Position numbers and translations under genes: made by a program. A stretch of 64,000 nt of DNA from Candidatus Methanomethylicia archaeon (GTDB taxonomy: Archaea > Thermoproteota > Methanomethylicia > Culexarchaeales > Culexarchaeaceae): assembly GCA_038727515.1 (NCBI GenBank), contig JAVYVS010000001.1, positions 614,961 through 678,960 on the forward strand. The letters run 5' to 3'. This document shows positions 1 through 64,000 of the stretch, in pieces (position 1 is the first letter of the stretch; each line of letters starts with the position of its first letter). Under the pieces are notes generated by a model. The model was not told the DNA's origin. It ran no database searches and saw nothing but the letters and a program-made list of their open reading frames with translations.

Positions 1-226
1 GATGCGATGTCACTCTAGATATACCTTCTATCAAGAATGTAAATGATGCATGTTCAATTGGGCTTAAATGACCCATTTCGATACACTGTCTTATAAGCCT
101 CTTAACATCATCATCACTTAACTCCATAATTAACTTATCAGCACCCACAATGCTTCTACACTGTCTAATAGCAGCTGCAACAACCCTTTCAGGATTTGGA
201 GTATAAGAGAGCAATACAACCCTCAT
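1..226 (-). CDS. thyX: FAD-dependent thymidylate synthase ThyX (N-terminal part; runs off the window edge; not in ORF track)
   Basis: Manual translation from ATG at 226: MRVVLLSYTPNPERVVAAAIRQC...EMGHLSPIEHASFTFLIEGISRVTSH, matching the ThyX GHxSxxEH...SR..SH(QxxRHR) signature; GGTG upstream. Confidence 0.93.
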   Translation of the reverse strand, partial: MRVVLLSYTPNPERVVAAAIRQCRSIVGADKLIMELSDDDVKRLIRQCIEMGHLSPIEHASFTFLIEGISRVTSH

Positions 227-307
227 AACAAGCACCAAAACACAAACTTATTATATAGTATTTGGAATCAAAATATAAAAGCAATATCTATTGGAAGAGT
301 GGTTTAA

Positions 308-1588
308 ATGAGTTTAATGAAAAGGGCAAAAATAGGGTTAAAAGATGAAATAATTAAAGAAGTAGCTAGAAGAGAATTTATAAGTGAAGAAAAGTTGATT
401 AAATATATTTCTGAGGGAAAGGTAATAATACCAAAAAATGAAGTTAGAAGAGATATTAGAATTGTTGGAATAGGGGAAAACTTAACAACTAAAGTTAATG
501 TAAACATCGGTACATCAAATCTACATGTAGATCCAGAAATGGAGATTAGAAAAGCAAGGATAGCTGTAAAATTTGGTACAGATACAATAATGGATCTAAG
601 TACTGGAGGAGATTTAGATGATATTAGAAGGAGACTTATAAAGGAAGCACCTATACCATTTGGAACAGTACCAATATATCAAGCTTTCATAGAAGCAACT
701 ATTAAGAAGGGTGCAGGAATACATATGACCGAAGATGACATATTCAATGTAATAGAAAGACAATTGAAGGATGGAGTAGACTTCATGACTATACATGCCG
801 GTATAACTATGGAGATAGTAGATAAAGCTATGAGAACAAATAGGATAGCTGGAATTGTAAGTAGAGGTGGAGCGATGCTTGCAGCATGGATTATAGAAAA
901 TAAAGCTGAAAATCCATTATATAAAAACTTTGAATACCTACTTGAACTATTCTCAAAATATGATGCAGTAATAAGCTTGGGAGATGCATTAAGACCTGGA
1001 TCAATAATAGATGCACATGACTATCTACAAATGGCAGAAATGCTAACAGTATCGAAACTTGTTGAAGAATCATGGAGGAAAAACGTACAAGTAATGGTTG
1101 AGGGACCTGGACACCTACCATTAAATCAAATTGAAGCAAATATACGATTAGAAAAACAATTGTGTAAAGGCGCACCATACTATGTACTTGGACCTTTAAC
1201 AACGGATATTGGAGCTGGATATGACCATATAGTTTCAGCTATAGGTGCAGCTATAGCAGCTGCGAGTGGAGCAGATATAATATGTTATTTAACACCATCA
1301 GAACATCTTGGATTACCAAATGAAGAAGATGTAAAAGAGGGGTTGATAGCTGCAAAACTTGCAGCACATTCTGGAGACATAGTTAAACTTGGAGAAAGAG
1401 CTTTAAAAATAGATTTAGAAATGTCTATAGCAAGAGCAAATTTAGATTGGGAGAAAATGTATAAATTATCTCTAGATCCAGAAAGAGCAAGGGGGATTCA
1501 TGAAAGATATGGATTAAAGAGCAAGGTATGCACTATGTGTGGAGAATATTGTGTATATAAAATATTGAAAACAAAAAAGTTAGGTTAA
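308..1588 (+). CDS. thiC: Phosphomethylpyrimidine synthase ThiC
   Basis: [52 protein letters not shown] and C-terminal CTMCGEYC. Confidence 0.98.
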
Positions 1589-1590
1589 AT

Positions 1591-2259
1591 CTAATCCAAA
1601 TAAACTTCAACTTCTACTTCGCTTCCATCCATAAGATTTAAAGCATTTCTAATCTTTATTGGAGCTAGAATTTCAATTACATCATCACCATAATGAGTTC
1701 TTTCAACCAAAATTAATGCACAATCAATACTATTAATTTTAGCCTTAAAACATTTAGCACCACCATAACTCCTATAACCATTGGAAAAACCAGTAATAAC
1801 TATACCACATAAAGTTTTTAAAATCCTTTTAACTTCAATATCGGAGGGGCCCTTCAATCTTAAATTTAAAGTTCCAGGATATGGATCAAAACCAAGTTTC
1901 TCAATGAATTGCTTCCTATAATAGGGTATGCTTGTGTAAAATGCACCTTCACCTAAACCACTAAAAACAACACCCTTAATTTTAAATTTCCTCGGAAATT
2001 CTCCAAATATCTTACCTAAATTAACATATAATTCCCTTAAAACTGAAAGCCCTTTGTCTGTAACTTTAACTTTTTGACCTTTACCATGAACGATCCGATG
2101 AATAAATCCAAGTTTTTCAAGTTCAATAAGCCATCTTGAAACACTTTGCTGAGATACCCCTAAATAATCTTTAATAACTACAGTTTTAACATCTATAAAA
2201 TCATTTACAGAACCCATAATTGCTAGTTGATAAAGTAGTATTAGTAATCTACCCTTCAT
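1591..2259 (-). CDS. ribK: CTP-dependent riboflavin kinase with N-terminal wHTH (RbkR-type)
   Basis: SQQSVSRWL HTH; SGLGEG, PYPGTLN, ERTHY and EILAP motifs; ATG at 2259 chosen (ORF track starts 2268). Confidence 0.95.
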   Translation of the reverse strand: MKGRLLILLYQLAIMGSVNDFIDVKTVVIKDYLGVSQQSVSRWLIELEKLGFIHRIVHGKGQKVKVTDKGLSVLRELYVNLGKIFGEFPRKFKIKGVVFSGLGEGAFYTSIPYYRKQFIEKLGFDPYPGTLNLRLKGPSDIEVKRILKTLCGIVITGFSNGYRSYGGAKCFKAKINSIDCALILVERTHYGDDVIEILAPIKIRNALNLMDGSEVEVEVYLD

Positions 2260-2313
2260 AAACACCAAATAAAATATGAAAAAGAGAAAATAAAAGTATA
2301 GGTTTCTTATCGA

Positions 2314-4785
2314 TCAATGTAGAATGGCATTGAATAGAAATTTAAATGTTGCTGGAGTTTGACATCTACTATAAACTGGAAATCCAAATAAAACGATCTT
2401 TCCATAACCCTTAGGAATACAAGCTACGGCAGCAGCATCATAAAGATATTTTTCACCTAAAATCCAACCACTTAAAAGTGGATTCGTACTCGGATATTTA
2501 GCTACCACATACTCTTCTGGACATTTAAAAGCTGGACTATTTATAAACATGATTGCCGAATCAATATCCATACCAAAACCTATTGGATGCTTATTATTCA
2601 CTATGACCCTCAAAATGGACCCTGGAATATAAAATTCCGTTGGTTTTAGATTCTCAAGTACATTTACAACTGGAATCCACATACGTTTAATGGGAAGCTC
2701 ACAGCTCTCATCAATTGTTATAAGTTTACCACCATTCAAAACAAATTCATTTAAATTTTCAACACCCACATCACCAATACCACCAGCATATTCTGGAGGA
2801 ACCTCTTCAACACTCCTACCATTAACAATATTATTGAGATTTTGACCAGCAATTATTATAACATCAAATCTAGAATTTAAATTGCCATTTCTAATTTCAT
2901 TATTCCCAATACTCATATATGGTATATTAAACATTTCGAATAGAAACCTAGCCCAACCTTCATCAGCATTTGGAATCCAATTCCTATATAAACCGATTCT
3001 AGGAATTTTGAGACTTATCATATTTACATTTGTTAAATTATCACAAGCATATAGTACCACTGGAAGACCTTTTAGGAAGCTGGGAAGTTTCTCCTTCAAT
3101 TTATCATCATTTTCAAATACAAAAGCTCCTGGTGGAAGTTTAACATTAGAAATACTAATTTCATTGGGAATTCTATAAACTTTAAAATTGTTTAATAGAA
3201 GATTAATGGCAAGTTTATATGAAGCATTAGACTCTGGTGAAGCCAGTAGATATTTTGCATTTCTATCGCCAATTATAATTCCATCTGGATATTTAATCTC
3301 CTTTAACTCAACGCTTTTAACATTAAATTTACCATTAACTGTATAAACTTTAACATTCATCATTAATGGAAGTGTCCAAGCAGTTAAATCATATGGTCTT
3401 TTAGGCGGTTGTTCTGGGGATTCTCTTAAATCTGGGTATACTTGTACTTCCAGTAATGTTTTTGCATATCTACCATAAGGTTGAGCAAAATATATTATGA
3501 AGGATCCCTTTGGAAATTCTATTCCATCAGCAATGAAAGATTCTTCAGCCACGTTGATTTTAACCAATCCACGATGTAAAATATCTAAAAGCCAGTACAA
3601 ATTATATAAATCCTTTTGATTTGGAGGGATTATAAAGGCGAATGGCCCCCCTTCAGGTTTTAAAGCACGTTTAAATATTTCTATGGTATTTGCAATCCAA
3701 AATCTCCTATACTTAGCAGCATTTCTAAGACATGCAATAACAGCGGCAAGTTCATAATCAATAATGTCTCTTAACCTCCAAATACCACCACGCCATGGAT
3801 ATGGATTATTCCATCTTTGTTTAGATGGATCTAAACCAATAACAGGTCTTAAATCTTGAGGCTTTATTTCAATGGGAGTAGCAATTTTAACGCTTGCAGC
3901 TTCAGAAAGTATTCTTATACCACCATGATAATGCTGATAAGCTCTAGCAGGCGTCCAAGCATCGTATATAGCATAGCAAGCTACACCCTTAAATCCTCTA
4001 CCAATAAGTTCATTAGCCATTGAAGAACCCATAAATACTATTTCTTGTTGAAGTATGGGATCTACATTAGGATCTATTGGGTCAAGATATGGTGGAAGCC
4101 AAAGTCTAGGTCCATATGGACCCATCTGATGTAAATCATATACTATTTGTGGATGCCAACGATTATGAACTTTTTCAACGACAAGTCTAGTTTCAATTAG
4201 ATTCAACATAAACCAATCTCTATTATTATCATGACCAGCATATTTATGGTAAAGCCATGGTGGAGCTGAACCTTCATATTTAGTACCTAAAGTCTTATTA
4301 TACCAATTTACAACCATTACATGACCATCTGGATTAAGTGATGGAATTAAGAGTAATATTACATTATCGAGGATTTCTTTAAATTCATCAGAATCTTCTG
4401 TTGCAAGTTTATAGAGAAGTTCTATACTCATCTGTGATGCAGCAATCTCGGTGGAATGAATACTACAAGTAACAAGTACAATTGTTTTACCTTCATCTAT
4501 AAGTTTTGAAATTTCATTTTCACTAAGACCTTCAGGATTATGAAGCTTTTCCTGTATACTCCTATAATAATCCAATTTCTTCAAATTTTCAGATGAAGAA
4601 ATTATAGCTAGAATCATATCATTGCCTTCAGTGGTTTTACCCAAGAATTCCACTATAACTCTATCTGAGCGTTCTCCAACAATTTTAAAATACTCTAAAA
4701 TTTGATTCCAGTTGGCAAGTTTCCTATCTTCTCCAACTTTAAAACCAAGAAATTCTTCAGGGGATGGAATACCCTTTAAACCCAT
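2314..4785 (-). CDS. Large M14 zinc carboxypeptidase family protein
   Basis: SIHSTE (HxxE), NPDG, HDNNRD, DLHQMG; C-terminal DEGW.R..FE region; true start probably ATG at 4785 (MGLKGIPSPEEFLG) because the ORF-track extension runs into the tRNA. Confidence 0.9.
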   Translation of the reverse strand: MGLKGIPSPEEFLGFKVGEDRKLANWNQILEYFKIVGERSDRVIVEFLGKTTEGNDMILAIISSSENLKKLDYYRSIQEKLHNPEGLSENEISKLIDEGKTIVLVTCSIHSTEIAASQMSIELLYKLATEDSDEFKEILDNVILLLIPSLNPDGHVMVVNWYNKTLGTKYEGSAPPWLYHKYAGHDNNRDWFMLNLIETRLVVEKVHNRWHPQIVYDLHQMGPYGPRLWLPPYLDPIDPNVDPILQQEIVFMGSSMANELIGRGFKGVACYAIYDAWTPARAYQHYHGGIRILSEAASVKIATPIEIKPQDLRPVIGLDPSKQRWNNPYPWRGGIWRLRDIIDYELAAVIACLRNAAKYRRFWIANTIEIFKRALKPEGGPFAFIIPPNQKDLYNLYWLLDILHRGLVKINVAEESFIADGIEFPKGSFIIYFAQPYGRYAKTLLEVQVYPDLRESPEQPPKRPYDLTAWTLPLMMNVKVYTVNGKFNVKSVELKEIKYPDGIIIGDRNAKYLLASPESNASYKLAINLLLNNFKVYRIPNEISISNVKLPPGAFVFENDDKLKEKLPSFLKGLPVVLYACDNLTNVNMISLKIPRIGLYRNWIPNADEGWARFLFEMFNIPYMSIGNNEIRNGNLNSRFDVIIIAGQNLNNIVNGRSVEEVPPEYAGGIGDVGVENLNEFVLNGGKLITIDESCELPIKRMWIPVVNVLENLKPTEFYIPGSILRVIVNNKHPIGFGMDIDSAIMFINSPAFKCPEEYVVAKYPSTNPLLSGWILGEKYLYDAAAVACIPKGYGKIVLFGFPVYSRCQTPATFKFLFNAILH

Positions 4786-4821
4786 GAAATTAACTATGTA
4801 TAGAACATTGTTTAAATTTAT

Positions 4822-4897
4822 TGGTAGCCGGGGGGAGATTCGAACTCCCGTCGACGGGGCCAAAGCCCGCCATGCTTGGCCGCTACACCACCCGGCT
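4822..4897 (-). tRNA. tRNA-Gln (anticodon TTG), intronless, encoded CCA
   Basis: Reverse complement AGCCGGG TG GTGTAGCGGCCAAGCAT G GCGGG CTTTGGC CCCGT CGAC GGGAG TTCGAAT CTCCC CCCGGCT A CCA; full cloverleaf; A1-U72 pair typical of archaeal tRNA-Gln. Confidence 0.98.
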
Positions 4898-5022
4898 TTT
4901 CATAGACTAAATATTTTTAATATAAACCCAATAATAAATTTTCACTTTCATCCATTAATATTTAATGGGGGTAATCAACATATATAAATAATTAAGGATT
5001 CAATTGAATGTTTTAATATAAA

Positions 5023-5038
5023 GCGAAATGTTTATATA
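5023..5038 (+). promoter_or_regulatory. Putative BRE/TATA promoter of tfb
   Basis: GCGAAATG followed by TTTATATA (5031-5038), about 80 nt upstream of the tfb ATG. Confidence 0.5.
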
Positions 5039-5115
5039 TGAGATTTAAAAACTCATATTTCTGACTCATGGATTGTGATTACATGTGTAATTTAATTTTA
5101 AATGGTGATGATAAG

Positions 5116-6069
<954 letters not shown>

Positions 6070-7261
6070 CTTTCTTCATCTTACTAACAGCAATTCTAGT
6101 TGTAACCTTCAAATCTTTAACATCCATCTTCCTAACTTCTAAGAGACCTTTATTTATACATTCTTCAAAAAGCTTCTCACCAAAATCGCTTCTAATTATA
6201 ACAGTAGTCCAACCCTTAGGGGAATCTAAACCACCTAAAGATATATCTGCTAATCTAGCTGTGAAATCGCTACAATAATCACAAGATTTACGTCCATAAT
6301 CTTCTATCTCTTTTAAACTAATGGATAATAGGATTTCATCTCCAGATTTAACTGTAAGATTCCCCTCAGAAATATCAGTTTTAGTTATCTTATCTAAATT
6401 AATCCCCTTACTAACAAGGAAGTTTTTAAATAATGATGAGTAATAGAATGTTTTTGAACAGAATAATCCTAACGCAAATTTAACTGGTAAACCATATTTT
6501 AAAGCTCCATATTCATGGTATTGCATCTTCCTTAAACCAGTAATTTGACATCCTACACCGACAAATCCTACACTTTTAGTTTCAAATTCATCTATAGCGG
6601 CAGTTAAAGCTTTCAGATTTGGGCTTGCAGTATACTTAGATCCAGCGCATTCCAATACATCCCTCCTATTAAATGCGACTTTCGGTTTAGGTTTAAATGG
6701 TTCTAAAGAATCTAAACCAGATAAAATAGCGCAATCAATAATTCCAGACTCCAATGCATATATAATTATGGTGGATGCTACACCACCATCTTGAGCATAC
6801 TTCAAAATCTCATTGTCAGTAGATCTAGCTGCATAAACACTCTTCAAATAACCTAGAGATTCATGTTTAAAACTAGATGTAAAAATCTTTGAAGAAACAC
6901 TTTGAACATCAAATGTTGTGTGTGGACATTGAGCATAACAAAAACCACAACCAATACATCTACCAACAATACTAGGTTTTTCATCTTTTTCATCAATAGC
7001 TTTAACGGGACATACACCAATACATGCACCACAAAAAGAACATCTATCAGCTCTAATAACTTCACTAAATAAATGACCCCATATCTTAACTTTAAGTCCC
7101 AGAGACCCATCAGGCTTTATCCTAACGCCCAAAATCATCCACCACAAAAATAAGATATCATAAAAACAATTAATAAGGGTTATCATAGATTCAATGGAAA
7201 AATAAATATATTAGATTTGAGAGACTTTCACGTTATCTAGATAGTTAAAAGTGGATGTAAA

Positions 7262-9040
7262 ATGATAGAAGACTTCCAAGTGAAAGTTGCAAAATACGTA
7301 ATGGAATGGGGAGAATGGATAGAGAAATGTGAATTGCTATTACTACTTGATACTGAAAAAGATAAAATTAAGATTTATATGGATAAATTGTTAAGCCTTC
7401 AAAATGATGATGGAGGATTTCCACGTAATTGGATTAAAGGATACTCCTCAGGAATAATCGAAACTGCAAAAGTTATAGAATTGGCTTCTAAAATAGGTTT
7501 AAAAAATGATGAAAGAATAGAAAGAGCAATAAAATTCTTAATTAAAAATCAGCTTGAGAATGGAGCGTGGATGGAAGAATCATTAGAATATGAAGATAAT
7601 TCAAATGATGTAATAGTTTCAGCATATGCATTAAAAGCTATAGCGACAGCTGGTATTAAGGGGGAAGTTGTAGATAAATGTGTAAGATACTTATTGGAAA
7701 GTCAAAGAGATGATGGATTATGGCCAAAAACAAAGGCAGGAATAAATCCAGATTTGGAAGCTTCTGGAAGAGTTTTAATAGCATTGCATGAAACAAAAAA
7801 TAAGATTGCTACAAAAGCCATTAAAAATGGATTTGAAAGTTTAATGGAAGTATTTATTGAAAAATCAACGAAAGAATGGGATACACTCTCAGAAGATATA
7901 CTACCAATAATTGAAGCAATATCAATTATACAACCAAAGAAAAATACAGCTGCCAGGAAAATAATAGATAGCTATATAAAAGGTGAAAAATGGGAATTTC
8001 AAGATAGAAGAAGTGAAAATACAAACAACCTATTAAACTTAATTAGGGTAATGGCTTTAACAAACATCATAAATAAAGATAAAGTTAAAGAGGAAATAAA
8101 CAAATTATTGGAATTAAAATTAAATCTCAAGAGGATTATAGAGAAATTTGAAAATGAAGCCAAAGAGATATTACTATCAAAATTTGAAAATATAGGGATT
8201 AAGAGGAATGATCCTCAGAAGAAGATATTGCTTGGATTATTCATATACTCACTATTAGAACAATTTTTCTGGGCTGCAGAATATGAACCGCAAACAGAAT
8301 TTATTGGTGTAATAGATAGAGTTGGAACACTAGATAAAATTGAGAACTACACAGACTATGAAAAGATTAGAAAAGCATTATTTAGGAGTAAAGCTCTTAC
8401 TGGAGTTGCAAAAAAGAAGAAGGAGGATGCTGCAAAAAGTATAACGTTATTTGCTAGATTCCTAATACAAAATAATGAAATAAATGTATTTGAAGAATTC
8501 GTCAAAAAACTAATTGAATTTACATTATTTGAAATAGCGCCAACACTTTCAGGGGCAACAACAGCAAGAAAGCTTGGTCTACTACTAAGAAACTACACTA
8601 AAAATGAAATTGAAATGTACAAATTATTTGAATCATTAAAATTATCACTGGAATGCTTCCCATCAATAGGATCTAAGATATCAACATTATATCCATACTA
8701 CACTATATGGATATATAACATATGGAATGAAGTGAGAAAATACATAGAAACTCCAATAGACTGGAATACAGTAAAAACATATATAAGTATAGGCTTAAGC
8801 AATTTAACATTAAAAGATCTTAGGAAGGATCCGAGAAGAGCATCTAAAGCAATAAATAAGCTATCTGAAGAACTATTTCCAGAGGATAAAGCAAAAATAT
8901 CATTACTGTGGATAGCTGGAAGAGAATGGTGTACAAAACCATATAAATGCTATGGGCATATGGGCAGAAAATGCTGGTTCTATGATATTTGTATGAGGAG
9001 GATGAAAGATGAAGAAAGAAGAAAAAAGAATATGGGATAA
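7262..9040 (+). CDS. Fusion: prenyltransferase/squalene-cyclase-like alpha-alpha repeat domain plus HhH-GPD (endonuclease III-like) Fe-S domain
   Basis: QW-type repeats LQNDDGGF, NQLENGAW, SQRDDGLW; C-terminal FPSIGSKIS (HhH), TPIDWNT, LFPED, LWIAGREWC-x5-C-x7-C-x5-C. Confidence 0.75.
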   Translation: MIEDFQVKVAKYVMEWGEWIEKCELLLLLDTEKDKIKIYMDKLLSLQNDDGGFPRNWIKGYSSGIIETAKVIELASKIGLKNDERIERAIKFLIKNQLENGAWMEESLEYEDNSNDVIVSAYALKAIATAGIKGEVVDKCVRYLLESQRDDGLWPKTKAGINPDLEASGRVLIALHETKNKIATKAIKNGFESLMEVFIEKSTKEWDTLSEDILPIIEAISIIQPKKNTAARKIIDSYIKGEKWEFQDRRSENTNNLLNLIRVMALTNIINKDKVKEEINKLLELKLNLKRIIEKFENEAKEILLSKFENIGIKRNDPQKKILLGLFIYSLLEQFFWAAEYEPQTEFIGVIDRVGTLDKIENYTDYEKIRKALFRSKALTGVAKKKKEDAAKSITLFARFLIQNNEINVFEEFVKKLIEFTLFEIAPTLSGATTARKLGLLLRNYTKNEIEMYKLFESLKLSLECFPSIGSKISTLYPYYTIWIYNIWNEVRKYIETPIDWNTVKTYISIGLSNLTLKDLRKDPRRASKAINKLSEELFPEDKAKISLLWIAGREWCTKPYKCYGHMGRKCWFYDICMRRMKDEERRKKNMG

Positions 9041-9959
9041 GTATCTAACAAAATTTTCTGCAAAAATCGAGGGGGGACTCTTAAAAGATCTAAGAAATGA
9101 AATGGATAAGAGAAGTGAAATTGTAAAAACACATTACAAAAGATTGCTAGATAATTTGAACATTACAACAGAAGATACTAGGAATATGCTTATGGATATA
9201 TTCGTTTACTCAGTATTTGATAAATATAATTGGAAACTAAGAAGTAAAGGTGAAACTCCATCAAAAGAATATAAGAGATTCAAAAGTGTAGTAACGAAAT
9301 TTGATTATTATCTTGATGAAGATCTATTATACTATGCCATAAAAGATGAATGCAATGAACTTAGCAATATAAATAAAACTGATGTAGAAAGAATAATAAA
9401 ATCAATGTCATACCTAGCTCAAGGATTAGCTAACATAGAAAACTTCGAATTTATAAATTTTGCAGAATCTCTAAGGAGACATATAATGTTCAATGTTTCA
9501 AAGGATCTACCAGAAAAAATATACAAAATAAAATCTTACTATTATGGTTTGCTTACCATGACTAAGATCAAAGACAATTTAACAGCTATAGATTCATTGA
9601 AAACATCAATATTATGTCTCCCCATAGGAGAGCAACAAATAACAAACATGTACCTATACCTACTATTAATAGTTTTGAATGTATGGAATGTAAGTGGAAA
9701 AACATATGTATACTCACCATTAGACAATGGAGTCTCAGAAGTCCTATTAAGCCTTGGATTAACAGATAAAAGAATAGAAGACATGGAATATGAAAATACG
9801 GGATACAAAGCATACAAAATAATAAGTGAAATGTTATTTCCAGAGGAACCATCAAAAATGATGGTTACTAGGGCCGTAGCAGAAAGATGGTGTTACCAAA
9901 AGAAGATTAAAATATGTGATGAATGTTGGTTTAACAATGTATGCCCAAAGGAATATTAA
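9009..9959 (+). CDS. HhH-GPD/Fe-S-like protein, tandem paralogue of the C-terminal half of 7262-9040
   Basis: Collinear similarity (FVYSVFDKYNW, SLKTSILCLP, LNVWN, SPLD, LFPEE) and C-x7-C-x2-C-x5-C. Confidence 0.7.
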   Translation: MKKEEKRIWDKYLTKFSAKIEGGLLKDLRNEMDKRSEIVKTHYKRLLDNLNITTEDTRNMLMDIFVYSVFDKYNWKLRSKGETPSKEYKRFKSVVTKFDYYLDEDLLYYAIKDECNELSNINKTDVERIIKSMSYLAQGLANIENFEFINFAESLRRHIMFNVSKDLPEKIYKIKSYYYGLLTMTKIKDNLTAIDSLKTSILCLPIGEQQITNMYLYLLLIVLNVWNVSGKTYVYSPLDNGVSEVLLSLGLTDKRIEDMEYENTGYKAYKIISEMLFPEEPSKMMVTRAVAERWCYQKKIKICDECWFNNVCPKEY

Positions 9960-11216
9960 TTACTCACCAAACTTCTTAGCTTTAGATGAGTAACTTAAAA
10001 GTATTGGAAGTAAATCTAAACCTCTAATACGTCCAAGTCCACCCTTTAAACAATCTCTTTCACTAAACTTATTAACATCATCATTAACAATATATGGGCC
10101 ATAAATAAGTACTGGAACTGGATCTCCGGAATGATCCCTAATAATTATTGGAGAACAGTGATCAGCTGTAATTGATAAATAGACTTCATACTTGTTTAAC
10201 CCTTCAATAATCCTTCCAACCATTTCATCCACAGCTTCAATAAATCTAATTTTCTCTTTAATCAATCCATCATGACTAGCAGTATCAGCACCTTTAACAT
10301 GCAAAAATATGAAATCATATTTCTCGGCAGCTTTAACAGCTGCTTCAGCCTTCGCCATCAAATTACTATTTAAACCGCCAGTAGCACCTTCAACATTTAG
10401 AACATCTAAACCAACAGCTTTTGCAACACCTTTAATCAATGGAACTCCTGCAATACATACACCCTTAATACCATAACGTTCTTCAAATTTCTTAATATTT
10501 GGAAGAGTACCAGCACCTCTACAAAGAATTATATTTGCAGGTTTATGACCTCTGGAAATCCTAGATAAATTAGCTGGGTGAGAAGATAGTACTTTAAAAC
10601 TTTTAATGGTAAATTCATTTAGTATATTGGCTGTCCTTATAGCTTCAGGTGTATTAGATAAAGGTTTTGAAGTAAGGATTTTAACATTCTCCTTTTCAGG
10701 ATCAGTATCACTAACATCTTTTGAAAGCCCAGATCCCCTTAAAACTAAAACACCCCTATGCTCTATACCGTGTTTAAATATTATTGAAACATTTGGAGAA
10801 GATTCAATTTTAATATCATTAATAGCTTCAGCAAGTAAATCTCCTTCAACAAGATATCTACCAGCCCTTCTATCTAAAACTATTAAATCATCATTTACTG
10901 TAGCAAAATTAGCTCTAAAAGCTATATCTCCAGGAAATAAATCTAAACCTAAACCAAGAGCTTCAAAAGCCCCTCTACCAGTATAACATTCATATGGGTC
11001 ATAACCAAGCAAAGCAAGATTTGCAGGCGCACTACCGGGAGGGATACCTACTCCAATAACATCTATAATACCAGTCAGTCCATTTCTAGTCAATTCATCA
11101 ATTGTGGGTTTATTTGCAACTTCAAGAGGAGTCTTATAGTTAAGTTCTGGTATTGCTCTATCACCCATACCATCAACAACAATTAATATTATGCGTTTTT
11201 CAACCATAGAGATCAT
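9960..11216 (-). CDS. apgM: 2,3-bisphosphoglycerate-independent phosphoglycerate mutase
   Basis: DGMGD, KTPLEVA, PGS, LLGYDP, GRGAFEALG, DRRAGR, HVKGADTASHDG, TADH. Confidence 0.95.
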   Translation of the reverse strand: MISMVEKRIILIVVDGMGDRAIPELNYKTPLEVANKPTIDELTRNGLTGIIDVIGVGIPPGSAPANLALLGYDPYECYTGRGAFEALGLGLDLFPGDIAFRANFATVNDDLIVLDRRAGRYLVEGDLLAEAINDIKIESSPNVSIIFKHGIEHRGVLVLRGSGLSKDVSDTDPEKENVKILTSKPLSNTPEAIRTANILNEFTIKSFKVLSSHPANLSRISRGHKPANIILCRGAGTLPNIKKFEERYGIKGVCIAGVPLIKGVAKAVGLDVLNVEGATGGLNSNLMAKAEAAVKAAEKYDFIFLHVKGADTASHDGLIKEKIRFIEAVDEMVGRIIEGLNKYEVYLSITADHCSPIIIRDHSGDPVPVLIYGPYIVNDDVNKFSERDCLKGGLGRIRGLDLLPILLSYSSKAKKFGE

Positions 11217-11242
11217 TTAAATATCTATTGAATAAATTGAAT

Positions 11243-12562
11243 TTAATATTTATGTTTGTAAATAAAGTTTGAAATACACTCCTTGAGATCAGGCTTTCCA
11301 ATTTCAGCGAGTTCAAAACTTACCATTGTTGATGGTTTAGCTATTTTGATAAATCTTCTTAAATCAGTGGGTGTAGCTATAACAATGCTATCACAATCAG
11401 CATTATTTATTGTAGCTTCAAGTTCTAAAAGTTGATCTCTATTATAACCTAGTGCTGGAATTGAGAGGAGATCGTTTTCCTCAACAACTTTCTTAATTGA
11501 ACCAATAGCACATGTTTTTGGTGAAATAATTTCAGAAGCCCCAAACTTTTTAGCAGCAATATATCCAGCACCAAATCTTAAATCTCCATGGAGTAATGTA
11601 GGTCCATCCTCAATAGTTAATACACGTTTACCCTTAATTACATTGGGATCATCAACATAAACTTCTGAAGCAGCTTTAACTATGATTGAATTTGGATTTA
11701 TAGACTTAATATTCTTTTCAACGATTTTAACACTTTCATCATCAACAACATTAACTTTATTGATAACAACAATGTCAGCCATTCTAACATTAACTTCACC
11801 TGGGAAATATTTAACTTCATGTCCAATTCTCAAAGGATCTACAACTACGATTAATAGATGTGGTTTAAAGAAGGGGAAATCATTGTTTCCACCATCCCAA
11901 ACTATTATTTCAGCTTCAGCTTCAGCATGTTTCAATATTAATTCATAATCAACACCAGCATAAACAATATAACCTCTACGTATATGAGGTTCATATTCTT
12001 CCTTCTCTTCGATTGTACAATTATATCGTTCTAAATCTTCTATTTTCTCAAATCTCTGTATTCTTTGAGCTTTTAAATCACCATAGGGCATTGGATGTCT
12101 TACAACAACAAATTTAACATTAAATTCCTTTAGAATATTACAAACACGTCTTGTAACAGTACTTTTACCAGCACCAGTTCTAGCAGCACATATAGCAATA
12201 ACAGGTTTACTGGATTCAAGCATAGTATCCCTTGGACCTAGAAGTCTAAAAGATGCACCACAACTCATAGCTATAGATGCCATATGCATTACATGTTCAT
12301 GAGAAACATCGCTATAAGAGAAAACAACTTCATCTACATTAAACTTCTTAATTAAATTTGGAAGTTCAGATTCATGATATATTGGTATACCATTTGGATA
12401 GAGTGGCCCAGACAATTCTGGTGGATATAATCTACCTGCGATACCCGGTATTTGAGTAGCTGTAAAAGCTACAACTCTATAATTTGGATTATTCCTAAAG
12501 AATACATTGAAATTGTGGAAATCCCTTCCAGCAGCACCCATAATAATAACATTTCTAACCAT
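11243..12562 (-). CDS. Cyclic 2,3-diphosphoglycerate synthetase-like P-loop protein (COG2403-type)
   Basis: GAAGRDFHNFN, AFTATQIP, RTGAGKS P-loop, RHPMPYGDL, WDGGNND, EDGPT. Confidence 0.85.
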   Translation of the reverse strand: MVRNVIIMGAAGRDFHNFNVFFRNNPNYRVVAFTATQIPGIAGRLYPPELSGPLYPNGIPIYHESELPNLIKKFNVDEVVFSYSDVSHEHVMHMASIAMSCGASFRLLGPRDTMLESSKPVIAICAARTGAGKSTVTRRVCNILKEFNVKFVVVRHPMPYGDLKAQRIQRFEKIEDLERYNCTIEEKEEYEPHIRRGYIVYAGVDYELILKHAEAEAEIIVWDGGNNDFPFFKPHLLIVVVDPLRIGHEVKYFPGEVNVRMADIVVINKVNVVDDESVKIVEKNIKSINPNSIIVKAASEVYVDDPNVIKGKRVLTIEDGPTLLHGDLRFGAGYIAAKKFGASEIISPKTCAIGSIKKVVEENDLLSIPALGYNRDQLLELEATINNADCDSIVIATPTDLRRFIKIAKPSTMVSFELAEIGKPDLKECISNFIYKHKY

Positions 12563-12666
12563 AGAAACACCAAGAAAACGAGGGAAAACAAAAATATAAA
12601 TTTAAATATTAGGTTAAATTGGAAAACGTTATAACATTATAGAAACTTAATAGAAATATAGGTATT

Positions 12667-13026
12667 ATGAGTGGGAAAAAGGAGAAAATACCCTTTAGGG
12701 TTAAAATGGCTGATGGAAGTATAGAAACAGTATATGCATATTCAGAGAAGCAAGCATTATTCCTAGCATCAAAAAGTGGGAAGAAGGCGTTGGAAGTTGT
12801 AGGAATACTTATGAAGACTGAAGAAAAACCTATTGAAAAAGAAAGAGTTAATGAAAAAAAGATTGAATTATTTGAAAAACTTGAAGAAGCTTTAAAGAAT
12901 AAAAGATACATAGAGGCTATAGAATATAAAATACAAATTCAAAAAATGATATCTAATGGAGAAATAAATTGGAATAATGAATTAGAGAAGAAGTATGGAT
13001 TATTTGGATTATGGTGTAATAAATGA
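12667..13026 (+). CDS. Hypothetical protein
   Basis: 119-aa ORF with typical plus-strand codon usage; overlaps the next gene (ATGA). Confidence 0.7.
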   Translation: MSGKKEKIPFRVKMADGSIETVYAYSEKQALFLASKSGKKALEVVGILMKTEEKPIEKERVNEKKIELFEKLEEALKNKRYIEAIEYKIQIQKMISNGEINWNNELEKKYGLFGLWCNK

Positions 13027-14585
13027 TTAAAAGGATTTACCCATACTTCATCACAATAGTGATCTTAACTCAATTTATCCAATTAACCCCAATCCTTTCA
13101 CATACTACCATTGAAAAATTAGAATCTATGGATGTTAGAAGTGGAATATACACGTTGTATGAGCTAAGTGATGGAAGAATCTTAAATGTAACATATAATT
13201 CATTGAATAAGTACACTAAAACACCATTAATAAATGTAACAATAGATATTTGTGGAAGAACATTATGGGCTATATATAATCTAACCAATAGAATGCGAAT
13301 TTATGGAGAATTATGGAATTGGGAGGTATACCCTCTATGGATACCAAAAATCATTAAAGAAAACGATAAAATACAGTTGTATGATCACAGGGTATTCAAT
13401 GTTATAGGAACAAATGAAACTAGTATAATATTATCAAATAATGAAACGAAACTTATCTATGATGGTTTTAGTGGAGTTTTATTGGAGGGAGAGATAGAGA
13501 TATTCAATGAAACATTAAATGCTAAAATGATAAAAACAAATATGAAGTTTAGAAGAGAATACTTTAACAACGTATATTTCGATTGGAAAACTTTAACAAT
13601 AAAACTTATGAAATTAGAAAGCAAGTATAAAGATATTCTAAAGATTTATAGTATTGGTAAAAGCCTACTTGGTAGAGAAATATGGGCTTGTGAAATTACT
13701 GGAATTGGAAAAGAGGAAGGAGTTATATTAATTGATGGAGGAATGCATGGAAGTGAAGTTATAGGAGTTAGAGTAGCATATAAACTTTTAGAAACAATTT
13801 TAGAAGAATACAATGAATTAGTTGGTAAAGGTTTACTTAGAAATCTCAGCATAATAATAATACCAATGTTAAATCCAGATGGTGTAGAAATGTCAAAATA
13901 TTCACCACCAATACCAATTATACACATAAAGGATGGTAGATGTAATGCTAATGGTGTAGATTTAAATAGGAATTTTGGGTACTCATGGACTCTTGGAGGT
14001 TCACCATACTATAATTCAACAACATATAGAGGTGAAGAACCTGAAAGTGAACCAGAGGTAAAAGCTTTAAAAAACATATTATTAAAGCGTAACATATTGT
14101 TTTATTTGAATTTACACTCAGGGGTAAAGCAAATACTAATACCAGCATATCAAGAAAATCCATATCTAAATGTGTATATGGAAATAGCCTCAACACTTTC
14201 AAATATATATGGGTATGAAATAGCTAGAGGAGGAATATATGGAGGATCTGCAAACTGGTGTCTGATGGGTAGAGATAAACCAGCATTATCAATAATAATA
14301 GAACTTTACGGTGGAGGAACAAGAACTCTAGAAGTAGATTGGTTTCTATTTTACAATCCAGTAGACATAAGTGAAATAAGTAAAATTGAAATATTAAGTT
14401 ATCAAGCTTTCATACAGATACTATTAAACGTGAATAAATGGAGTAGAGGAATCATAAGAGGAGAAATAGAATCATCAAGTCAACAAATACTAATAATAGT
14501 AATAATATCAATAGCGATCATACTAACTATAATATCATCATATATAATGTCAAGAAGTAAAATTAAGAAGAAAATTAGAAACTAA
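13023..14585 (+). CDS. Secreted, membrane-anchored M14 metallocarboxypeptidase
   Basis: N-terminal hydrophobic signal, GMHGSE, NPDG, NGVDLNRNF, SEPE, LNLHSG, C-terminal TM helix plus basic tail. Confidence 0.9.
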   Translation: MIKRIYPYFITIVILTQFIQLTPILSHTTIEKLESMDVRSGIYTLYELSDGRILNVTYNSLNKYTKTPLINVTIDICGRTLWAIYNLTNRMRIYGELWNWEVYPLWIPKIIKENDKIQLYDHRVFNVIGTNETSIILSNNETKLIYDGFSGVLLEGEIEIFNETLNAKMIKTNMKFRREYFNNVYFDWKTLTIKLMKLESKYKDILKIYSIGKSLLGREIWACEITGIGKEEGVILIDGGMHGSEVIGVRVAYKLLETILEEYNELVGKGLLRNLSIIIIPMLNPDGVEMSKYSPPIPIIHIKDGRCNANGVDLNRNFGYSWTLGGSPYYNSTTYRGEEPESEPEVKALKNILLKRNILFYLNLHSGVKQILIPAYQENPYLNVYMEIASTLSNIYGYEIARGGIYGGSANWCLMGRDKPALSIIIELYGGGTRTLEVDWFLFYNPVDISEISKIEILSYQAFIQILLNVNKWSRGIIRGEIESSSQQILIIVIISIAIILTIISSYIMSRSKIKKKIRN

Positions 14586-15390
14586 TAAACACTAATGAAA
14601 TAATTAATCCAGTTAATCCACCAATTAGTGTAGAAGTAAAATTGACAATATGGTTATTTATAAAGCTAAATCCTTTAACAAGTCTAGCTCTACATCCACA
14701 AAGTATATGTATAGGATCCTCTGAGAACATATTACATTTATCACACCAATATCCAGCTTGAAAAATTGCACCGATAAAACTATCAATAGTAGACCCAATA
14801 AAACCAGATACAACAGAAATACAGAGGATTTGAACTAATGAAAATTCAGGTGCAACATTAAACATAAAAGCAGCAAACCCCATTAATAAAGATGAGAAGA
14901 ATATTGCGAATTCACCATATGGAGATATAGCTCCAGAAACACCAGGTTCAACCTTCCTTAAATTTGTTATTAACCTAGGCTTACCAGGATATAGTAAACC
15001 AATTTCAGTAGCTAGAGTATCTGAGAAAGCAGTAGAAATAGCGCCTAGGAAAGCTGCAAAAAAGATGCCGCCACCAAAAGTTCCTTCACCCAATGCAAAT
15101 AATGCTGCTACACCACCATTACCAACAACATTCCTCCAAGATCTAGATCCCCCTCTAGCTTCAGCAAAACCCAAACTCCTTTTAAAATCATATTTATACT
15201 TAGTGAATAAACTGGATGCCACATAAAACAGTAGTAATAATGCAAACCACTTAAACCCACCAAAAAGAATAACAATAAAACCAATAATAAAAGCAGAAAA
15301 AGTTCCAGATAAATCTAGAAATCGAAATTTTATTGAGATTATCGATAAAAAGAGTAGAATGCATAATCCAAGTAGTAATTCCATACTCAA
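14575..15390 (-). CDS. DUF92/TMEM19 family membrane protein
   Basis: RSWRNVVGNG, DTLATEIG, VEPGVSGAIS, DSFIGA..QA, NNHIVNF. Confidence 0.92.
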   Translation of the reverse strand: MSMELLLGLCILLFLSIISIKFRFLDLSGTFSAFIIGFIVILFGGFKWFALLLLFYVASSLFTKYKYDFKRSLGFAEARGGSRSWRNVVGNGGVAALFALGEGTFGGGIFFAAFLGAISTAFSDTLATEIGLLYPGKPRLITNLRKVEPGVSGAISPYGEFAIFFSSLLMGFAAFMFNVAPEFSLVQILCISVVSGFIGSTIDSFIGAIFQAGYWCDKCNMFSEDPIHILCGCRARLVKGFSFINNHIVNFTSTLIGGLTGLIISLVFISF

Positions 15391-15477
15391 TCTAAATATG
15401 ATTGGTAAAACAAATTAAAAACGATTTCTACATAAACAATTTAAACAAAATATTAAACCTATAATTTGGTGTAGAAT

Positions 15478-16827
15478 TTGAAAATTTATAAAGCTTTAAC
15501 AATAGCTGGATCAGATTCCAGTGGAGGTGCTGGAATACAAGCAGATCTAAAGACTTTCTCAGCATTCCAAGTTTATGGTATGACAGTAATAACAGCTTTA
15601 ACAGCTCAAAATACCATGACCGTTAAAGGAATACATCCAATACCACCAGAATTCATAAAATTACAATTTGAAGCAGTAGTTGAAGATATAGGTGTAGATG
15701 CAGCTAAAACTGGAATGTTATATAGTGAAGAAATAATAGATATCGTAGCTGAAGAAATAAGCATTAGAAAGATCCCTTTAATTGTAGATCCAGTTATGAT
15801 TGCAAAATCAAAAGCAAAACTATTGAAGGATGAAGCTATAAAAGCATTAAAGGAGAAATTAATACCCATAGCAAAAATAGTAACCCCCAATATACCTGAA
15901 GCAGAAGAAATGGTAAAACACAAAATAAAGGGTTTAGAAGATATGAAAAGGGCAGCCATAGATATAAAGTCTATGGGAGTTGAAGCAGTAATAATTAAAG
16001 GTGGACATCTAGAAGGAGGGAAGGTAATAGACCTACTATATTATGACGATTTATTCTATGAAAATGAGAAAAGGAGGATTGAAACTAAAAATACCCATGG
16101 AACTGGATGCGTATTTTCAGCAGCATTAACAGCATTAATAGCTAGAAAAGTAAGTATACCTGAAGCCTTTAGAATTGCAAGTGAATTTATGGATAAATCA
16201 ATAATTGAAGGCTTAAATATTGGTAGAGGTTATGGTCCAGTAAATCCAATGGCTAAATTATATGAAGAAGCAAATAGGTATAACGCATGGATAAATGTTT
16301 TAAAAGCATTAGAGAAAATTGAAGAAACAAAAGAATTAGCAGAATTAATACCTGAAGTTAGAATGAATATCGGTGAAGCAATACCAAACGCAAAAAGCAT
16401 TAAAGATGTATGTGCAATAGATGGTAGAATAACAGTGGTCAATGGTTTTCCAAGAGCAAATGGACAAGTGAAATTCGGAGCATCAAAACATATAGCAAAT
16501 GTAATACTATCAGCAATGGAGATTGATCCAAACATGAGAGCAGCTATGAACATAAAGTATAGTGAAGAGATATTGGAAGCTTGTAGAAGAGCAGGATTCA
16601 AAATAGCTGAATTCAAAAGAAAGGAAGAACCATTGGAAATAAAGTTAATTGAAGGAGGAACATTGAAATGGGGTGTGAAAAAGGCAATAGAGGATTTAGG
16701 AGAAACACCAGATGTAATATATGATTTAGGAGAAATTGGGAAAGAAGCTATGATAAGGATAATTGGCATAAATGCAGAAGATGTTGTAAATAAAGCCACA
16801 AAAATAATAAAAAAATTGAGAATTTAA
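15478..16827 (+). CDS. thiD: Bifunctional HMP/HMP-P kinase - thiamine-phosphate synthase ThiDN
   Basis: LTIAGSDSSGGAGIQAD, TAQNT, DPVM, TPN..EA, KGGH, HGTGC; C-terminal ThiN domain (IPEVRMN, FGASKH, GEIGKEAM). Confidence 0.96.
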   Translation: MKIYKALTIAGSDSSGGAGIQADLKTFSAFQVYGMTVITALTAQNTMTVKGIHPIPPEFIKLQFEAVVEDIGVDAAKTGMLYSEEIIDIVAEEISIRKIPLIVDPVMIAKSKAKLLKDEAIKALKEKLIPIAKIVTPNIPEAEEMVKHKIKGLEDMKRAAIDIKSMGVEAVIIKGGHLEGGKVIDLLYYDDLFYENEKRRIETKNTHGTGCVFSAALTALIARKVSIPEAFRIASEFMDKSIIEGLNIGRGYGPVNPMAKLYEEANRYNAWINVLKALEKIEETKELAELIPEVRMNIGEAIPNAKSIKDVCAIDGRITVVNGFPRANGQVKFGASKHIANVILSAMEIDPNMRAAMNIKYSEEILEACRRAGFKIAEFKRKEEPLEIKLIEGGTLKWGVKKAIEDLGETPDVIYDLGEIGKEAMIRIIGINAEDVVNKATKIIKKLRI

Positions 16828-16829
16828 GT

Positions 16830-17477
16830 TTATGTTGGTATCCTAAGCCATTCAAATAGTAGGAATTGCAATCGCCCAACGAATAAATCAATTCTACTCA
16901 GAACGGTATTGGCAAAGGCATATCCGAATGCTAACATCATTAAAGTTTTACCAAGCCTTGGAATAAAGGCTAAAGACCCTGTATGCAATCTTGGAAATGT
17001 GAATATGAAGTAGTAAAGTGCTGTTATCAATGAGACCCATAAGAGGACTTTTCCAATAATATCAAAAATAGTTCCAGTACGGAAATCAAGTGAAGCTGTA
17101 GCAACAATTTGTGCAATAAAATCAGCTTCAATAGATCTAACAAATGCCGCTGTAACACTTGTACCCACAACTATGGCAATACCATACCTAAAGATCCAAT
17201 ATAATGTACGATGATATCTAAAGTACATCGTTACACCAATAATCAATGGTACGATATACCATGGATCTTTAAGTGTTGGATATAGGTAATCTATACCGTA
17301 AGTCTTGATATTTCTAAGCGCTGCAACAAAAGTATAACCTATAGCAGCACCAACATAAGTGTGTTCAGCAAATTTGAAAACCGGATTATCCCTATATGCA
17401 ATTGAAATACATGCAATTGTAAGAAATGCAGCAACCCATAAGCCAATTTCAGTTATAATATCCACCATAACATTCAC
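16830..17477 (-). CDS. Uncharacterised multi-pass membrane protein (gene 4 of DUF6754-type operon)
   Basis: About 5-6 TM segments; YRDNPVFKFAEHTYVG and MLAFGYAFANTVLSR motifs; overlaps upstream gene. Confidence 0.8.
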   Translation of the reverse strand: MNVMVDIITEIGLWVAAFLTIACISIAYRDNPVFKFAEHTYVGAAIGYTFVAALRNIKTYGIDYLYPTLKDPWYIVPLIIGVTMYFRYHRTLYWIFRYGIAIVVGTSVTAAFVRSIEADFIAQIVATASLDFRTGTIFDIIGKVLLWVSLITALYYFIFTFPRLHTGSLAFIPRLGKTLMMLAFGYAFANTVLSRIDLFVGRLQFLLFEWLRIPT

Positions 17478-18310
17478 CCTCCTTTACGCATACGTTTAGC
17501 TAAATGTGCAATATTACCGAGGATTATAAACACTAATATCACCAAATGAGCTCCACTAAATGCATCGGCCTTCTTAATGCCACTACTAGGTTTACCTATT
17601 AGAAATTCATATTCACCACCAGGTGCAGAACCCACTAAAGCTGTTATCTGTTTAGCCTCGTAATATGGCCTCATGGTGGGTAACATCATATCTAAAACGC
17701 AACACAAGTACTTAACTTCAGGGCGCATGGTAACCCATTGCCTAATCCAACCAATGGATGTCTCACCAGCAGATGTAAAACATATAACCATATAAAAGTC
17801 TCTTATGTTGTTTATATTTGCAGCCATTGGAATTTGAGATAATGGTGTACCTTTATAATCAGATGGAACAGCAGCTTTAAAATCATCAGCTAAAGCTTTC
17901 ATAGCAGTTTCACCACCAGCAATATACCCTATATGGAAGTAATCAACACCATACGTCTTACCGTAAATTTTAGGATCAACTTTAGACATAAGCATATCAT
18001 AAACTATAAGTCCAGTAGCATCAATGGAGAAGAATACTAATTTAACTGGCTTACTAAACAGATGATGTAAAGTGGCTACTTGCATAGATTCAAAAGCTGG
18101 AAATGAACCAAGACTACAATGTGAAACTAGGATATAACTACCTGGAGGTATTGCTTCAATAGCATTATACCACTCCATAACTGGAGCTGAAACTGGTACT
18201 GGTAAACCCAATGGACGTAACAATGGAATAATCATAGCTATTAAGACAATAGTATATAAAACTTCTCTAGGAACTTCTTCAAGAATATCTATAAAAGATT
18301 TACCAGCCAT
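17474..18310 (-). CDS. Uncharacterised membrane-anchored protein with a large soluble domain (gene 3)
   Basis: N- and C-terminal TM; YGVDYFHIGYIAGGET, PYY...QI, EYE, AHLVILVFIILGNI. Confidence 0.8.
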   Translation of the reverse strand: MAGKSFIDILEEVPREVLYTIVLIAMIIPLLRPLGLPVPVSAPVMEWYNAIEAIPPGSYILVSHCSLGSFPAFESMQVATLHHLFSKPVKLVFFSIDATGLIVYDMLMSKVDPKIYGKTYGVDYFHIGYIAGGETAMKALADDFKAAVPSDYKGTPLSQIPMAANINNIRDFYMVICFTSAGETSIGWIRQWVTMRPEVKYLCCVLDMMLPTMRPYYEAKQITALVGSAPGGEYEFLIGKPSSGIKKADAFSGAHLVILVFIILGNIAHLAKRMRKGG

Positions 18311-18312
18311 AT

Positions 18313-18993
18313 TTAATCCCTCCTACCCATATATCCAGTTTCAGTACCAATCAAAGTTCTTATACCAAGAAGAATAGCTCCTAATGCAGCACTCATTTGA
18401 ATAGCTCTATAAGCACCTATACTTGGATAGTTTGCAAACCATGAAATGAAATCACGAGACCATGGAGCATAAACTTGAAATATTGGTGCAGCAGCCATCA
18501 ATGATAGGAAGCCTACAATCAACAATAGGGTTGTCTCAAGGTTTCTAGCTCTAAAAACTCTATAGCATCCAGATGCCATATAGAATATTAATGATGCATA
18601 CATGGTTGCATCCAATGGATTTAAAACATATAATGTAAGCCACTCCCAATTTTTCGCTAAGGGAGTATACCATAAACCTGAGTGGCCAAAGGATCCTACA
18701 ATTAAGAAAACAACCATAACAAAGAGTAGCCATGCACTGCAAAATCTATCAAAAGCACTTTTAGCCCTCATAATCCTCCTACTGTGAATAATTGTTACGT
18801 TTACTAAACCAAAGCCTACTATGAAATTCGCAAGTAAATTAGCCCAATTTGTCAATGTAACACCATAATATTGTATAGCATATTCATGGGGTTGAGTAAT
18901 CTTCGCTGGAACTAAGAAATATTGTAAAATCATTACTAAACCACATATGAATGTTATTGCTAGAGGTATATGCCTCCTATAAAATATAGACAT
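18313..18993 (-). CDS. Uncharacterised multi-pass membrane protein (gene 2)
   Basis: About 6 TM; PLDATMYASLIFYMASGCYRVFRARNLE, RAIQM.AALG, RTLIG.E. Confidence 0.8.
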   Translation of the reverse strand: MSIFYRRHIPLAITFICGLVMILQYFLVPAKITQPHEYAIQYYGVTLTNWANLLANFIVGFGLVNVTIIHSRRIMRAKSAFDRFCSAWLLFVMVVFLIVGSFGHSGLWYTPLAKNWEWLTLYVLNPLDATMYASLIFYMASGCYRVFRARNLETTLLLIVGFLSLMAAAPIFQVYAPWSRDFISWFANYPSIGAYRAIQMSAALGAILLGIRTLIGTETGYMGRRD

Positions 18994-19002
18994 ACAATCA
19001 CC

Positions 19003-19818
19003 TCACAATTTAAGAAAATCAATAATACCCTTATAACCAGTAAATGTTAGGGTTAATGCACCAACTATACTCAATGCTAAGGCAAATAGTTTTGCTAGAT
19101 CTTGTATAAAAATACTTGACATAGCAGATGGCTCCTTACTTAGATATGCACCTGCAGCAAACATTTCATCACCAATAATAACATAATCACAAACCACAGC
19201 AAAGAAGGGTATCTGATATACCCTAGCGGTACCAGCAACTTGTATTGAGCCAACCCTATAGAATGTTTCAGCAAACATCATTGATTCAGCCCAGAATGGT
19301 CCAACCATAACATTAGCTGCAGGTCTTTCTCTTTCAGCAATGCCTTGAACAGCTGCTGCAAATGCAAATTAACTACCAGATAAATATCTTATATCATGCT
19401 CAGGTTTTGCACGATCCAATTTACCCTCACTTGTATAAGCCTGTTTATATAGTTCTGTAGCAACACCAAGAACAGTGGGGTCGCCAACGCTGCATATAAT
19501 CTCTACATCGTATTTAGCGCATAATCTTGCAAGTTCAGCGAAAACAGCTAAACCTGCAACCACCTGTGGAGAAGTAGCTCCCGTTAAACCAGCATATCCG
19601 GGAGTAAAATGCACTGGTTTACCCATTTCAGCAGCTCTACCCACAGCTTCCTCTAAAGCTTCTAATCCAGCAATCTTCCTCCATTTTAAAGTCCATCCAC
19701 GCTTTAAAGCATTCATAACAAGAATTGCTCCAACCCACATGAGTATAAGCAATGCTAAATCTAGATATCTACCAGCAACTATCTGTTCAACATTTAGAAT
19801 TGCACCAGCAGAATTCAA
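19003..19818 (-). pseudogene. DUF6754-like membrane protein interrupted by one in-frame TAA (19369-19371)
   Basis: ORFs 19369-19818 and 19003-19308 share a frame; read-through gives ...IRYLSGS*FAFAAAVQGIAERERPAANVMVGPFWAES...; motifs IAGLEALEEAVGRAAEMGKPV and QIPFFAVVCDYVIIGDEMFAAGAYLS; GGAGGG SD before the TTG start. Confidence 0.8.
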
Positions 19819-19960
19819 AATTTTCCCTCCAAAATTGAGTATTGTAAAATTTTTGGTAACTCAAATAAAATTTTGAAGTTTGTGGTATATAAGGTTATTG
19901 GAGTTAAATGGTATGCAATGATAAAATTTATTTTGTCATTCGTTAAAAAGTAGTGTTGAT

Positions 19961-20021
19961 GGGATGATTGAGCTCGAAAGGTATGACCTTAATGGAATGA
20001 TTAACCCATGCTAAATGACCG
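19961..20021 (+). ncRNA. Putative box C/D guide sRNA
   Basis: GGG-ATGATTG (C, 19964-70)-12-nt guide-ATGA (D', 19983-86)-10-nt spacer-ATGATTA (C', 19997-20003)-11-nt guide-ATGA (D, 20015-18)-CC; intergenic and GC-richer than its flanks. Confidence 0.72.
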
Positions 20022-20077
20022 TAAAAATTATTTTAATGCATAGAATATAGGTTAAAGGTTGTTTATGGTGATATCTT

Positions 20078-20347
20078 ATGTCCAAGAAGGCTGGTAAGAA
20101 GGCTGTAAAAACTGAGGTTAAGAAGATAGTTAGAGAAATGGTTATTGAATCAGAGCTTGTGGAGAAGGTTAAGAAGGATTTGAAAAGCTTTCAATATTTA
20201 ACCCCACTGGTATTGACTAACAAGTATAATGTTAGTTTAGGAGTTTCTAAAAGGGTTTTAAGAAGTCTTGCAGAAGCAAAATTGATAGAGTTAGTATCCA
20301 ACAATCCTAGGACACCAGTATACATTGTTAGAGGAGGGAAAAAGTAA
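20078..20347 (+). CDS. rps25e: 30S ribosomal protein eS25
   Basis: Basic N-terminus, YLTPLVLTNKYNVSLGVSKRVLRSL winged helix, RTPVY. Confidence 0.88.
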   Translation: MSKKAGKKAVKTEVKKIVREMVIESELVEKVKKDLKSFQYLTPLVLTNKYNVSLGVSKRVLRSLAEAKLIELVSNNPRTPVYIVRGGKK

Positions 20348-20389
20348 TTAGTGTGTAATGAATAAAGGGTTTGGTGGTGACCTTCAATT

Positions 20390-21799
20390 GTGTTCAAAAT
20401 ATATAATACCTTAACATCAAGTAAGGAAGTTTTCAGACCAATTAATAGAAGTATTGTTAGAATGTATGTTTGTGGCCCAACAGTTTATGATAAAACCCAT
20501 ATTGGACATGCAAAAGCATATATATCCTTTGACGTTTTAAGAAGGTATTTAGAGTTTAAAGGATATAATGTTTTAAAAGTTGTTAATATAACTGATATAG
20601 ATGATAAGATAATTAGAAAAGCTATTGAAATGAATGTTGATTATAGAGATGTTGCAAAAGAGAATTATGAGGATTTTATTAGGGTATGTGAAAAATTGAA
20701 TATTAGGAAAGCTCATGTATACCCAAAAGCAACAGAACATATTGAAGAAATGATAAAGATCGTAGAGAAACTGATTGAGAAGGGATATGCATATGAAGTT
20801 GATGGTAATGTTTACTTTAATGTTAGAAAGTTTAGAGATTATGGTAAATTATCAAAGATAAATATAGAGCAAATGAAAACTCAAGAAGAAGCTCCTGGAA
20901 AGATAAATCCACAAGATTTCGCACTTTGGAAGAAAGCTAAAATCATGGAACCATATTGGAATAGTCCATGGGGACCTGGAAGACCTGGATGGCATATAGA
21001 ATGCTCAGCAATGTCTTCAAAATATCTTGGGAAACAATTTGATATACATGGTGGTGGAGAAGACCTGATTTTCCCACATCATGAAAATGAAATAGCTCAA
21101 AGTGAAGCATGTTTTGAAAAGAAGCCATGGGTGAAATATTGGGTTCATGTGGGATTATTAATGATGGGTAAAGATAAAATGTCTAAATCCCTTGGAAACA
21201 TAATAACTGTTGAAGAAATAACAAAGAAATATTCACCAATGGAGTTTAGATTCTACATAATAAGTGGACATTATAGGAGTCAAACAATATTCCAAGAAGA
21301 AAGCCTTGAAGCAATGAGAAATGCATATAAGAGAATTATAAATACCATATCCATATTGAAAAACACAGCTATATTTGGAAAGGAGAAAACAAATGATGAT
21401 ACATTAAAAAATATAATTATTGTTAGTAGAATTAGAAGAAGGATTATTGAAGCAATGGATGATGATTTAAATACACCAAAAGCATTAGCAGAATTACATA
21501 AATTAACAAGTTTTGTAAATGATAAAGTAATACCAAGTGAAAATGCTATAACAGCAAGATTAGCTTTGAAAATATATAGTGAAATGAATGAAATTTTAGG
21601 GGTTTTTAAAGAGGTATTTGAAGAAAGAATTGAAGAAGATAAGAGACTAAATGAATTGATAAACTTACTTATATCAATTAGACAGATACATAGAGCAAGG
21701 AAAGAATGGGAAATTGCAGATTTAATAGCTAAGAATTTAAGAGATATGGGAATAGAGATTTCGGATCAAAAGGATAAAACTATATGGTGGTTTAAGTAG
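20390..21799 (+). CDS. cysS: Cysteine--tRNA ligase
   Basis: MYVCGPTVYD, HIGH, NITDIDDKII, GRPGWHIECSAM, HHENEIAQ, KMSKS. Confidence 0.98.
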   Translation: MFKIYNTLTSSKEVFRPINRSIVRMYVCGPTVYDKTHIGHAKAYISFDVLRRYLEFKGYNVLKVVNITDIDDKIIRKAIEMNVDYRDVAKENYEDFIRVCEKLNIRKAHVYPKATEHIEEMIKIVEKLIEKGYAYEVDGNVYFNVRKFRDYGKLSKINIEQMKTQEEAPGKINPQDFALWKKAKIMEPYWNSPWGPGRPGWHIECSAMSSKYLGKQFDIHGGGEDLIFPHHENEIAQSEACFEKKPWVKYWVHVGLLMMGKDKMSKSLGNIITVEEITKKYSPMEFRFYIISGHYRSQTIFQEESLEAMRNAYKRIINTISILKNTAIFGKEKTNDDTLKNIIIVSRIRRRIIEAMDDDLNTPKALAELHKLTSFVNDKVIPSENAITARLALKIYSEMNEILGVFKEVFEERIEEDKRLNELINLLISIRQIHRARKEWEIADLIAKNLRDMGIEISDQKDKTIWWFK

Positions 21800-22757
21800 T
21801 TTCAATCATACCTAAAGCTTCATATACTGCAGCTAAAAGTATTGGTAATATTATTGTGGCATCACCATAAACAGTAACCTTTTTAGCTTTAGGTTTAACC
21901 TTACCCCAGCTCACAGCTTCTCTAATATGAGCACCACTTAAACTACCATCATATTCAAATGCAGTAGTAACATATACAACATAATCCAAACCACCTTTAA
22001 ATTGATTCCACCATATCGTATGATGTTTTGAAATCCCACCACCAATAATTAATGCACCAGTAATTTCACTATCAAATATTATATCTGAAAGCTCTTTTTG
22101 ATCCTTTAATAAATCAATATTAAATTTGTGGGATTGTGAATACATGAATAAACTTGTTCCAAAGGATGAATCCACAATTCCAGGAACATATACTGGTATA
22201 TTCATTAAATATGCTTGTCTTAAAAATGAATTTTGATCTTCCAATACAGCGCCAACTTCACTTAAAATTTCCCTAACCCCCCAAACACATTTAATCTTTG
22301 TAAGTTTATCAAGTAAATTCCAAGTAAATTTCTCAATGATCAAACCATAAGAAGACTCTGGAATTAAGATGTTTCCAAGTCTGAAGATTCCATGTTCCTT
22401 CAACATAGAATCATCAAGTTGGAAATCTCCATGATAATATTTACCACCCATAGATCTAGCTATATCGTGGTCAATAGATCCACCCGTAGTTATAATGACA
22501 TCAATTAAACCCTTACCAATAAGTTCAGATATAACCCCCCTTAAACCAGTTGCCAATAAATTTGCTGTAAAGGATAAGAAAACTTTACATGAATTATCAT
22601 TAAACATATCAATTAAAATTCTGTATGCATCATATACAAATTTAGAGGAAAAACCACCCATTAGACCATATCGTTCAACTAAATCCTTTAAACTCAATTT
22701 TTCACAAACTTTAATATCAACAACCATATCATGCAAGAACTGTGACAATATAAGCAC
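21792..22757 (-). CDS. dys: Deoxyhypusine synthase
   Basis: SFTANL..TGLRG, DHD, IGGGISKHH, DGSLSGA..EAVSWGK, GDAT. Confidence 0.96.
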   Translation of the reverse strand: MLILSQFLHDMVVDIKVCEKLSLKDLVERYGLMGGFSSKFVYDAYRILIDMFNDNSCKVFLSFTANLLATGLRGVISELIGKGLIDVIITTGGSIDHDIARSMGGKYYHGDFQLDDSMLKEHGIFRLGNILIPESSYGLIIEKFTWNLLDKLTKIKCVWGVREILSEVGAVLEDQNSFLRQAYLMNIPVYVPGIVDSSFGTSLFMYSQSHKFNIDLLKDQKELSDIIFDSEITGALIIGGGISKHHTIWWNQFKGGLDYVVYVTTAFEYDGSLSGAHIREAVSWGKVKPKAKKVTVYGDATIILPILLAAVYEALGMIETT

Positions 22758-22758
22758 C

Positions 22759-23010
22759 TCAAGTTAATGGGAGCCCTTTACAGTGAACCTTACCAGAAAC
22801 TCTCCTAATAAAATTTTTACATGTAAAACATATTAGAAATGGAACTTCACCACCACATATAGGACATGAAATCACTTCTTTACGCATATTTGTAAGCATT
22901 TTACCTCCAACAACACCCTTAATCTCATCTAAAATTTCTTTGGGGACCTTTTGAACTTTATCCACCTTCTTAATTTCAACTACATACTTAACTTCACTCA
23001 AATAATACAC
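22759..23010 (-). CDS. Small Cys-rich hypothetical protein (putative Zn-binding)
   Basis: CPIC...CFTC...C; lies immediately upstream of dys on the same strand; start uncertain. Confidence 0.75.
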   Translation of the reverse strand: MYYLSEVKYVVEIKKVDKVQKVPKEILDEIKGVVGGKMLTNMRKEVISCPICGGEVPFLICFTCKNFIRRVSGKVHCKGLPLT

Positions 23011-23099
23011 CTGAAAGACACTTTAACCATGCATAAGATAAATCTTACGATAAATCAAATTTTAATACCTAAACATAATAAATATGGTAGGAGAGAATT

Positions 23100-23456
23100 G
23101 TGAGTAGTAGAAGTACACCAATAGATTTAGCATCAAAAGATTATCAAGCAGCAAAGAAATATGCAATACAAGTATATTTAGAAGGGGTAGATGTAGCTAT
23201 AAAAGTTGCACAACAATCAAAGGAGAAATATGGACTTAGTGAAAAGGAATACATAACCATATTGGATAGCATACTAGACAAAACCATAAGCCCACTAAAA
23301 TATCTAATACAAGAATATGAACATTTACCAGAAGACATAAAAGACTTATTCAGAACAGAAGAAGAAAGAGATATTGAAAGGAGAATTTCAGAATTAGTTT
23401 CAAAAAGATTATCAAAGATAATTGAAGAAGCAGAAAAATTTGGAAGACAAAAATGA
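23100..23456 (+). CDS. Hypothetical helical protein
   Basis: 118-aa ORF, GGAG SD, first gene of a plus-strand cluster. Confidence 0.75.
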   Translation: MSSRSTPIDLASKDYQAAKKYAIQVYLEGVDVAIKVAQQSKEKYGLSEKEYITILDSILDKTISPLKYLIQEYEHLPEDIKDLFRTEEERDIERRISELVSKRLSKIIEEAEKFGRQK

Positions 23457-23478
23457 TTATGTAAATTGTTTGAGCTAA

Positions 23479-25062
23479 GTGAAGAACATTTCAAGTAGGA
23501 AATTAATAGTATGTAAATGGAAGAAGATTAGGGGGAGAATAAAAGGTAAAAATGATTGGACAATGGAAATAGCTCCAATATTAGCCATAATAACAATACT
23601 ACTTCTAAAGAAGAGTTACTTCATTGATATAATCATGAAGAACATTGAAATAATCATACTAGTAGCAATGACCATAACAATTTCAACGATTATCACTGTT
23701 AAATTGAAAAACAAAAATAAAGTATTTATTGGGTTAAATGGATTAAGACCAGTCTACCTAGATCTATCTGGAAATAAACATATAGTGATATTTGGAATGA
23801 CTGGAAGTGGAAAAACAGAAACTGCAAAAAGAATCCTAAAAAGTGTAAATAAAAAGAAGTTAATAATAGATTGGTCTGGTGAATATACCGATTATAAGTC
23901 TATTGAACCATCAGAATTAAAAATAGATTTGAAGAAAGAAGATATAATAGATGCCATTATAAGTACATTCCAACTAACAATACCACAACAAACATTACTA
24001 ATAGAAGCAAGTAAAAGAGGGGGAGGATTAAAGGAAATAATAGAAGAAATAAAAAAGATAAACTATCAAAGCGATTCAGGAAGAGAGGTAAAAGATGCAT
24101 TAATCAGAAAACTATCCATACTAGAAAAATTAAACTTATTTAATGGAAATAAAAATTTAGCAGAAGTAGAAGCGATAAATTTATCGAAAATAACATTTGA
24201 AGCAAAAAAGCTTGTTACAAACATAATATTGAAATCATTTTATAATAATCCAGAACCAAGAATCCTAGTAATAGAAGAAGCACAAAACATCATGCCAAGA
24301 CAAAATCAAGAAACAATAAATGTAACAGAACTGATAATAAATGAAATTAGGAAATATGGTGTAAACGTAATATTAATAGCTCAAACTCCAAGCCAAATAT
24401 CAAACGTATATAGAAATGCGGAATATGTTATAATCCATAGATTAAGATTAACACATCATGAAATCCAAGAACTAGGACTAAAAATGGAGGAAGCAGAAAA
24501 AATATCAAAATTAAATTTAGGAGAATGTATAATTATAAGTGGAGGGGAGAAGAGAGAAGTCAGGTTAATAGGGGTAAAGGGGATTATTAAAAATATAAGC
24601 AAAATTAAATATGAAAATACAGTGAAAGATGAAATAGAGCGCATTAATATAAGAAATTTAGAGGAAGATTATGAGATAATCAAAAGAAAAGTAATAGAAC
24701 TTGAAGAAAATTATAAACAATTAATTGAAAAATATAGAAGAATAGAGAAGGTAAAAATAGCTGAAAACCCAATAAGCCTCGGGGAATTTATAGATAGAAC
24801 TGAAGATAAATTGGTAAAGATATCAACATCAATAAGTATTTTAAAAGATAAAATGGAATCAATAGAAGAAAAGACCTCTAAAAACAATTTGGACAAACAA
24901 AATTTTGAAAGTATAATTGGAAAAATAGAAAAACAAACCATTACAAATTCAAATAGAATAATAGAATTGGAGCGAAGGGTAGATGACATCTTGGATAAAA
25001 TGAAGAGATTTGAATATTGGGTTAAGGAGGTAATATCACAAATTGAAGATAGAATACGATAA
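23479..25062 (+). CDS. Membrane-anchored HerA/FtsK-superfamily ATPase (DUF87-like) with C-terminal coiled coil
   Basis: Two N-terminal hydrophobic helices, HIVIFGMTGSGKT Walker A, IIDWSGEY, ILVIEEAQ Walker B, RKYGV..ILIAQ.P, IHRL; about 150 aa of heptad-rich tail; start could be ATG at 23563. Confidence 0.85.
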   Translation: MKNISSRKLIVCKWKKIRGRIKGKNDWTMEIAPILAIITILLLKKSYFIDIIMKNIEIIILVAMTITISTIITVKLKNKNKVFIGLNGLRPVYLDLSGNKHIVIFGMTGSGKTETAKRILKSVNKKKLIIDWSGEYTDYKSIEPSELKIDLKKEDIIDAIISTFQLTIPQQTLLIEASKRGGGLKEIIEEIKKINYQSDSGREVKDALIRKLSILEKLNLFNGNKNLAEVEAINLSKITFEAKKLVTNIILKSFYNNPEPRILVIEEAQNIMPRQNQETINVTELIINEIRKYGVNVILIAQTPSQISNVYRNAEYVIIHRLRLTHHEIQELGLKMEEAEKISKLNLGECIIISGGEKREVRLIGVKGIIKNISKIKYENTVKDEIERINIRNLEEDYEIIKRKVIELEENYKQLIEKYRRIEKVKIAENPISLGEFIDRTEDKLVKISTSISILKDKMESIEEKTSKNNLDKQNFESIIGKIEKQTITNSNRIIELERRVDDILDKMKRFEYWVKEVISQIEDRIR

Positions 25063-26863
25063 ATACTTTCCCTATCGAGAATACAGAAATGGACAAATAG
25101 AATTGATAGAAAAAGTTATGGATACAATATTAAATGGTGAAAACATTATTTTAAGAGCCCCATCAGGATTTGGAAAAACCATAACAGTACTTACAGCCAT
25201 CATACCCATCTTAGAAAGATTAGAGGATAATAGAGTTATATGGCTTTGTAGAACACATAGGGAAAATAATAGGGTTATAGAAGAAATAAAGAAGATTAAA
25301 AATATACCCAATACAATAAATGCTATAACTTTAGAAGCTAGAACAAAGATGTGTATAAAAAGTTTAGATAAAGATTTAAAGAAAGATCATGAAGCATTCT
25401 CAATATTGTGTTCAGAATTAAGAAGACAAGGGAAATGTGAATATTATGATAAGAAAAAGATAGAAGGTATAGAGATACCACAGGTATGTGGTGTAAAAGA
25501 ACTTATAGAAATATGTGAGAAAAATAATGTATGCCCTTATGAAGTTGCAAAAAGAGAAGCATCCATACGTAGAATACTAATAGCAAATTATAATTACATG
25601 TTAATACCACAAATAATGAAAACCTTAAATCTAAAATTAAAAAACTCAATACTAATAGTAGATGAAGCACATAATCTACCAGAAATAGCAGTAAATATGG
25701 AAATGGAAAAGATAACAATTAGAGGATTAGAAGAAACTATCATAGAAATGGAGAGAGAAGATTTAATTCAAGAAATAGAGATAATTGAACAATTAATGAA
25801 AATCATAGTTAAAGAAAGCAATGTGGAAGTAGTAATAGAAAAAGATCGTCTAAAAAGAGCCATTGAAGAAGTATGTGGAAATTTAAGTGATATAGCATTG
25901 AAATTAATTACTGAGGGAGATAGGATAAGACATAGACTTGCAAAAGAAGGTAAGAAACCAATTTCACATATACATCACCTAGGAAAATTTTTGAAAAAAT
26001 TTCAAAGCATAGTGGAAAAAGAAGAATATGCAGTATTTTCTGGAAATAGTGAAATGTGGATAGAATGCTTCGATCCATCAAATATCCTAAGGAAAATATA
26101 TGGCACATTTAATGCTACAATAAGTATGTCAGGAACCATAGATGAAAAATATGGAGAATTAATAGGAATACAAAAATATAGATATGTAAAAACAACATAC
26201 ACAAATAGCAAAAATATACTACCAATAATTGTTGAAAATGTATCCACAGATTACGAAGAAAGAAGTTTGGAGATGTATCAAAAAATAAATGAGTACATAT
26301 TCATATTATCGGAGAATACTAAGATGGGTATAGGGGTATTCACAGCATCATATAAAGTTTTAGAGGGGCTAATCGAGGCAGGCATAAAAAAATTAATGAA
26401 ACCAATATACATTGAAGAACAAAATGAAGATCCAAGAACAAGCGAATGGAAAATAGAAGCATATAAGGAAAAAGCACGAAATGAGGGAGCCATATACCTT
26501 GGAGTTTGTGGTGGAAGAGCAAGTGAAGGAGAAGATTTCCCAGGAAGAGAAATGGATATAGTATTACTTGTTGGAATACCATTCCCAGAACCTTCAATAA
26601 GAATAGATAAGAAAAATGAATACTATGAAAAAAGATTTGGAGAAAAAGGGAAATTATACAGTTATATTTTACCAGCAATATGGAAGGCATCACAAGCAGC
26701 TGGAAGAGCTATAAGAGGACATGAAGATAAAGGGATAGTGGTATACTTAGATAGAAGGTATAAAAGATATATTGACTTACTCCCAGAATGGTTAAAACCG
26801 AGAAAAATTATAAAAGAACCTGAACAATTAAAAGAGGAAGTAATATTTTTCTTCACACCATAA
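25043..26863 (+). CDS. xpd: XPD/Rad3 family Fe-S DNA helicase
   Basis: FPY..YR.GQ Q-motif, APSGFGKT, Fe-S cysteines ending in CPY, DEAHN, MSGT, SEGEDF, QAAGRAIR. Confidence 0.93.
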   Translation: MKIEYDKYFPYREYRNGQIELIEKVMDTILNGENIILRAPSGFGKTITVLTAIIPILERLEDNRVIWLCRTHRENNRVIEEIKKIKNIPNTINAITLEARTKMCIKSLDKDLKKDHEAFSILCSELRRQGKCEYYDKKKIEGIEIPQVCGVKELIEICEKNNVCPYEVAKREASIRRILIANYNYMLIPQIMKTLNLKLKNSILIVDEAHNLPEIAVNMEMEKITIRGLEETIIEMEREDLIQEIEIIEQLMKIIVKESNVEVVIEKDRLKRAIEEVCGNLSDIALKLITEGDRIRHRLAKEGKKPISHIHHLGKFLKKFQSIVEKEEYAVFSGNSEMWIECFDPSNILRKIYGTFNATISMSGTIDEKYGELIGIQKYRYVKTTYTNSKNILPIIVENVSTDYEERSLEMYQKINEYIFILSENTKMGIGVFTASYKVLEGLIEAGIKKLMKPIYIEEQNEDPRTSEWKIEAYKEKARNEGAIYLGVCGGRASEGEDFPGREMDIVLLVGIPFPEPSIRIDKKNEYYEKRFGEKGKLYSYILPAIWKASQAAGRAIRGHEDKGIVVYLDRRYKRYIDLLPEWLKPRKIIKEPEQLKEEVIFFFTP

Positions 26864-26905
26864 AAATTAATAAATTAGACCATGTAAAATAAGTTCAGAG
26901 AAATA

Positions 26906-27274
26906 TTGAGCATGGAAGATTATATTTTAGAAATGATCACAGCATCTCAAGAAAAATTTGAAATAAAACTGTTAAGGGCAATAGCCCCATTAACAACATT
27001 CGAAATTATAAAGAAATTACCATTAAAAGCAACATTACTAGTTTATAAGGGGAAAATATACATACCAATAGAAATCAATATCAAAGGGGAAAAAACTTTG
27101 AATAAAGCTTTAAAAGGGGATGTAACATACTCCAGTATAAATAAAGCAATAATAATACATTTAGAAGAAGAATCCGTAAAATCAGAAACAAAGATTGGAG
27201 TAGCTTTAAACATTGAAAATCTAGGTAAGATTAAAAGTGGAACAAGCATATTATTAAGGAGGAAGGAATATTGA
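26906..27274 (+). CDS. Cyclophilin-like fold protein
   Basis: APLT...I.KKLP, GE.....KGDVTY, IG pattern typical of archaeal cyclophilin-like small proteins. Confidence 0.6.
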   Translation: MSMEDYILEMITASQEKFEIKLLRAIAPLTTFEIIKKLPLKATLLVYKGKIYIPIEINIKGEKTLNKALKGDVTYSSINKAIIIHLEEESVKSETKIGVALNIENLGKIKSGTSILLRRKEY

Positions 27275-28080
27275 GGGTATATGTAGCTGGAATAAGAGAT
27301 TTAAGTTTAATAGATTATCCAAGACATCCATGTATAGTAATATGGTTTCAAGGATGCAACTTTAGATGCCAATACTGCTATAACTATGAGTTATGGGAAA
27401 TGAGAAATGAAAATTTGTTAATGATAGATGAAATAGTTAGGAGGATAATTGAAGTAAAAGATATTGTAGAAGCATGTAAGATAACTGGTGGAGAACCATC
27501 AATACAATCTGAAGCTCTAATGAGTATTGGAGAAGAATGTAAAAAGATAAAATTAAAATTTGGAATTGATACAAATGGTACGAATCCAAGAATAATAGAA
27601 AAGTTAATTGAAGGGGAAATAGTAGATCATATAGCAATAGATTTGAAAGCACCATTAAATGTTAATGATTACACAAAAATAGTTGGAATTAAAATAGAAC
27701 AAAAAGACCTAGAAAATATAAAGAGAACAATAAAATTAGCTTTTGAAAGCAATTTAGAAAGTGTTGAAATAAGAATCCCAATAATTAGGAGTCTAAATAA
27801 TAATCCAGATAAAATGTTGAATTTGAAAAATGATCTATTAGAGTTGGGATACGTGAAAGCTATTGAAGATGGAAAAAATGTAAGTATAGAGGTATTAGAG
27901 GTTATACATGAATTAGCTGCAAATAAAGAACTTAGATTACAAAAGAATTTAACAATCAATGAAATAGTATATTTAAGTGAAGCTATAGGTTTACCAAAGA
28001 TATATATTAGACATAGAGATTTAGGTTTAAGGATGAGCTTAAGTCATGCAAAGGAAAACATTAGGAAAATTAAATCTTAA
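27271..28080 (+). CDS. nrdG: Anaerobic ribonucleotide reductase activating enzyme (radical SAM)
   Basis: SLIDYP, GCNFRCQYCYN, TGGEP, DTNG, IAIDLKAP; convergent with nrdD. Confidence 0.92.
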   Translation: MRVYVAGIRDLSLIDYPRHPCIVIWFQGCNFRCQYCYNYELWEMRNENLLMIDEIVRRIIEVKDIVEACKITGGEPSIQSEALMSIGEECKKIKLKFGIDTNGTNPRIIEKLIEGEIVDHIAIDLKAPLNVNDYTKIVGIKIEQKDLENIKRTIKLAFESNLESVEIRIPIIRSLNNNPDKMLNLKNDLLELGYVKAIEDGKNVSIEVLEVIHELAANKELRLQKNLTINEIVYLSEAIGLPKIYIRHRDLGLRMSLSHAKENIRKIKS

Positions 28081-30328
28081 TTCTATACCTATCTTTCAAC
28101 TCCCTCCTCTTAGCCATATTCCATCCACTAACATCTTGATAGTATCCAGTAACTCTACTCCACCATTTCACATTATTAGAACCACAATTTGGACATTTAT
28201 CATTTAACAATGGAGAAACAGTTGCACAATCACTACATATAGTTAAATCCTTAGTATAACTGAAATATCCTATTTGAGTTTCCGTAGCAATTTTCTTCGT
28301 GAGTTTAAATAGAGCTTCAGGATCTGGATATGCTTCACCAAGCCATATATGGAATATGTTTCCACCAGATAATAATGGGAAGAATTTATGTTCAATATCT
28401 ATTTTTCTAGCTAATGGGATGTTTGCACCAACATATACATGTGTACCATTGCTATAGTATACTGGGACATCCCTTTCATCGCTCTCAAGCATCTTCTTAG
28501 CGGTTTCCAAATCCCCTTTAACAACTTTACTAGCTGCATCTCTATATTCATCTGATAATAGATCTGCAACTGCAAGCCTCTGAGCGCAACTTTCAGCTGG
28601 AGTTCTAGCTAAAGCAATTTTATAATTAAATTTAGATTCCAATTCATCTCTATATTTACGCATAGCTAAAATTACTTTTACAAGTAATTTCACAGCTTCA
28701 TTAGATTCATGCAATTGATAACCAGTATGCCATTGAGCCATTTCATTACCGCCAACTAAACCTATAACGAAAACCAAATTATTGAAATCCACTGCAGGAG
28801 GACCTCTCTTACCAGTTCTAGGATCTAATGGTCTTTGAGTTGCAAAGGGTAGACGTCCATTCTTAATCATAAGGTTCATCCACTTTAATTTAACTTTAAA
28901 TACATCTAATGATAAATCCATGAGTCTATATATTTCTTCTAAGAGTTTATCATCATCACCCTTAGCCTTATATGCAACTCTAGGAAGATTTAAACTAACA
29001 ACTTGCCATGCACCCATGCTAAAATGTTTACCATCAATAAAGTAAACTTTATCATTAAATGAGGAATCACTTTCAGGGGTTTCAGTGAAAGAGTATGCAC
29101 AACATTGGTAACATGATACACCCTTACCATATCCTCTATATGCTGGAAGAGCATTATCAAAGTATGGAGAACCGAATTTTGAAACAACTTTATGGACGAG
29201 CATCCATTCATCATAGTAATCATCTTTAAGAGCTTCAGGAGTTATGTAAGTTTCAAGTTTTGGGAAATTGAATGGTTTACCCCAAAAATCACCTTTAAAT
29301 GCAACTTCATATATAGCTCTAAAGAATAATCTAGCTTCTTCTTCAAAACTTCCATAGGTATCCTCACTAACAACACCTCTATAAACAACAGGTTTATCAC
29401 GCCAAATCTCGGGGACTGTTGGTGAAAGTTGAATATTGGAAAAGACTAATTGACCTCCTCTAGCAACATAACATTGAGTTAATTCATAAAACATCATTTG
29501 AGCCAATTGTTTGATTTCTTCATATGATAATCCTTCCATAAATGGTGCAAGAAAAACATTATAGTTATAGAAACCCTGTCCACCTGAGAAATTAGTTTGT
29601 GCAGCTGCAAGTATCTTAACTGAATGTAAAATAGCTACTTCAGGATGTTTAGCAGGACCAGCAACACTAGTTTTAAATCCAGTTCCATCGGGCATTAAAC
29701 CATAATATAAGAAGTATCGTAAATCATGATCTTGACAGAATGGTCTAGTTCCAAAATACTCTAAATCATGAATATGAATATCACCCTTCAAATGAGCATC
29801 AGCAATATGTATGGGTAGGAGCAAGAGATATTGTTCTTTAGAAAGCTTATCAGCCTTCTTCTTATGGGAAGTTTCAGGATTAGGCTGTAAATTAGCGTTT
29901 TCCTTAGCTTCAAAACCTAATCCAATATCGATGAGATAAGCATCATATACAGGTGCTCCAACTCTAGTTAAAACATTCCTATATACTATGTATACAGGCT
30001 TATTATTAGACCATTCAAGCAAAATATTATTTACAACTTCTCTAATTAATGGAGCACTCACGAAAAATGCCTTCATACTCTTAATTCTACGTTCAGCTTC
30101 TAAAGCTATAGCCTCAGCTTCCTCCCTACTTATAGGAGGAATACCAAAGAATTCTTCTGCCAATTGAGTTTCCTTTAAAAGCTGTTTTACAATTTTAGAT
30201 CTATCCCAAGGCTCAAAATATCCACTACTAGTTCGAACAAGTATTAATTCATCATCCTTACCCTTAAGATTAACAGTAGATTTATCGATCCAACCATTAT
30301 ATCCATTAAGCCAATCAACCAAGCTCAA
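28070..30328 (-). CDS. nrdD: Class III anaerobic ribonucleoside-triphosphate reductase
   Basis: N-terminal ATP-cone-like region, ENAN, HIHDLEY, PFC, FNFPK, QCC, TPAES, YSNGTH, CSDC/CPNC Zn site, SRVTGYY glycyl-radical loop. Confidence 0.97.
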   Translation of the reverse strand: MSLVDWLNGYNGWIDKSTVNLKGKDDELILVRTSSGYFEPWDRSKIVKQLLKETQLAEEFFGIPPISREEAEAIALEAERRIKSMKAFFVSAPLIREVVNNILLEWSNNKPVYIVYRNVLTRVGAPVYDAYLIDIGLGFEAKENANLQPNPETSHKKKADKLSKEQYLLLLPIHIADAHLKGDIHIHDLEYFGTRPFCQDHDLRYFLYYGLMPDGTGFKTSVAGPAKHPEVAILHSVKILAAAQTNFSGGQGFYNYNVFLAPFMEGLSYEEIKQLAQMMFYELTQCYVARGGQLVFSNIQLSPTVPEIWRDKPVVYRGVVSEDTYGSFEEEARLFFRAIYEVAFKGDFWGKPFNFPKLETYITPEALKDDYYDEWMLVHKVVSKFGSPYFDNALPAYRGYGKGVSCYQCCAYSFTETPESDSSFNDKVYFIDGKHFSMGAWQVVSLNLPRVAYKAKGDDDKLLEEIYRLMDLSLDVFKVKLKWMNLMIKNGRLPFATQRPLDPRTGKRGPPAVDFNNLVFVIGLVGGNEMAQWHTGYQLHESNEAVKLLVKVILAMRKYRDELESKFNYKIALARTPAESCAQRLAVADLLSDEYRDAASKVVKGDLETAKKMLESDERDVPVYYSNGTHVYVGANIPLARKIDIEHKFFPLLSGGNIFHIWLGEAYPDPEALFKLTKKIATETQIGYFSYTKDLTICSDCATVSPLLNDKCPNCGSNNVKWWSRVTGYYQDVSGWNMAKRRELKDRYRIKI

Positions 30329-30585
30329 CTCCTCCCTAAAATCTTCAAAATAAATTCACTTCTCAATTTAGAATCTTCAAAAAGGTCATTTACAAAGAAG
30401 TATCTTCCATCAACCTCAAGTATTGGAACTGAAGTTACAAAAACATTATTCATTATGAGTTCAGTCATAACATTAATATTTGATATATCCATCTCTAAAT
30501 ATTTAACTCCAATACTACTTAAAAAGTTCTTTAAAATCATACATAAAGGACAGTTTGGCGATGTAAAAATCTTAACAACAGACAT
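30325..30585 (-). CDS. Glutaredoxin/NrdH-like redoxin
   Basis: FTSPNCPLC and SVPILEVDG; overlaps the nrdD start by 4 nt. Confidence 0.88.
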   Translation of the reverse strand: MSVVKIFTSPNCPLCMILKNFLSSIGVKYLEMDISNINVMTELIMNNVFVTSVPILEVDGRYFFVNDLFEDSKLRSEFILKILGRS

Positions 30586-30807
30586 ACAAGTTATAATGTA
30601 TAATTAGGGTGTGTAAAAACTTATCCATTTGATAACATTAATGCCAAAGATAGGTTATGAGGAGAATGAAATTTTTAATAAACATTTAAATGCAATATAA
30701 AACCGAATGGGAAATATTGGACCCACAACAAAATATCTACACAAAAACTTCAAAGAAAAACGTAATTTAATTAATAGAAACTTAAACTAAAAAGGAAAAC
30801 CATGGAT

Positions 30808-31164
30808 TTAATCTAGTTTTAGAAATGGGGGCTTACTCTTTAATCTAATAATTGGAATAGCAATCCAGCCAGGTTGAATACCATTAGAAACTCTAATAAT
30901 CTCTCCACTCTCCTCACTTCTAACCAAAAAGTATTTACCACATATAGATGTCTTACTCTCATAGTAATAGAATACTGGAATACCATACCACTTATAGTAA
31001 TCCCTGTATATAGCTATAATACCCACATAACATGATCCATTATGATCAAAACATAATGCATATACAGGTTGACCTAAACCTGCAGCAGAAGCCATAAATC
31101 TAGCTAGATCATCTAAACTTTCAACTTGTAATGGTATTGGAGGTAAAACTTCCTCTGAAGCCAT
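30808..31164 (-). CDS. Conserved hypothetical protein
   Basis: VESLDDLAR, YYKWYGIPVFYY, IPIIRLK; resembles small TACK-specific proteins (from memory). Confidence 0.75.
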   Translation of the reverse strand: MASEEVLPPIPLQVESLDDLARFMASAAGLGQPVYALCFDHNGSCYVGIIAIYRDYYKWYGIPVFYYYESKTSICGKYFLVRSEESGEIIRVSNGIQPGWIAIPIIRLKSKPPFLKLD

Positions 31165-31198
31165 AGAGACACCAAATAAATAAGAAAAAGAGTGGTAT

Positions 31199-32374
31199 TT
31201 AATGTTTCCCCATTTTATCAGAAATAAACTTTCTAATTAAATTGACACCTAACTTTATCTCATCCATTGAAGTGGCATAAGATATTCTAATATGATTCTC
31301 TCCGCCAGAACCAAAAGCATTTCCGGGAATTGTTACAACACCATAATCTAAGAGTTGATTTGAAATACTTATGGAATCTAGGTTAAGTATTGAGAAATCA
31401 GGGAAAACATAGAAGGCACCTTTTGGATTTGGACAGCGAATACCTTCAATGGAATTCAATTCTTTAACTAAGAATTTTCTACGAGCATCATACTCTCTAA
31501 CCATACTTTCAACACAACTTTGATCTCCAAGAAGTGCTGCCACACCTGCATATTGAACAAAAGATGAAGGGCAGGTGGTAGTATTTTGCTGTATCTTATC
31601 AATACCATCAATAATGTCTTTATTGGCTATTACAAATCCAAGTCGCCAACCAGTCATAGCATAAGTTTTTGAAAAACCATCAATAACAATTAGTCTATCC
31701 CTTAATTTATCAAAACTTAACATAGTATATGGTTTAACATCATCATAAACAAGCATACGATAAATCTCATCTGAAATGACATATAGATCATGGTCTATAG
31801 CAATATCTGAGATAACCTTTAATTCATCAATAGTTAATACGCCTCCAGTTGGATTGCTTGGGGAACAAAAGATTATAGCCTTACTTCTACTAGTTATAGC
31901 ATTCTTTAGAAATTCTTCATTAAGTTTAAAGGAGTCACCACAATTAACTTCTACAACTCTACCTCCAGCTGATTCAACACATTGCCAATATGTAGGCCAT
32001 GCTGGAGTCAATAATATAGCTTCATCATCGACATCAATAATACATTGTAATGCAGCGTATAATGCAAATTTAGATCCAGGAGTCACTATAACCTCATTAT
32101 TTGGATTAATATCAACACCAAAATACTTCTTATAATAAGTTGAAATAGCTTGTCTCAATTCAATTATACCCTTAGAAGAAGTATAATGTGTAAACCCTTT
32201 ATCCAAAGCTTCTATACAAGCATTCTTAATGTGGGTTGGAGTATCAAAATTAGGTTCACCAATACTTAAATCCACAAGTCTCTTACCCTGAGATTTAAGT
32301 TTTCTAGCTTTTTCACTAACACTTATAGTGGGGGATGGCTTAATGGATAGAATCCTTGAAGCCAATTTCTTCAA
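31199..32374 (-). CDS. PLP-dependent aminotransferase class I/II (aspartate aminotransferase-like)
   Basis: GEPNFDTP, PSNPTG, SDEIY, GFSKTYAMTGWRLG, GAFY, IRISYA. Confidence 0.95.
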   Translation of the reverse strand: MKKLASRILSIKPSPTISVSEKARKLKSQGKRLVDLSIGEPNFDTPTHIKNACIEALDKGFTHYTSSKGIIELRQAISTYYKKYFGVDINPNNEVIVTPGSKFALYAALQCIIDVDDEAILLTPAWPTYWQCVESAGGRVVEVNCGDSFKLNEEFLKNAITSRSKAIIFCSPSNPTGGVLTIDELKVISDIAIDHDLYVISDEIYRMLVYDDVKPYTMLSFDKLRDRLIVIDGFSKTYAMTGWRLGFVIANKDIIDGIDKIQQNTTTCPSSFVQYAGVAALLGDQSCVESMVREYDARRKFLVKELNSIEGIRCPNPKGAFYVFPDFSILNLDSISISNQLLDYGVVTIPGNAFGSGGENHIRISYATSMDEIKLGVNLIRKFISDKMGKH

Positions 32375-32460
32375 ATACCATCACTAACTATTTTCTAATA
32401 TCAAATTATTATTAAATATTTCCAAGAATAACTTTAAAAAATATGATTTATTATTATAAT

Positions 32461-32742
32461 TTATTTCCTCGTCAAAGTTATTTCTATTGCTGATACAGTT
32501 CTCGCTTGATCGCCTTCTCCAACACGCTCAGAACCTATTGAAATATTTTTAACATCCACTTGTCCACTGAGAAATCTAGTTTTAACTATTTGCGCCACAT
32601 CAACAGCTTTACTTATAGCTTTGCCACGAGCCTTTATGACGACTTCATCTGCACCTTGATTAAATTGAACTAGAGCTGCTAAAACATAGTTCATAACGGT
32701 TTTCTTACCCACTAAAATAACATTACTCTGTCGAGAAGCCAT
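32461..32742 (-). CDS. albA: DNA/RNA-binding chromatin protein Alba
   Basis: VGKK.VMNYVLA, IKARGKAISKAVDVA, VSAIEI. Confidence 0.97.
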   Translation of the reverse strand: MASRQSNVILVGKKTVMNYVLAALVQFNQGADEVVIKARGKAISKAVDVAQIVKTRFLSGQVDVKNISIGSERVGEGDQARTVSAIEITLTRK

Positions 32743-32804
32743 AGAATCCCTCCAGAAATCCATTAGAAACTCTTTAAATAGAAGAGAAGAAGCTTATTTA
32801 AATT

Positions 32805-33107
32805 TTACTCAAAAATTGATTTCTCCATATCCCTAATAAATTTCCTAGCTTTCTCAAATAGCATAAATCCCTTATCTGTAACCCTATAATAAGTGGTTTC
32901 ACCCTCACTAAATTTTTCAATTAATCCTTCTCTAACCATCTTATATATAACTGCGTAAACGGTTATTGTAGAAGGATTAAAATGAAATTTTTCAGAAATA
33001 GCCTTCTTAACTGCATATCCATATAATGGTTTTGAACGTAAAACACTAATAACATAAAGCCATAAATTTTCTTTAGTTAATTTCCTAACAAGCCTTTCAA
33101 AAGCCAA
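32805..33107 (-). CDS. PadR family transcriptional regulator
   Basis: LTKENLWLYV, PLYGY, TVY.VIYKM..EGLI, YYRVTDKG; TTG start at 33107 after AGGTG. Confidence 0.88.
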   Translation of the reverse strand: MAFERLVRKLTKENLWLYVISVLRSKPLYGYAVKKAISEKFHFNPSTITVYAVIYKMVREGLIEKFSEGETTYYRVTDKGFMLFEKARKFIRDMEKSIFE

Positions 33108-33204
33108 AAAGACACCTAATGAACTTATAATATTTATAGATAAAAATATTTTATGCAAAACATTTTAGAATTTAAGAGTGTAAAAGATATTTGAAGGTGA
33201 AAAA

Positions 33205-33717
33205 TTGAGTGAAGAAGATAGGGAAAAATTAAAGGCTTTGATAAAGGAGAAGATAGACCAATTAAATAAGGAAATAGAAGTACTTAAAATGTGTCTAGAA
33301 ATCATAAGTGAAAAATCAGTAGCAACACAAAAGAAAGCAATGGAAACAACGATAGAAGCAAAAATTCCACCTCCACAACCACAAAAAATTGAAACCACCG
33401 AAAGAAAACTTTTATCAAGTATAAATGAGGGGAAAGAAAACATTGCAAACATATATGTTGAAAAAGAAAAAATAATAATAGTTCCCGGAAGAAATGTAGA
33501 AGTAGATATAAATTCAAGAGATTTTAAAGATTTCTTCATTAAAAAGGTTTTATTGGGGTTGAAGAAGGAGAAGGCAGCAGTAACATATGAAGTTAAAGAT
33601 TCAAATGGAATACTTAAGGAAGTTATAATTAGAAATGTATCTGAGGAGAAGGATATAAGAAGGATAGAGGGAGCAGTAAAATGGACTTTTAGTAGATTTC
33701 TAAAAACTAAGCCTTAA
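33205..33717 (+). CDS. Hypothetical protein (N-terminal coiled coil; paralogue of 48213-48800)
   Basis: Shared C-terminal motifs A.IY(V/I), F.I..VL, LKE(V/I)II.N(V/I), A.KW.F.R. Confidence 0.8.
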   Translation: MSEEDREKLKALIKEKIDQLNKEIEVLKMCLEIISEKSVATQKKAMETTIEAKIPPPQPQKIETTERKLLSSINEGKENIANIYVEKEKIIIVPGRNVEVDINSRDFKDFFIKKVLLGLKKEKAAVTYEVKDSNGILKEVIIRNVSEEKDIRRIEGAVKWTFSRFLKTKP

Positions 33718-34273
33718 ACCAATTGAGGGAAATATATGTAATACTATTATCATCTGGGTTTATCATAGCTATAATAAATTTCTTCTTAACACTATGAGAC
33801 AATCTACCAGCACGAACTATATGTATTGGATCGAGTTTCTCATTAACTGGCAAAACTTCAACTAGAAAAGGCGCATGATCAATTCCTGGACCATGTTTAT
33901 AAACAGCAAAATCAGCTCCAAATTTCATACCAGGCCTAACTACAAAGCCTTTATTCCTTAAATCACAATAAACTAGATATAATTCATTGAAAAGCTTATG
34001 TCTACTCTTAGCAATAGATAAAACTTCATCTCTACTTAAAACTCTACCACCATCAACAACTAAAATAACACCTTTATCCAATAAATATAAAGCTTCTATA
34101 GGTGATAAAACCAATGGAGAATTAAAATTTAGATCTTTAGGCTTCCTAGCTTTTATTGGCATACCATAAAATCCATTAGCATACAATTTCCTACTACAAT
34201 CAAAATCCCAAACTACAAAGTTTCCTCCAACCCATTCAACCATTATTGATTTATCCATATCAACCACAACCAA
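33707..34273 (-). CDS. endA: tRNA-splicing endonuclease, catalytic subunit
   Basis: LSPIEALYL, VY.DLR.KG, GMKFGADFAVY.HGPG.DHA, RLSHSVKK (catalytic Y/H/K). Confidence 0.95.
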   Translation of the reverse strand: MVVVDMDKSIMVEWVGGNFVVWDFDCSRKLYANGFYGMPIKARKPKDLNFNSPLVLSPIEALYLLDKGVILVVDGGRVLSRDEVLSIAKSRHKLFNELYLVYCDLRNKGFVVRPGMKFGADFAVYKHGPGIDHAPFLVEVLPVNEKLDPIHIVRAGRLSHSVKKKFIIAMINPDDNSITYISLNWFKA

Positions 34274-34334
34274 TATTTACCCCTCAACACATTTTAACAT
34301 TAATTAAGGTAAAAATATTATGTGAGGCATTGAA

Positions 34335-35402
34335 ATGTCATACAAGATAAAGATACGGAAAAGTACAATTATAATTGCAGCATCTTATGGGGTAGGATTA
34401 GCAATAATATTTATGTTAATCAATTATATTGGATTGAATAAAGTTTTTGAAAATATAATGAGTAGAATGGTTTACCAATTATTCATAGCAACATTCATAC
34501 TTGACATTGCTGGATTGTTAATATACGCATTAATATGGTATTTACTTTTAATTGGAGTAGGATCAAAAGTGAAATTCATGACTTCAATAACATCAACTTG
34601 GGCTAGCATATTTATAATGTATCTAAGTCCCACAGGTGTAGTACTGGAATTATTGAAACTCGTCTTAACTAATAAGGAGGGGAAAGTACCCATTGGGAGG
34701 GGGATTGCAGCATTAACAATGCAAAGAATAATATATTCCATTAGTTTCATATCCATAGCAATATCAAGCTACATAGTGGTTCAATATAGATATATGGTTA
34801 TAGGGGAAGCCATTGGTAGAATAATAGCGGCTTTAATAATAATAGCCTTAATCACAGCAATAGCCTTAATAATTGTAGGGAGAAGAACGGAGAAATTAGA
34901 AATGATAATATTTAGGATATATGAAAAATATCAAAATAGAATTGAGAAAATGATATCAAAATACAATCCAACGGAAGTAATAAACTCAATATCATCAACA
35001 ATAAATGAATTTAAAAATTCATTTAAGTCATTATGCTCTAAGAAGACTATACTTATAACAACCTTTATATTAACAACGATAAATTGGATGTTAAATGTAA
35101 TGATATTATACGTTGTTCTACTATCACTTGGATATAAAGTTTCAATATGGATCTTAATGTTAATAATGGTATTATGTGAATTCGTACAAATGACCCCAAT
35201 AATTATACCTGGAATGCTTGGAATAATAGAAACAGTAATGACAGCAACATTACAAATCTTTGGAATACCACTAGAAATATCAGGTACAGCTTCAATACTA
35301 ACTAGATTGGCAACCTTCTGGTTCGATATACCAATAACAGCTATTGCAGCATCATATTATGGAATAAAATACCTATTAAAAGGAGTAATTAAAGAAGATT
35401 AA
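34335..35402 (+). CDS. Flippase-like / lysylphosphatidylglycerol synthase TM domain protein (UPF0104)
   Basis: Multi-TM; P..PG.LG..E and RL.TFW motifs. Confidence 0.85.
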   Translation: MSYKIKIRKSTIIIAASYGVGLAIIFMLINYIGLNKVFENIMSRMVYQLFIATFILDIAGLLIYALIWYLLLIGVGSKVKFMTSITSTWASIFIMYLSPTGVVLELLKLVLTNKEGKVPIGRGIAALTMQRIIYSISFISIAISSYIVVQYRYMVIGEAIGRIIAALIIIALITAIALIIVGRRTEKLEMIIFRIYEKYQNRIEKMISKYNPTEVINSISSTINEFKNSFKSLCSKKTILITTFILTTINWMLNVMILYVVLLSLGYKVSIWILMLIMVLCEFVQMTPIIIPGMLGIIETVMTATLQIFGIPLEISGTASILTRLATFWFDIPITAIAASYYGIKYLLKGVIKED

Positions 35403-35406
35403 CTTT

Positions 35407-37008
35407 TTAACTAGAATCCAATACAATACCACTTAAAGCTCTATCTGAAACAACCCTTACAATCTTAACTTTAGCAATTTTACCCACAAATTTTGAAGCA
35501 ACCTTTGAATTTTCAATAAATATTACAGGTCCATGAATAAATGGATATCCAATAAAACCTTTACCTCTAAGAGAATTAACTATATATGCATCTAAAACAG
35601 CTCCAATCCATTTATCCTTCAATTTAGAATTTATTCTTGAAGCTTTATCAACAATTATCTTACCAACAGCATCAACATGACTTGGGGGAGCTTTAGGAAA
35701 ATCTGAGAAAGCAGACATCGGAAGTGGAGAAAACCTATATACAGTTATCTTTTCAGCTCCAGCTTTAACAGCTTCATCCATAACCTTTGAAGTTTCAATA
35801 GCAATATTAACGTCTTGATTTGGTAGTCCATGAATAAAGTATGCATATGGAATTAAACCATACTTCCTTAAGAGTCTAATAGCTTTAATAGCTTGACTAG
35901 GAGTTGAAGGTCTACCAAGGGATATGGCATAAGAATCTACTCCAGTTTCAACACCAATACTAGTTGGAGTACCACGTAAATATCTACCTAAAACTTTTGC
36001 TACTTCTTCATCTACAAGTGAAGGTTTAACATTTTCTATGGAGAAGAAAATTTTTAAGCTAAATTCACTCTCTAAGCTTTTAATACTTCCAAGAAGCTTC
36101 TCAATTTCATTAAGATTTGGTGGAGGATTTAATGGGTCTGTTAAAGGTTCAGGTTCCACTAGAATATCTCTCCCATAATCTAAGAAATCTGAAGCTCCCA
36201 AGATAAATCGTCTACAACCCATTTCAATTAAACCTTTAATTTCATTTACAATAGATTCTACAGATCTACTCCTAGATGGGCCGAAAAGGCTTGGAACAGA
36301 ACAATATCCACAACCAGGTGGAATATTCATTGGGCAATAGTATCTATCGCTTAAAGAACTACTATAACATTTTCCACAATCATTACATTTACGTCCATCT
36401 GGAAGCATAATTTTAGTTCTAAGAAAATTACTACAACCTCTAACAACTTCAACATAAATTCTACAAGCATAATAACTCCAATAATTCCTAACAACTTTAA
36501 CAGATGGTTTAAATGAATCAAGTTCAAATCTAGACATAAACGGTCTAAGATCATTAACCTTCACATTGGAATCTATACGATAAGCTAACCCCTTAACATC
36601 TTTGATAGATTCTATATCTTCAAAATCAAATTTATTGAAAAATTCTACAAGAGATTTTTCAGCTTCACCAATAAATGCAATATCAAAACCAGCTTTAACT
36701 AAAGCTTCATAAGGATCAGAAGTCAATGGACCTCCAATAATACTCAATCCACCATTAAACTTATCCCATAACCTCTTAATCCTACGAGCCATGGGAAGAT
36801 CAACACTCATAGCACTAACCATTAATACATCAAAATCTTTAAAGATAGAAGTATTTGAAAGAACACTATAATATGGTTTTAAATCATAATCAAAACCAAG
36901 TTTCTCCAAGACTCCAGCAATAGTTCTCGGCCCACAACCAATAACATCTAACGTCGCATATCTACCAACACTCCCAGAACCAAGAACATCAACAATTAAA
37001 ATTTTCAT
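35407..37008 (-). CDS. B12-binding domain radical SAM protein with C-terminal TRAM-like domain
   Basis: IIGGP, GEAE, EVVRGC...GCGYC, SRS, IGVETG, YFIHGLP; C-terminal VGKIAKVKI..V....L.G. Confidence 0.88.
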   Translation of the reverse strand: MKILIVDVLGSGSVGRYATLDVIGCGPRTIAGVLEKLGFDYDLKPYYSVLSNTSIFKDFDVLMVSAMSVDLPMARRIKRLWDKFNGGLSIIGGPLTSDPYEALVKAGFDIAFIGEAEKSLVEFFNKFDFEDIESIKDVKGLAYRIDSNVKVNDLRPFMSRFELDSFKPSVKVVRNYWSYYACRIYVEVVRGCSNFLRTKIMLPDGRKCNDCGKCYSSSLSDRYYCPMNIPPGCGYCSVPSLFGPSRSRSVESIVNEIKGLIEMGCRRFILGASDFLDYGRDILVEPEPLTDPLNPPPNLNEIEKLLGSIKSLESEFSLKIFFSIENVKPSLVDEEVAKVLGRYLRGTPTSIGVETGVDSYAISLGRPSTPSQAIKAIRLLRKYGLIPYAYFIHGLPNQDVNIAIETSKVMDEAVKAGAEKITVYRFSPLPMSAFSDFPKAPPSHVDAVGKIIVDKASRINSKLKDKWIGAVLDAYIVNSLRGKGFIGYPFIHGPVIFIENSKVASKFVGKIAKVKIVRVVSDRALSGIVLDSS

Positions 37009-37019
37009 GTTTTAAAATT

Positions 37020-37298
37020 TCACCTTATGGGACGCCTAATTGTAGCTATAGAATTATCGGCAATACCTAAAGAAGCCATTTGAGCAGGATTAGCCCAAAC
37101 CTCCCTTTCAGGTACATTATCATCAACTAAAACCGTCAATATACATTTACGTTTACCAGCAATTACAACCTCGATTTTATCAGATATCTGGAGTTGTTTA
37201 ACCATTGCACTATTCATTTTAGCCATACCATTTTCAACACCATCAACACGTCTAATCCTCAACCTCTTTTCAGGAACACCTGACAATAATTTCACCAA
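37020..37298 (-). CDS. Small hypothetical protein, possible CDC48-N/double-psi barrel-like fold
   Basis: Two repeats of ..M..L.I.D..(V/I) preceded by beta strands. Confidence 0.7.
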   Translation of the reverse strand: MVKLLSGVPEKRLRIRRVDGVENGMAKMNSAMVKQLQISDKIEVVIAGKRKCILTVLVDDNVPEREVWANPAQMASLGIADNSIATIRRPIR

Positions 37299-37338
37299 AT
37301 AATAGTGGATAACAGGATTATTATAAATATTAATTCAA

Positions 37339-39069
37339 TTATTTAAAGGGTATTCCAAGTTCATCAAAAGATAACTTGTATTTAAAGTATCCATGAAGTT
37401 TATATGGTAATTCATCAACGCTAACTCTAACTTGCCTCCATGAATCTCTATCCCTCAAAGTTACTGTATTATCATTGAGAGATTGATAATCAATAGTTAT
37501 AGCTATTGGAACACCAATTTCATCAGCTCTAGCATACCTTCTACCAATAGATCCAGATTCATCATAATCTACATCAAATCCTTCATCCAAAAGTAATTGA
37601 TAAACTTTTAAAGCATATTCTGGTAAACCATCTTTAGAAACTAATGGTAAAACAACAACTTGTATTGGTGAAATATCCCTAGGTAGTGAAAGTATACTTC
37701 TACCCTCCTTTTCACCATAAGAATACTCTAAAACTGCATAAACAATTCTATCAGCACCAAAAGATGGTTCAACAACATGTGGTATTATATGTTTACCTTT
37801 AACTTCAACAATTTCACTACTAATAATGAAATCATCTCTTTCAAGTCTAAAACCTTCAACTTCCACATACCCCTTAGACTTAAACTCCTCCTCCAAGGAA
37901 GAATAATTGATAGAATTGAGAATACGCTTAACATTAGATCCAAACTTAGAATTTAGAGAATCCATATTTGGTATATATTTAACCCTTTTCTCAATTATCG
38001 GTTTATCAAATTGCTTATAAACTCTTAAATCCACACCACTAAAAGCCATATGTCTACTAAGGTCATAATCAGTCCTATAAGAATACCCTGCAATTTCAAC
38101 ATATCCCCATCTCTCCAATTTAACAACTTGATCAAAAGTTTGAACGGAATAATGAGCTCTCTCCATGGGTGGTTTATCTATAAACATTTGAGAATTAAAG
38201 GGTATGCCAAGTGATTCAGCAAATTTTCTACCTAAAACCATGAAGTAAGCTTGCCATTCATTCAATATTATCCCTTTATCTAAAGCTTCACTAACAGATA
38301 TAGTTATAGGATCAAAAGTTTTTGAAGAAGCTTGAGATTGAGGAACAATTCTCAAAAGTTCATTTTTAACATCATCTATAAATCTACATTTAGAATCTTC
38401 AGGATCAAAGAATAATTCTACCTCCATTATAGTGAACTCTCTAAGCCTTATTGGACCTTGTCTAGGTGAAATCTCATTCCTCAAAACACGTCCAATTTGA
38501 GCTATACCAATAGGCAATTTACCTCTACAAGCATCATAAACACGTTTAAACGCTAAAAACATTCCTTGAGCAGCTTCAGGTCTACCATAACCAACATCTT
38601 CACTATACGGTCCAATAACAGTTTTAAACAATAAACTAAACTTTCTAACATCACTAAGAGCGCCTCCACATTCAGGACATTTCAATCCCTTTTCATGAAT
38701 AATATTATTCAAATCATCTTGAGAGAGAGATTCCAATCCACTCATACCAGTTAACTGTTCAATGAGGTGATCAGCCCTATATTTCCTACCACAAGATAAA
38801 CATTCCACAAGGAAATCAGTAAAATGCTCTAAATGGCCAGATGCTTCCAAAACCTTACTTGGAAGTATAATGGGGGTCTCAATTTCAAAAATGAAATCTC
38901 TATGTCTATGAATAAAGAATTGCCTCCATTTATTTTCAATCTTATGTTTTAGCAATGTTCCAAGAGGGCCGAAATCAATAAATCCTCTAACACCACCATA
39001 AATCTCCATAGAAGGCCATAGAAAACCTCTTCTCCTTGCAAATTCCATTAAACGCTCAAATCTATCCAT
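37339..39069 (-). CDS. glyS: Glycine--tRNA ligase (alpha2 type)
   Basis: RRGFLWPS.EIYGG, SGH..F.D, RPEAAQG, RNEISPRQG.IRLREF, VVEPSFG.DR, SIGRRYARADEIG; start at ATG 39069. Confidence 0.97.
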   Translation of the reverse strand: MDRFERLMEFARRRGFLWPSMEIYGGVRGFIDFGPLGTLLKHKIENKWRQFFIHRHRDFIFEIETPIILPSKVLEASGHLEHFTDFLVECLSCGRKYRADHLIEQLTGMSGLESLSQDDLNNIIHEKGLKCPECGGALSDVRKFSLLFKTVIGPYSEDVGYGRPEAAQGMFLAFKRVYDACRGKLPIGIAQIGRVLRNEISPRQGPIRLREFTIMEVELFFDPEDSKCRFIDDVKNELLRIVPQSQASSKTFDPITISVSEALDKGIILNEWQAYFMVLGRKFAESLGIPFNSQMFIDKPPMERAHYSVQTFDQVVKLERWGYVEIAGYSYRTDYDLSRHMAFSGVDLRVYKQFDKPIIEKRVKYIPNMDSLNSKFGSNVKRILNSINYSSLEEEFKSKGYVEVEGFRLERDDFIISSEIVEVKGKHIIPHVVEPSFGADRIVYAVLEYSYGEKEGRSILSLPRDISPIQVVVLPLVSKDGLPEYALKVYQLLLDEGFDVDYDESGSIGRRYARADEIGVPIAITIDYQSLNDNTVTLRDRDSWRQVRVSVDELPYKLHGYFKYKLSFDELGIPFK

Positions 39070-39163
39070 AGTAACACCAACATAAACTAAAAGGATAAAC
39101 AAATACATTAAAATATTTCTAGAGGCAAATGATTTAAAACGTCTAGGGGGATTGATGTTTGAA

Positions 39164-40063
39164 ATGAGCAAGTTAAAATTTCATTTAACTGATGAAAATA
39201 AATACTTTAATGGTAGACAATTCAGCATTGAAGAAGCTGAATTCATACTATTTGGAGCGCCATTTGATGCAACATCAACATATAGAACAGGCTCAAGATA
39301 TGCGCCTCAAGCCATAAGGTGTGCATCAATAAACATAGAGACATATAGCTTTAGAACATTAATGGATGCGTTAGACTTAAAGATACATGATGCTGGAGAT
39401 CTACCACAAACCTCAAACACGGAGGAAATTATAGAGAGAATAAGTGAAGTTATAAGTGAAATTGTAGAAGATGGGAAAATACCAATAATGATTGGTGGAG
39501 AACATACAATAACTTACGGAGCGGTAAAAGCATTGAAAAATATATCAACAATAATATTTGATGCACACATGGATTTAAGAGATGAATATCCAATGGGTGT
39601 AAAGATTGGTCATGCAACTGTTTCTAGAAGGATAGGTGAAGTTTTAGGGGTAGAGAAATTATTGATAATGGGTGTAAGAGCAACATGTAAAGAAGAAATA
39701 GAGTATGCAAAAAAGATTGGTTTAATCTTTAAAACATCGATGGAAATGATTGAAAAAGAAGTTTGTGAATACATTGGGAAAATTAGTAATGAGAGGTTGT
39801 GGATATCAATAGATATGGATGTATTAGATCCATCAATAGCTCCAGGCGTAGCAAACCCAGAGCCTGAAGGAATAAATTTATCGAAATTACTAGACACACT
39901 AGAAAAATTAGTTTCAAACAATAGGGTAATTGGTTTCGATATAGTGGAAGTTACACCAGCTTATGATAATGGAATAACATCAATAGTTGCATCAAAAATA
40001 ATATTTGAATTAGCATGTATGATAAAGAATTCATTAAGGAATAGTGAATACACTACAATCTAA
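39164..40063 (+). CDS. speB: Agmatinase
   Basis: PFD.TS.YR.GSR.AP, GGEHTIT, DAHMD, SIDMDVLDPS.APG...PE. Confidence 0.93.
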   Translation: MSKLKFHLTDENKYFNGRQFSIEEAEFILFGAPFDATSTYRTGSRYAPQAIRCASINIETYSFRTLMDALDLKIHDAGDLPQTSNTEEIIERISEVISEIVEDGKIPIMIGGEHTITYGAVKALKNISTIIFDAHMDLRDEYPMGVKIGHATVSRRIGEVLGVEKLLIMGVRATCKEEIEYAKKIGLIFKTSMEMIEKEVCEYIGKISNERLWISIDMDVLDPSIAPGVANPEPEGINLSKLLDTLEKLVSNNRVIGFDIVEVTPAYDNGITSIVASKIIFELACMIKNSLRNSEYTTI

Positions 40064-40196
40064 TACGTTTAACTATTGGAGATCTAACTTTATAGAAAAC
40101 TCTATATCCACACATTGGACAACGCATGCCTGGAACAGATTCAAAATCCTTCATATCATTAATTATGTGACCACATCTACCACAACGGTAAGGCAT
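40053..40196 (-). CDS. rpo12: DNA-directed RNA polymerase subunit Rpo12 (P); below ORF-track cutoff
   Basis: Manual translation MPYRCGRCGHIINDMKDFESVPGMRCPMCGYRVFYKVRSPIVKRIRL (47 aa), with the YxCxxCG...RCPxCGxRxxxK signature. Confidence 0.93.
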   Translation of the reverse strand: MPYRCGRCGHIINDMKDFESVPGMRCPMCGYRVFYKVRSPIVKRIRL

Positions 40197-40304
40197 AATT
40201 GTCAAAAGTGATAATTATAAACAAAGATATATATTTTGCCTAAAGTGAAAAGATAAATACTTATAAGGTAAATCAAACTTAATATTATTTGATAAGGAGG
40301 AATT

Positions 40305-40619
40305 ATGTCTAAGAGTCAGATATGCCCTGTATGTGGTTTACCGAAAGAATTATGCGTATGTCAATCAATAGCTAAAGAACAACAAGTAATAAAAGTTAAG
40401 CTTGAAACAAGAAAGTGGGGTAGAGAGGTAACAATAATAAATGGTATAAATGATAAAGAATTAGACTTATATCAAGTGGTAAGTGCATTAAAAAGTAGAC
40501 TTGCTTGTGGAGGAACAGTAAAAGAGGGTAGAATAGAATTGCAAGGTGATCATAGAAGTAGAGTGAAAGAAATACTTATAGAATTAGGATTTCCAGAGGA
40601 GAATATTGAAGTCGAATAA
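40305..40619 (+). CDS. Translation initiation factor aIF1/SUI1 (YciH-like)
   Basis: [32 protein letters not shown]. Confidence 0.95.
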
Positions 40620-40734
40620 ATAAAATACAATAATTGAAATCATAGAAATGAGATAGCGAACCCATAAACTTATTTTAAACTAGAAATAAAACTTAAATTA
40701 CACATTTTAAAATCAATTTAATGATTATTATAAG

Positions 40735-42084
40735 GTGGTAAATATGAGTACAGTAGCAAAATTTGCTAGAGTTGGAGCACATAGCCATATAAAGGGTCTT
40801 GGATTAAAGGATGGAAAAGCATTAATGAAAGCAGATGGAATGATAGGACAAATAAAAGCTAGAGAAGCCGCTGGAATAATAGTTGAATTAATAAAGCAAG
40901 GTAAAATGGCTGGAAGAGCAGTTTTACTAGCAGGACCTCCAGGAACTGGAAAAACGGCTGTAGCAGTAGCTATTGCAAAAGAGCTTGGAGAAGACGTTCC
41001 ATTCATAGCAATATCAGGTTCAGAAATATACTCTAGTGAATTAAAGAAAACAGAAGTTTTAATGCAAACTATGAGGAAAGCTATAGGTGTTAGAATACAT
41101 GAAATGAGGAAAGTCTATGAGGGATTGGTAACACAATTGGATATAAAAATGACTAGACATCCATACAATCCATACCAGCAAATCCCAGAAAATGCAAGAA
41201 TAACATTGAAGACTAAAAGCGAAGAGAGAAGGTTAAGTGTAGGATCAGCAATAGCCATGGAACTTATACAGAAAGGTGTTAGAGAAGGAGATGTTATATG
41301 GATAGATTCAGAAACTGGAAAAGTTACAAGGGTTGGTAGAGGAGAAGAGTATACTGGAGAAAAATATGATATAGAAGCAGAAACATATGTTCCAACACCT
41401 TCTGGACCAGTATTTAAAGAAAAGGAATTCATATATACTGTAACGCTACATGATTTAGATGTACAAGTACATTCAAGATCTGGAGGTATATTCAGTTTAC
41501 TATTTGGTGGAAGAGAAGAAAAGGAAATACCGCCAGACGTAAGACAAGAGGTAGATAATTTAGTTAAGAAGTGGGTTGACGATAATAAAGCGGAAATTAT
41601 ACCTGGAGTTATGTTTATAGATGAAGCATCAGCACTTGATATAGAAGCATTTTCATTCTTAACAAGAGCATTGGAAAGTGAACTTGCACCAATAATGATA
41701 CTTGCAACGAATAGGGGAATCACGAAGATTAGAGGTACAGATATAGAATCACCACATGGAATACCATTAGACCTTCTGGATAGACTACTAATAATAACCA
41801 CAGAAAAATACAGTAAGGAAGAGATAAGGGAGATATTGAAGATAAGGGCAGAGGAAGAAGATATAGTTATAGATGATGATGCACTAGAACTACTTACGGA
41901 GATAGGAGAGAAAACATCATTAAGATATGCAGTTCAAATGCTTACACCAGCATATATAAATGCTAGAAAGAAGGGTAGGAAAAGAGTTACTGTGGAAGAT
42001 GTGGAAGAAGTGAAGAGATTATTTGCAGATGTTAAAGAATCAATGAGATATCTAAAGGAGCATGAAGAAGAAATGCTAAAGTAG
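40735..42084 (+). CDS. TIP49/RuvB-like AAA+ ATPase
   Basis: AHSHIKGLG, GPPGTGKT, SEIYS.E.KKTE, TLHDLD, FIDE, ATNRG, PHGIP.DLLDRL, SLRYA. Confidence 0.96.
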   Translation: MVNMSTVAKFARVGAHSHIKGLGLKDGKALMKADGMIGQIKAREAAGIIVELIKQGKMAGRAVLLAGPPGTGKTAVAVAIAKELGEDVPFIAISGSEIYSSELKKTEVLMQTMRKAIGVRIHEMRKVYEGLVTQLDIKMTRHPYNPYQQIPENARITLKTKSEERRLSVGSAIAMELIQKGVREGDVIWIDSETGKVTRVGRGEEYTGEKYDIEAETYVPTPSGPVFKEKEFIYTVTLHDLDVQVHSRSGGIFSLLFGGREEKEIPPDVRQEVDNLVKKWVDDNKAEIIPGVMFIDEASALDIEAFSFLTRALESELAPIMILATNRGITKIRGTDIESPHGIPLDLLDRLLIITTEKYSKEEIREILKIRAEEEDIVIDDDALELLTEIGEKTSLRYAVQMLTPAYINARKKGRKRVTVEDVEEVKRLFADVKESMRYLKEHEEEMLK

Positions 42085-42089
42085 AGAAA

Positions 42090-42560
42090 ATGATGAAACC
42101 TAAGATAATAAATGCAGAAACTATAATTGAAGCAATATCAAAGATAGAGGATGAAGGAGATATAGTAATACATGTTAGAGAACCGGAAAAAAGACCATTA
42201 GCGTTACAAAAGGAATTGGAAGAGGAAGTTATAAGGAGCTATTATCAAGATATTACAACAAACAATGAACTAAAGGGTAAAATTTCAAGTATTATTAAAG
42301 AATTAAAGAGTGATGGAGCTAAAACAGTGATAGAAGAAATTAGAGGGGTAATTGACATAAACCTATTGTATGTTAAGTTATATTTAGATCATGGGAAACT
42401 TAACGCTTCAATTATTACCCCAAGAATAGATTCAAAGGAAGCAATACATAAACTCCTAATATATGTGGAAATAATGTTAGAAGATTTATCTTTATCACTA
42501 GGATTGGCAAATGGAACTATAACTTTGATGACTATGAAAGTAAACTCAGATAAAAGCTAA
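42090..42560 (+). CDS. Hypothetical protein
   Basis: 156-aa ORF 5 nt downstream of TIP49 on the same strand. Confidence 0.7.
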   Translation: MMKPKIINAETIIEAISKIEDEGDIVIHVREPEKRPLALQKELEEEVIRSYYQDITTNNELKGKISSIIKELKSDGAKTVIEEIRGVIDINLLYVKLYLDHGKLNASIITPRIDSKEAIHKLLIYVEIMLEDLSLSLGLANGTITLMTMKVNSDKS

Positions 42561-43757
42561 AATTATACTACCAAAACTAAACATGGAAAGAAAGACTACT
42601 AGGAACCAGCATAAAAACTTCAATAAGCCATAATTAGTTTTTATTGGAAATTTTATTTCACTAAATAATTTCGCCATGAAGAATAATGGTATTGGAAGGG
42701 TGAGTGTTGAGAGAGCGGAAGCATATAGAGAAAGCTTAATCACATTAACATTAAACATTATTAGAAAAGCTCCAAGAAGAATTGAAAGAGAACTTAATAT
42801 AACCTTCCAACCAGATAAAATAGCATACCTAATCTTAGTAATTTCAGCAATATCCGCAATTAGTTCCTCAAGCAATTTAAAACTTGAAATAACAATAACA
42901 CTACAACTTAAATAAAATGATATCATAATTCCAAAGATAAAAAATATAGCTCCAAAACCCCCCAATTTCGGTATTAGTGTACATAGTATATCGCTAATAC
43001 TATCTACAATTTCCCCACGAACATACAATTGAGATGCACAAATCAACATTACTGAAACACCCAATACTAGGCTTTCAAAAGCTCCTATAACAATCCCATT
43101 ATACTTATTGAAAAGATTAGGTAGATTATTAGATTCATCAGATCCCTCATGAACTTCAAATAGAATTAAGTAACCACTAACAACACAACCCAATAAAGCC
43201 ATAACAGTTAGAAGCCAATCCTTAGAAGGAACCATTGAAATTGTTATAAATCCTCTTATAAACTCATCAAAATTACTATTATACCTAGCTGCTACTGGAA
43301 TTATAAGTAAAACTAGAAAGCTAACCAAGGATAGAAACATCCTTAGAATTGTAGATGAAGAGAAAATGGCTATAATACATAATGATAATGCCATTAATGG
43401 GGCCCAAAACTTACATGAAATATTTGTAAAAAATTCTAAAACTAGAGATGCAGCTGTAACTTCCGCAGTAACTGTTGCCGTATTTACCATGAACATAATT
43501 GAAGAACATATCATTGACTGCCTAACCCCATATTTAAGCTTTATATTCTCTATTAACCCTCTACCAGTAAAAGAACCTATTTGAGCTGAAATTTGTAGAA
43601 TAACTATCATTAAGAGGGAGGCTAAGAGTTTAGTCCATAGTAGACTTAAACCGTATTTTGATGCAGCATAACTATTGGCAACTAAATCACTGAAACTAAA
43701 TGTTACACCAGCCAATATCTGTATGATCAAAGATTTAATAGCCCCTTTAGAGGTCAA
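42546..43757 (-). CDS. Divergent NRAMP-family divalent metal transporter
   Basis: About 11 TM; KYG.SLLW, Q.SA.IG..TGRGL.ENI..KYG, N..T..AE. Confidence 0.78.
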   Translation of the reverse strand: MTSKGAIKSLIIQILAGVTFSFSDLVANSYAASKYGLSLLWTKLLASLLMIVILQISAQIGSFTGRGLIENIKLKYGVRQSMICSSIMFMVNTATVTAEVTAASLVLEFFTNISCKFWAPLMALSLCIIAIFSSSTILRMFLSLVSFLVLLIIPVAARYNSNFDEFIRGFITISMVPSKDWLLTVMALLGCVVSGYLILFEVHEGSDESNNLPNLFNKYNGIVIGAFESLVLGVSVMLICASQLYVRGEIVDSISDILCTLIPKLGGFGAIFFIFGIMISFYLSCSVIVISSFKLLEELIADIAEITKIRYAILSGWKVILSSLSILLGAFLIMFNVNVIKLSLYASALSTLTLPIPLFFMAKLFSEIKFPIKTNYGLLKFLCWFLVVFLSMFSFGSIILAFI

Positions 43758-43772
43758 AAGTTTATCCCACCT

Positions 43773-44084
43773 TTAACTCTTCTTTAATATATCCATTAGA
43801 CGTTCACGATCAATAATTAGATTTACAGAAATACCATTACTAGTTGTAGAAATAGAATCAATTTTAAATAGGGAATCTCTAACTCCATTACTAAGATCCA
43901 TCCTACTTAAAACTTTTAAAGCATCATTGCTAACAGTTTGAATATTACTATCAACACTAGATATCAAGTATGGTTTAATCTCATAACATTTTTTAGCAAT
44001 ACGTTTTGCAATAACATAGTTGTATATTATTGGGAGTAATCCAGAGAATGCATATATCGAAAACAAGAGGAATTCCTCAATCAT
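43773..44084 (-). CDS. Small membrane-anchored hypothetical protein
   Basis: N-terminal TM helix; AGGTG SD; upstream of the NRAMP gene. Confidence 0.65.
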   Translation of the reverse strand: MIEEFLLFSIYAFSGLLPIIYNYVIAKRIAKKCYEIKPYLISSVDSNIQTVSNDALKVLSRMDLSNGVRDSLFKIDSISTTSNGISVNLIIDRERLMDILKKS

Positions 44085-44191
44085 AAAGACACCTGAAAAA
44101 TAATGTGTATTAAGATGGATAAGTCGCTTATTAATTTACGAATGTAAAATATCCTATAAGAATACTACGAGACTACATTGTGAAATAAATC

Positions 44192-44869
44192 TTAACCCAG
44201 CAATTCCCTTAAGAAATTCATTGTAGCATTCTTAGGATTACTGGATTTAGTTATAGCAGAACCAACAACTATAACTTCAACTCCAGAATCAATTAACCCT
44301 TTAACCTTATCCAAGGTTATTCCACCAGCAACGGCAACTGGGATATTGAGGATTTTACAAGCTTTACGGATATAATCAATTAATCCTTCATATGCAGATA
44401 TCCCCAGATACCTCTGAGTATCAATACCCATGTGGAAGCAAACCATATCTACACCTAAATTTTGCACTTCTAAAGCACGTTCTAAAGGATTTGGAGTGGA
44501 AATTAAATCTACAACAATTTTACCATTATACTTCTTACAAGCTTTAATAGCCTCAAGAATAGTTGCATCACTTGCAACACCTAAAACACTCATTAAATCA
44601 GCTCCAGAGGAAAATGCAAGTTCAGCTTCTATGAACCCCACATCAATACACTTCATATCTGCAAATATTATGGCTTCTGGAATTATCCTTCTTAAACTCT
44701 TAACAGCATTTACACCAACACATTTAATTAAGGGTGTTCCAACTTCAATCCAAATGTGATCATCAATCCAACATTCACGAGCTAAATATTCAGCTAAATT
44801 TAAATCAACAACATCAAGCGCCAATTGAAGTGATGGAAAAGATATTTTCCGCATAAATACCAATAACAT
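44192..44869 (-). CDS. hxlA: 3-hexulose-6-phosphate synthase (OMPDC/HPS family)
   Basis: LQLALD, IEVGTPLIK, ADMK..D.G..E, H.G.D.Q, AVAGG, VGSAIT. Confidence 0.88.
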   Translation of the reverse strand: MLLVFMRKISFPSLQLALDVVDLNLAEYLARECWIDDHIWIEVGTPLIKCVGVNAVKSLRRIIPEAIIFADMKCIDVGFIEAELAFSSGADLMSVLGVASDATILEAIKACKKYNGKIVVDLISTPNPLERALEVQNLGVDMVCFHMGIDTQRYLGISAYEGLIDYIRKACKILNIPVAVAGGITLDKVKGLIDSGVEVIVVGSAITKSSNPKNATMNFLRELLG

Positions 44870-44910
44870 GTAGGAAAGAGAAATATAAAGGTATTAATAT
44901 AATTGGAAAT

Positions 44911-46116
44911 GTGAAGCAAAACACAATATTACAAGTAGTATTAGTAATTGTAATATTAGTTGCATCATTTAATTCCAATATTTATGCACAACAAGGAATA
45001 GGAACTTATACAATAAAATATAGAATTAAAATATCTAATTTTGGTGAAATAGATTATCCACTTACACAGATGAGGAATATGACTATTATAGCTACAGACG
45101 ATTACCAAAGATTAAAAGATTTAAAAGTATTTTTAAATGGTAAAAGTGTAGTAATTCGAGAGACAAAGGTTGATGAGTATAGGAATATAATAATTAACGT
45201 TCCAGATATACCAGATAAATTACCACCAAAAAATGAGGTTATCATAGAAATAGAGGTTAGTGTAGATCTATATGCTAGAAGTATACCGAAAATAAGTTTA
45301 GAAGATTCTGGAAGTATAGATGAAATACCTTCAATATTAAAGGAGAAATATTGTAATCTCACTGGATTATGGAGTAAAAGTTTAATGGCACAAGATATTG
45401 CTAAGAAGTTAATTGGAAATAAAACTAACGCCCTAGAGATGCTATTGACATTAATAAAGTGGATTGAAAGCAACATACAAATACCATTAGGTGGAGGTGC
45501 TAGAATGCCTCAGTATCCAGATGAAACAATAAAATCAAAAATTGGAGATTGCGATGATCAATCAAATCTATTAGTTGCGATGTGTAGAAGTCTAGGTATA
45601 CCAGCATATATACAGATGGCATTCATATATATTGAAGGAAGATTATATGAAGATACTCTATTTAATGGAAGATATAAATTAACTGCTAAAAATGCTGGAG
45701 GACATGCATGGGCAAGGGTGTATATACCACCATGGGGATGGTTAAACGTTGATATGACCTATTACATACCGTATGAAATTAAGGGTGGATACATGATTAG
45801 TATGAATCCATTAGACCATATTACAAATGGAGCGCTATATATAGCTAAAACAATAATAACAGAAAATTATGTATATGGAGATTACATAATGGAATTAAAT
45901 AAATGGATAAAAGAATTAAATGAATATAATTTAAAGTGGGAAGAAGAATATTCAATAACTCCATATAAAATGGAAAACCAAAACATATTTGCAGACCCAA
46001 TAGTCTTAGGGTCAATCCTACTATTAATTACACTAATAACTGTAACGATACTAGTATATGTAAGGATAACTAAGAGAAAACGTATAGAAACAATTAATAT
46101 AAGTTCAAAAATATAA
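44911..46116 (+). CDS. Secreted, membrane-anchored transglutaminase-like protein
   Basis: Signal peptide; GDCDD...MCRSLGIPA, HAWARVY...GW..VD.T catalytic triad; C-terminal TM. Confidence 0.9.
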   Translation: MKQNTILQVVLVIVILVASFNSNIYAQQGIGTYTIKYRIKISNFGEIDYPLTQMRNMTIIATDDYQRLKDLKVFLNGKSVVIRETKVDEYRNIIINVPDIPDKLPPKNEVIIEIEVSVDLYARSIPKISLEDSGSIDEIPSILKEKYCNLTGLWSKSLMAQDIAKKLIGNKTNALEMLLTLIKWIESNIQIPLGGGARMPQYPDETIKSKIGDCDDQSNLLVAMCRSLGIPAYIQMAFIYIEGRLYEDTLFNGRYKLTAKNAGGHAWARVYIPPWGWLNVDMTYYIPYEIKGGYMISMNPLDHITNGALYIAKTIITENYVYGDYIMELNKWIKELNEYNLKWEEEYSITPYKMENQNIFADPIVLGSILLLITLITVTILVYVRITKRKRIETINISSKI

Positions 46117-46132
46117 GTAGATGTGATAAGTT

Positions 46133-46660
46133 ATGGAGACAATTATAGATGTAATAAAAAGTAGAAGGAGTATAAGGAGATTTAAAAGAGATGAGAAAAT
46201 TCCAAGAGAAGATTTAATGAAAATTCTTGAAGCATCGATATATGCACCATCAGCAGGGAATAGACAACCATGGGAGTACATAATAATTGAGAAGGAAGAT
46301 GTAAAAAGGAAAATAGCGGAAGCAGCTTATAATCAAATGTGGATTACAGAAGCTCCAACAGTAATAGTTGTATGTGCCAATGAGAATAGGAGTGCATTAA
46401 GATATGGTGAGCGGGGAAGAACATTATACTGTATACAAGATACAGCTGCAGCAATACAAAACATTCTATTAACAGCACATTCCATGGGATATGGAACTTG
46501 TTGGGTTGGAGCTTTTGATGAAGAAGAAGTTAGAAGAATATTAAATATACCCATAGGTGTAAGACCAGTAGCAATAATACCAATAGGCAAACCCAATGAA
46601 AAACCATCAATGCCACCTAGAATACCATTAGAAAAATTATTGCATTACGATAAATACTAG
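46133..46660 (+). CDS. Nitroreductase family protein
   Basis: RRSIRRF, APSAGNRQPW, QNILL.AH..G.GTCWVG. Confidence 0.95.
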   Translation: METIIDVIKSRRSIRRFKRDEKIPREDLMKILEASIYAPSAGNRQPWEYIIIEKEDVKRKIAEAAYNQMWITEAPTVIVVCANENRSALRYGERGRTLYCIQDTAAAIQNILLTAHSMGYGTCWVGAFDEEEVRRILNIPIGVRPVAIIPIGKPNEKPSMPPRIPLEKLLHYDKY

Positions 46661-46744
46661 GGGAATACAAAAGTATTCTTTAAAGATGTTTTACATATGT
46701 AAAATGATACGTAAAATATACTTTAAGAACAAAATATTACATCA

Positions 46745-47953
46745 ATGAATGAAAAAATAGTTAAAGTACATAAGAAAATAGCCGAGAAAATACTAAATTA
46801 TGGAAGTAGTTACTGGGATGATTGCACAATATATACATCTAAATATGAAGATTCACATATAATACCTGAATTATTAGCAATAAGTATAGCAGAAGAAATT
46901 GAGGGAACGGTAATTTTAGATACAAGTAGATTGCAAAAAGAGGTAATATTGGAATTCCTAGAAAATTTTGATAAAAAGCCATCAATATTTGAATTCAATA
47001 CTAATAGCGTACCAATACCAGATGCATACAAAATTAAAATTGGAATTGAGAATATTAGAGAGAATGCAAAATTGTTCTCAAAAATTATGACTACATATAA
47101 TGGTAATAGTGAAGTGGAAGAAGAAATAGAAGAAGAAGTCATGTGTCTAGATAATGTAAATGAGCTAAGTAATATAATCATAATGAGCTACATGCCCCCA
47201 AAAATACGTGAAAAAATGAAATTGGAATTAAAAGAATATGTAAAGAAGAGGGGAAAAATGGAGCTAATTATGAATATAGCTGGAATAATAGGTGGATTAA
47301 TGGTGAACCCCATGATGGTAGCCCCAAAAGGAATAGCCATATTACAAGAAACAATAAAGAATATTGGTAGAAAGGATCTTAGCATAAATGAAATAGTCGA
47401 ATGGGCTAAACCAGAAATATTAAGTGAAATTGTAGAAGAAGGTGAAGGAACATTTAAAGAATTAAAACCAAAAGAGTTTAATATAATATTCTGTGATTTA
47501 AAACATAAAATACACAAACCATTCCAACTATTACTAGTATGGAGTTTAATAAATTCCATTGAGGGAAAAATAGTATTAAGCAATGCAAATGAAATAACAA
47601 AAATAGAATACCTAAGGGAAATTATCAAAATAAAATCTAAAGAGAAAGGATTGAAAATAGTGTACATATTTCAAGGAGAAGAAGAATTTAATGGATGGCT
47701 TGGAGATAAAAACGTAATATTTAATATAAAAACATCAGATTTAATGAAGATAATTAAGAATGAAGATTTAATGCATATTGCACAAATAATACATAACTTC
47801 TCAGAAAATAAATGCGTAAACCAATATGATAAAATAAGATTTATAATAAAGTATATGGATGGACCATGGAAATTGATGGAAGTAAATATAAATGATGGAT
47901 GGAAAGACTTCGTAAAAAATATGTTTATTAAATTAATGGAAATAGCTGCATAA
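46745..47953 (+). CDS. Hypothetical protein, possibly degenerate HerA/VirD4-like ATPase fold
   Basis: 402-aa ORF; GTVILDT, KIVLSNANEI and KGLKIVYIFQ resemble HerA strand motifs; no Walker A. Confidence 0.6.
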   Translation: MNEKIVKVHKKIAEKILNYGSSYWDDCTIYTSKYEDSHIIPELLAISIAEEIEGTVILDTSRLQKEVILEFLENFDKKPSIFEFNTNSVPIPDAYKIKIGIENIRENAKLFSKIMTTYNGNSEVEEEIEEEVMCLDNVNELSNIIIMSYMPPKIREKMKLELKEYVKKRGKMELIMNIAGIIGGLMVNPMMVAPKGIAILQETIKNIGRKDLSINEIVEWAKPEILSEIVEEGEGTFKELKPKEFNIIFCDLKHKIHKPFQLLLVWSLINSIEGKIVLSNANEITKIEYLREIIKIKSKEKGLKIVYIFQGEEEFNGWLGDKNVIFNIKTSDLMKIIKNEDLMHIAQIIHNFSENKCVNQYDKIRFIIKYMDGPWKLMEVNINDGWKDFVKNMFIKLMEIAA

Positions 47954-48001
47954 ACACATATATTTAAAGGATAAAAATTCATTTTGAATATTGTGGTTTA
48001 A

Positions 48002-48229
48002 ATGCCCAAGATCATTATCAATGAAAAGTACTGTAAAGGATGTGAAATATGCGTAGAAATATGCCCGAAACATGTATTTGAAATGTCTAAAGAACTGAGT
48101 GAAAGAGGTTATCACATACCAAAACCCATTAGACAAAAAGAATGCATAGTTTGTCATCAATGTGAATTATACTGTCCAGATCAAGCAATAGTAGTATTAG
48201 AGGACGATACTCATGAACATGGAAAGTAA
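48002..48229 (+). CDS. 2x[4Fe-4S] ferredoxin (2-oxoacid oxidoreductase delta-like)
   Basis: CKGCEICVEICP and CIVCHQCELYCPD.AI. Confidence 0.93.
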   Translation: MPKIIINEKYCKGCEICVEICPKHVFEMSKELSERGYHIPKPIRQKECIVCHQCELYCPDQAIVVLEDDTHEHGK

Positions 48230-48800
48230 AGAACTAGAGAAATTGGCTGAAGCAAAAAAGATATTGACACAAAGACTTGAAGAATTAGAAATAGAAATAA
48301 GAATGATAAGAGAATGCATAAAGATATTAGATGAAGAATTGCTGAAAAAGAGTTTCATATCAGCTGAAAAATTAATTGAATCAAGGGAAAAGGAGGTTAT
48401 TAAAGAGGTTGCATCATATGAAAAGGAATATGCAAAAATAACGTATAGAGATGTTAGTGGAGAAAAAAGTATTGCAAAGATATATATTGATGAAAAGATG
48501 AAGAGAATGAAAATAAAAATAGAAGAAGAAATACCGGCAGAAGCATCATTAATAAAAAACTTCTTAATAAGTGGAGTACTGGAGAAGATGAAGCTAGAAG
48601 ATGAAGAAAGAGTAGATAAAGGAGAAATAAAACCTGATGAAGCTCTAACATACACTTTGAAAACAGATGGAAACAAATTGAAAGAGATAATAATAGATAA
48701 TATTGATAAAGAAGAGAGAAGGGTTAGAGTGAGAAATGCAGCTAAATGGGCTTTCACAAGATTATATGAAAGTATTAGGAGTGGAGGTTCTGATGAATAA
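48213..48800 (+). CDS. Hypothetical protein (coiled coil plus conserved C-terminal domain; paralogue of 33205-33717)
   Basis: AKIYID, FLISGVLEKMK, LKEIIIDNI, AAKWAFTRL. Confidence 0.8.
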   Translation: MNMESKELEKLAEAKKILTQRLEELEIEIRMIRECIKILDEELLKKSFISAEKLIESREKEVIKEVASYEKEYAKITYRDVSGEKSIAKIYIDEKMKRMKIKIEEEIPAEASLIKNFLISGVLEKMKLEDEERVDKGEIKPDEALTYTLKTDGNKLKEIIIDNIDKEERRVRVRNAAKWAFTRLYESIRSGGSDE

Positions 48801-49815
48801 AGAAATATATGAAACAATATTTAACATGCCAAATCTAATGGAGAAGGCATTAATGGAATTAAATTTGAATGGTGATATTAAATATAACATAAATAAAGTT
48901 GCGTTTTTTGGAATGGGAGGTTCAGGTATAGCTGGAAGAATAATTTCTGAATGGGTAATTGAAAATGGAAAATTACAGATTTCAGCATATAACGATATGA
49001 AAATCCCCAGAAAAATAGATAAGGAGACATTGATAGTTTCAATAAGTTATTCAGGGAATACTGAAGAAACAATAATGGTAGCAGAAAATGCTTTAAGAGA
49101 AAATTATCCTTCTGCAATAATATCCAGTAATGGTAAACTAATTGAAATAGCAGAGAAAAACAATATACCATATGTTAAAATACCTCAAATATTTAATCAA
49201 CCAAGAGAAGCATTACCATACCTTTTCATAGCTGCAATAAAGGTTTTAATGGAAATCAATTTCATAAACTCTAAACATATAAAGCAAATACATGAAACCA
49301 TAAAAACATTATACAATTTAAGAGAAGAATTATCATTAGATAATGTACCAAGGAAAATTGCAGAGAAAATACATAATAAATTCATCTCAATATATACATA
49401 TGATCCATTAACAGTATCAGCAATAAGATTTAAACAATCATTAAATGAAAACAGTAAAGCCATAGCAAAAGTTGAAGTAATACCTGAAGCTGGACATAAT
49501 GCAATAATGGAACTTGAAGAAGACACTAAAATTCTAGGAAAAATGATTATGATATTGATTAGAGAAGAAGATATTGCAAATAGATTAATTGAGAAATCAA
49601 TAGAAACATTTAAGGAATTAGCTGTAAAACGGGAAATGGAATTAGAAGAAATTGTGGTTAAAGGAGGATCAACATTAAGTAAAATATTTTCAGCAATATA
49701 TCTTGGAGATTTAACCTCTGTGGAATTGGCAAATATCAAGATGATAGATGCTAGGAAAATTGACTCGATAAAATACTTAAAGAGTAAAATACGTGAATTA
49801 TATTTACATACATAA
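48793..49815 (+). CDS. Bifunctional phosphoglucose/phosphomannose isomerase (SIS domain)
   Basis: GMGGSGIAG, SYSGNTEET, QPR.A, RFKQ.LNENSK, PE..HN; start at ATG 48793. Confidence 0.92.
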   Translation: MNKEIYETIFNMPNLMEKALMELNLNGDIKYNINKVAFFGMGGSGIAGRIISEWVIENGKLQISAYNDMKIPRKIDKETLIVSISYSGNTEETIMVAENALRENYPSAIISSNGKLIEIAEKNNIPYVKIPQIFNQPREALPYLFIAAIKVLMEINFINSKHIKQIHETIKTLYNLREELSLDNVPRKIAEKIHNKFISIYTYDPLTVSAIRFKQSLNENSKAIAKVEVIPEAGHNAIMELEEDTKILGKMIMILIREEDIANRLIEKSIETFKELAVKREMELEEIVVKGGSTLSKIFSAIYLGDLTSVELANIKMIDARKIDSIKYLKSKIRELYLHT

Positions 49816-49864
49816 ATATAGTAACCCTTAAGTATTATGGAAAATAATATTTATCGGTGGAAAT

Positions 49865-50893
49865 ATGCCTAAGAAAATAGTAAAAGTTGGTATAAATGGT
49901 TATGGAGTAATAGGTAAGAGAGTGGCAGATGCTATAAAACTACAAGATGACATGGAACTTGTGGGGGTTGCAGATATAGCTTATGATTATAGGGTGAAGG
50001 TGGCAGCATTAAAGGGGTATAACATTTATGCATCAATACCAGAAAAGAGGAGGGAGATGGAAGCAGCAGGTTTAGATGTTAAAGGGACTTTAGAAGATTT
50101 AATGAAGGAAGTAGATATAATAGTTGATTGCACACCAAAAGGTGTAGGTGCAAAAAATAGGTTGATTTATGAACGCCATGGTAAAAAGGCAATATTTCAA
50201 GGTGGAGAGAAACATGAAGTTGCAGGAGTAAGTTTTGTGGCACAATGCAATTATAATCAAGCCATAGGAAAACAATTTGTAAGAGTAGTTTCATGTAATA
50301 CAACTGGTTTATGTAGAACTTTAAATGCAATTAAAAATGAATTTGGAATAAAGAGGGCAAGGGCAGTATTAGTTAGAAGAGGATGTGACCCATGGGAAAG
50401 CTCAAGACAAGGACCACTAAACACAGTAGTTCCAGAAGTAAAAATACCATCACATCAAGGTCCAGATGCACAAACAGTTATTCCAGACTTAAATATTGTA
50501 ACCATGGCTTGTAATGTTCCAGTAACATTATCGCATATGCATTTTGTCATGGTTGAACCTAAGGAGGTTCCAAGTAGAGATGAAGTTATAAAGGTATTTC
50601 GCAAGACTCCGAGGGTAAAGCTTTTTAGAGCTAGTGATGGATTTGATGGTTTACAAGCCATAATTGAGTATCATAGGGATATATTGAGACCTAGAGCAGA
50701 TGTATGGGAAGTCCCCATATGGGAGGAGAGTATAACTGTAAGTGATGGTGAAATATTTTGGATAATGCAGGTACATAATGAAGCTATAGTAATACCTGAA
50801 AATATAGATGCTATAAGAGCGATGATGGAAATAGAATTGGATGGTTTAAAGAGTATAGAGAAAACTGATAGATCCCTTGGATTAATTGGTTAA
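49865..50893 (+). CDS. gap: Type II (archaeal) glyceraldehyde-3-phosphate dehydrogenase
   Basis: NGYGVIGKRVADA, FQGGEK, RVVSCNTTGL, PSHQGPD, IPENIDAIRA. Confidence 0.97.
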   Translation: MPKKIVKVGINGYGVIGKRVADAIKLQDDMELVGVADIAYDYRVKVAALKGYNIYASIPEKRREMEAAGLDVKGTLEDLMKEVDIIVDCTPKGVGAKNRLIYERHGKKAIFQGGEKHEVAGVSFVAQCNYNQAIGKQFVRVVSCNTTGLCRTLNAIKNEFGIKRARAVLVRRGCDPWESSRQGPLNTVVPEVKIPSHQGPDAQTVIPDLNIVTMACNVPVTLSHMHFVMVEPKEVPSRDEVIKVFRKTPRVKLFRASDGFDGLQAIIEYHRDILRPRADVWEVPIWEESITVSDGEIFWIMQVHNEAIVIPENIDAIRAMMEIELDGLKSIEKTDRSLGLIG

Positions 50894-50950
50894 ATCTTAA
50901 ACTAAACATTTAACTTTTTATTTTCATAACATATAATAGTTGAGGATACT

Positions 50951-52735
50951 ATGCTATATAGTGAAATTGTGGATATTTATGAGAAAATAGAAGCAACAAC
51001 TAAAAGACTTGAAATGACTGATTTACTTGTAAATTTACTAAAGAAGACTCCGAAGGAAGTTATTGATAAAGTTGTATATTTAACTCAAGGTAAATTGTAT
51101 CCAGATTATTATGGAATTGAATTGGGATTAGCGGAAAAACTTGCTTTAAGAGCATTATCGGAAGCTAGTGGAATGAGTGTAAATGAATTAGAAGATAAAT
51201 TGAATGAAACTGGAGATATAGGTTTAGTGGCAGAATACTCATTACAAAAGAGGAAGATTAAAACATTAACAGAATTTGTAGCACCAGCAAAAAAGACTCA
51301 ATTAACGGTTTCAGAAGTATATAATGTATTGGATGAAATTGCAAAGATAACTGGTGAAGGATCTCAAGATAGGAAGATAAGACTTTTAGCTGGAATACTT
51401 AAGAAGGCAACTCCAAAGGAAGGCAAATATATTATGAGGACAGTAACAGGTAGACTTAGACTAGGAATAGCTGATATGACAATACTAGATGCACTTGCAA
51501 TAACCTTTACACAATCTAAAGAAGCTAGAGCAAGAATAGAAAAAGCATATAACATATCAAATGACTTAGGTGAAGTTGCAAGAAAACTTTCTGAAAAAGG
51601 AATTAAGGGTATTGAAGAAATAAAGATTTTAATTGGAAGACCAATAAGACCTATGCTAGCTGAAAGATTATCAAAAGCAAAAGAAATAATTGAAAAATTA
51701 AATGGAGAATTAGCTGCAGAATATAAGTATGATGGAGAGAGGATACAAGCACATAAAGATGGAGAAAAAGTAATATTGTTTTCAAGGAGAAGTGAAAATA
51801 TAACACACCACTACCCCGATGTATGTGAACTTATAAAGAATAATATAAAAGCTAAACAAGCAATTGTAGAAGGAGAAGTTGTAGCAGTAAACATACAAAC
51901 AGGAGAATTCCTACCATTCCAAGAACTTATGCATAGAAGGAGGAAATATGGAATTGAAGAAGCTATGGAGAAATATCCAGTGACATTATTCTTATTTGAT
52001 GTGTTATACGTGGATAATGAAGAAATGATTGATAAACCATATTTGGAGAGAAGGAAGAAACTTGAAGAAATAGTTTTGGAAAGTGATAGAGTTAAAATTG
52101 CAACATGCAAATTGATAAAAGATGCAGAGGAACTTGAAAAGTTTATGATGGAAGCAGTGGAGATGGGATGTGAAGGACTTGTATGTAAATCCATAATGCC
52201 AGACTCAATATATCAAGCTGGGGCTAGAGGATGGTTATGGATAAAGTATAAGAGAGATTATAAATCTGAGATGATAGATACCGTGGATTTAGTTGTTGTA
52301 GGAGCATTTTGGGGGAAGGGTAAAAGAGCTGGAAGTTATGGAGCATTATTAATGGCAGCATATGATGAAGAAACAGACACCTTTAAAACAACATGTAAAG
52401 TTGGAAGTGGATTCACAGATGAAGATTTAGAAAACCTACCAAAACTACTTGAACCATATAAAATTAGCCATCCGCATCCAAGGGTAGATAGTAAATTGGA
52501 AGCAGACGTTTGGTTTACACCAGCAATGGTTCTCGAAATATTGGGTGCAGAAATAACTTTAAGTCCAATACATACATGTGCATTAAATAAAATTAGGGAG
52601 GGAGCTGGATTAGCCATAAGATTTCCAAGATTTACAGGTAAATATAGAACTGATAAAAGACCTGAAGAAGCAACAACTGTAAATGAAATAATTGAAATGT
52701 ATAGGATGCAATTAAAAGCTATAGAGGAAAAGTAA
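50951..52735 (+). CDS. lig: ATP-dependent DNA ligase
   Basis: PMLA, EYKYDGERIQ, EGLVCK, WIKYK, DLVVVG, RFPRF. Confidence 0.98.
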   Translation: MLYSEIVDIYEKIEATTKRLEMTDLLVNLLKKTPKEVIDKVVYLTQGKLYPDYYGIELGLAEKLALRALSEASGMSVNELEDKLNETGDIGLVAEYSLQKRKIKTLTEFVAPAKKTQLTVSEVYNVLDEIAKITGEGSQDRKIRLLAGILKKATPKEGKYIMRTVTGRLRLGIADMTILDALAITFTQSKEARARIEKAYNISNDLGEVARKLSEKGIKGIEEIKILIGRPIRPMLAERLSKAKEIIEKLNGELAAEYKYDGERIQAHKDGEKVILFSRRSENITHHYPDVCELIKNNIKAKQAIVEGEVVAVNIQTGEFLPFQELMHRRRKYGIEEAMEKYPVTLFLFDVLYVDNEEMIDKPYLERRKKLEEIVLESDRVKIATCKLIKDAEELEKFMMEAVEMGCEGLVCKSIMPDSIYQAGARGWLWIKYKRDYKSEMIDTVDLVVVGAFWGKGKRAGSYGALLMAAYDEETDTFKTTCKVGSGFTDEDLENLPKLLEPYKISHPHPRVDSKLEADVWFTPAMVLEILGAEITLSPIHTCALNKIREGAGLAIRFPRFTGKYRTDKRPEEATTVNEIIEMYRMQLKAIEEK

Positions 52736-54372
52736 TGAGTAAGCATATGGAAGATTGGTGGAGGAAGTATAAGGATTATCTAGATAATAGTCCAAACTCT
52801 ATAACTAAACTTGTAGAAACATTAACTCCAAGAATTCCAATAATCAAAAAACAATATGTAAAAATAAATAGGAGATATAGTTTATGGAGGTTTCAAGAGG
52901 AAATATTGAATAGAATATTGAGTTATGATTATGGTTTAATTGTTGGATTACCCACAGGACTTGGAAAAACATATATTGCAGGAGCATATTTAGAGAAGAA
53001 ATTTAAAGATAAAGGTGTTAGAGCATTATTCCTAGTTCCATCAGTACCATTAGGAGTTCAGCAAACATTATTTGTTAGGGAGAAACTTGGCGTTGAAGAA
53101 GCATATTTTATATCAGGAGCAATACCACCAGATAGAAGAGCTGAATTAAAAGTTTGGAATGCAGGATTCGTAATAACAACACCACAAACATTTGCCAATG
53201 ATCACCTCTATCCATTCAAAGAAGACATAAAAAGTTTAAAATTAGAGGAAACTGGAATTGTAAAGTTAAGAGAACTTTTTAGAATTGCTGAATTTGAATT
53301 TCCCTATGATATAGTTATAGCAGATGAATGTCAAAAGTATATTGGAGAAACAGATGGATATTCAATATTAATAGCTGCAAAAGCATGTAACAAGAAGATA
53401 TTAGCTTTAAGTGCAACACCACAATTACATTCGAAAATTAGATTAAGTGAATTAAAGAAGATATTTGATGTTATAGAGGTATTTTCAACAGAGCATCCAA
53501 GTATAAGAGAACATATACCGCCAAGAATATTATATATCGTGAGACTAAATACTCCAAGAAAACTTCTCGAAGTATATCAAGCATTAAGTAAACATGTATA
53601 TCAATTAGAAGCTGAAATAAGAAAGATGTATGGATCAAAACATTTAGATGAGAAATGTAATGAACATCAAATATGTAAGAAGAGATTAACACTTAAACTT
53701 TTAATGTTTAGATTAATTGAAGATGGTGCAAGTAGTGTATTAAGGTATAGAAGTTGGAGAATGTCGGAATTAAAAATTCCATTGGAAGACTTTGAGGGTA
53801 AGAGTATTATTGAATTATATAGGGAAGCATTAAAAGAAGATTTTAATCATAAGGTAAATGCAGCAATGAAAATACTTGAATTAGAGAAATATGGTAAAGG
53901 GATAGTATTTGCTGAAGCCATAGAAGTTGTGAAGCAAATTGGTAGAAAACTTCAAGAAAACTTAGGTATGGAGAATGTAGCGATAATAGTGGGAAAGGGA
54001 CAGATGAGTCTTGAACAACAAGCATCAGCTTTACTTCAATTTAGAGAAAGAGCAAAAATACTTGTGGCAACATCAGTTGGAGAAGAGGGATTAGATATAC
54101 CAACAGCAGATATAGAGATATGGATTGATCCACCAAGCAATCCTCAGAAATGGATTCAGAGATTCGGTAGAATACTAAGGCAAACTGAAGAGAAAATTGC
54201 AAGAACATATGCTTTAATATCAATGCAAACACATGAGAAAAATAAACTCTTCAGTATAATGAGGAAATGCGCTGAAATTTATGGATTTACACAAAGAATT
54301 GCATATATAGATTTGGAAGATATAACTTCTGGACAAACAACATTAACAGGTTTCATGTATAAGAGATCATAA
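52735..54372 (+). CDS. SF2 helicase, Hef/FANCM(Mph1)-like, without nuclease domain
   Basis: LPTGLGKT, TPQT..ND, DECQ, SATP, ATSVGEEGLDIP, IQRFGR. Confidence 0.88.
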   Translation: MSKHMEDWWRKYKDYLDNSPNSITKLVETLTPRIPIIKKQYVKINRRYSLWRFQEEILNRILSYDYGLIVGLPTGLGKTYIAGAYLEKKFKDKGVRALFLVPSVPLGVQQTLFVREKLGVEEAYFISGAIPPDRRAELKVWNAGFVITTPQTFANDHLYPFKEDIKSLKLEETGIVKLRELFRIAEFEFPYDIVIADECQKYIGETDGYSILIAAKACNKKILALSATPQLHSKIRLSELKKIFDVIEVFSTEHPSIREHIPPRILYIVRLNTPRKLLEVYQALSKHVYQLEAEIRKMYGSKHLDEKCNEHQICKKRLTLKLLMFRLIEDGASSVLRYRSWRMSELKIPLEDFEGKSIIELYREALKEDFNHKVNAAMKILELEKYGKGIVFAEAIEVVKQIGRKLQENLGMENVAIIVGKGQMSLEQQASALLQFRERAKILVATSVGEEGLDIPTADIEIWIDPPSNPQKWIQRFGRILRQTEEKIARTYALISMQTHEKNKLFSIMRKCAEIYGFTQRIAYIDLEDITSGQTTLTGFMYKRS

Positions 54373-55269
54373 GTACACTCTAACTCCTACGGGGTCAAAT
54401 TCACTTACAGTTATATATTCAGCTGGGAAAAAGTCTAGTAAAAGAGAGATAACATCAATTAAATAATCTCTGTAAACTAATGTGTAAATTGTATCTCCAA
54501 GAAAACCGAAACCATATGATAGAATATTCAATTTTTGAAGTTCATTGACAATACCCTTCAATCTAGGTGAAAGGGAAGCAAAGAAGCTTTGAAATTTTAA
54601 GGATGTTGAAATTAAATCATTAAAATTCTTAATGGAGGTTAAATCATTGGAAATTGATGGTAAACTTATATTGCTTAAAGTATATTTTTGAAATCTATTT
54701 GTTGGAGCTCCAACAATTACAATTCTTAAATCATCTGGAAAACTAAACTTAACATATTTAGCCTTACCTGGAACACTTGGAGTTAAGAAGAGGACAATTC
54801 CACCAAGAAGTTGACTATATGTACATCCAAAACCAACTTCAAAATATAATTCCATACTATGAGATAGTAAACCAAGATCAATAGGGTTAAATTTCAAATT
54901 TAAAGCTTTTTTCAATGCACTTAAACTTGCAATCAAAACAGCTGAAGCTGAAGAAAAATCTAAACCAAAATTAGCTTCAAAATTATAATCGAAAACCCCC
55001 TTCAATCCTTCAATACCTTCATGTTTCAATGTAAATTTAATTGCTTCCTCAAGCCATGGCATATGAAGTTGTAAACTACCATAAATAAAATCCAATTTAA
55101 AATCCCTATCATAATCAACTTCAGCTATACATGAAACTCCAATAAGAGTATTTGCTAAAGCTCCAATAATACCAGATTCCAATGGGTCATTGGAACGAGT
55201 AAAATTGAAGAATAATGGTAATGTAAATGGTGAAAATGATCTACCTATAGGCAATAAATTCATCTCCAA
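54367..55269 (-). CDS. GHMP-kinase fold protein, divergent pantoate kinase-like
   Basis: SFSP....FF start, G..GA, H..E....G.G....Q..GG, PG and LGDTIY blocks align with the archaeal pantoate kinase layout. Confidence 0.65.
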   Translation of the reverse strand: MEMNLLPIGRSFSPFTLPLFFNFTRSNDPLESGIIGALANTLIGVSCIAEVDYDRDFKLDFIYGSLQLHMPWLEEAIKFTLKHEGIEGLKGVFDYNFEANFGLDFSSASAVLIASLSALKKALNLKFNPIDLGLLSHSMELYFEVGFGCTYSQLLGGIVLFLTPSVPGKAKYVKFSFPDDLRIVIVGAPTNRFQKYTLSNISLPSISNDLTSIKNFNDLISTSLKFQSFFASLSPRLKGIVNELQKLNILSYGFGFLGDTIYTLVYRDYLIDVISLLLDFFPAEYITVSEFDPVGVRVYL

Positions 55270-55910
55270 TAAAGCTCTTTCTTAATAATTTCACCATATG
55301 GTTCAATTTCTTCAAATATTTCAGCTTGAAACCTATATATTTGAACATCACTATCAAGCCAAGCATCTGGCGGTAAACCAGCTTTAATACAACAATTACT
55401 TAAAAATTCTTCAGCATCCCAACCCCATTCCACAGCTACTTGTGGTAGAAGTAAACCTGAAAACCATCCTTTTTTAACAATTAATCCATCAAGCCCTATC
55501 CTAATCATTTGTGGATACATTGTAGGTGAAGGAACCCTTAAAAGTTCAGGTTCTGTAAGAACACTAACTTCAAAAACAACTTCACGAAGCTCACTTTGTT
55601 TTAATGGTCTAAATCTTGGATCAGCTGTAGCAGCACTAATGGCAGCATCTATTAAAGCTTCCACCAATGGATGTGTGGGATATGGATATCCTATACAACC
55701 CCTAAGATTCTTACTTCTAAATCCACCTTCAAACTTCAATTTATTGATAGTGACAAAAACTCCACGATTAACCTTAAGCTTCTCAGGAGTATCTGGAGGA
55801 GGATTAATCTCTACACCTTTAGTTAAATATTCTTCAACTGCTTTCCTAGCTAATTTAACCAAGAAAATTCCATCTTCAAGTGTGAATTCAACACCCATAG
55901 ATTCCAACAC
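55260..55910 (-). CDS. AMMECR1 family protein (TIGR00296-type)
   Basis: GVFVT, LRGCIG, DPRF, EVSVLT, GLLLPQV, C.KAG, FQAEIF. Confidence 0.96.
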   Translation of the reverse strand: MLESMGVEFTLEDGIFLVKLARKAVEEYLTKGVEINPPPDTPEKLKVNRGVFVTINKLKFEGGFRSKNLRGCIGYPYPTHPLVEALIDAAISAATADPRFRPLKQSELREVVFEVSVLTEPELLRVPSPTMYPQMIRIGLDGLIVKKGWFSGLLLPQVAVEWGWDAEEFLSNCCIKAGLPPDAWLDSDVQIYRFQAEIFEEIEPYGEIIKKELYWR

Positions 55911-55946
55911 CGAAAAGATATATGGTTAGGTGAGAGATAAGGATTA

Positions 55947-56426
55947 TCATAAACTAGATTTTAATTTGATTTTAGAAAGTTTATATGTAATATCCCTCCA
56001 ATGTTTACCAATCCAATAAACTTTACCACAACCATCACAAACCCAAAAATCATTTGAACTATACTTAACCATTTCAGGAATTTTATCTTCAACTTCATTC
56101 AATGAAACCCTTCTAAGAATATGATTACAAATTGGACATCTAGAGGAATCCATTGGAATTGATAGGTTTATTCCACAATCATCAACCAATTGTTTAAGTT
56201 GATCTTCCAATAAGCCACTTTTAATATATACCGCTTTAACACCATATTTTAAAGCCTTCCTATATAGTTGAAAATCTCTAGTTAGCAAAATTCTAGATGA
56301 TTTATAAACTAGATTTATAAGTTCATCATCAGATTCATATCCCCTAAAGAATATGGCATCATAACCAAGCATTCTAAGCCATCTACAGAGTCTTCCAAGC
56401 ATACTATCAACAGCGAATTCCACCAA
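55947..56426 (-). CDS. Mut7-C RNase domain protein (PIN fold plus Zn ribbon)
   Basis: DSMLGRL.RWLRMLGYD, LLTRD, RCPICN, CDGCGKVYW.G.H. Confidence 0.94.
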   Translation of the reverse strand: MVEFAVDSMLGRLCRWLRMLGYDAIFFRGYESDDELINLVYKSSRILLTRDFQLYRKALKYGVKAVYIKSGLLEDQLKQLVDDCGINLSIPMDSSRCPICNHILRRVSLNEVEDKIPEMVKYSSNDFWVCDGCGKVYWIGKHWRDITYKLSKIKLKSSL

Positions 56427-57735
56427 ATACTATTTCACCACCCTTACATAAGATTTCACCATCACAATAAACCATAATCCCATTAACAAATGTTGAATAA
56501 ACTTTACCCTTAACTTTAAAACCATCAAAAGGTGAAAATTTAGCTTTAGAAAAGAATTTAGAAGAATCAATAACCCAATCATTATGCAAATCTATAATTG
56601 TAAAATCGGCATTAAATCCAATATCTATAGAACCCCTACCCTTAAGATTAAATATCTTAGAGGGATTGAAACTCATAAGTTTAACTAAGCATTCAATATC
56701 AAGTAATCCATGATTAACTGCAGTCAACATCAATGGAACTGTAGTCTCAAGACCTGGAACTCCAGATTTAATAATCCAAAAATCATCTCCAATCTTTTCT
56801 TCAATAGAGTGGGGTGCATGATCATCAGCTATAATATCCACAACCCCATTTGAAACCTTAACCCAAAGAGAAATTACATCAAAAATACTTCTAAGTGGAG
56901 GCTCCATCTTACCAATACCACCAAGAAATTTAAGGTAATCCCATGTTAAAAACAAGTGATGTGGAGTAACCTCACATGTAACTAAATCTTTAAAATTAGA
57001 TATCAAATCAATGATTAAACCACTCGTAACATGAGCTATATGAACTCTACAATTAATATCTCTAACAAAATTTAAAATTCTAGATACAGCTTTAACTTCA
57101 GCACTTATTGGATGAGATTTTATAAAACCCATAAATTCCTTTGAAGATTTAAATTCTTCTTCCAAGGAATGTATCATATAATAGTCTTCAGCATGAAATA
57201 CTACTGGAATCCCAATTTCACTACAAACCTTCAAATACGATCTAATAGTTTCATTATCATTAGGATCAATATAACCAATAGGCCTATTAAGGTAAACTTT
57301 AAAACCAACTGGACCTAGAGAAGCTATCTCATAAATTTCACTTAAATTCTTTGGAAAGAGGGAGTAGAAACCAACATTAACATAAATCTTATTAAGAGCT
57401 AAATTCACTCTCTCCTTAAATCTTGATGGTGAATCTGTGGGAGGAGAATTATTTGGCATATCAAGTACTGTAGTGAAACCACCAGCGGCTGCAGCCATAC
57501 TACCAGATTCAAAAGTTTCTTTATATGATAAATCTTGATCCCTTAAATGAACATGGACATCAATTAATCCTGGGAGAATAATTTTATCAATAAACCTATG
57601 ATATTTATCAGCTTTCGGAAGATTATCTTCTAAACCAATATCAACAATCTTACCATTATCAATAGCTATAGCTCCATCCATTAACCTACCACGCCAAAAA
57701 ATCTTCCCTGAAACAATAGAATCAACTAGATTCAA
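56407..57735 (-). CDS. pyrC: Dihydroorotase (amidohydrolase family)
   Basis: PGLIDVHVHLRD, AAAGGFTT..DMPN, HAED, CEVTPHHL, PPLR, DHAPH, GVPGLET. Confidence 0.9.
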   Translation of the reverse strand: MNLVDSIVSGKIFWRGRLMDGAIAIDNGKIVDIGLEDNLPKADKYHRFIDKIILPGLIDVHVHLRDQDLSYKETFESGSMAAAAGGFTTVLDMPNNSPPTDSPSRFKERVNLALNKIYVNVGFYSLFPKNLSEIYEIASLGPVGFKVYLNRPIGYIDPNDNETIRSYLKVCSEIGIPVVFHAEDYYMIHSLEEEFKSSKEFMGFIKSHPISAEVKAVSRILNFVRDINCRVHIAHVTSGLIIDLISNFKDLVTCEVTPHHLFLTWDYLKFLGGIGKMEPPLRSIFDVISLWVKVSNGVVDIIADDHAPHSIEEKIGDDFWIIKSGVPGLETTVPLMLTAVNHGLLDIECLVKLMSFNPSKIFNLKGRGSIDIGFNADFTIIDLHNDWVIDSSKFFSKAKFSPFDGFKVKGKVYSTFVNGIMVYCDGEILCKGGEIVFGGIRC

Positions 57736-58527
57736 TTAGGATACACCACAAGCAATTTTAACAAAAGCTTTTAAATCTACAATTCCAAGTACAGATCTAT
57801 CTTCATTTAAAGCAATAGCACCAAGAGATTTATTTTCCACAATAATCCTTGCAATTACACCCATGGATGGATAACCATAAAAAATGGATTTTGTAAACCT
57901 CATAACATCAGAAGCCTTTAAAGATCTAACTCTAGCATCCCTATGTTGTAATGGGAATCTATCATGAATAGCCCTTAAAGCCATAACAACATCCCAATCA
58001 TTAACTACACCAAGAAACTTTCCATCTTTAACTATAGGTATAAACCTAATATTCTCATTAAGCATTAACGATCTAATGTGGAGAATATTGGAATCAAGAT
58101 CGACAACTCTAAATCTACGATTTATAAATCCACTAGAATCAATATTGGAATCAAAGAATAATCTTGGAATATCTTCTTCAAAGATCATTCCAATTGGCTT
58201 ATCATCATATAATATTGGTAAAGCAATAGAATTACATTTTATCATTAGATTGCATGCTTCAATTAAAGTAGTATCCATGGAGATCCTTGGAACATTGGTT
58301 TCCATTACACTTGAAACATATAGACTACTTAAATTAACAATTCTAACACGTTCACTCCAAATTCTATCCATAATACCCCTAAGAGTGATAATACCAATAA
58401 ATTTACCATTATCTACAACTGGAAGTGCACTTAAATCCTTTGAATCCATAATCTCTAAAGCATATGATAATGGTTGATCTTTATCAACATATTGAATTGG
58501 AGTTCTAGCAATTACAAAACTCTTCAA
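57736..58527 (-). CDS. CBS domain protein (4 CBS)
   Basis: LPVVD..K..GIIT and IPIV..GK.LGVV repeats. Confidence 0.9.
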   Translation of the reverse strand: MKSFVIARTPIQYVDKDQPLSYALEIMDSKDLSALPVVDNGKFIGIITLRGIMDRIWSERVRIVNLSSLYVSSVMETNVPRISMDTTLIEACNLMIKCNSIALPILYDDKPIGMIFEEDIPRLFFDSNIDSSGFINRRFRVVDLDSNILHIRSLMLNENIRFIPIVKDGKFLGVVNDWDVVMALRAIHDRFPLQHRDARVRSLKASDVMRFTKSIFYGYPSMGVIARIIVENKSLGAIALNEDRSVLGIVDLKAFVKIACGVS

Positions 58528-58529
58528 AA

Positions 58530-59372
58530 TTAAACCTCCAAATCCCTCATAGCAACAACTTTAACTAAATCAGTCTTAGTTATAATTCCAACGAGGCTTC
58601 CAGATCCATCTATTACAGGTAAACCACTAATTCCATTATTCAACATTAATTTAGCAGCTTCCACAGCATCTTCATTAACGCCAATGGTTATAGGATTTGG
58701 AGTCATAATATCTGAAGCCACTGGAACCCTCAAAAATTTAATACTCCTCCTAGATTCATCTTCAAACTTTATTTTAGTAGGTTTATGTCCAGAAAGTCTA
58801 AAGGTTAAATCAGTCTTAGTTATGACCCCCACAGGTTTAACTCCATCCAATACAATAACTCTACTAATCTTATACTTATCAAACAATTTACCAATCCTAT
58901 GAATACTATGGAGGGGGTTTACAGTAATCACTGGTGAAGACATAATTTCACCAACTTTACAAACACCAGAATAATGTTCTGCATATGCACGAACAATATC
59001 CGTTTTAGTTATTATCCCAATTAAATTACCATTACTCTCAACTACTGGTAAACCACTAAATCCACCTTTAATCATCAACATAGCAGCATTCTTCAAATAT
59101 GCTCTAGGACCTATGAAAACTATGGGTGAAACCATAACTTCAGATACAAGTATACCATCAATGGGTCTAGGAGAATCCCTAACACTCTCATCCAATAAAG
59201 CTTTAGCTATATCAGTTTCAGTGACCATTCCAATGGGCTTAAAATTTTCATCAACAACAACAAGTCTACTAATATCATGATGCAACATAAGATTTCTAGC
59301 TCTAGCAAGAGTATCATTGGGATATACTACAACCACCTTTTCACTCATATAATCAGAAACTCTTAGAGGCAT
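58530..59372 (-). CDS. CBS domain protein (4 CBS)
   Basis: Repeated GLPV...G.L.GIITKTD motifs; start at ATG 59372. Confidence 0.93.
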   Translation of the reverse strand: MPLRVSDYMSEKVVVVYPNDTLARARNLMLHHDISRLVVVDENFKPIGMVTETDIAKALLDESVRDSPRPIDGILVSEVMVSPIVFIGPRAYLKNAAMLMIKGGFSGLPVVESNGNLIGIITKTDIVRAYAEHYSGVCKVGEIMSSPVITVNPLHSIHRIGKLFDKYKISRVIVLDGVKPVGVITKTDLTFRLSGHKPTKIKFEDESRRSIKFLRVPVASDIMTPNPITIGVNEDAVEAAKLMLNNGISGLPVIDGSGSLVGIITKTDLVKVVAMRDLEV

Positions 59373-59373
59373 T

Positions 59374-59961
59374 TTACACACCCCTAACTTCACGACAATC
59401 TGGACATAGATATTCACCATTAAAATCTATAAGTTCATCAGACCATTCACCACAACCATCACAATACCCAGTAAGACTACCACCACTAGAATAACCATAT
59501 TCAACTCCAGCATTAACCTTCATAGCTTCCAGCAGTATATCAATGATTTCAGGTGCAACTCTAAGTATATCCTTTTCAGTAACAATACCAATCATTCTAT
59601 CTCCATCCATAACTATTAAACGTCTAACATTCTTCTTAACCATAATTCTAGCTGCATCTACAATTCTAGTGGAGGGATTAATGGTTATTAGAGGTTTAGA
59701 CATAACCTTGGAAACACTACTATTAACATCAAGACCTGAAGCTAAAACTTTAACAACAATATCCCTCTCAGTAACTATGCCCACAGGCTTACCATAATCA
59801 TCTAAAATTACAACACTACCCACATTACGATCCCTCATAATCCTAGCAATGTCAATTATAGTTGAAGAAGAAGACGCAGTAATGGGATTCTTAGACATAA
59901 CGTCGCTTACAGTTAAATCTTCAGCTCTAGGGGAAACACCATACATTTCAATCCTAAACAA
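59374..59961 (-). CDS. CBS pair protein with C-terminal Zn ribbon
   Basis: GIVTERD and GIVTEKD; C-terminal GYCDGCG...LCPDC. Confidence 0.92.
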   Translation of the reverse strand: MFRIEMYGVSPRAEDLTVSDVMSKNPITASSSSTIIDIARIMRDRNVGSVVILDDYGKPVGIVTERDIVVKVLASGLDVNSSVSKVMSKPLITINPSTRIVDAARIMVKKNVRRLIVMDGDRMIGIVTEKDILRVAPEIIDILLEAMKVNAGVEYGYSSGGSLTGYCDGCGEWSDELIDFNGEYLCPDCREVRGV

Positions 59962-59987
59962 TATATGTAAACATAAATATTTTAAGA

Positions 59988-61976
59988 CTACTGAAAAATA
60001 AACCTAAATCCTCCACGGGGGAGTAGACGTCTAAAATCATTTATAGATAGATCTTTAACAAAGGCTTTTTGAGATTCATTTAAACCATCAGATAGAAATC
60101 TCTTTAATTGATTAAATATATCATCTAGAGATTTCTCTCCAGGAGCTAAAGTTAAAGATTTAAAACACCATTTTGAAATAGCTGAAGGTGGACCTGAAAC
60201 AAGAATATAAGAATTATCTAAACTCATAATTCCAAGTGAAACCCTCAATGGAATATTATTAATGTAATTCTTTTTACCATAAATCATAAATGCACCTCTA
60301 GCTAAATACTCTCCAGAAGGAGGAGATTTAGAAACTTGTCTACCATAAACCCAAAATGCAGATGTAGATTCCAACATAGCTCTCCAAGCATTAGAGAAAG
60401 ATGAAGCAAATTGTGCAGCTTCATATATTGTAGATTCAGGAATGGGATTGGAATCTGAAATTATTATGACTGAAGGGCCTCCATGAACGTCTGCATGTAC
60501 ATATATTCCATCATCCCTAAGCCACTTTCTAACTAAAGCTTCATTTTGAGATGCATCTCTACCACCAACAACTAGAAATCCATCTGAAGATTTAAACCAA
60601 TGGAAATTCTCATACCACTTCCGCTTAACTAAACCTACAATTCTAATTGGTTTAATAATCCTCTTGGAAAACTCCTTTTCAACTTCCAATTCCATATTTT
60701 CCTCAAGAGATTTCAAAGCTTTTAAAGCTCTAGAAGCTTTAGCTTCAAGATTTTTAGCTTCATCGAAAAATTTAGATGCATTAGATGCAGCAGATTCTAA
60801 AACATTTAATGGTAGAATTTCACCCTTAAAATTTATATTTAAAATACGATTTTTAACATCAAAACCATAAATATACTTCGATAATTCTAAATAGTATTTT
60901 TCAACTTCAGCTAGAACATTACTCCAACCAACTTTAGAAGCTAAATCCCTAAAAATCCTTAAAATACCATCGAAAAAATCTAAATTCTCCATTAAAGTTT
61001 TCCCGAAAAACCTAAGTTTTTCAGCTTTATTCAGCATTTCCCCAATTAATTCATTTTGCTTTGAAATTGTAGCTTTAAATCTACCTTCAACCTCACTTCT
61101 AACCTTAGCTTTAAGTTCTTCAAATTCTAAATTCATTAATCTATGAAAGTATTCATCTACAGCACTATTGAAATCATTGAAAAATTCAGCTTCAAGATTT
61201 GAGTATATCCCAAAATCCAATGGAACTACTGAAACAATTCTACCACTACTACTAACAATTTGAGGATTAATAGATCCAGATTCAATGGAGGAAGCCATAT
61301 CCAAGAGAGTATTTAACAATGCTTCTAATTCTTCACGTTTTAATTCAGAAACCTTTAAATTCTTATTTAAACCACATCTAAAACATAGTTCTTCAGCTAT
61401 TTCCCCAGAAACATTCATAATCTTTGTTAAAGAGACTACGAGACTACCCTTAGACTCCTTAAAGGTTTTATAAAGTTCTTCAAAATCAACTTTAAATGGA
61501 TTGAAACCTCTAATTCTAGGTGGAATATAACTTTCACCTGGAAAAAGCCGTCTAATACTAGTCTTAATAGGTTTTTGAACTCCAATTATAACGCCATTGG
61601 AATCTAAAATTAATAAATTCCCATTATCCATAATTTCAAAGATTATACTTAAACCATTATCCAATTGAAAATTAACAATTCTATCAAAACCCATTTGTGA
61701 AACATTTAAAACTTTAGATCTCAAAAGCTTAGATCTAAGGAAACTACAAAATTGACTTGGTATCTTAGGCTTCTCAAAATCAAAACCTGTAATGTTAATT
61801 CTCCTACCAAATTCATATATTAAACTACATTTAACACCTCCAAACTTAAATAAGAAAATATTTTCTGAAATTCCATATATGTTGTTTATATAAGCTGTTT
61901 TAGATAGAGTGTTTAATTCTCTAACAATAGCCATTAAATCCAAGGCATTCAAAGAACGTTTAAGATAGATAACCAT
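59988..61976 (-). CDS. rqcH: Ribosome rescue protein RqcH/Rqc2 (NEMF/NFACT family)
   Basis: FDRIV, GNL.I.D, NA..FF..AK, WYE.F.WF.SSDG.LV.GGRDA.QNE, HAD..G, QVSK.PPSGEYL..G.FMIYG. Confidence 0.94.
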   Translation of the reverse strand: MVIYLKRSLNALDLMAIVRELNTLSKTAYINNIYGISENIFLFKFGGVKCSLIYEFGRRINITGFDFEKPKIPSQFCSFLRSKLLRSKVLNVSQMGFDRIVNFQLDNGLSIIFEIMDNGNLLILDSNGVIIGVQKPIKTSIRRLFPGESYIPPRIRGFNPFKVDFEELYKTFKESKGSLVVSLTKIMNVSGEIAEELCFRCGLNKNLKVSELKREELEALLNTLLDMASSIESGSINPQIVSSSGRIVSVVPLDFGIYSNLEAEFFNDFNSAVDEYFHRLMNLEFEELKAKVRSEVEGRFKATISKQNELIGEMLNKAEKLRFFGKTLMENLDFFDGILRIFRDLASKVGWSNVLAEVEKYYLELSKYIYGFDVKNRILNINFKGEILPLNVLESAASNASKFFDEAKNLEAKASRALKALKSLEENMELEVEKEFSKRIIKPIRIVGLVKRKWYENFHWFKSSDGFLVVGGRDASQNEALVRKWLRDDGIYVHADVHGGPSVIIISDSNPIPESTIYEAAQFASSFSNAWRAMLESTSAFWVYGRQVSKSPPSGEYLARGAFMIYGKKNYINNIPLRVSLGIMSLDNSYILVSGPPSAISKWCFKSLTLAPGEKSLDDIFNQLKRFLSDGLNESQKAFVKDLSINDFRRLLPRGGFRFIFQ

Positions 61977-62027
61977 ATTAAACCCCTATCAACTTATGTA
62001 AATGAGGGAGAAGAATAATTTAAATTT

Positions 62028-62324
62028 ATGGAGTTGATGTCATTGCAACTTGACACAAAAATATACGTATTAAGGGGATTATTTGGACTTTTAACGTCAA
62101 TCATATGTATAACAATGGATTTAAAAGATAGTATTGGAGTAATGTTTGGAATAGCAGTATACATACTCACAATACCATTAATAAGACGTATATTAAGGAT
62201 AAAACCTTCAAACTTAAAAGCTCCAGAACAATTATATATAAATGGGCTTGCACCATATCTAGCATTATGGTTAATTCCATGGATCGTAGTATATACATTC
62301 CGAGTTCCACATCCAGCACCATAA
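62028..62324 (+). CDS. Small 3-TM membrane protein, possibly EMC6-like
   Basis: Three hydrophobic segments; C-terminal GL.PY..LW...W...YT. Confidence 0.65.
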   Translation: MELMSLQLDTKIYVLRGLFGLLTSIICITMDLKDSIGVMFGIAVYILTIPLIRRILRIKPSNLKAPEQLYINGLAPYLALWLIPWIVVYTFRVPHPAP

Positions 62325-62714
62325 TTACTTCTTTAAACGCTCCTTTGAAATATTGATAAATTCATCTATAATTGCAATCCAAGCATTAATGAAACCAGAT
62401 TCAAAATTGTTAATGTTATCTCTAGATAAATCCTTCTCTAATTCATTCTTAAAATTCTTTAAATCTCCTAAACTAGCATTTTTACAACGCCAATAAAATG
62501 ATGAAGGATCACCCTCCCTACCAGCATTGATCATACCCTTAATTGCAAGTATAACGCCAGCACCCCAATCATCATCAATATCAAAATCCTTAAAAGACTC
62601 TGTAAAAAGTTTTTCAGCAGCAGCATAATTATCAAAGAAGCAGTATCTAGCAAGAGTTGAAACATGCTTTAGAATTTTACGCTTTTTAGCACTAAGAATT
62701 GGCATAAATACCAT
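62325..62714 (-). CDS. Conserved hypothetical helical protein
   Basis: Internal pseudo-repeat W.AG...AI.GM / FESGFINAW. Confidence 0.7.
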   Translation of the reverse strand: MVFMPILSAKKRKILKHVSTLARYCFFDNYAAAEKLFTESFKDFDIDDDWGAGVILAIKGMINAGREGDPSSFYWRCKNASLGDLKNFKNELEKDLSRDNINNFESGFINAWIAIIDEFINISKERLKK

Positions 62715-62809
62715 AATAATTCTGAGCAGTTATAGATATAAAAGTTTAACATATAATAAAGCATTAAAAGACTTCAAGCATATAATCTATATGTATTAGG
62801 GTGTTCATT

Positions 62810-64000
62810 TTGAATTATAAAAGTCTTGAATTATTCTTTAAACCAAAAAGTGTAGCGGTAATAGGAGCTTCAAGAAATCCTGAAAAGATAGGGTATCAAC
62901 TTTTAAAATCTTTAATAGAAGTTGGATATAATGGTGAGATATATCCAGTAAATCCAAAAGCTGATGAAATTCTTGGATTAAAAGCTTACCCAAATATGAG
63001 TAGTATAAAGAAGCCAATAGATTTAGCAATAATAGCAATACCAGCAGGAGGAGTGCCAGAAGTGATAAGGGAAGCTGGAGAAATAGGAGTTAAATGTGCA
63101 ATAATAATAAGTGGAGGATTTAAAGAAGTTGGAGGAGAAGGAGTTAAATTAGAAGAAGAAGTTAAGAGTATTGCAAAAACTTATGGAATTAGAATTATGG
63201 GACCAAATTGTATAGGGGTGTATGATCCACATAACAATATGGATACACTATTCCTACCAAGAGATAGAGCTTTAAGACCTAAAAAGGGTGATATAGCATT
63301 TATATCACAAAGTGGAGCTATGGGGGTAGCCTTCCTAGATTGGATGACAATGGAGAATATAGGGTTAAGCTGTTTTGTAAGTTATGGAAATAAAGCAGAT
63401 GTAGATGAAATAGATTTATTAGAGTATTTAATGCATGATGAAAAGAGTAAAGTTATAGCAATGTATGTGGAAGAAATAACCAATGGAAGAAGATTTATTG
63501 AAGTTGCAAGAAAAGTTTCAATTATAAAACCAATAGTAGCAATAAAAGCTGGAAGAACCATGGAAGGGGCAAAGGCAGTTTCATCACATACAGGGGCATT
63601 AGCAGGTAGAGAGGATATTGTTGAGGCAGCCTTTAAAAAGGCTGGAATAATAAGAGCATATGATACACATGAATTATTTGATTATGCTAGAGCATTAGCC
63701 ACTGGAAGAATTGCACAAGGGGATAGAATTGCAATAGTAACTGATGGTGGAGGAGCAGGAGTTATGGCAACAGATAAATTAACAGATGAAAAGAGAGGTG
63801 TTGGATTAAAGCTTGCAGAATTAAAGGAAGAAACAAAAAATGAATTAAAAAGATGTATACCACAATTTGCAATACCACATAATCCAATAGATTTAACTGG
63901 AAATGCAAATCCAGAAATGTATAAAAATGTATTAGAAATCGTATTGAAAGATGAGAATGTGGATGGAATAGTAGTTATAACATTAATACATCCACCAATG
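62810..64000 (+). CDS. acdA: Acyl/acetate--CoA ligase (ADP-forming) alpha subunit (truncated at window end; not in ORF track)
   Basis: Manual translation MNYKSLELFFKPKSVAVIGASRNPEKIG...YPVNP...GPNCIG...SQSGAMG...SYGNKAD...SHTGALAG (phospho-His)...NPIDLTG. Confidence 0.92.
   Translation, partial: MNYKSLELFFKPKSVAVIGASRNPEKIGYQLLKSLIEVGYNGEIYPVNPKADEILGLKAYPNMSSIKKPIDLAIIAIPAGGVPEVIREAGEIGVKCAIIISGGFKEVGGEGVKLEEEVKSIAKTYGIRIMGPNCIGVYDPHNNMDTLFLPRDRALRPKKGDIAFISQSGAMGVAFLDWMTMENIGLSCFVSYGNKADVDEIDLLEYLMHDEKSKVIAMYVEEITNGRRFIEVARKVSIIKPIVAIKAGRTMEGAKAVSSHTGALAGREDIVEAAFKKAGIIRAYDTHELFDYARALATGRIAQGDRIAIVTDGGGAGVMATDKLTDEKRGVGLKLAELKEETKNELKRCIPQFAIPHNPIDLTGNANPEMYKNVLEIVLKDENVDGIVVITLIHPPM

Follow-up and report, generated by a model that had tools for sequence, protein, structure and literature searches.

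A candidate heterodimer of endonuclease III-like proteins, one of them fused to an alpha/alpha toroid, in an archaeal order

The HhH-GPD glycosylases known to us are single catalytic chains. Endonuclease III (Nth; PF00730 with PF10576), a [4Fe-4S] glycosylase/AP lyase, is a single-chain enzyme of this kind, and the archaeal 8-oxoguanine glycosylase AGOG (PF09171) has the HhH fold and is not known to carry an Fe-S tail. An Asp-Lys dyad marks bifunctional HhH glycosylases (PMC13490550). The same dyad (K199/D231) is found in the queuine-salvage hydrolase Qng1 (DUF2419), a metal-independent monomer with a free nucleotide as its substrate (PMC9881137). Deinococcus EndoIII3 also contains the Asp-Lys pair, with no detected EndoIII activity (PMC10523315). 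The locus described here combines an Nth-like domain with an alpha/alpha toroid and with a second, overlapping gene. No description of such a fusion or of an archaeal HhH-GPD heterodimer was found in the literature, with most subscription journals outside our coverage, and the Culexarchaeia paper mentions neither glycosylases nor squalene.

The window is the whole analysed stretch of 64,000 nucleotides. It contains a fusion gene (A) and a gene that encodes a stand-alone paralogue of the A C-terminal half (B) (Table 1). An earlier note on this DNA did not recognise the architecture of the fusion from any characterised protein, which agrees with the literature search, and left out gene B. A chance fusion or an assembly artefact is ruled out, since A is one open frame across many independent genomes; the fusion is not peculiar to one assembly. 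Structure comparison leads to squalene-hopene cyclase for the toroid (AlphaFold2 model of A: pLDDT 87.3, pTM 0.83), and profile comparison leads to HhH-GPD proteins for the C-terminal half, as the note had proposed. The public name of A, terpene cyclase/mutase family protein, describes the toroid domain only, and B is named hypothetical; both labels are misleading. The functional unit is most likely the A and B pair rather than the fusion alone.

Table 1. Features of genes A and B, in coordinates of the window
Feature	Position	Strand	Description	Basis
Gene A	7262..9040	+	Fusion of 592 aa: alpha/alpha toroid followed by a divergent HhH-GPD domain	ORF, AlphaFold2
A residues 1-270	7262..8071	+	Whole single alpha/alpha toroid with three QW repeats	Structure match to 1gsz
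A residues 272-310	8075..8191	+	Long helix linking the toroid to the HhH-GPD domain	Model secondary structure
A residues 422-447	8525..8602	+	Helices of the predicted B contact (Gly439, Leu442 near-invariant)	
A residues 466-474	8657..8683	+	HhH hairpin with Lys472 (codon 8675-8677) at the Nth catalytic lysine position	
A Asp500	8759..8761	+	HhH-GPD catalytic aspartate position	Profile alignment, conservation
A Cys557/563/571/577	8930..8992	+	Putative [4Fe-4S] ligands, spacing non-canonical	Sequence
GAGGAGG	8995..9001	+	Shine-Dalgarno-like motif within the end of A, 7 nt upstream of the B ATG	Sequence
Gene B	9009..9959	+	316-aa stand-alone paralogue of the A C-half; overlaps A by 32 nt; Gln at the Lys position, Asp239, four Cys	
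B residues 160-186	9486..9566	+	Predicted A contact centred on Gly180	Complex model
B Cys295/303/306/312	9891..9944	+	Putative [4Fe-4S] ligands, spacing x7-x2-x5	Invariant in all B-type sequences

The C-terminal half of A is related to Nth and is distinct from it. Neither this half alone nor B has a Pfam or NCBIfam match above cut-off, and neither reaches the curated cut-off of PF00730 or of an Nth model; PF10576 appears in 3/21 members only, at E 0.022, and identity to Nth is 9-14%. At the profile level, the relationship is clear. The four top PDB matches of the family profile are endonuclease III structures (E 6.5e-4 to 7.5e-4), and the A C-half matches archaeal Nth with a profile-profile probability of 98.8% (E 5.6e-16), so the C-terminal region does have an HhH-GPD fold. 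The endonuclease III-like motifs that the earlier note had read from the sequence are present: the profile alignment places Lys472 of the hairpin on the Nth lysine and Asp500, in a PID (PxD) motif, on the Nth aspartate, and a G-R-x-x-C lead-in precedes the four C-terminal cysteines. The cysteine motif is as the note gave it, C557-x5-C563-x7-C571-x5-C577, and the four cysteines are conserved in both proteins, whereas the canonical C-x6-C-x2-C-x5-C spacing is absent from both. A differs from Nth further in its Lys-Asp spacing (28 residues rather than 18), in an extra helix (432-446) with no Nth counterpart in the profile alignment that is a predicted dimer interface, in its N-terminal toroid and in having a partner paralogue. 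The A C-half is basic (net +15 vs an Nth-like median of +11), which fits a nucleic-acid substrate. In one A orthologue (L055:8011-9756 (-), P0031) the second cysteine is missing and a histidine lies nearby, a possible three-Cys/His variant of the putative cluster.

B shares 25% identity with the A C-half over 274 aa (E 6e-22), and its AlphaFold2 model (pLDDT 93.6, pTM 0.92) superimposes on the atlas cluster model of A with a TM of 0.81. In a structure search of 48,161 chains, the top 22 matches of B were all HhH-fold enzymes, led by EndoIII-3, MutY, EndoIII, AGOG and Qng1 (Z 12.3-13.8); the best was 8a5g (Z 13.8, rmsd 3.7, 224 aligned), and the Nth-type structures 2abk and 8a5g span Z 12.9-13.8. 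Foldseek alone found no match for B at E<0.001 (best 0.044, EndoIII-3), and the profile-profile probability to archaeal Nth is 99.6%. B resembles MutY/MIG in fold (Z 13.7 to 1rrq), in a retained Asp without the Lys, and in an Asn at the conserved HhH Asn position. In contrast to these enzymes, it has no MutY C-terminal domain, its HhH hairpin is degenerate, glycines included, and MutY/MIG-type family scores are weak (best E 0.0019, 4/29 members). The GAGGAGG motif before B suggests, from its sequence and position, that translation of the two genes may be coupled.

Structure prediction suggests that A and B form a pseudo-symmetric heterodimer. The full-length complex model scores 0.82 against 0.00 for the best of 3 controls, a mark reached by 58/80 solved complexes and 2/110 mismatched pairs, which is a rough guide here as our own alignments were used; close paralogues can also pass the test. 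The runs share at least 93% of their contacts, with a partner pLDDT of at least 88. In the predicted interface, A 422-447 faces B 160-186, and the equivalent extra helices A 432-446 and B 169-184 cross at Gly439/Gly180. Conservation offers a check that is independent of how the interface was chosen: Gly180 is kept in 20/20 A-partnered B proteins vs 0/9 single-copy homologues, a contrast that amounts to one evolutionary event in one clade whose tree position is unsure (sister to A, 90/81). The interface helix is deleted in 2/9 of the single-copy homologues, and position 439 of A is Gly in 18/21 sequences and Ala in the remainder. A mirror-tree comparison was discarded as evidence of co-evolution (rho 0.49 overall but -0.16 among distant pairs).

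The pair has a narrow distribution. A search with the C-half among 1.84 billion representatives returned 23 proteins, plus fragments; the proteins are either complete fusions (517-612 aa) or forms without the toroid (about 270-330 aa). Among named organisms, Ca. Culexarchaeum and Ca. Culexmicrobium have the nearest relatives of A. Matches with E below 1e-35, taken as strong, were seen in 17 of the 401 genomes of the phylum, and the weak matches that were inspected (E 1e-4 to 1e-12) are ordinary Nth-like genes; these genome searches covered Thermoproteota, and other taxa were covered by the protein-level searches. A and B are adjacent in 11/12 genomes of the order (Culexarchaeum/Culexmicrobium), the twelfth being 45% complete, and no strong match was found in the searched genomes of the other orders of the class. 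The pair recurs in a few other lineages. The two genes overlap or directly adjoin each other at a further eight loci examined in several lineages (-59 to +4 nt between them), at three (L059, L069, L072) they lie about 2-4 kb apart, and in one genome they are on different contigs. In another family the B-like gene is present once, and neither A nor its toroid was found in the three genomes searched (two of them 96-97% complete).

Phylogeny places A and B outside the Nth sequences used (99/96), with A as one clade (98/96). This position, together with the lack of any family model over its cut-off, makes A and B, as judged from sequence, a separate family within the HhH-GPD superfamily and not members of Nth. 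The A and B trees have the same 7-genome subclade and its inner pairs in common, which is consistent with joint inheritance. Besides two canonical Nth genes, the genome that carries the window encodes other HhH-GPD paralogues, so the pair would add to base excision repair rather than stand in for it.

Other HhH-GPD-like genes of this genome (G000) also escape annotation. One protein of about 285 aa (L094:4789-5640 (-), equal to G000:C1:80788-81660) has an intact Lys-bearing hairpin, the Asp and a four-Cys tail, and no Pfam match above cut-off. Two divergent ORFs (L095:3547-4209 (+) and L096:3125-4039 (-)) are likewise without a Pfam match; the former has the Cys tail and no clear Lys/Asp motifs. 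Elsewhere in the family, one A orthologue (L086:6171-7997 (+)) has been called late (499 aa), and homology continues about 110 codons further upstream in the same frame.

We tentatively favour a heterodimeric base-excision enzyme that is additional to the two ordinary Nth genes and has a non-catalytic toroid; it is the leading account of the locus at less than even confidence. A and B would both derive from an endonuclease III-like gene that duplicated once, long ago, and the two proteins would pair as a pseudo-symmetric heterodimer through their crossing extra helices. In this organism the Lys472-Asp500 dyad would lie in A, whose HhH/Fe-S domain is basic and would bind DNA. A would flip a base out, release it by cleaving the N-glycosidic bond, and then nick the strand via a Schiff base, in the manner of bifunctional HhH glycosylases. 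B, with an Asp-only pocket, would be an obligate partner that provides a second binding site or a monofunctional pocket, and the toroid, fixed rigidly to A and without catalysis of its own, may serve as a scaffold or bind a ligand. Given the two canonical Nth genes, the ordinary oxidised pyrimidine is probably not the substrate. A glycosylase for an unusual lesion, one of the functions offered in the earlier note, may be right. If the heterodimer is real, one of the best-known repair folds would gain a new architecture: two paralogous subunits joined by a dimerisation helix specific to the family, with a toroid fused to one of them. Nearly all genomes of one archaeal order retain the pair beside the ordinary repair set, so the pair probably does something that those enzymes do not.

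The precedents of Qng1 and EndoIII3 make the dyad a sign of plausible activity and not a proof of it. The earlier note held that the lysine and the aspartate are both kept. This is correct for the present protein and for its subclade, A1, and does not extend to the whole family, which makes catalysis less secure than the note implied. In A1, Lys472 is present in 12/13 sequences and Asp500, Gly470 and Gln334 in 13/13 each, down to 28-35% identity, although 9/13 of these sequences come from one order and the lysine count represents about three independent lineages. In subclade A2, the counts fall to 2/8 for Lys472, 6/8 for Asp500, 3/8 for Gly470 and 4/8 for Gln334, and these proteins evolve fast (branches 1.4-2.0). 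Only Cys and Pro residues are invariant family-wide, the four cysteines being the most constant feature, and in the single-copy clade all sequences (9/9) retain 4/4 Cys with the Asp and Lys gone. Such a pattern would fit a pseudo-glycosylase, a heterodimer with two Fe-S clusters that binds nucleic acid or acts as a scaffold, in which the lysine is a retained DNA-binding residue; EndoIII3 would be its precedent (PMC10523315). We regard this as the foremost alternative, if a somewhat unlikely one. A pure scaffold would have no need of the full dyad that A1 retains, nor of the polar set Asp71, Gln209, Asn213, Asp239 and Tyr266 that partnered B keeps at or near cleft-equivalent positions.

A further possibility is that the pair acts on free nucleotides or RNA, and not on duplex DNA, as an N-glycoside hydrolase or base-exchange enzyme. 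The likeness to Qng1 bears on this. In the structure search with the B model, Qng1 (Z 12.3, rmsd 3.9, 233 aligned) is tied among the top matches, and it and AGOG (Z 12.7) score no more than about 1 Z less than the leading one. Both enzymes resemble A in having extra segments close to the active site and a wide Lys-Asp spacing, and Qng1 has the same dyad. The degenerate hairpin of B points the same way, as do the co-oriented neighbours in three lineages, which are a phosphoribosyltransferase, a SurE and HAD hydrolase pair, and a C-N hydrolase. However, each lineage has different neighbours, and the window shares none of them. The likeness to Qng1 is one of fold, with no DUF2419 Pfam match in 21 members and no sequence-level match to Qng1 or AGOG, neither of which has a toroid; and A and B, unlike the monomeric, metal-independent Qng1, keep an Nth-type tail of four conserved cysteines and are a predicted heterodimer. 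A nucleotide or RNA substrate, handled as by Qng1 or by the pair of active and inactive tRNA-guanine transglycosylase subunits, seems unlikely.

Across the order, the pair always lies between TFIIB/frhB and phosphoglycerate mutase; outside it the neighbours vary by lineage. No DNA-repair gene recurs in the neighbourhoods, which counts against base excision. A gene for a RimK-type ATP-grasp ligase is divergent and directly upstream of A throughout subclade A2 (L053, L055-L057, L059, L069, L071, L072, L074). It was rejected as a functional clue, as it is one inherited arrangement and the G000 copy is on another contig. At all three loci of the single-copy clade (L058, L060, L076), the B-like gene is convergent to the cdv operon (Vps4/CdvC, CdvA).

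The complex model contains two HhH-GPD clefts in one pseudo-symmetric arrangement. Both might work at once, each on one strand of a single site, as in cross-link unhooking or tandem lesions, which we consider improbable. The pocket residues of B are conserved only where A is present; in the single-copy clade several of them are lost, and Asp239 is Thr in 9/9. In addition, the degenerate A2 proteins pair with B proteins that carry Arg at the Lys position and retain Asp/Glu, in 7/7 cases. Against this stands B of this genome, which has Gln in place of the lysine. In its fullest form, which we hold at the same low level, two working pockets and two Fe-S clusters would serve a lesion or modification beyond the reach of single-chain glycosylases. 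A cross-link attacked on both its strands would be one example, and a hydrophobic adduct gripped by the toroid another; which subunit does the catalysis would then change from lineage to lineage. A restriction-type glycosylase in defence is a less likely variant, and the suggestion of the earlier note that A is a defence protein is not borne out: PADLOC models gave 0 matches for five family members, a PHROG scan of the A C-half and B gave nothing above cut-off, no relative was found in viral contigs, the synteny is fixed among housekeeping genes, and no methyltransferase is linked to the pair in the order.

The toroid is best read as non-catalytic, judging by its motifs and its rate of change. 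The three QW-type repeats reported earlier are found (residues 46-53, 96-103 and 147-154); the domain is there as claimed, and the structure alignment extends it beyond the roughly 200 residues first assigned, to residue about 270. It is a complete alpha/alpha toroid like those of squalene-hopene cyclases, MstE, prenyltransferase beta subunits and TED domains. The closest structure is squalene-hopene cyclase 1gsz (Z 19.6, rmsd 3.6, 252 aligned), followed by single-domain cyclases, TED domains and prenyltransferase beta subunits (Z 19.6-16.6). Pfam SQHop_cyclase_C passes its cut-off at residues 33-157 (31.9 vs 26.1 bits), and cyclase-specific models score the toroid far under their curated cut-offs; feature searches of the ESM Atlas returned generic toroid proteins and unnamed clusters only. 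Unlike these families, A lacks the protonating DxDD (0/21 A-type N-domains, which agrees with the earlier note), the thioester CxEQ (0/21) and a conserved Zn-binding DxC (sporadic, 4/21). Conservation is limited to the QW-repeat residues and Lys22, the sole near-invariant polar residue (K/R in 20/20). The toroid is the faster-changing of the two domains, with 13-20% identity between distant lineages against 21-33% for the HhH domain; it is shortened in lineage L067, and a single toroid residue (61) touches B in the complex model. A catalytic toroid, performing prenyl transfer or terpene cyclisation on a base flipped out by the HhH domain, is very improbable, even though the complete barrel is closest to class II terpene cyclases and Trp57 aligns with a tryptophan of the cyclase cavity. 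No isoprenoid genes recur nearby save a thiolase/HMG-CoA synthase pair in one locus. The base replacement raised in the earlier note, if done by a catalytic toroid, gains no support, as no catalytic motif is conserved.

Expression was sought in public data. One metatranscriptome assembly has short contigs, from a closely related strain, that cover stretches of A and the last part of B at a depth of 2-4, compared with about 17-26 for the TFIIB/frhB contigs; they may be DNA and are not counted as expression. The source organism was absent from the raw-read runs searched. An AT-rich TATA-like run at 7196-7211 is indistinguishable from chance at 30% GC.

Two observations concern other parts of the window. 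A tRNA-Gln(TTG) at 4822-4897 (-) overlaps the longest-ORF start of an M14 peptidase gene (2314-4863, -), which implies that the true start of that gene is further downstream. A 119-aa protein without a family match is encoded at 12667-13026 (+), upstream of a second M14 peptidase, and six or more loci of the order have it in the same position.

Follow-up and report, generated by a model that had tools for sequence, protein, structure and literature searches.

A box C/D guide RNA gene with variant boxes, predicted to target wobble U34 of tRNA-Glu(UUC), and its complementarity to tRNA-Glu introns in a Methanomethylicia archaeon

A 64,000-nucleotide stretch of the genome of a Methanomethylicia archaeon, hereafter the window, carries a small RNA gene that is very probably a genuine box C/D sRNA guiding methylation of the wobble nucleotide U34 of tRNA-Glu(UUC). 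The guide upstream of its box D' pairs with the anticodon arm of this tRNA. The guide upstream of its box D has diverged from a family-wide tRNA-Leu target and pairs with introns of two tRNA-Glu genes. Whether this second pairing is functional appears to us evenly balanced on the sequence evidence; taken as a whole, with the U34 guide and a functional intron pairing weighed together, we regard the explanation as likely. Below, genomes, contigs, loci and families are denoted by G, C, L and f, respectively; the source genome is G000 and its family f1.

Results

The window encodes a box C/D sRNA with four variant boxes

The boxes, guides and GG/CC closing stem that an earlier note had read from the letters of the window agree base for base with the coordinates and sequences collected in Table 1. 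A divergent 149-aa gene (membrane protein) on one side and rps25e (20078-20347), followed by cysS, on the other bound the 260-nt gap that holds the RNA. All four boxes are off consensus, box C agreeing with it at five of seven positions and box D at three of four. The UGA/UGA elements for the tandem sheared G.A pairs and the U.U pair are present, and the 4b.4n pair is U-A, not G-C. The terminal stem is short (2-3 bp), and the distances of 12 and 11 nt between C and D' and between C' and D fit the guide length of about 12 nt of C/D sRNAs. The TATA-like box upstream is a possible promoter of the sRNA gene's own; a TTTAAAA/TTTATA-like element stands at a similar upstream distance in all homologs of the order, which is weak evidence in AT-rich DNA.

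Table 1 Features of the C/D element and its upstream region in window coordinates
Feature	Position	Strand	Sequence and remarks
TATA-like box, AT-rich	19924..19935	+	AAAATTTATTTT; about 25-38 nt upstream of the sRNA 5' stem
Whole C/D element	19961-20021	+	60-base stretch
Terminal stem, 5' half	19961..19962	+	GG; U19960 may add a U.G pair with G20021
First bulge nucleotide, between GG stem half and box C	19963	+	G
Box C variant	19964..19970	+	AUGAUUG (DNA ATGATTG; consensus RUGAUGA)
D' guide	19971..19982	+	AGCUCGAAAGGU (DNA AGCTCGAAAGGT), 12 nt; N+5 nucleotide A19978
Box D'	19983..19986	+	AUGA (consensus CUGA); AUGA or CUGA in relatives
Spacer	19987..19996	+	CCUUAAUGGA (DNA CCTTAATGGA), 10 nt; CC/GG stem closing the internal C'/D' K-turn
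Box C' variant	19997..20003	+	AUGAUUA (DNA ATGATTA)
D guide	20004..20014	+	ACCCAUGCUAA (DNA ACCCATGCTAA), 11 nt; N+5 nucleotide G20010
Box D	20015..20018	+	AUGA (consensus CUGA)
Terminal stem, 3' half	20019..20020	+	CC; then T-rich tract TTATTTT

The earlier note had also suspected that strict consensus scans could miss the element, and they do. Rfam gave no match to it at the gathering score, the best sub-threshold match being sR18 (C/D-box) with 14.5 bits against a threshold of 45 (E 0.63). A strict RUGAUGA...CUGA regular-expression scan of the genome returned 0 four-box matches, so box usage in the source genome is generally relaxed. A relaxed four-box architecture was found 132 times in the genome versus 34 times in the reversed genome, and combined with a guide match of at least 9 nt to a stable RNA 16 times versus once. 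Of 2000 shuffles of the D' guide, 18 reached 10 Watson-Crick pairs somewhere in the 8.5 kb of rRNA and tRNA; for the shuffled D guide, 9 pairs in either tRNA-Glu gene arose in 1 of 2000. Because the boxes are in addition invariant in relatives, we conclude from these counts that the element is not a chance arrangement and is a real small guide RNA gene.

The source genome comprises 1.59 Mb in 12 contigs. It contains a fibrillarin gene (PF01269, E 4e-99), an adjacent Nop5 gene (PF01798, E 2e-71) and an L7Ae gene (PF01248, E 2e-29). Its tRNAs have 61-72% G+C in a genome of 32.9% G+C, which suggests that the source organism, an uncultured hot-spring archaeon, is a thermophile. A related-locus search with the S25e protein found no relatives, and taxonomic placement was taken from CysRS instead, the nearest loci being in a Candidatus Culexarchaeum nevadense MAG (74% identity) and a Methanomethylicia MAG (73%).

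The RNA belongs to a family found across Thermoproteota

We searched for homologs by BLAST, pattern search and a covariance model, R1. The same RNA is present in 20 of 62 genomes of the class (Methanomethylicia/Culexarchaeia-like), the source genome counted, with 4/6 genomes in f1, 1/1 in f2, 4/5 in f3, 1/1 in f9 and 9/10 in f7; 11 genomes came from BLAST or pattern search and 8 further f7 genomes from the covariance model. Among 151 genomes sampled across the phylum, 15 more carry it, in five other Thermoproteota families (f12 5/5, f21 3/5, f26 1/2, f27 5/5 and f30 1/1). Boxes and guides are kept among the homologs, and the spacer and flanks vary. Box C, GGATGATT, is invariant in f1, f2, f3 and f9 and reads AUGAUGA/AUGAAGA in f7 and other members of the phylum. 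Both stems vary in relatives yet stay paired, the terminal one as GG/CC, GAG/CUC or GGCG/CGCC and the internal one as CC/GG, CCC/GGG, CCCC/GGGG, CUUU/AAGG or CCG/CGG.

The two guides differ in how they represent the family. A D' guide core, GCUCGAAAGG, or a near copy of it occurs in all homologs, and the D' guide described here contains it, as does the phylum-wide family defined by R1; f1-f3, f9 and five other families all share the core GCTCGAAAG unchanged, as befits an invariant tRNA-Glu target. The D guide departs from the CCC(A/G)CGCAGG of the family, which is complementary to tRNA-Leu CCUGCGUGGG. Orthology is clear despite this divergence because of synteny and the graded series from f1 through f2 to f3, and by this comparison the gene is the local ortholog of an old sRNA family of the Thermoproteota.

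Some homologs of the class have changed in other ways. In G041 (L139, f9) the tRNA-Glu D' guide is kept and the D guide is a different one, CUGGUCACGAGGG, with a 9-nt match to 16S rRNA near position 1294 (G000 numbering), an apparent retargeting to rRNA. The f7 homologs (L181, L183-L190) combine degenerate D' boxes (CGGA, CAGA) with a D guide that hardly varies, and their D' guides cannot pair with tRNA-Glu(UUC) unless A.C36 is left mismatched; D' function may be weakened or altered in f7.

The D' guide is complementary to the anticodon arm of tRNA-Glu(UUC)

The earlier note had predicted that the D' guide directs modification to wobble U34 of tRNA-Glu(UUC) and had proposed looking for a complementary tRNA-Glu(TTC) in the genome. 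Such a gene lies at C3:23319-23419 of the source genome and contains the predicted GGCCTTTCGAGCC, its anticodon arm reading GCAGGC-CUUUCGA-GCCUGC. The D' guide forms 10 Watson-Crick pairs with C31-C40, plus a G30.U pair (-19.2 kcal/mol); Lui 2018 asked for 9 or more contiguous Watson-Crick pairs between guide and stable RNA, centred near N+5. The fifth guide nucleotide upstream of box D' faces U34 in a Watson-Crick A-U pair.

Two other tRNAs, tRNA-Glu(CUC) and tRNA-Asp(GUC), pair nearly equally well with the D' guide, with a mismatch at position 34 (N+5). Since a Watson-Crick pair at N+5 has been reported to be essential (PMC6009581), these two should not be methylated at this position. C/D guides for tRNA position 34 are established (PMC6009581, PMC7994747, PMC7668247); those of Pyrobaculum, Sulfolobus, Pyrococcus and Haloferax are directed to U34 or C34 of other tRNAs.

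The D guide has diverged from an ancestral tRNA-Leu target

The earlier note had likened the target of the D guide to a tRNA D arm. This reading did not hold: D-arm matches amount to 8/11 with three interruptions, and the best partners are two pre-tRNA-Glu introns, with tRNA-Leu as the family-wide target. Pairing with rRNA does not exceed 7 contiguous pairs for any guide type except that of G041 (16S, 9 nt). Perfect complements of 10-11 nt in mRNAs occur in three long ORFs, at about chance frequency. One such 11-nt complement, TTAGCATGGGT, lies 9 kb from the sRNA gene at 29012-29022 (minus strand) of the window, on the mRNA sense strand of a 752-aa ORF (28070-30328, minus strand), and has a second copy at C2:286837; this too is about what chance would give.

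Across the family, the D guide would normally target the junction of the tRNA-Leu variable region and T stem, CCU[G]CGUGGGU. We examined the complete 1.32-Mb genome G109 (f30), whose tRNA-Glu genes have no introns, and found that its D guide, ACCCGCGCAGGU, forms 10 Watson-Crick pairs plus one or two G.U pairs with four mature tRNA-Leu isoacceptors, at a site, (U/G)CCUGCGUGGGU, running from the 3' side of the variable arm into the T stem. The tRNA-Leu target CCTGCGTGGGT is present in G109, G006, G009, G038 and G026, and N+5 of the ancestral guide is opposite the G in CCU[G]CG, which we number as about G47.

A pattern search of tRNA-Leu genes in 12 genomes of the order followed the fate of this nucleotide. 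The target G is kept in G006-G010, all with the ancestral guide. In every f1 genome checked (G000, G002-G005), the corresponding G of the variable region (GCCU-G-CGUGGGUUC) is T; it is also T in G011 (95% complete), where the sRNA was not found. The tRNA-Leu genes of the source genome (sites at C3:52358-52371 and C3:132434-132447) read CCTTCGTGGGT, leaving 7 bp with the D guide and N+5 at the edge of the duplex. The D guide itself changed from CCCACGCAGG to CCCAUGCUA in f1. As both the target G and the guide have changed, the tRNA-Leu function appears to have been lost in f1.

The D guide pairs with the introns of two tRNA-Glu genes

Among the 46 tRNA genes and the rRNAs of the source genome, the top two partners of the D guide are two tRNA-Glu genes, and both matches fall within introns, so that the search of rRNA and tRNA for a D-guide complement proposed in the earlier note ended inside both pre-tRNA-Glu introns. 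The guide forms 9 Watson-Crick pairs with AGCAUGGGU in the tRNA-Glu(UUC) intron, and 8 plus one G.U pair with UAGCGUGGG in the tRNA-Glu(CUC) intron; it pairs over 9 bp with each of the two and with nothing else in the stable RNAs. Of the four f1 genomes that have the sRNA, which span two genera, three share the guide unchanged and one departs from it by 1 nt, although the spacer has diverged.

We placed the introns by a bulge-helix-bulge search and by MFE folds. The 23-nt intron of tRNA-Glu(UUC) sits at a non-canonical place, about 45/46 in the variable loop. Its H helix (CCUG/CAGG) is well formed and accompanied by two 3-nt bulges, and the intron folds into a hairpin (UCACC/GGUGA, loop AGCAUG), of which the D guide covers the loop and three bases of the 3' stem. 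The intron of tRNA-Glu(CUC) is at the canonical 37/38 site, and its 3' GGGG pairs with C32-U35. Here the D guide covers the GGGG strand of the bulge-helix-bulge helix and the bases before it, and the D' guide covers the opposite strand (C32-C40) of this splicing helix. Because the two guides cover both strands, sRNP binding and the splicing fold should exclude each other.

Further observations concern the introns themselves. The tRNA-Glu(UUC) gene is 100% identical in G003-G005. The tRNA-Gly(GCC) gene (C5:71842-71936) has an intron at the same place and with the same 3' end, GACAGGAAA|CCCGGG, as tRNA-Glu(UUC); the shared position and 3' end suggest that the two introns are related or mobile. 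The D-guide target motif is absent from this homologous tRNA-Gly(GCC) intron of the source genome. In G116 (f21), whose tRNA-Glu genes have no introns, a 10-nt target, CCTGCGCGGG, occurs elsewhere (L282, C40, about 87178-87187), within an insert in the D loop of a gene resembling tRNA-Thr(UGU), which aragorn miscalls as Gly(gcc).

Guide and intron states correspond between lineages. They read GCUA:UAGC (guide:intron) in f1 versus GCAG:CUGC in f2/f3. The U that is specific to the f1 guide has A as its partner in the UUC intron, and G in the CUC intron. Another guide/intron column is A-U in f7 and G006, G.U in G028 and G036, and G-C in G009 and G007. All eight of eight tRNA-Glu(UUC) genes recovered from f7 have a D-loop intron with the invariant core CCTGCGTGGG / CCUGCGUGGG and variable flanks. 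Intron copies of the D target recur at three different intron positions in tRNA-Glu genes (f1, f2, f3, f7).

Several features of the pairings temper these correspondences. The guide-intron duplexes are short, 9 bp, with N+1/N+2 unpaired for the UUC intron, and going from 11-nt to 12-nt guides shifts the intron nucleotide at N+5 by one position. The switch of the f1 dinucleotide counts as one evolutionary event. In f2/f3 the intron copy is in tRNA-Glu(CUC), not in tRNA-Glu(UUC), and C34 of the former stands opposite an A of the D' guide (A.C mismatch). The splicing helix constrains the 3' GGGG, so that the match to the CUC intron can vary freely only in part. The f7 intron has 13 nt in common with tRNA-Leu and may be a copied tRNA-Leu fragment. 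Given the short duplexes, the possible copy, the splicing constraint, the placement in CUC and the chance matches in mRNAs, we see the case for a functional intron handle as finely poised.

The most serious alternative accepts the sRNA and its D' guide and takes the D guide to be an orphan after tRNA-Leu loss, its 9-bp intron matches having no function and being left over either from GC-rich motifs in common or from a piece of tRNA-Leu copied into an intron. The loss of the tRNA-Leu target in f1, the 13 nt common to the f7 intron and tRNA-Leu, the splicing constraint on the CUC match and the 9-11-nt matches that arise by chance in mRNAs all accord with it, as does the finding that about 80% of Pyrobaculum tRNA-targeting sRNAs have one targetless guide (PMC6009581). 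It fits less well with a guide that has stayed identical or 1 nt off across two f1 genera beside a diverged spacer, with two non-homologous introns, both of tRNA-Glu, as the top two partners, with f1-specific guide changes matched in both introns, and with target copies at three intron positions in tRNA-Glu genes of four families. We consider this alternative unlikely, though one to be weighed seriously.

Variant K-turn pairs are tolerated within the order

The earlier note had described the K-turns as doubly compensated, with the G-C pair between box C position 6 and box D position 1 replaced by U-A. The U-A pairs are real, the U at position 6 of C/C' standing opposite the A at position 1 of D/D' in both motifs, but they do not reflect strict covariation. 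The same U stands opposite C in all f3 C/D motifs, in most f3 C'/D' motifs, in the C/D motif of G041 and in the C'/D' motif of G006, so U-A is not required. The canonical G-C is found in f7 and most other families; across the family, G is always opposite C and U opposite A or C, with G109 having A opposite A. By this comparison, UGAUU is a derived variant tolerated in the order, and the U-A pairs are not an obligatory compensation.

The deviating boxes bear on a further alternative, that the RNA acts as a tRNA-Glu chaperone only, its boxes allowing L7Ae to bind and not fibrillarin to be placed productively, with no methylation. Besides the four off-consensus boxes, conserved pairings without methylation have been discussed for Pyrobaculum (PMC6009581). 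Yet the UGA elements forming the tandem G.A pairs and the guide lengths are intact, N+5 is in a Watson-Crick pair with U34, orthologs with fully canonical boxes have the same guide, and two other sRNAs of the source genome also combine a C' of AUGAUU(G/A) with a D' of AUGA, which makes a chaperone without methylation very improbable.

It is more improbable still, indeed barely credible, that the element is no guide RNA and serves as an L7Ae-binding K-turn in the rps25e 5' leader regulating that ribosomal-protein operon: it does lie 57 nt before the rps25e start codon, and the check for conservation upstream of rps25e suggested in the earlier note found the position before rps25e-cysS kept in f1-f3, but homologs in G041, G038, the rest of f7 and five other families are not beside rps25e or were found independently of it, the most conserved parts are the guides and not the K-turns alone, and a T-rich tract separates the RNA from rps25e.

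Other C/D RNAs were seen in the source genome. One, at C5:104837-104885 (plus strand), has C AUGAUGA, D' AUGA, C' AUGAUUG and D CUGA. The tRNA-Leu(CAA) sequence is complementary to its D guide over 11 nt, C34 being at N+5; its D' guide finds its match, AGGGCUAGA, in intron sequence of both tRNA-Ser(CGA) and a tRNA-Leu(UAA)-like gene called Leu(aag) by aragorn. In another, at C5:67361-67408 (minus strand), the D' guide pairs over 10 nt with tRNA-Val(UAC), with N+5 on U34, tRNA-Ala(UGC) matching equally (10 Watson-Crick pairs plus G.U), and the D guide pairs over 8 nt with the exon strand beside the 5' splice site of the intron-containing tRNA-Gly(GCC). The 53-nt intron of tRNA-Trp at C3:206359-206488 (minus strand) has C/D-like boxes, CUGA...AAUGAUGAUG, of the known intron-encoded guide type.

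Discussion

In the course of events that we infer, the sRNA would be transcribed independently as a dual-guide box C/D sRNA and would fold into a terminal C/D K-turn and an internal C'/D' K-turn, each of which, variant boxes included, would bind L7Ae and then Nop5 and fibrillarin. The D' guide would pair with the anticodon loop of tRNA-Glu(UUC), from G30/C31 to C40, and place fibrillarin on the ribose of wobble U34, yielding a Um34-type nucleotide. If the intron pairing has a role, this second contact would hold the unspliced precursor on the sRNP and add affinity, keep the anticodon/intron helix open, and make methylation precede splicing. Extended to the class, tRNA-Glu introns would be docking handles of the sRNP, by which the precursor is captured, held open and modified before splicing; guide and intron would co-evolve, and the pairing would here have outlived the original tRNA-Leu target. 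We offer this extension tentatively and lean slightly against it. These steps are read from the sequences, their conservation and complementarity, the matching changes and the protein genes present.

The core of this system, a trans-acting C/D sRNA guiding wobble 2'-O-methylation of a tRNA, is already known. In Pyrobaculum, C/D sRNAs address tRNA position 34 (sR27, U34 of tRNA-Gln; sR46, U34 of tRNA-Thr; sR26; sR45), and sR51 is listed as directed to tRNA-Glu (Lui et al. 2018, PMC6009581). They share with the RNA described here the trans-acting design, a guide over the anticodon loop, N+5 on the wobble base and a single tRNA target; the difference lies in the boxes, here AUGAUU(G/A) for C/C' and AUGA for D/D'. 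As the f27 genomes (1.8-2.7 Mb, complete) have the same two guides as the family, it may be the sR51 family, a comparison made with sR51 by description. Lui et al. 2018 scanned mature tRNAs only (PMC6009581), so the intron pairing would score 'no target' there, and published surveys would have missed this complementarity.

A dual-guide sRNA of Sulfolobus acidocaldarius directed to U34 and G18 of tRNA-Gln(UUG) (Ziesche 2004, as cited in Wolff 2020, PMC7668247) likewise has both guides on one tRNA, one of them at wobble U34, and Um34-type nucleotides are described for this species in the same source. As cited there, both of its targets are in the mature tRNA, whereas the second site here is in introns that are removed. 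For tRNA-Leu, a C/D guide for G47 of tRNA-Leu(UAA) is predicted in Pyrococcus furiosus (Lowe snoRNAdb, as cited in PMC7668247); compared by target position, it concerns the same region as the D-guide target of the family, a target lost in the source genome.

The sR-tMet RNA of Haloferax volcanii reportedly has an intron-containing pre-tRNA as its substrate. As listed in PMC4033218 (Joardar 2011, beside the Pyrococcus sR49 prediction), it is also a trans-acting C/D RNA guiding wobble (Cm34) methylation, in which the anticodon and the intron bases beside it are covered by one guide; here another, separate guide addresses a distinct intron segment, and the target base is U34 of tRNA-Glu. In pre-tRNA-Trp (Clouet d'Orval 2001; Singh 2004; as reviewed in PMC7994747, PMC11408192), tRNA introns, box C/D guides and position-34 methylation are linked as well. 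By these reviews the intron is the guide there, whereas here a guide encoded separately has it as its target. For archaeal C/D RNAs, a 2024 review on intron-dependent modification gives tRNA-Trp as the only case.

New here are the locus in an unstudied lineage and the UGAUU/AUGA box variant, together with, as the compared genomes indicate, a tRNA-Leu guide that was lost or retargeted as the tRNA changed with it, and the complementarity between guide and introns that recurs. With this gene, uncultured Culexarchaeia/Methanomethylicia-like archaea, a lineage that so far had no RNA biology, gain an unannotated guide RNA and, as a prediction, a Um34-type modification of tRNA-Glu(UUC). The case also makes plain that a conserved sRNA with UGAUU/AUGA boxes escapes Rfam and consensus-based C/D finders. 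The tRNA-Leu genes provide a natural experiment in guide-target co-evolution, with the G kept where the ancestral guide is present, and U where the guide diverged (f1) or the sRNA was not found (G011). Finally, the repeated occurrence of D-guide targets in tRNA-Glu introns leads to the testable idea that some 'orphan' guides act on precursors. If tRNA-Glu introns do serve as docking handles, some archaeal tRNA introns would have a positive function, and some of the 'orphan' guides would be accounted for.
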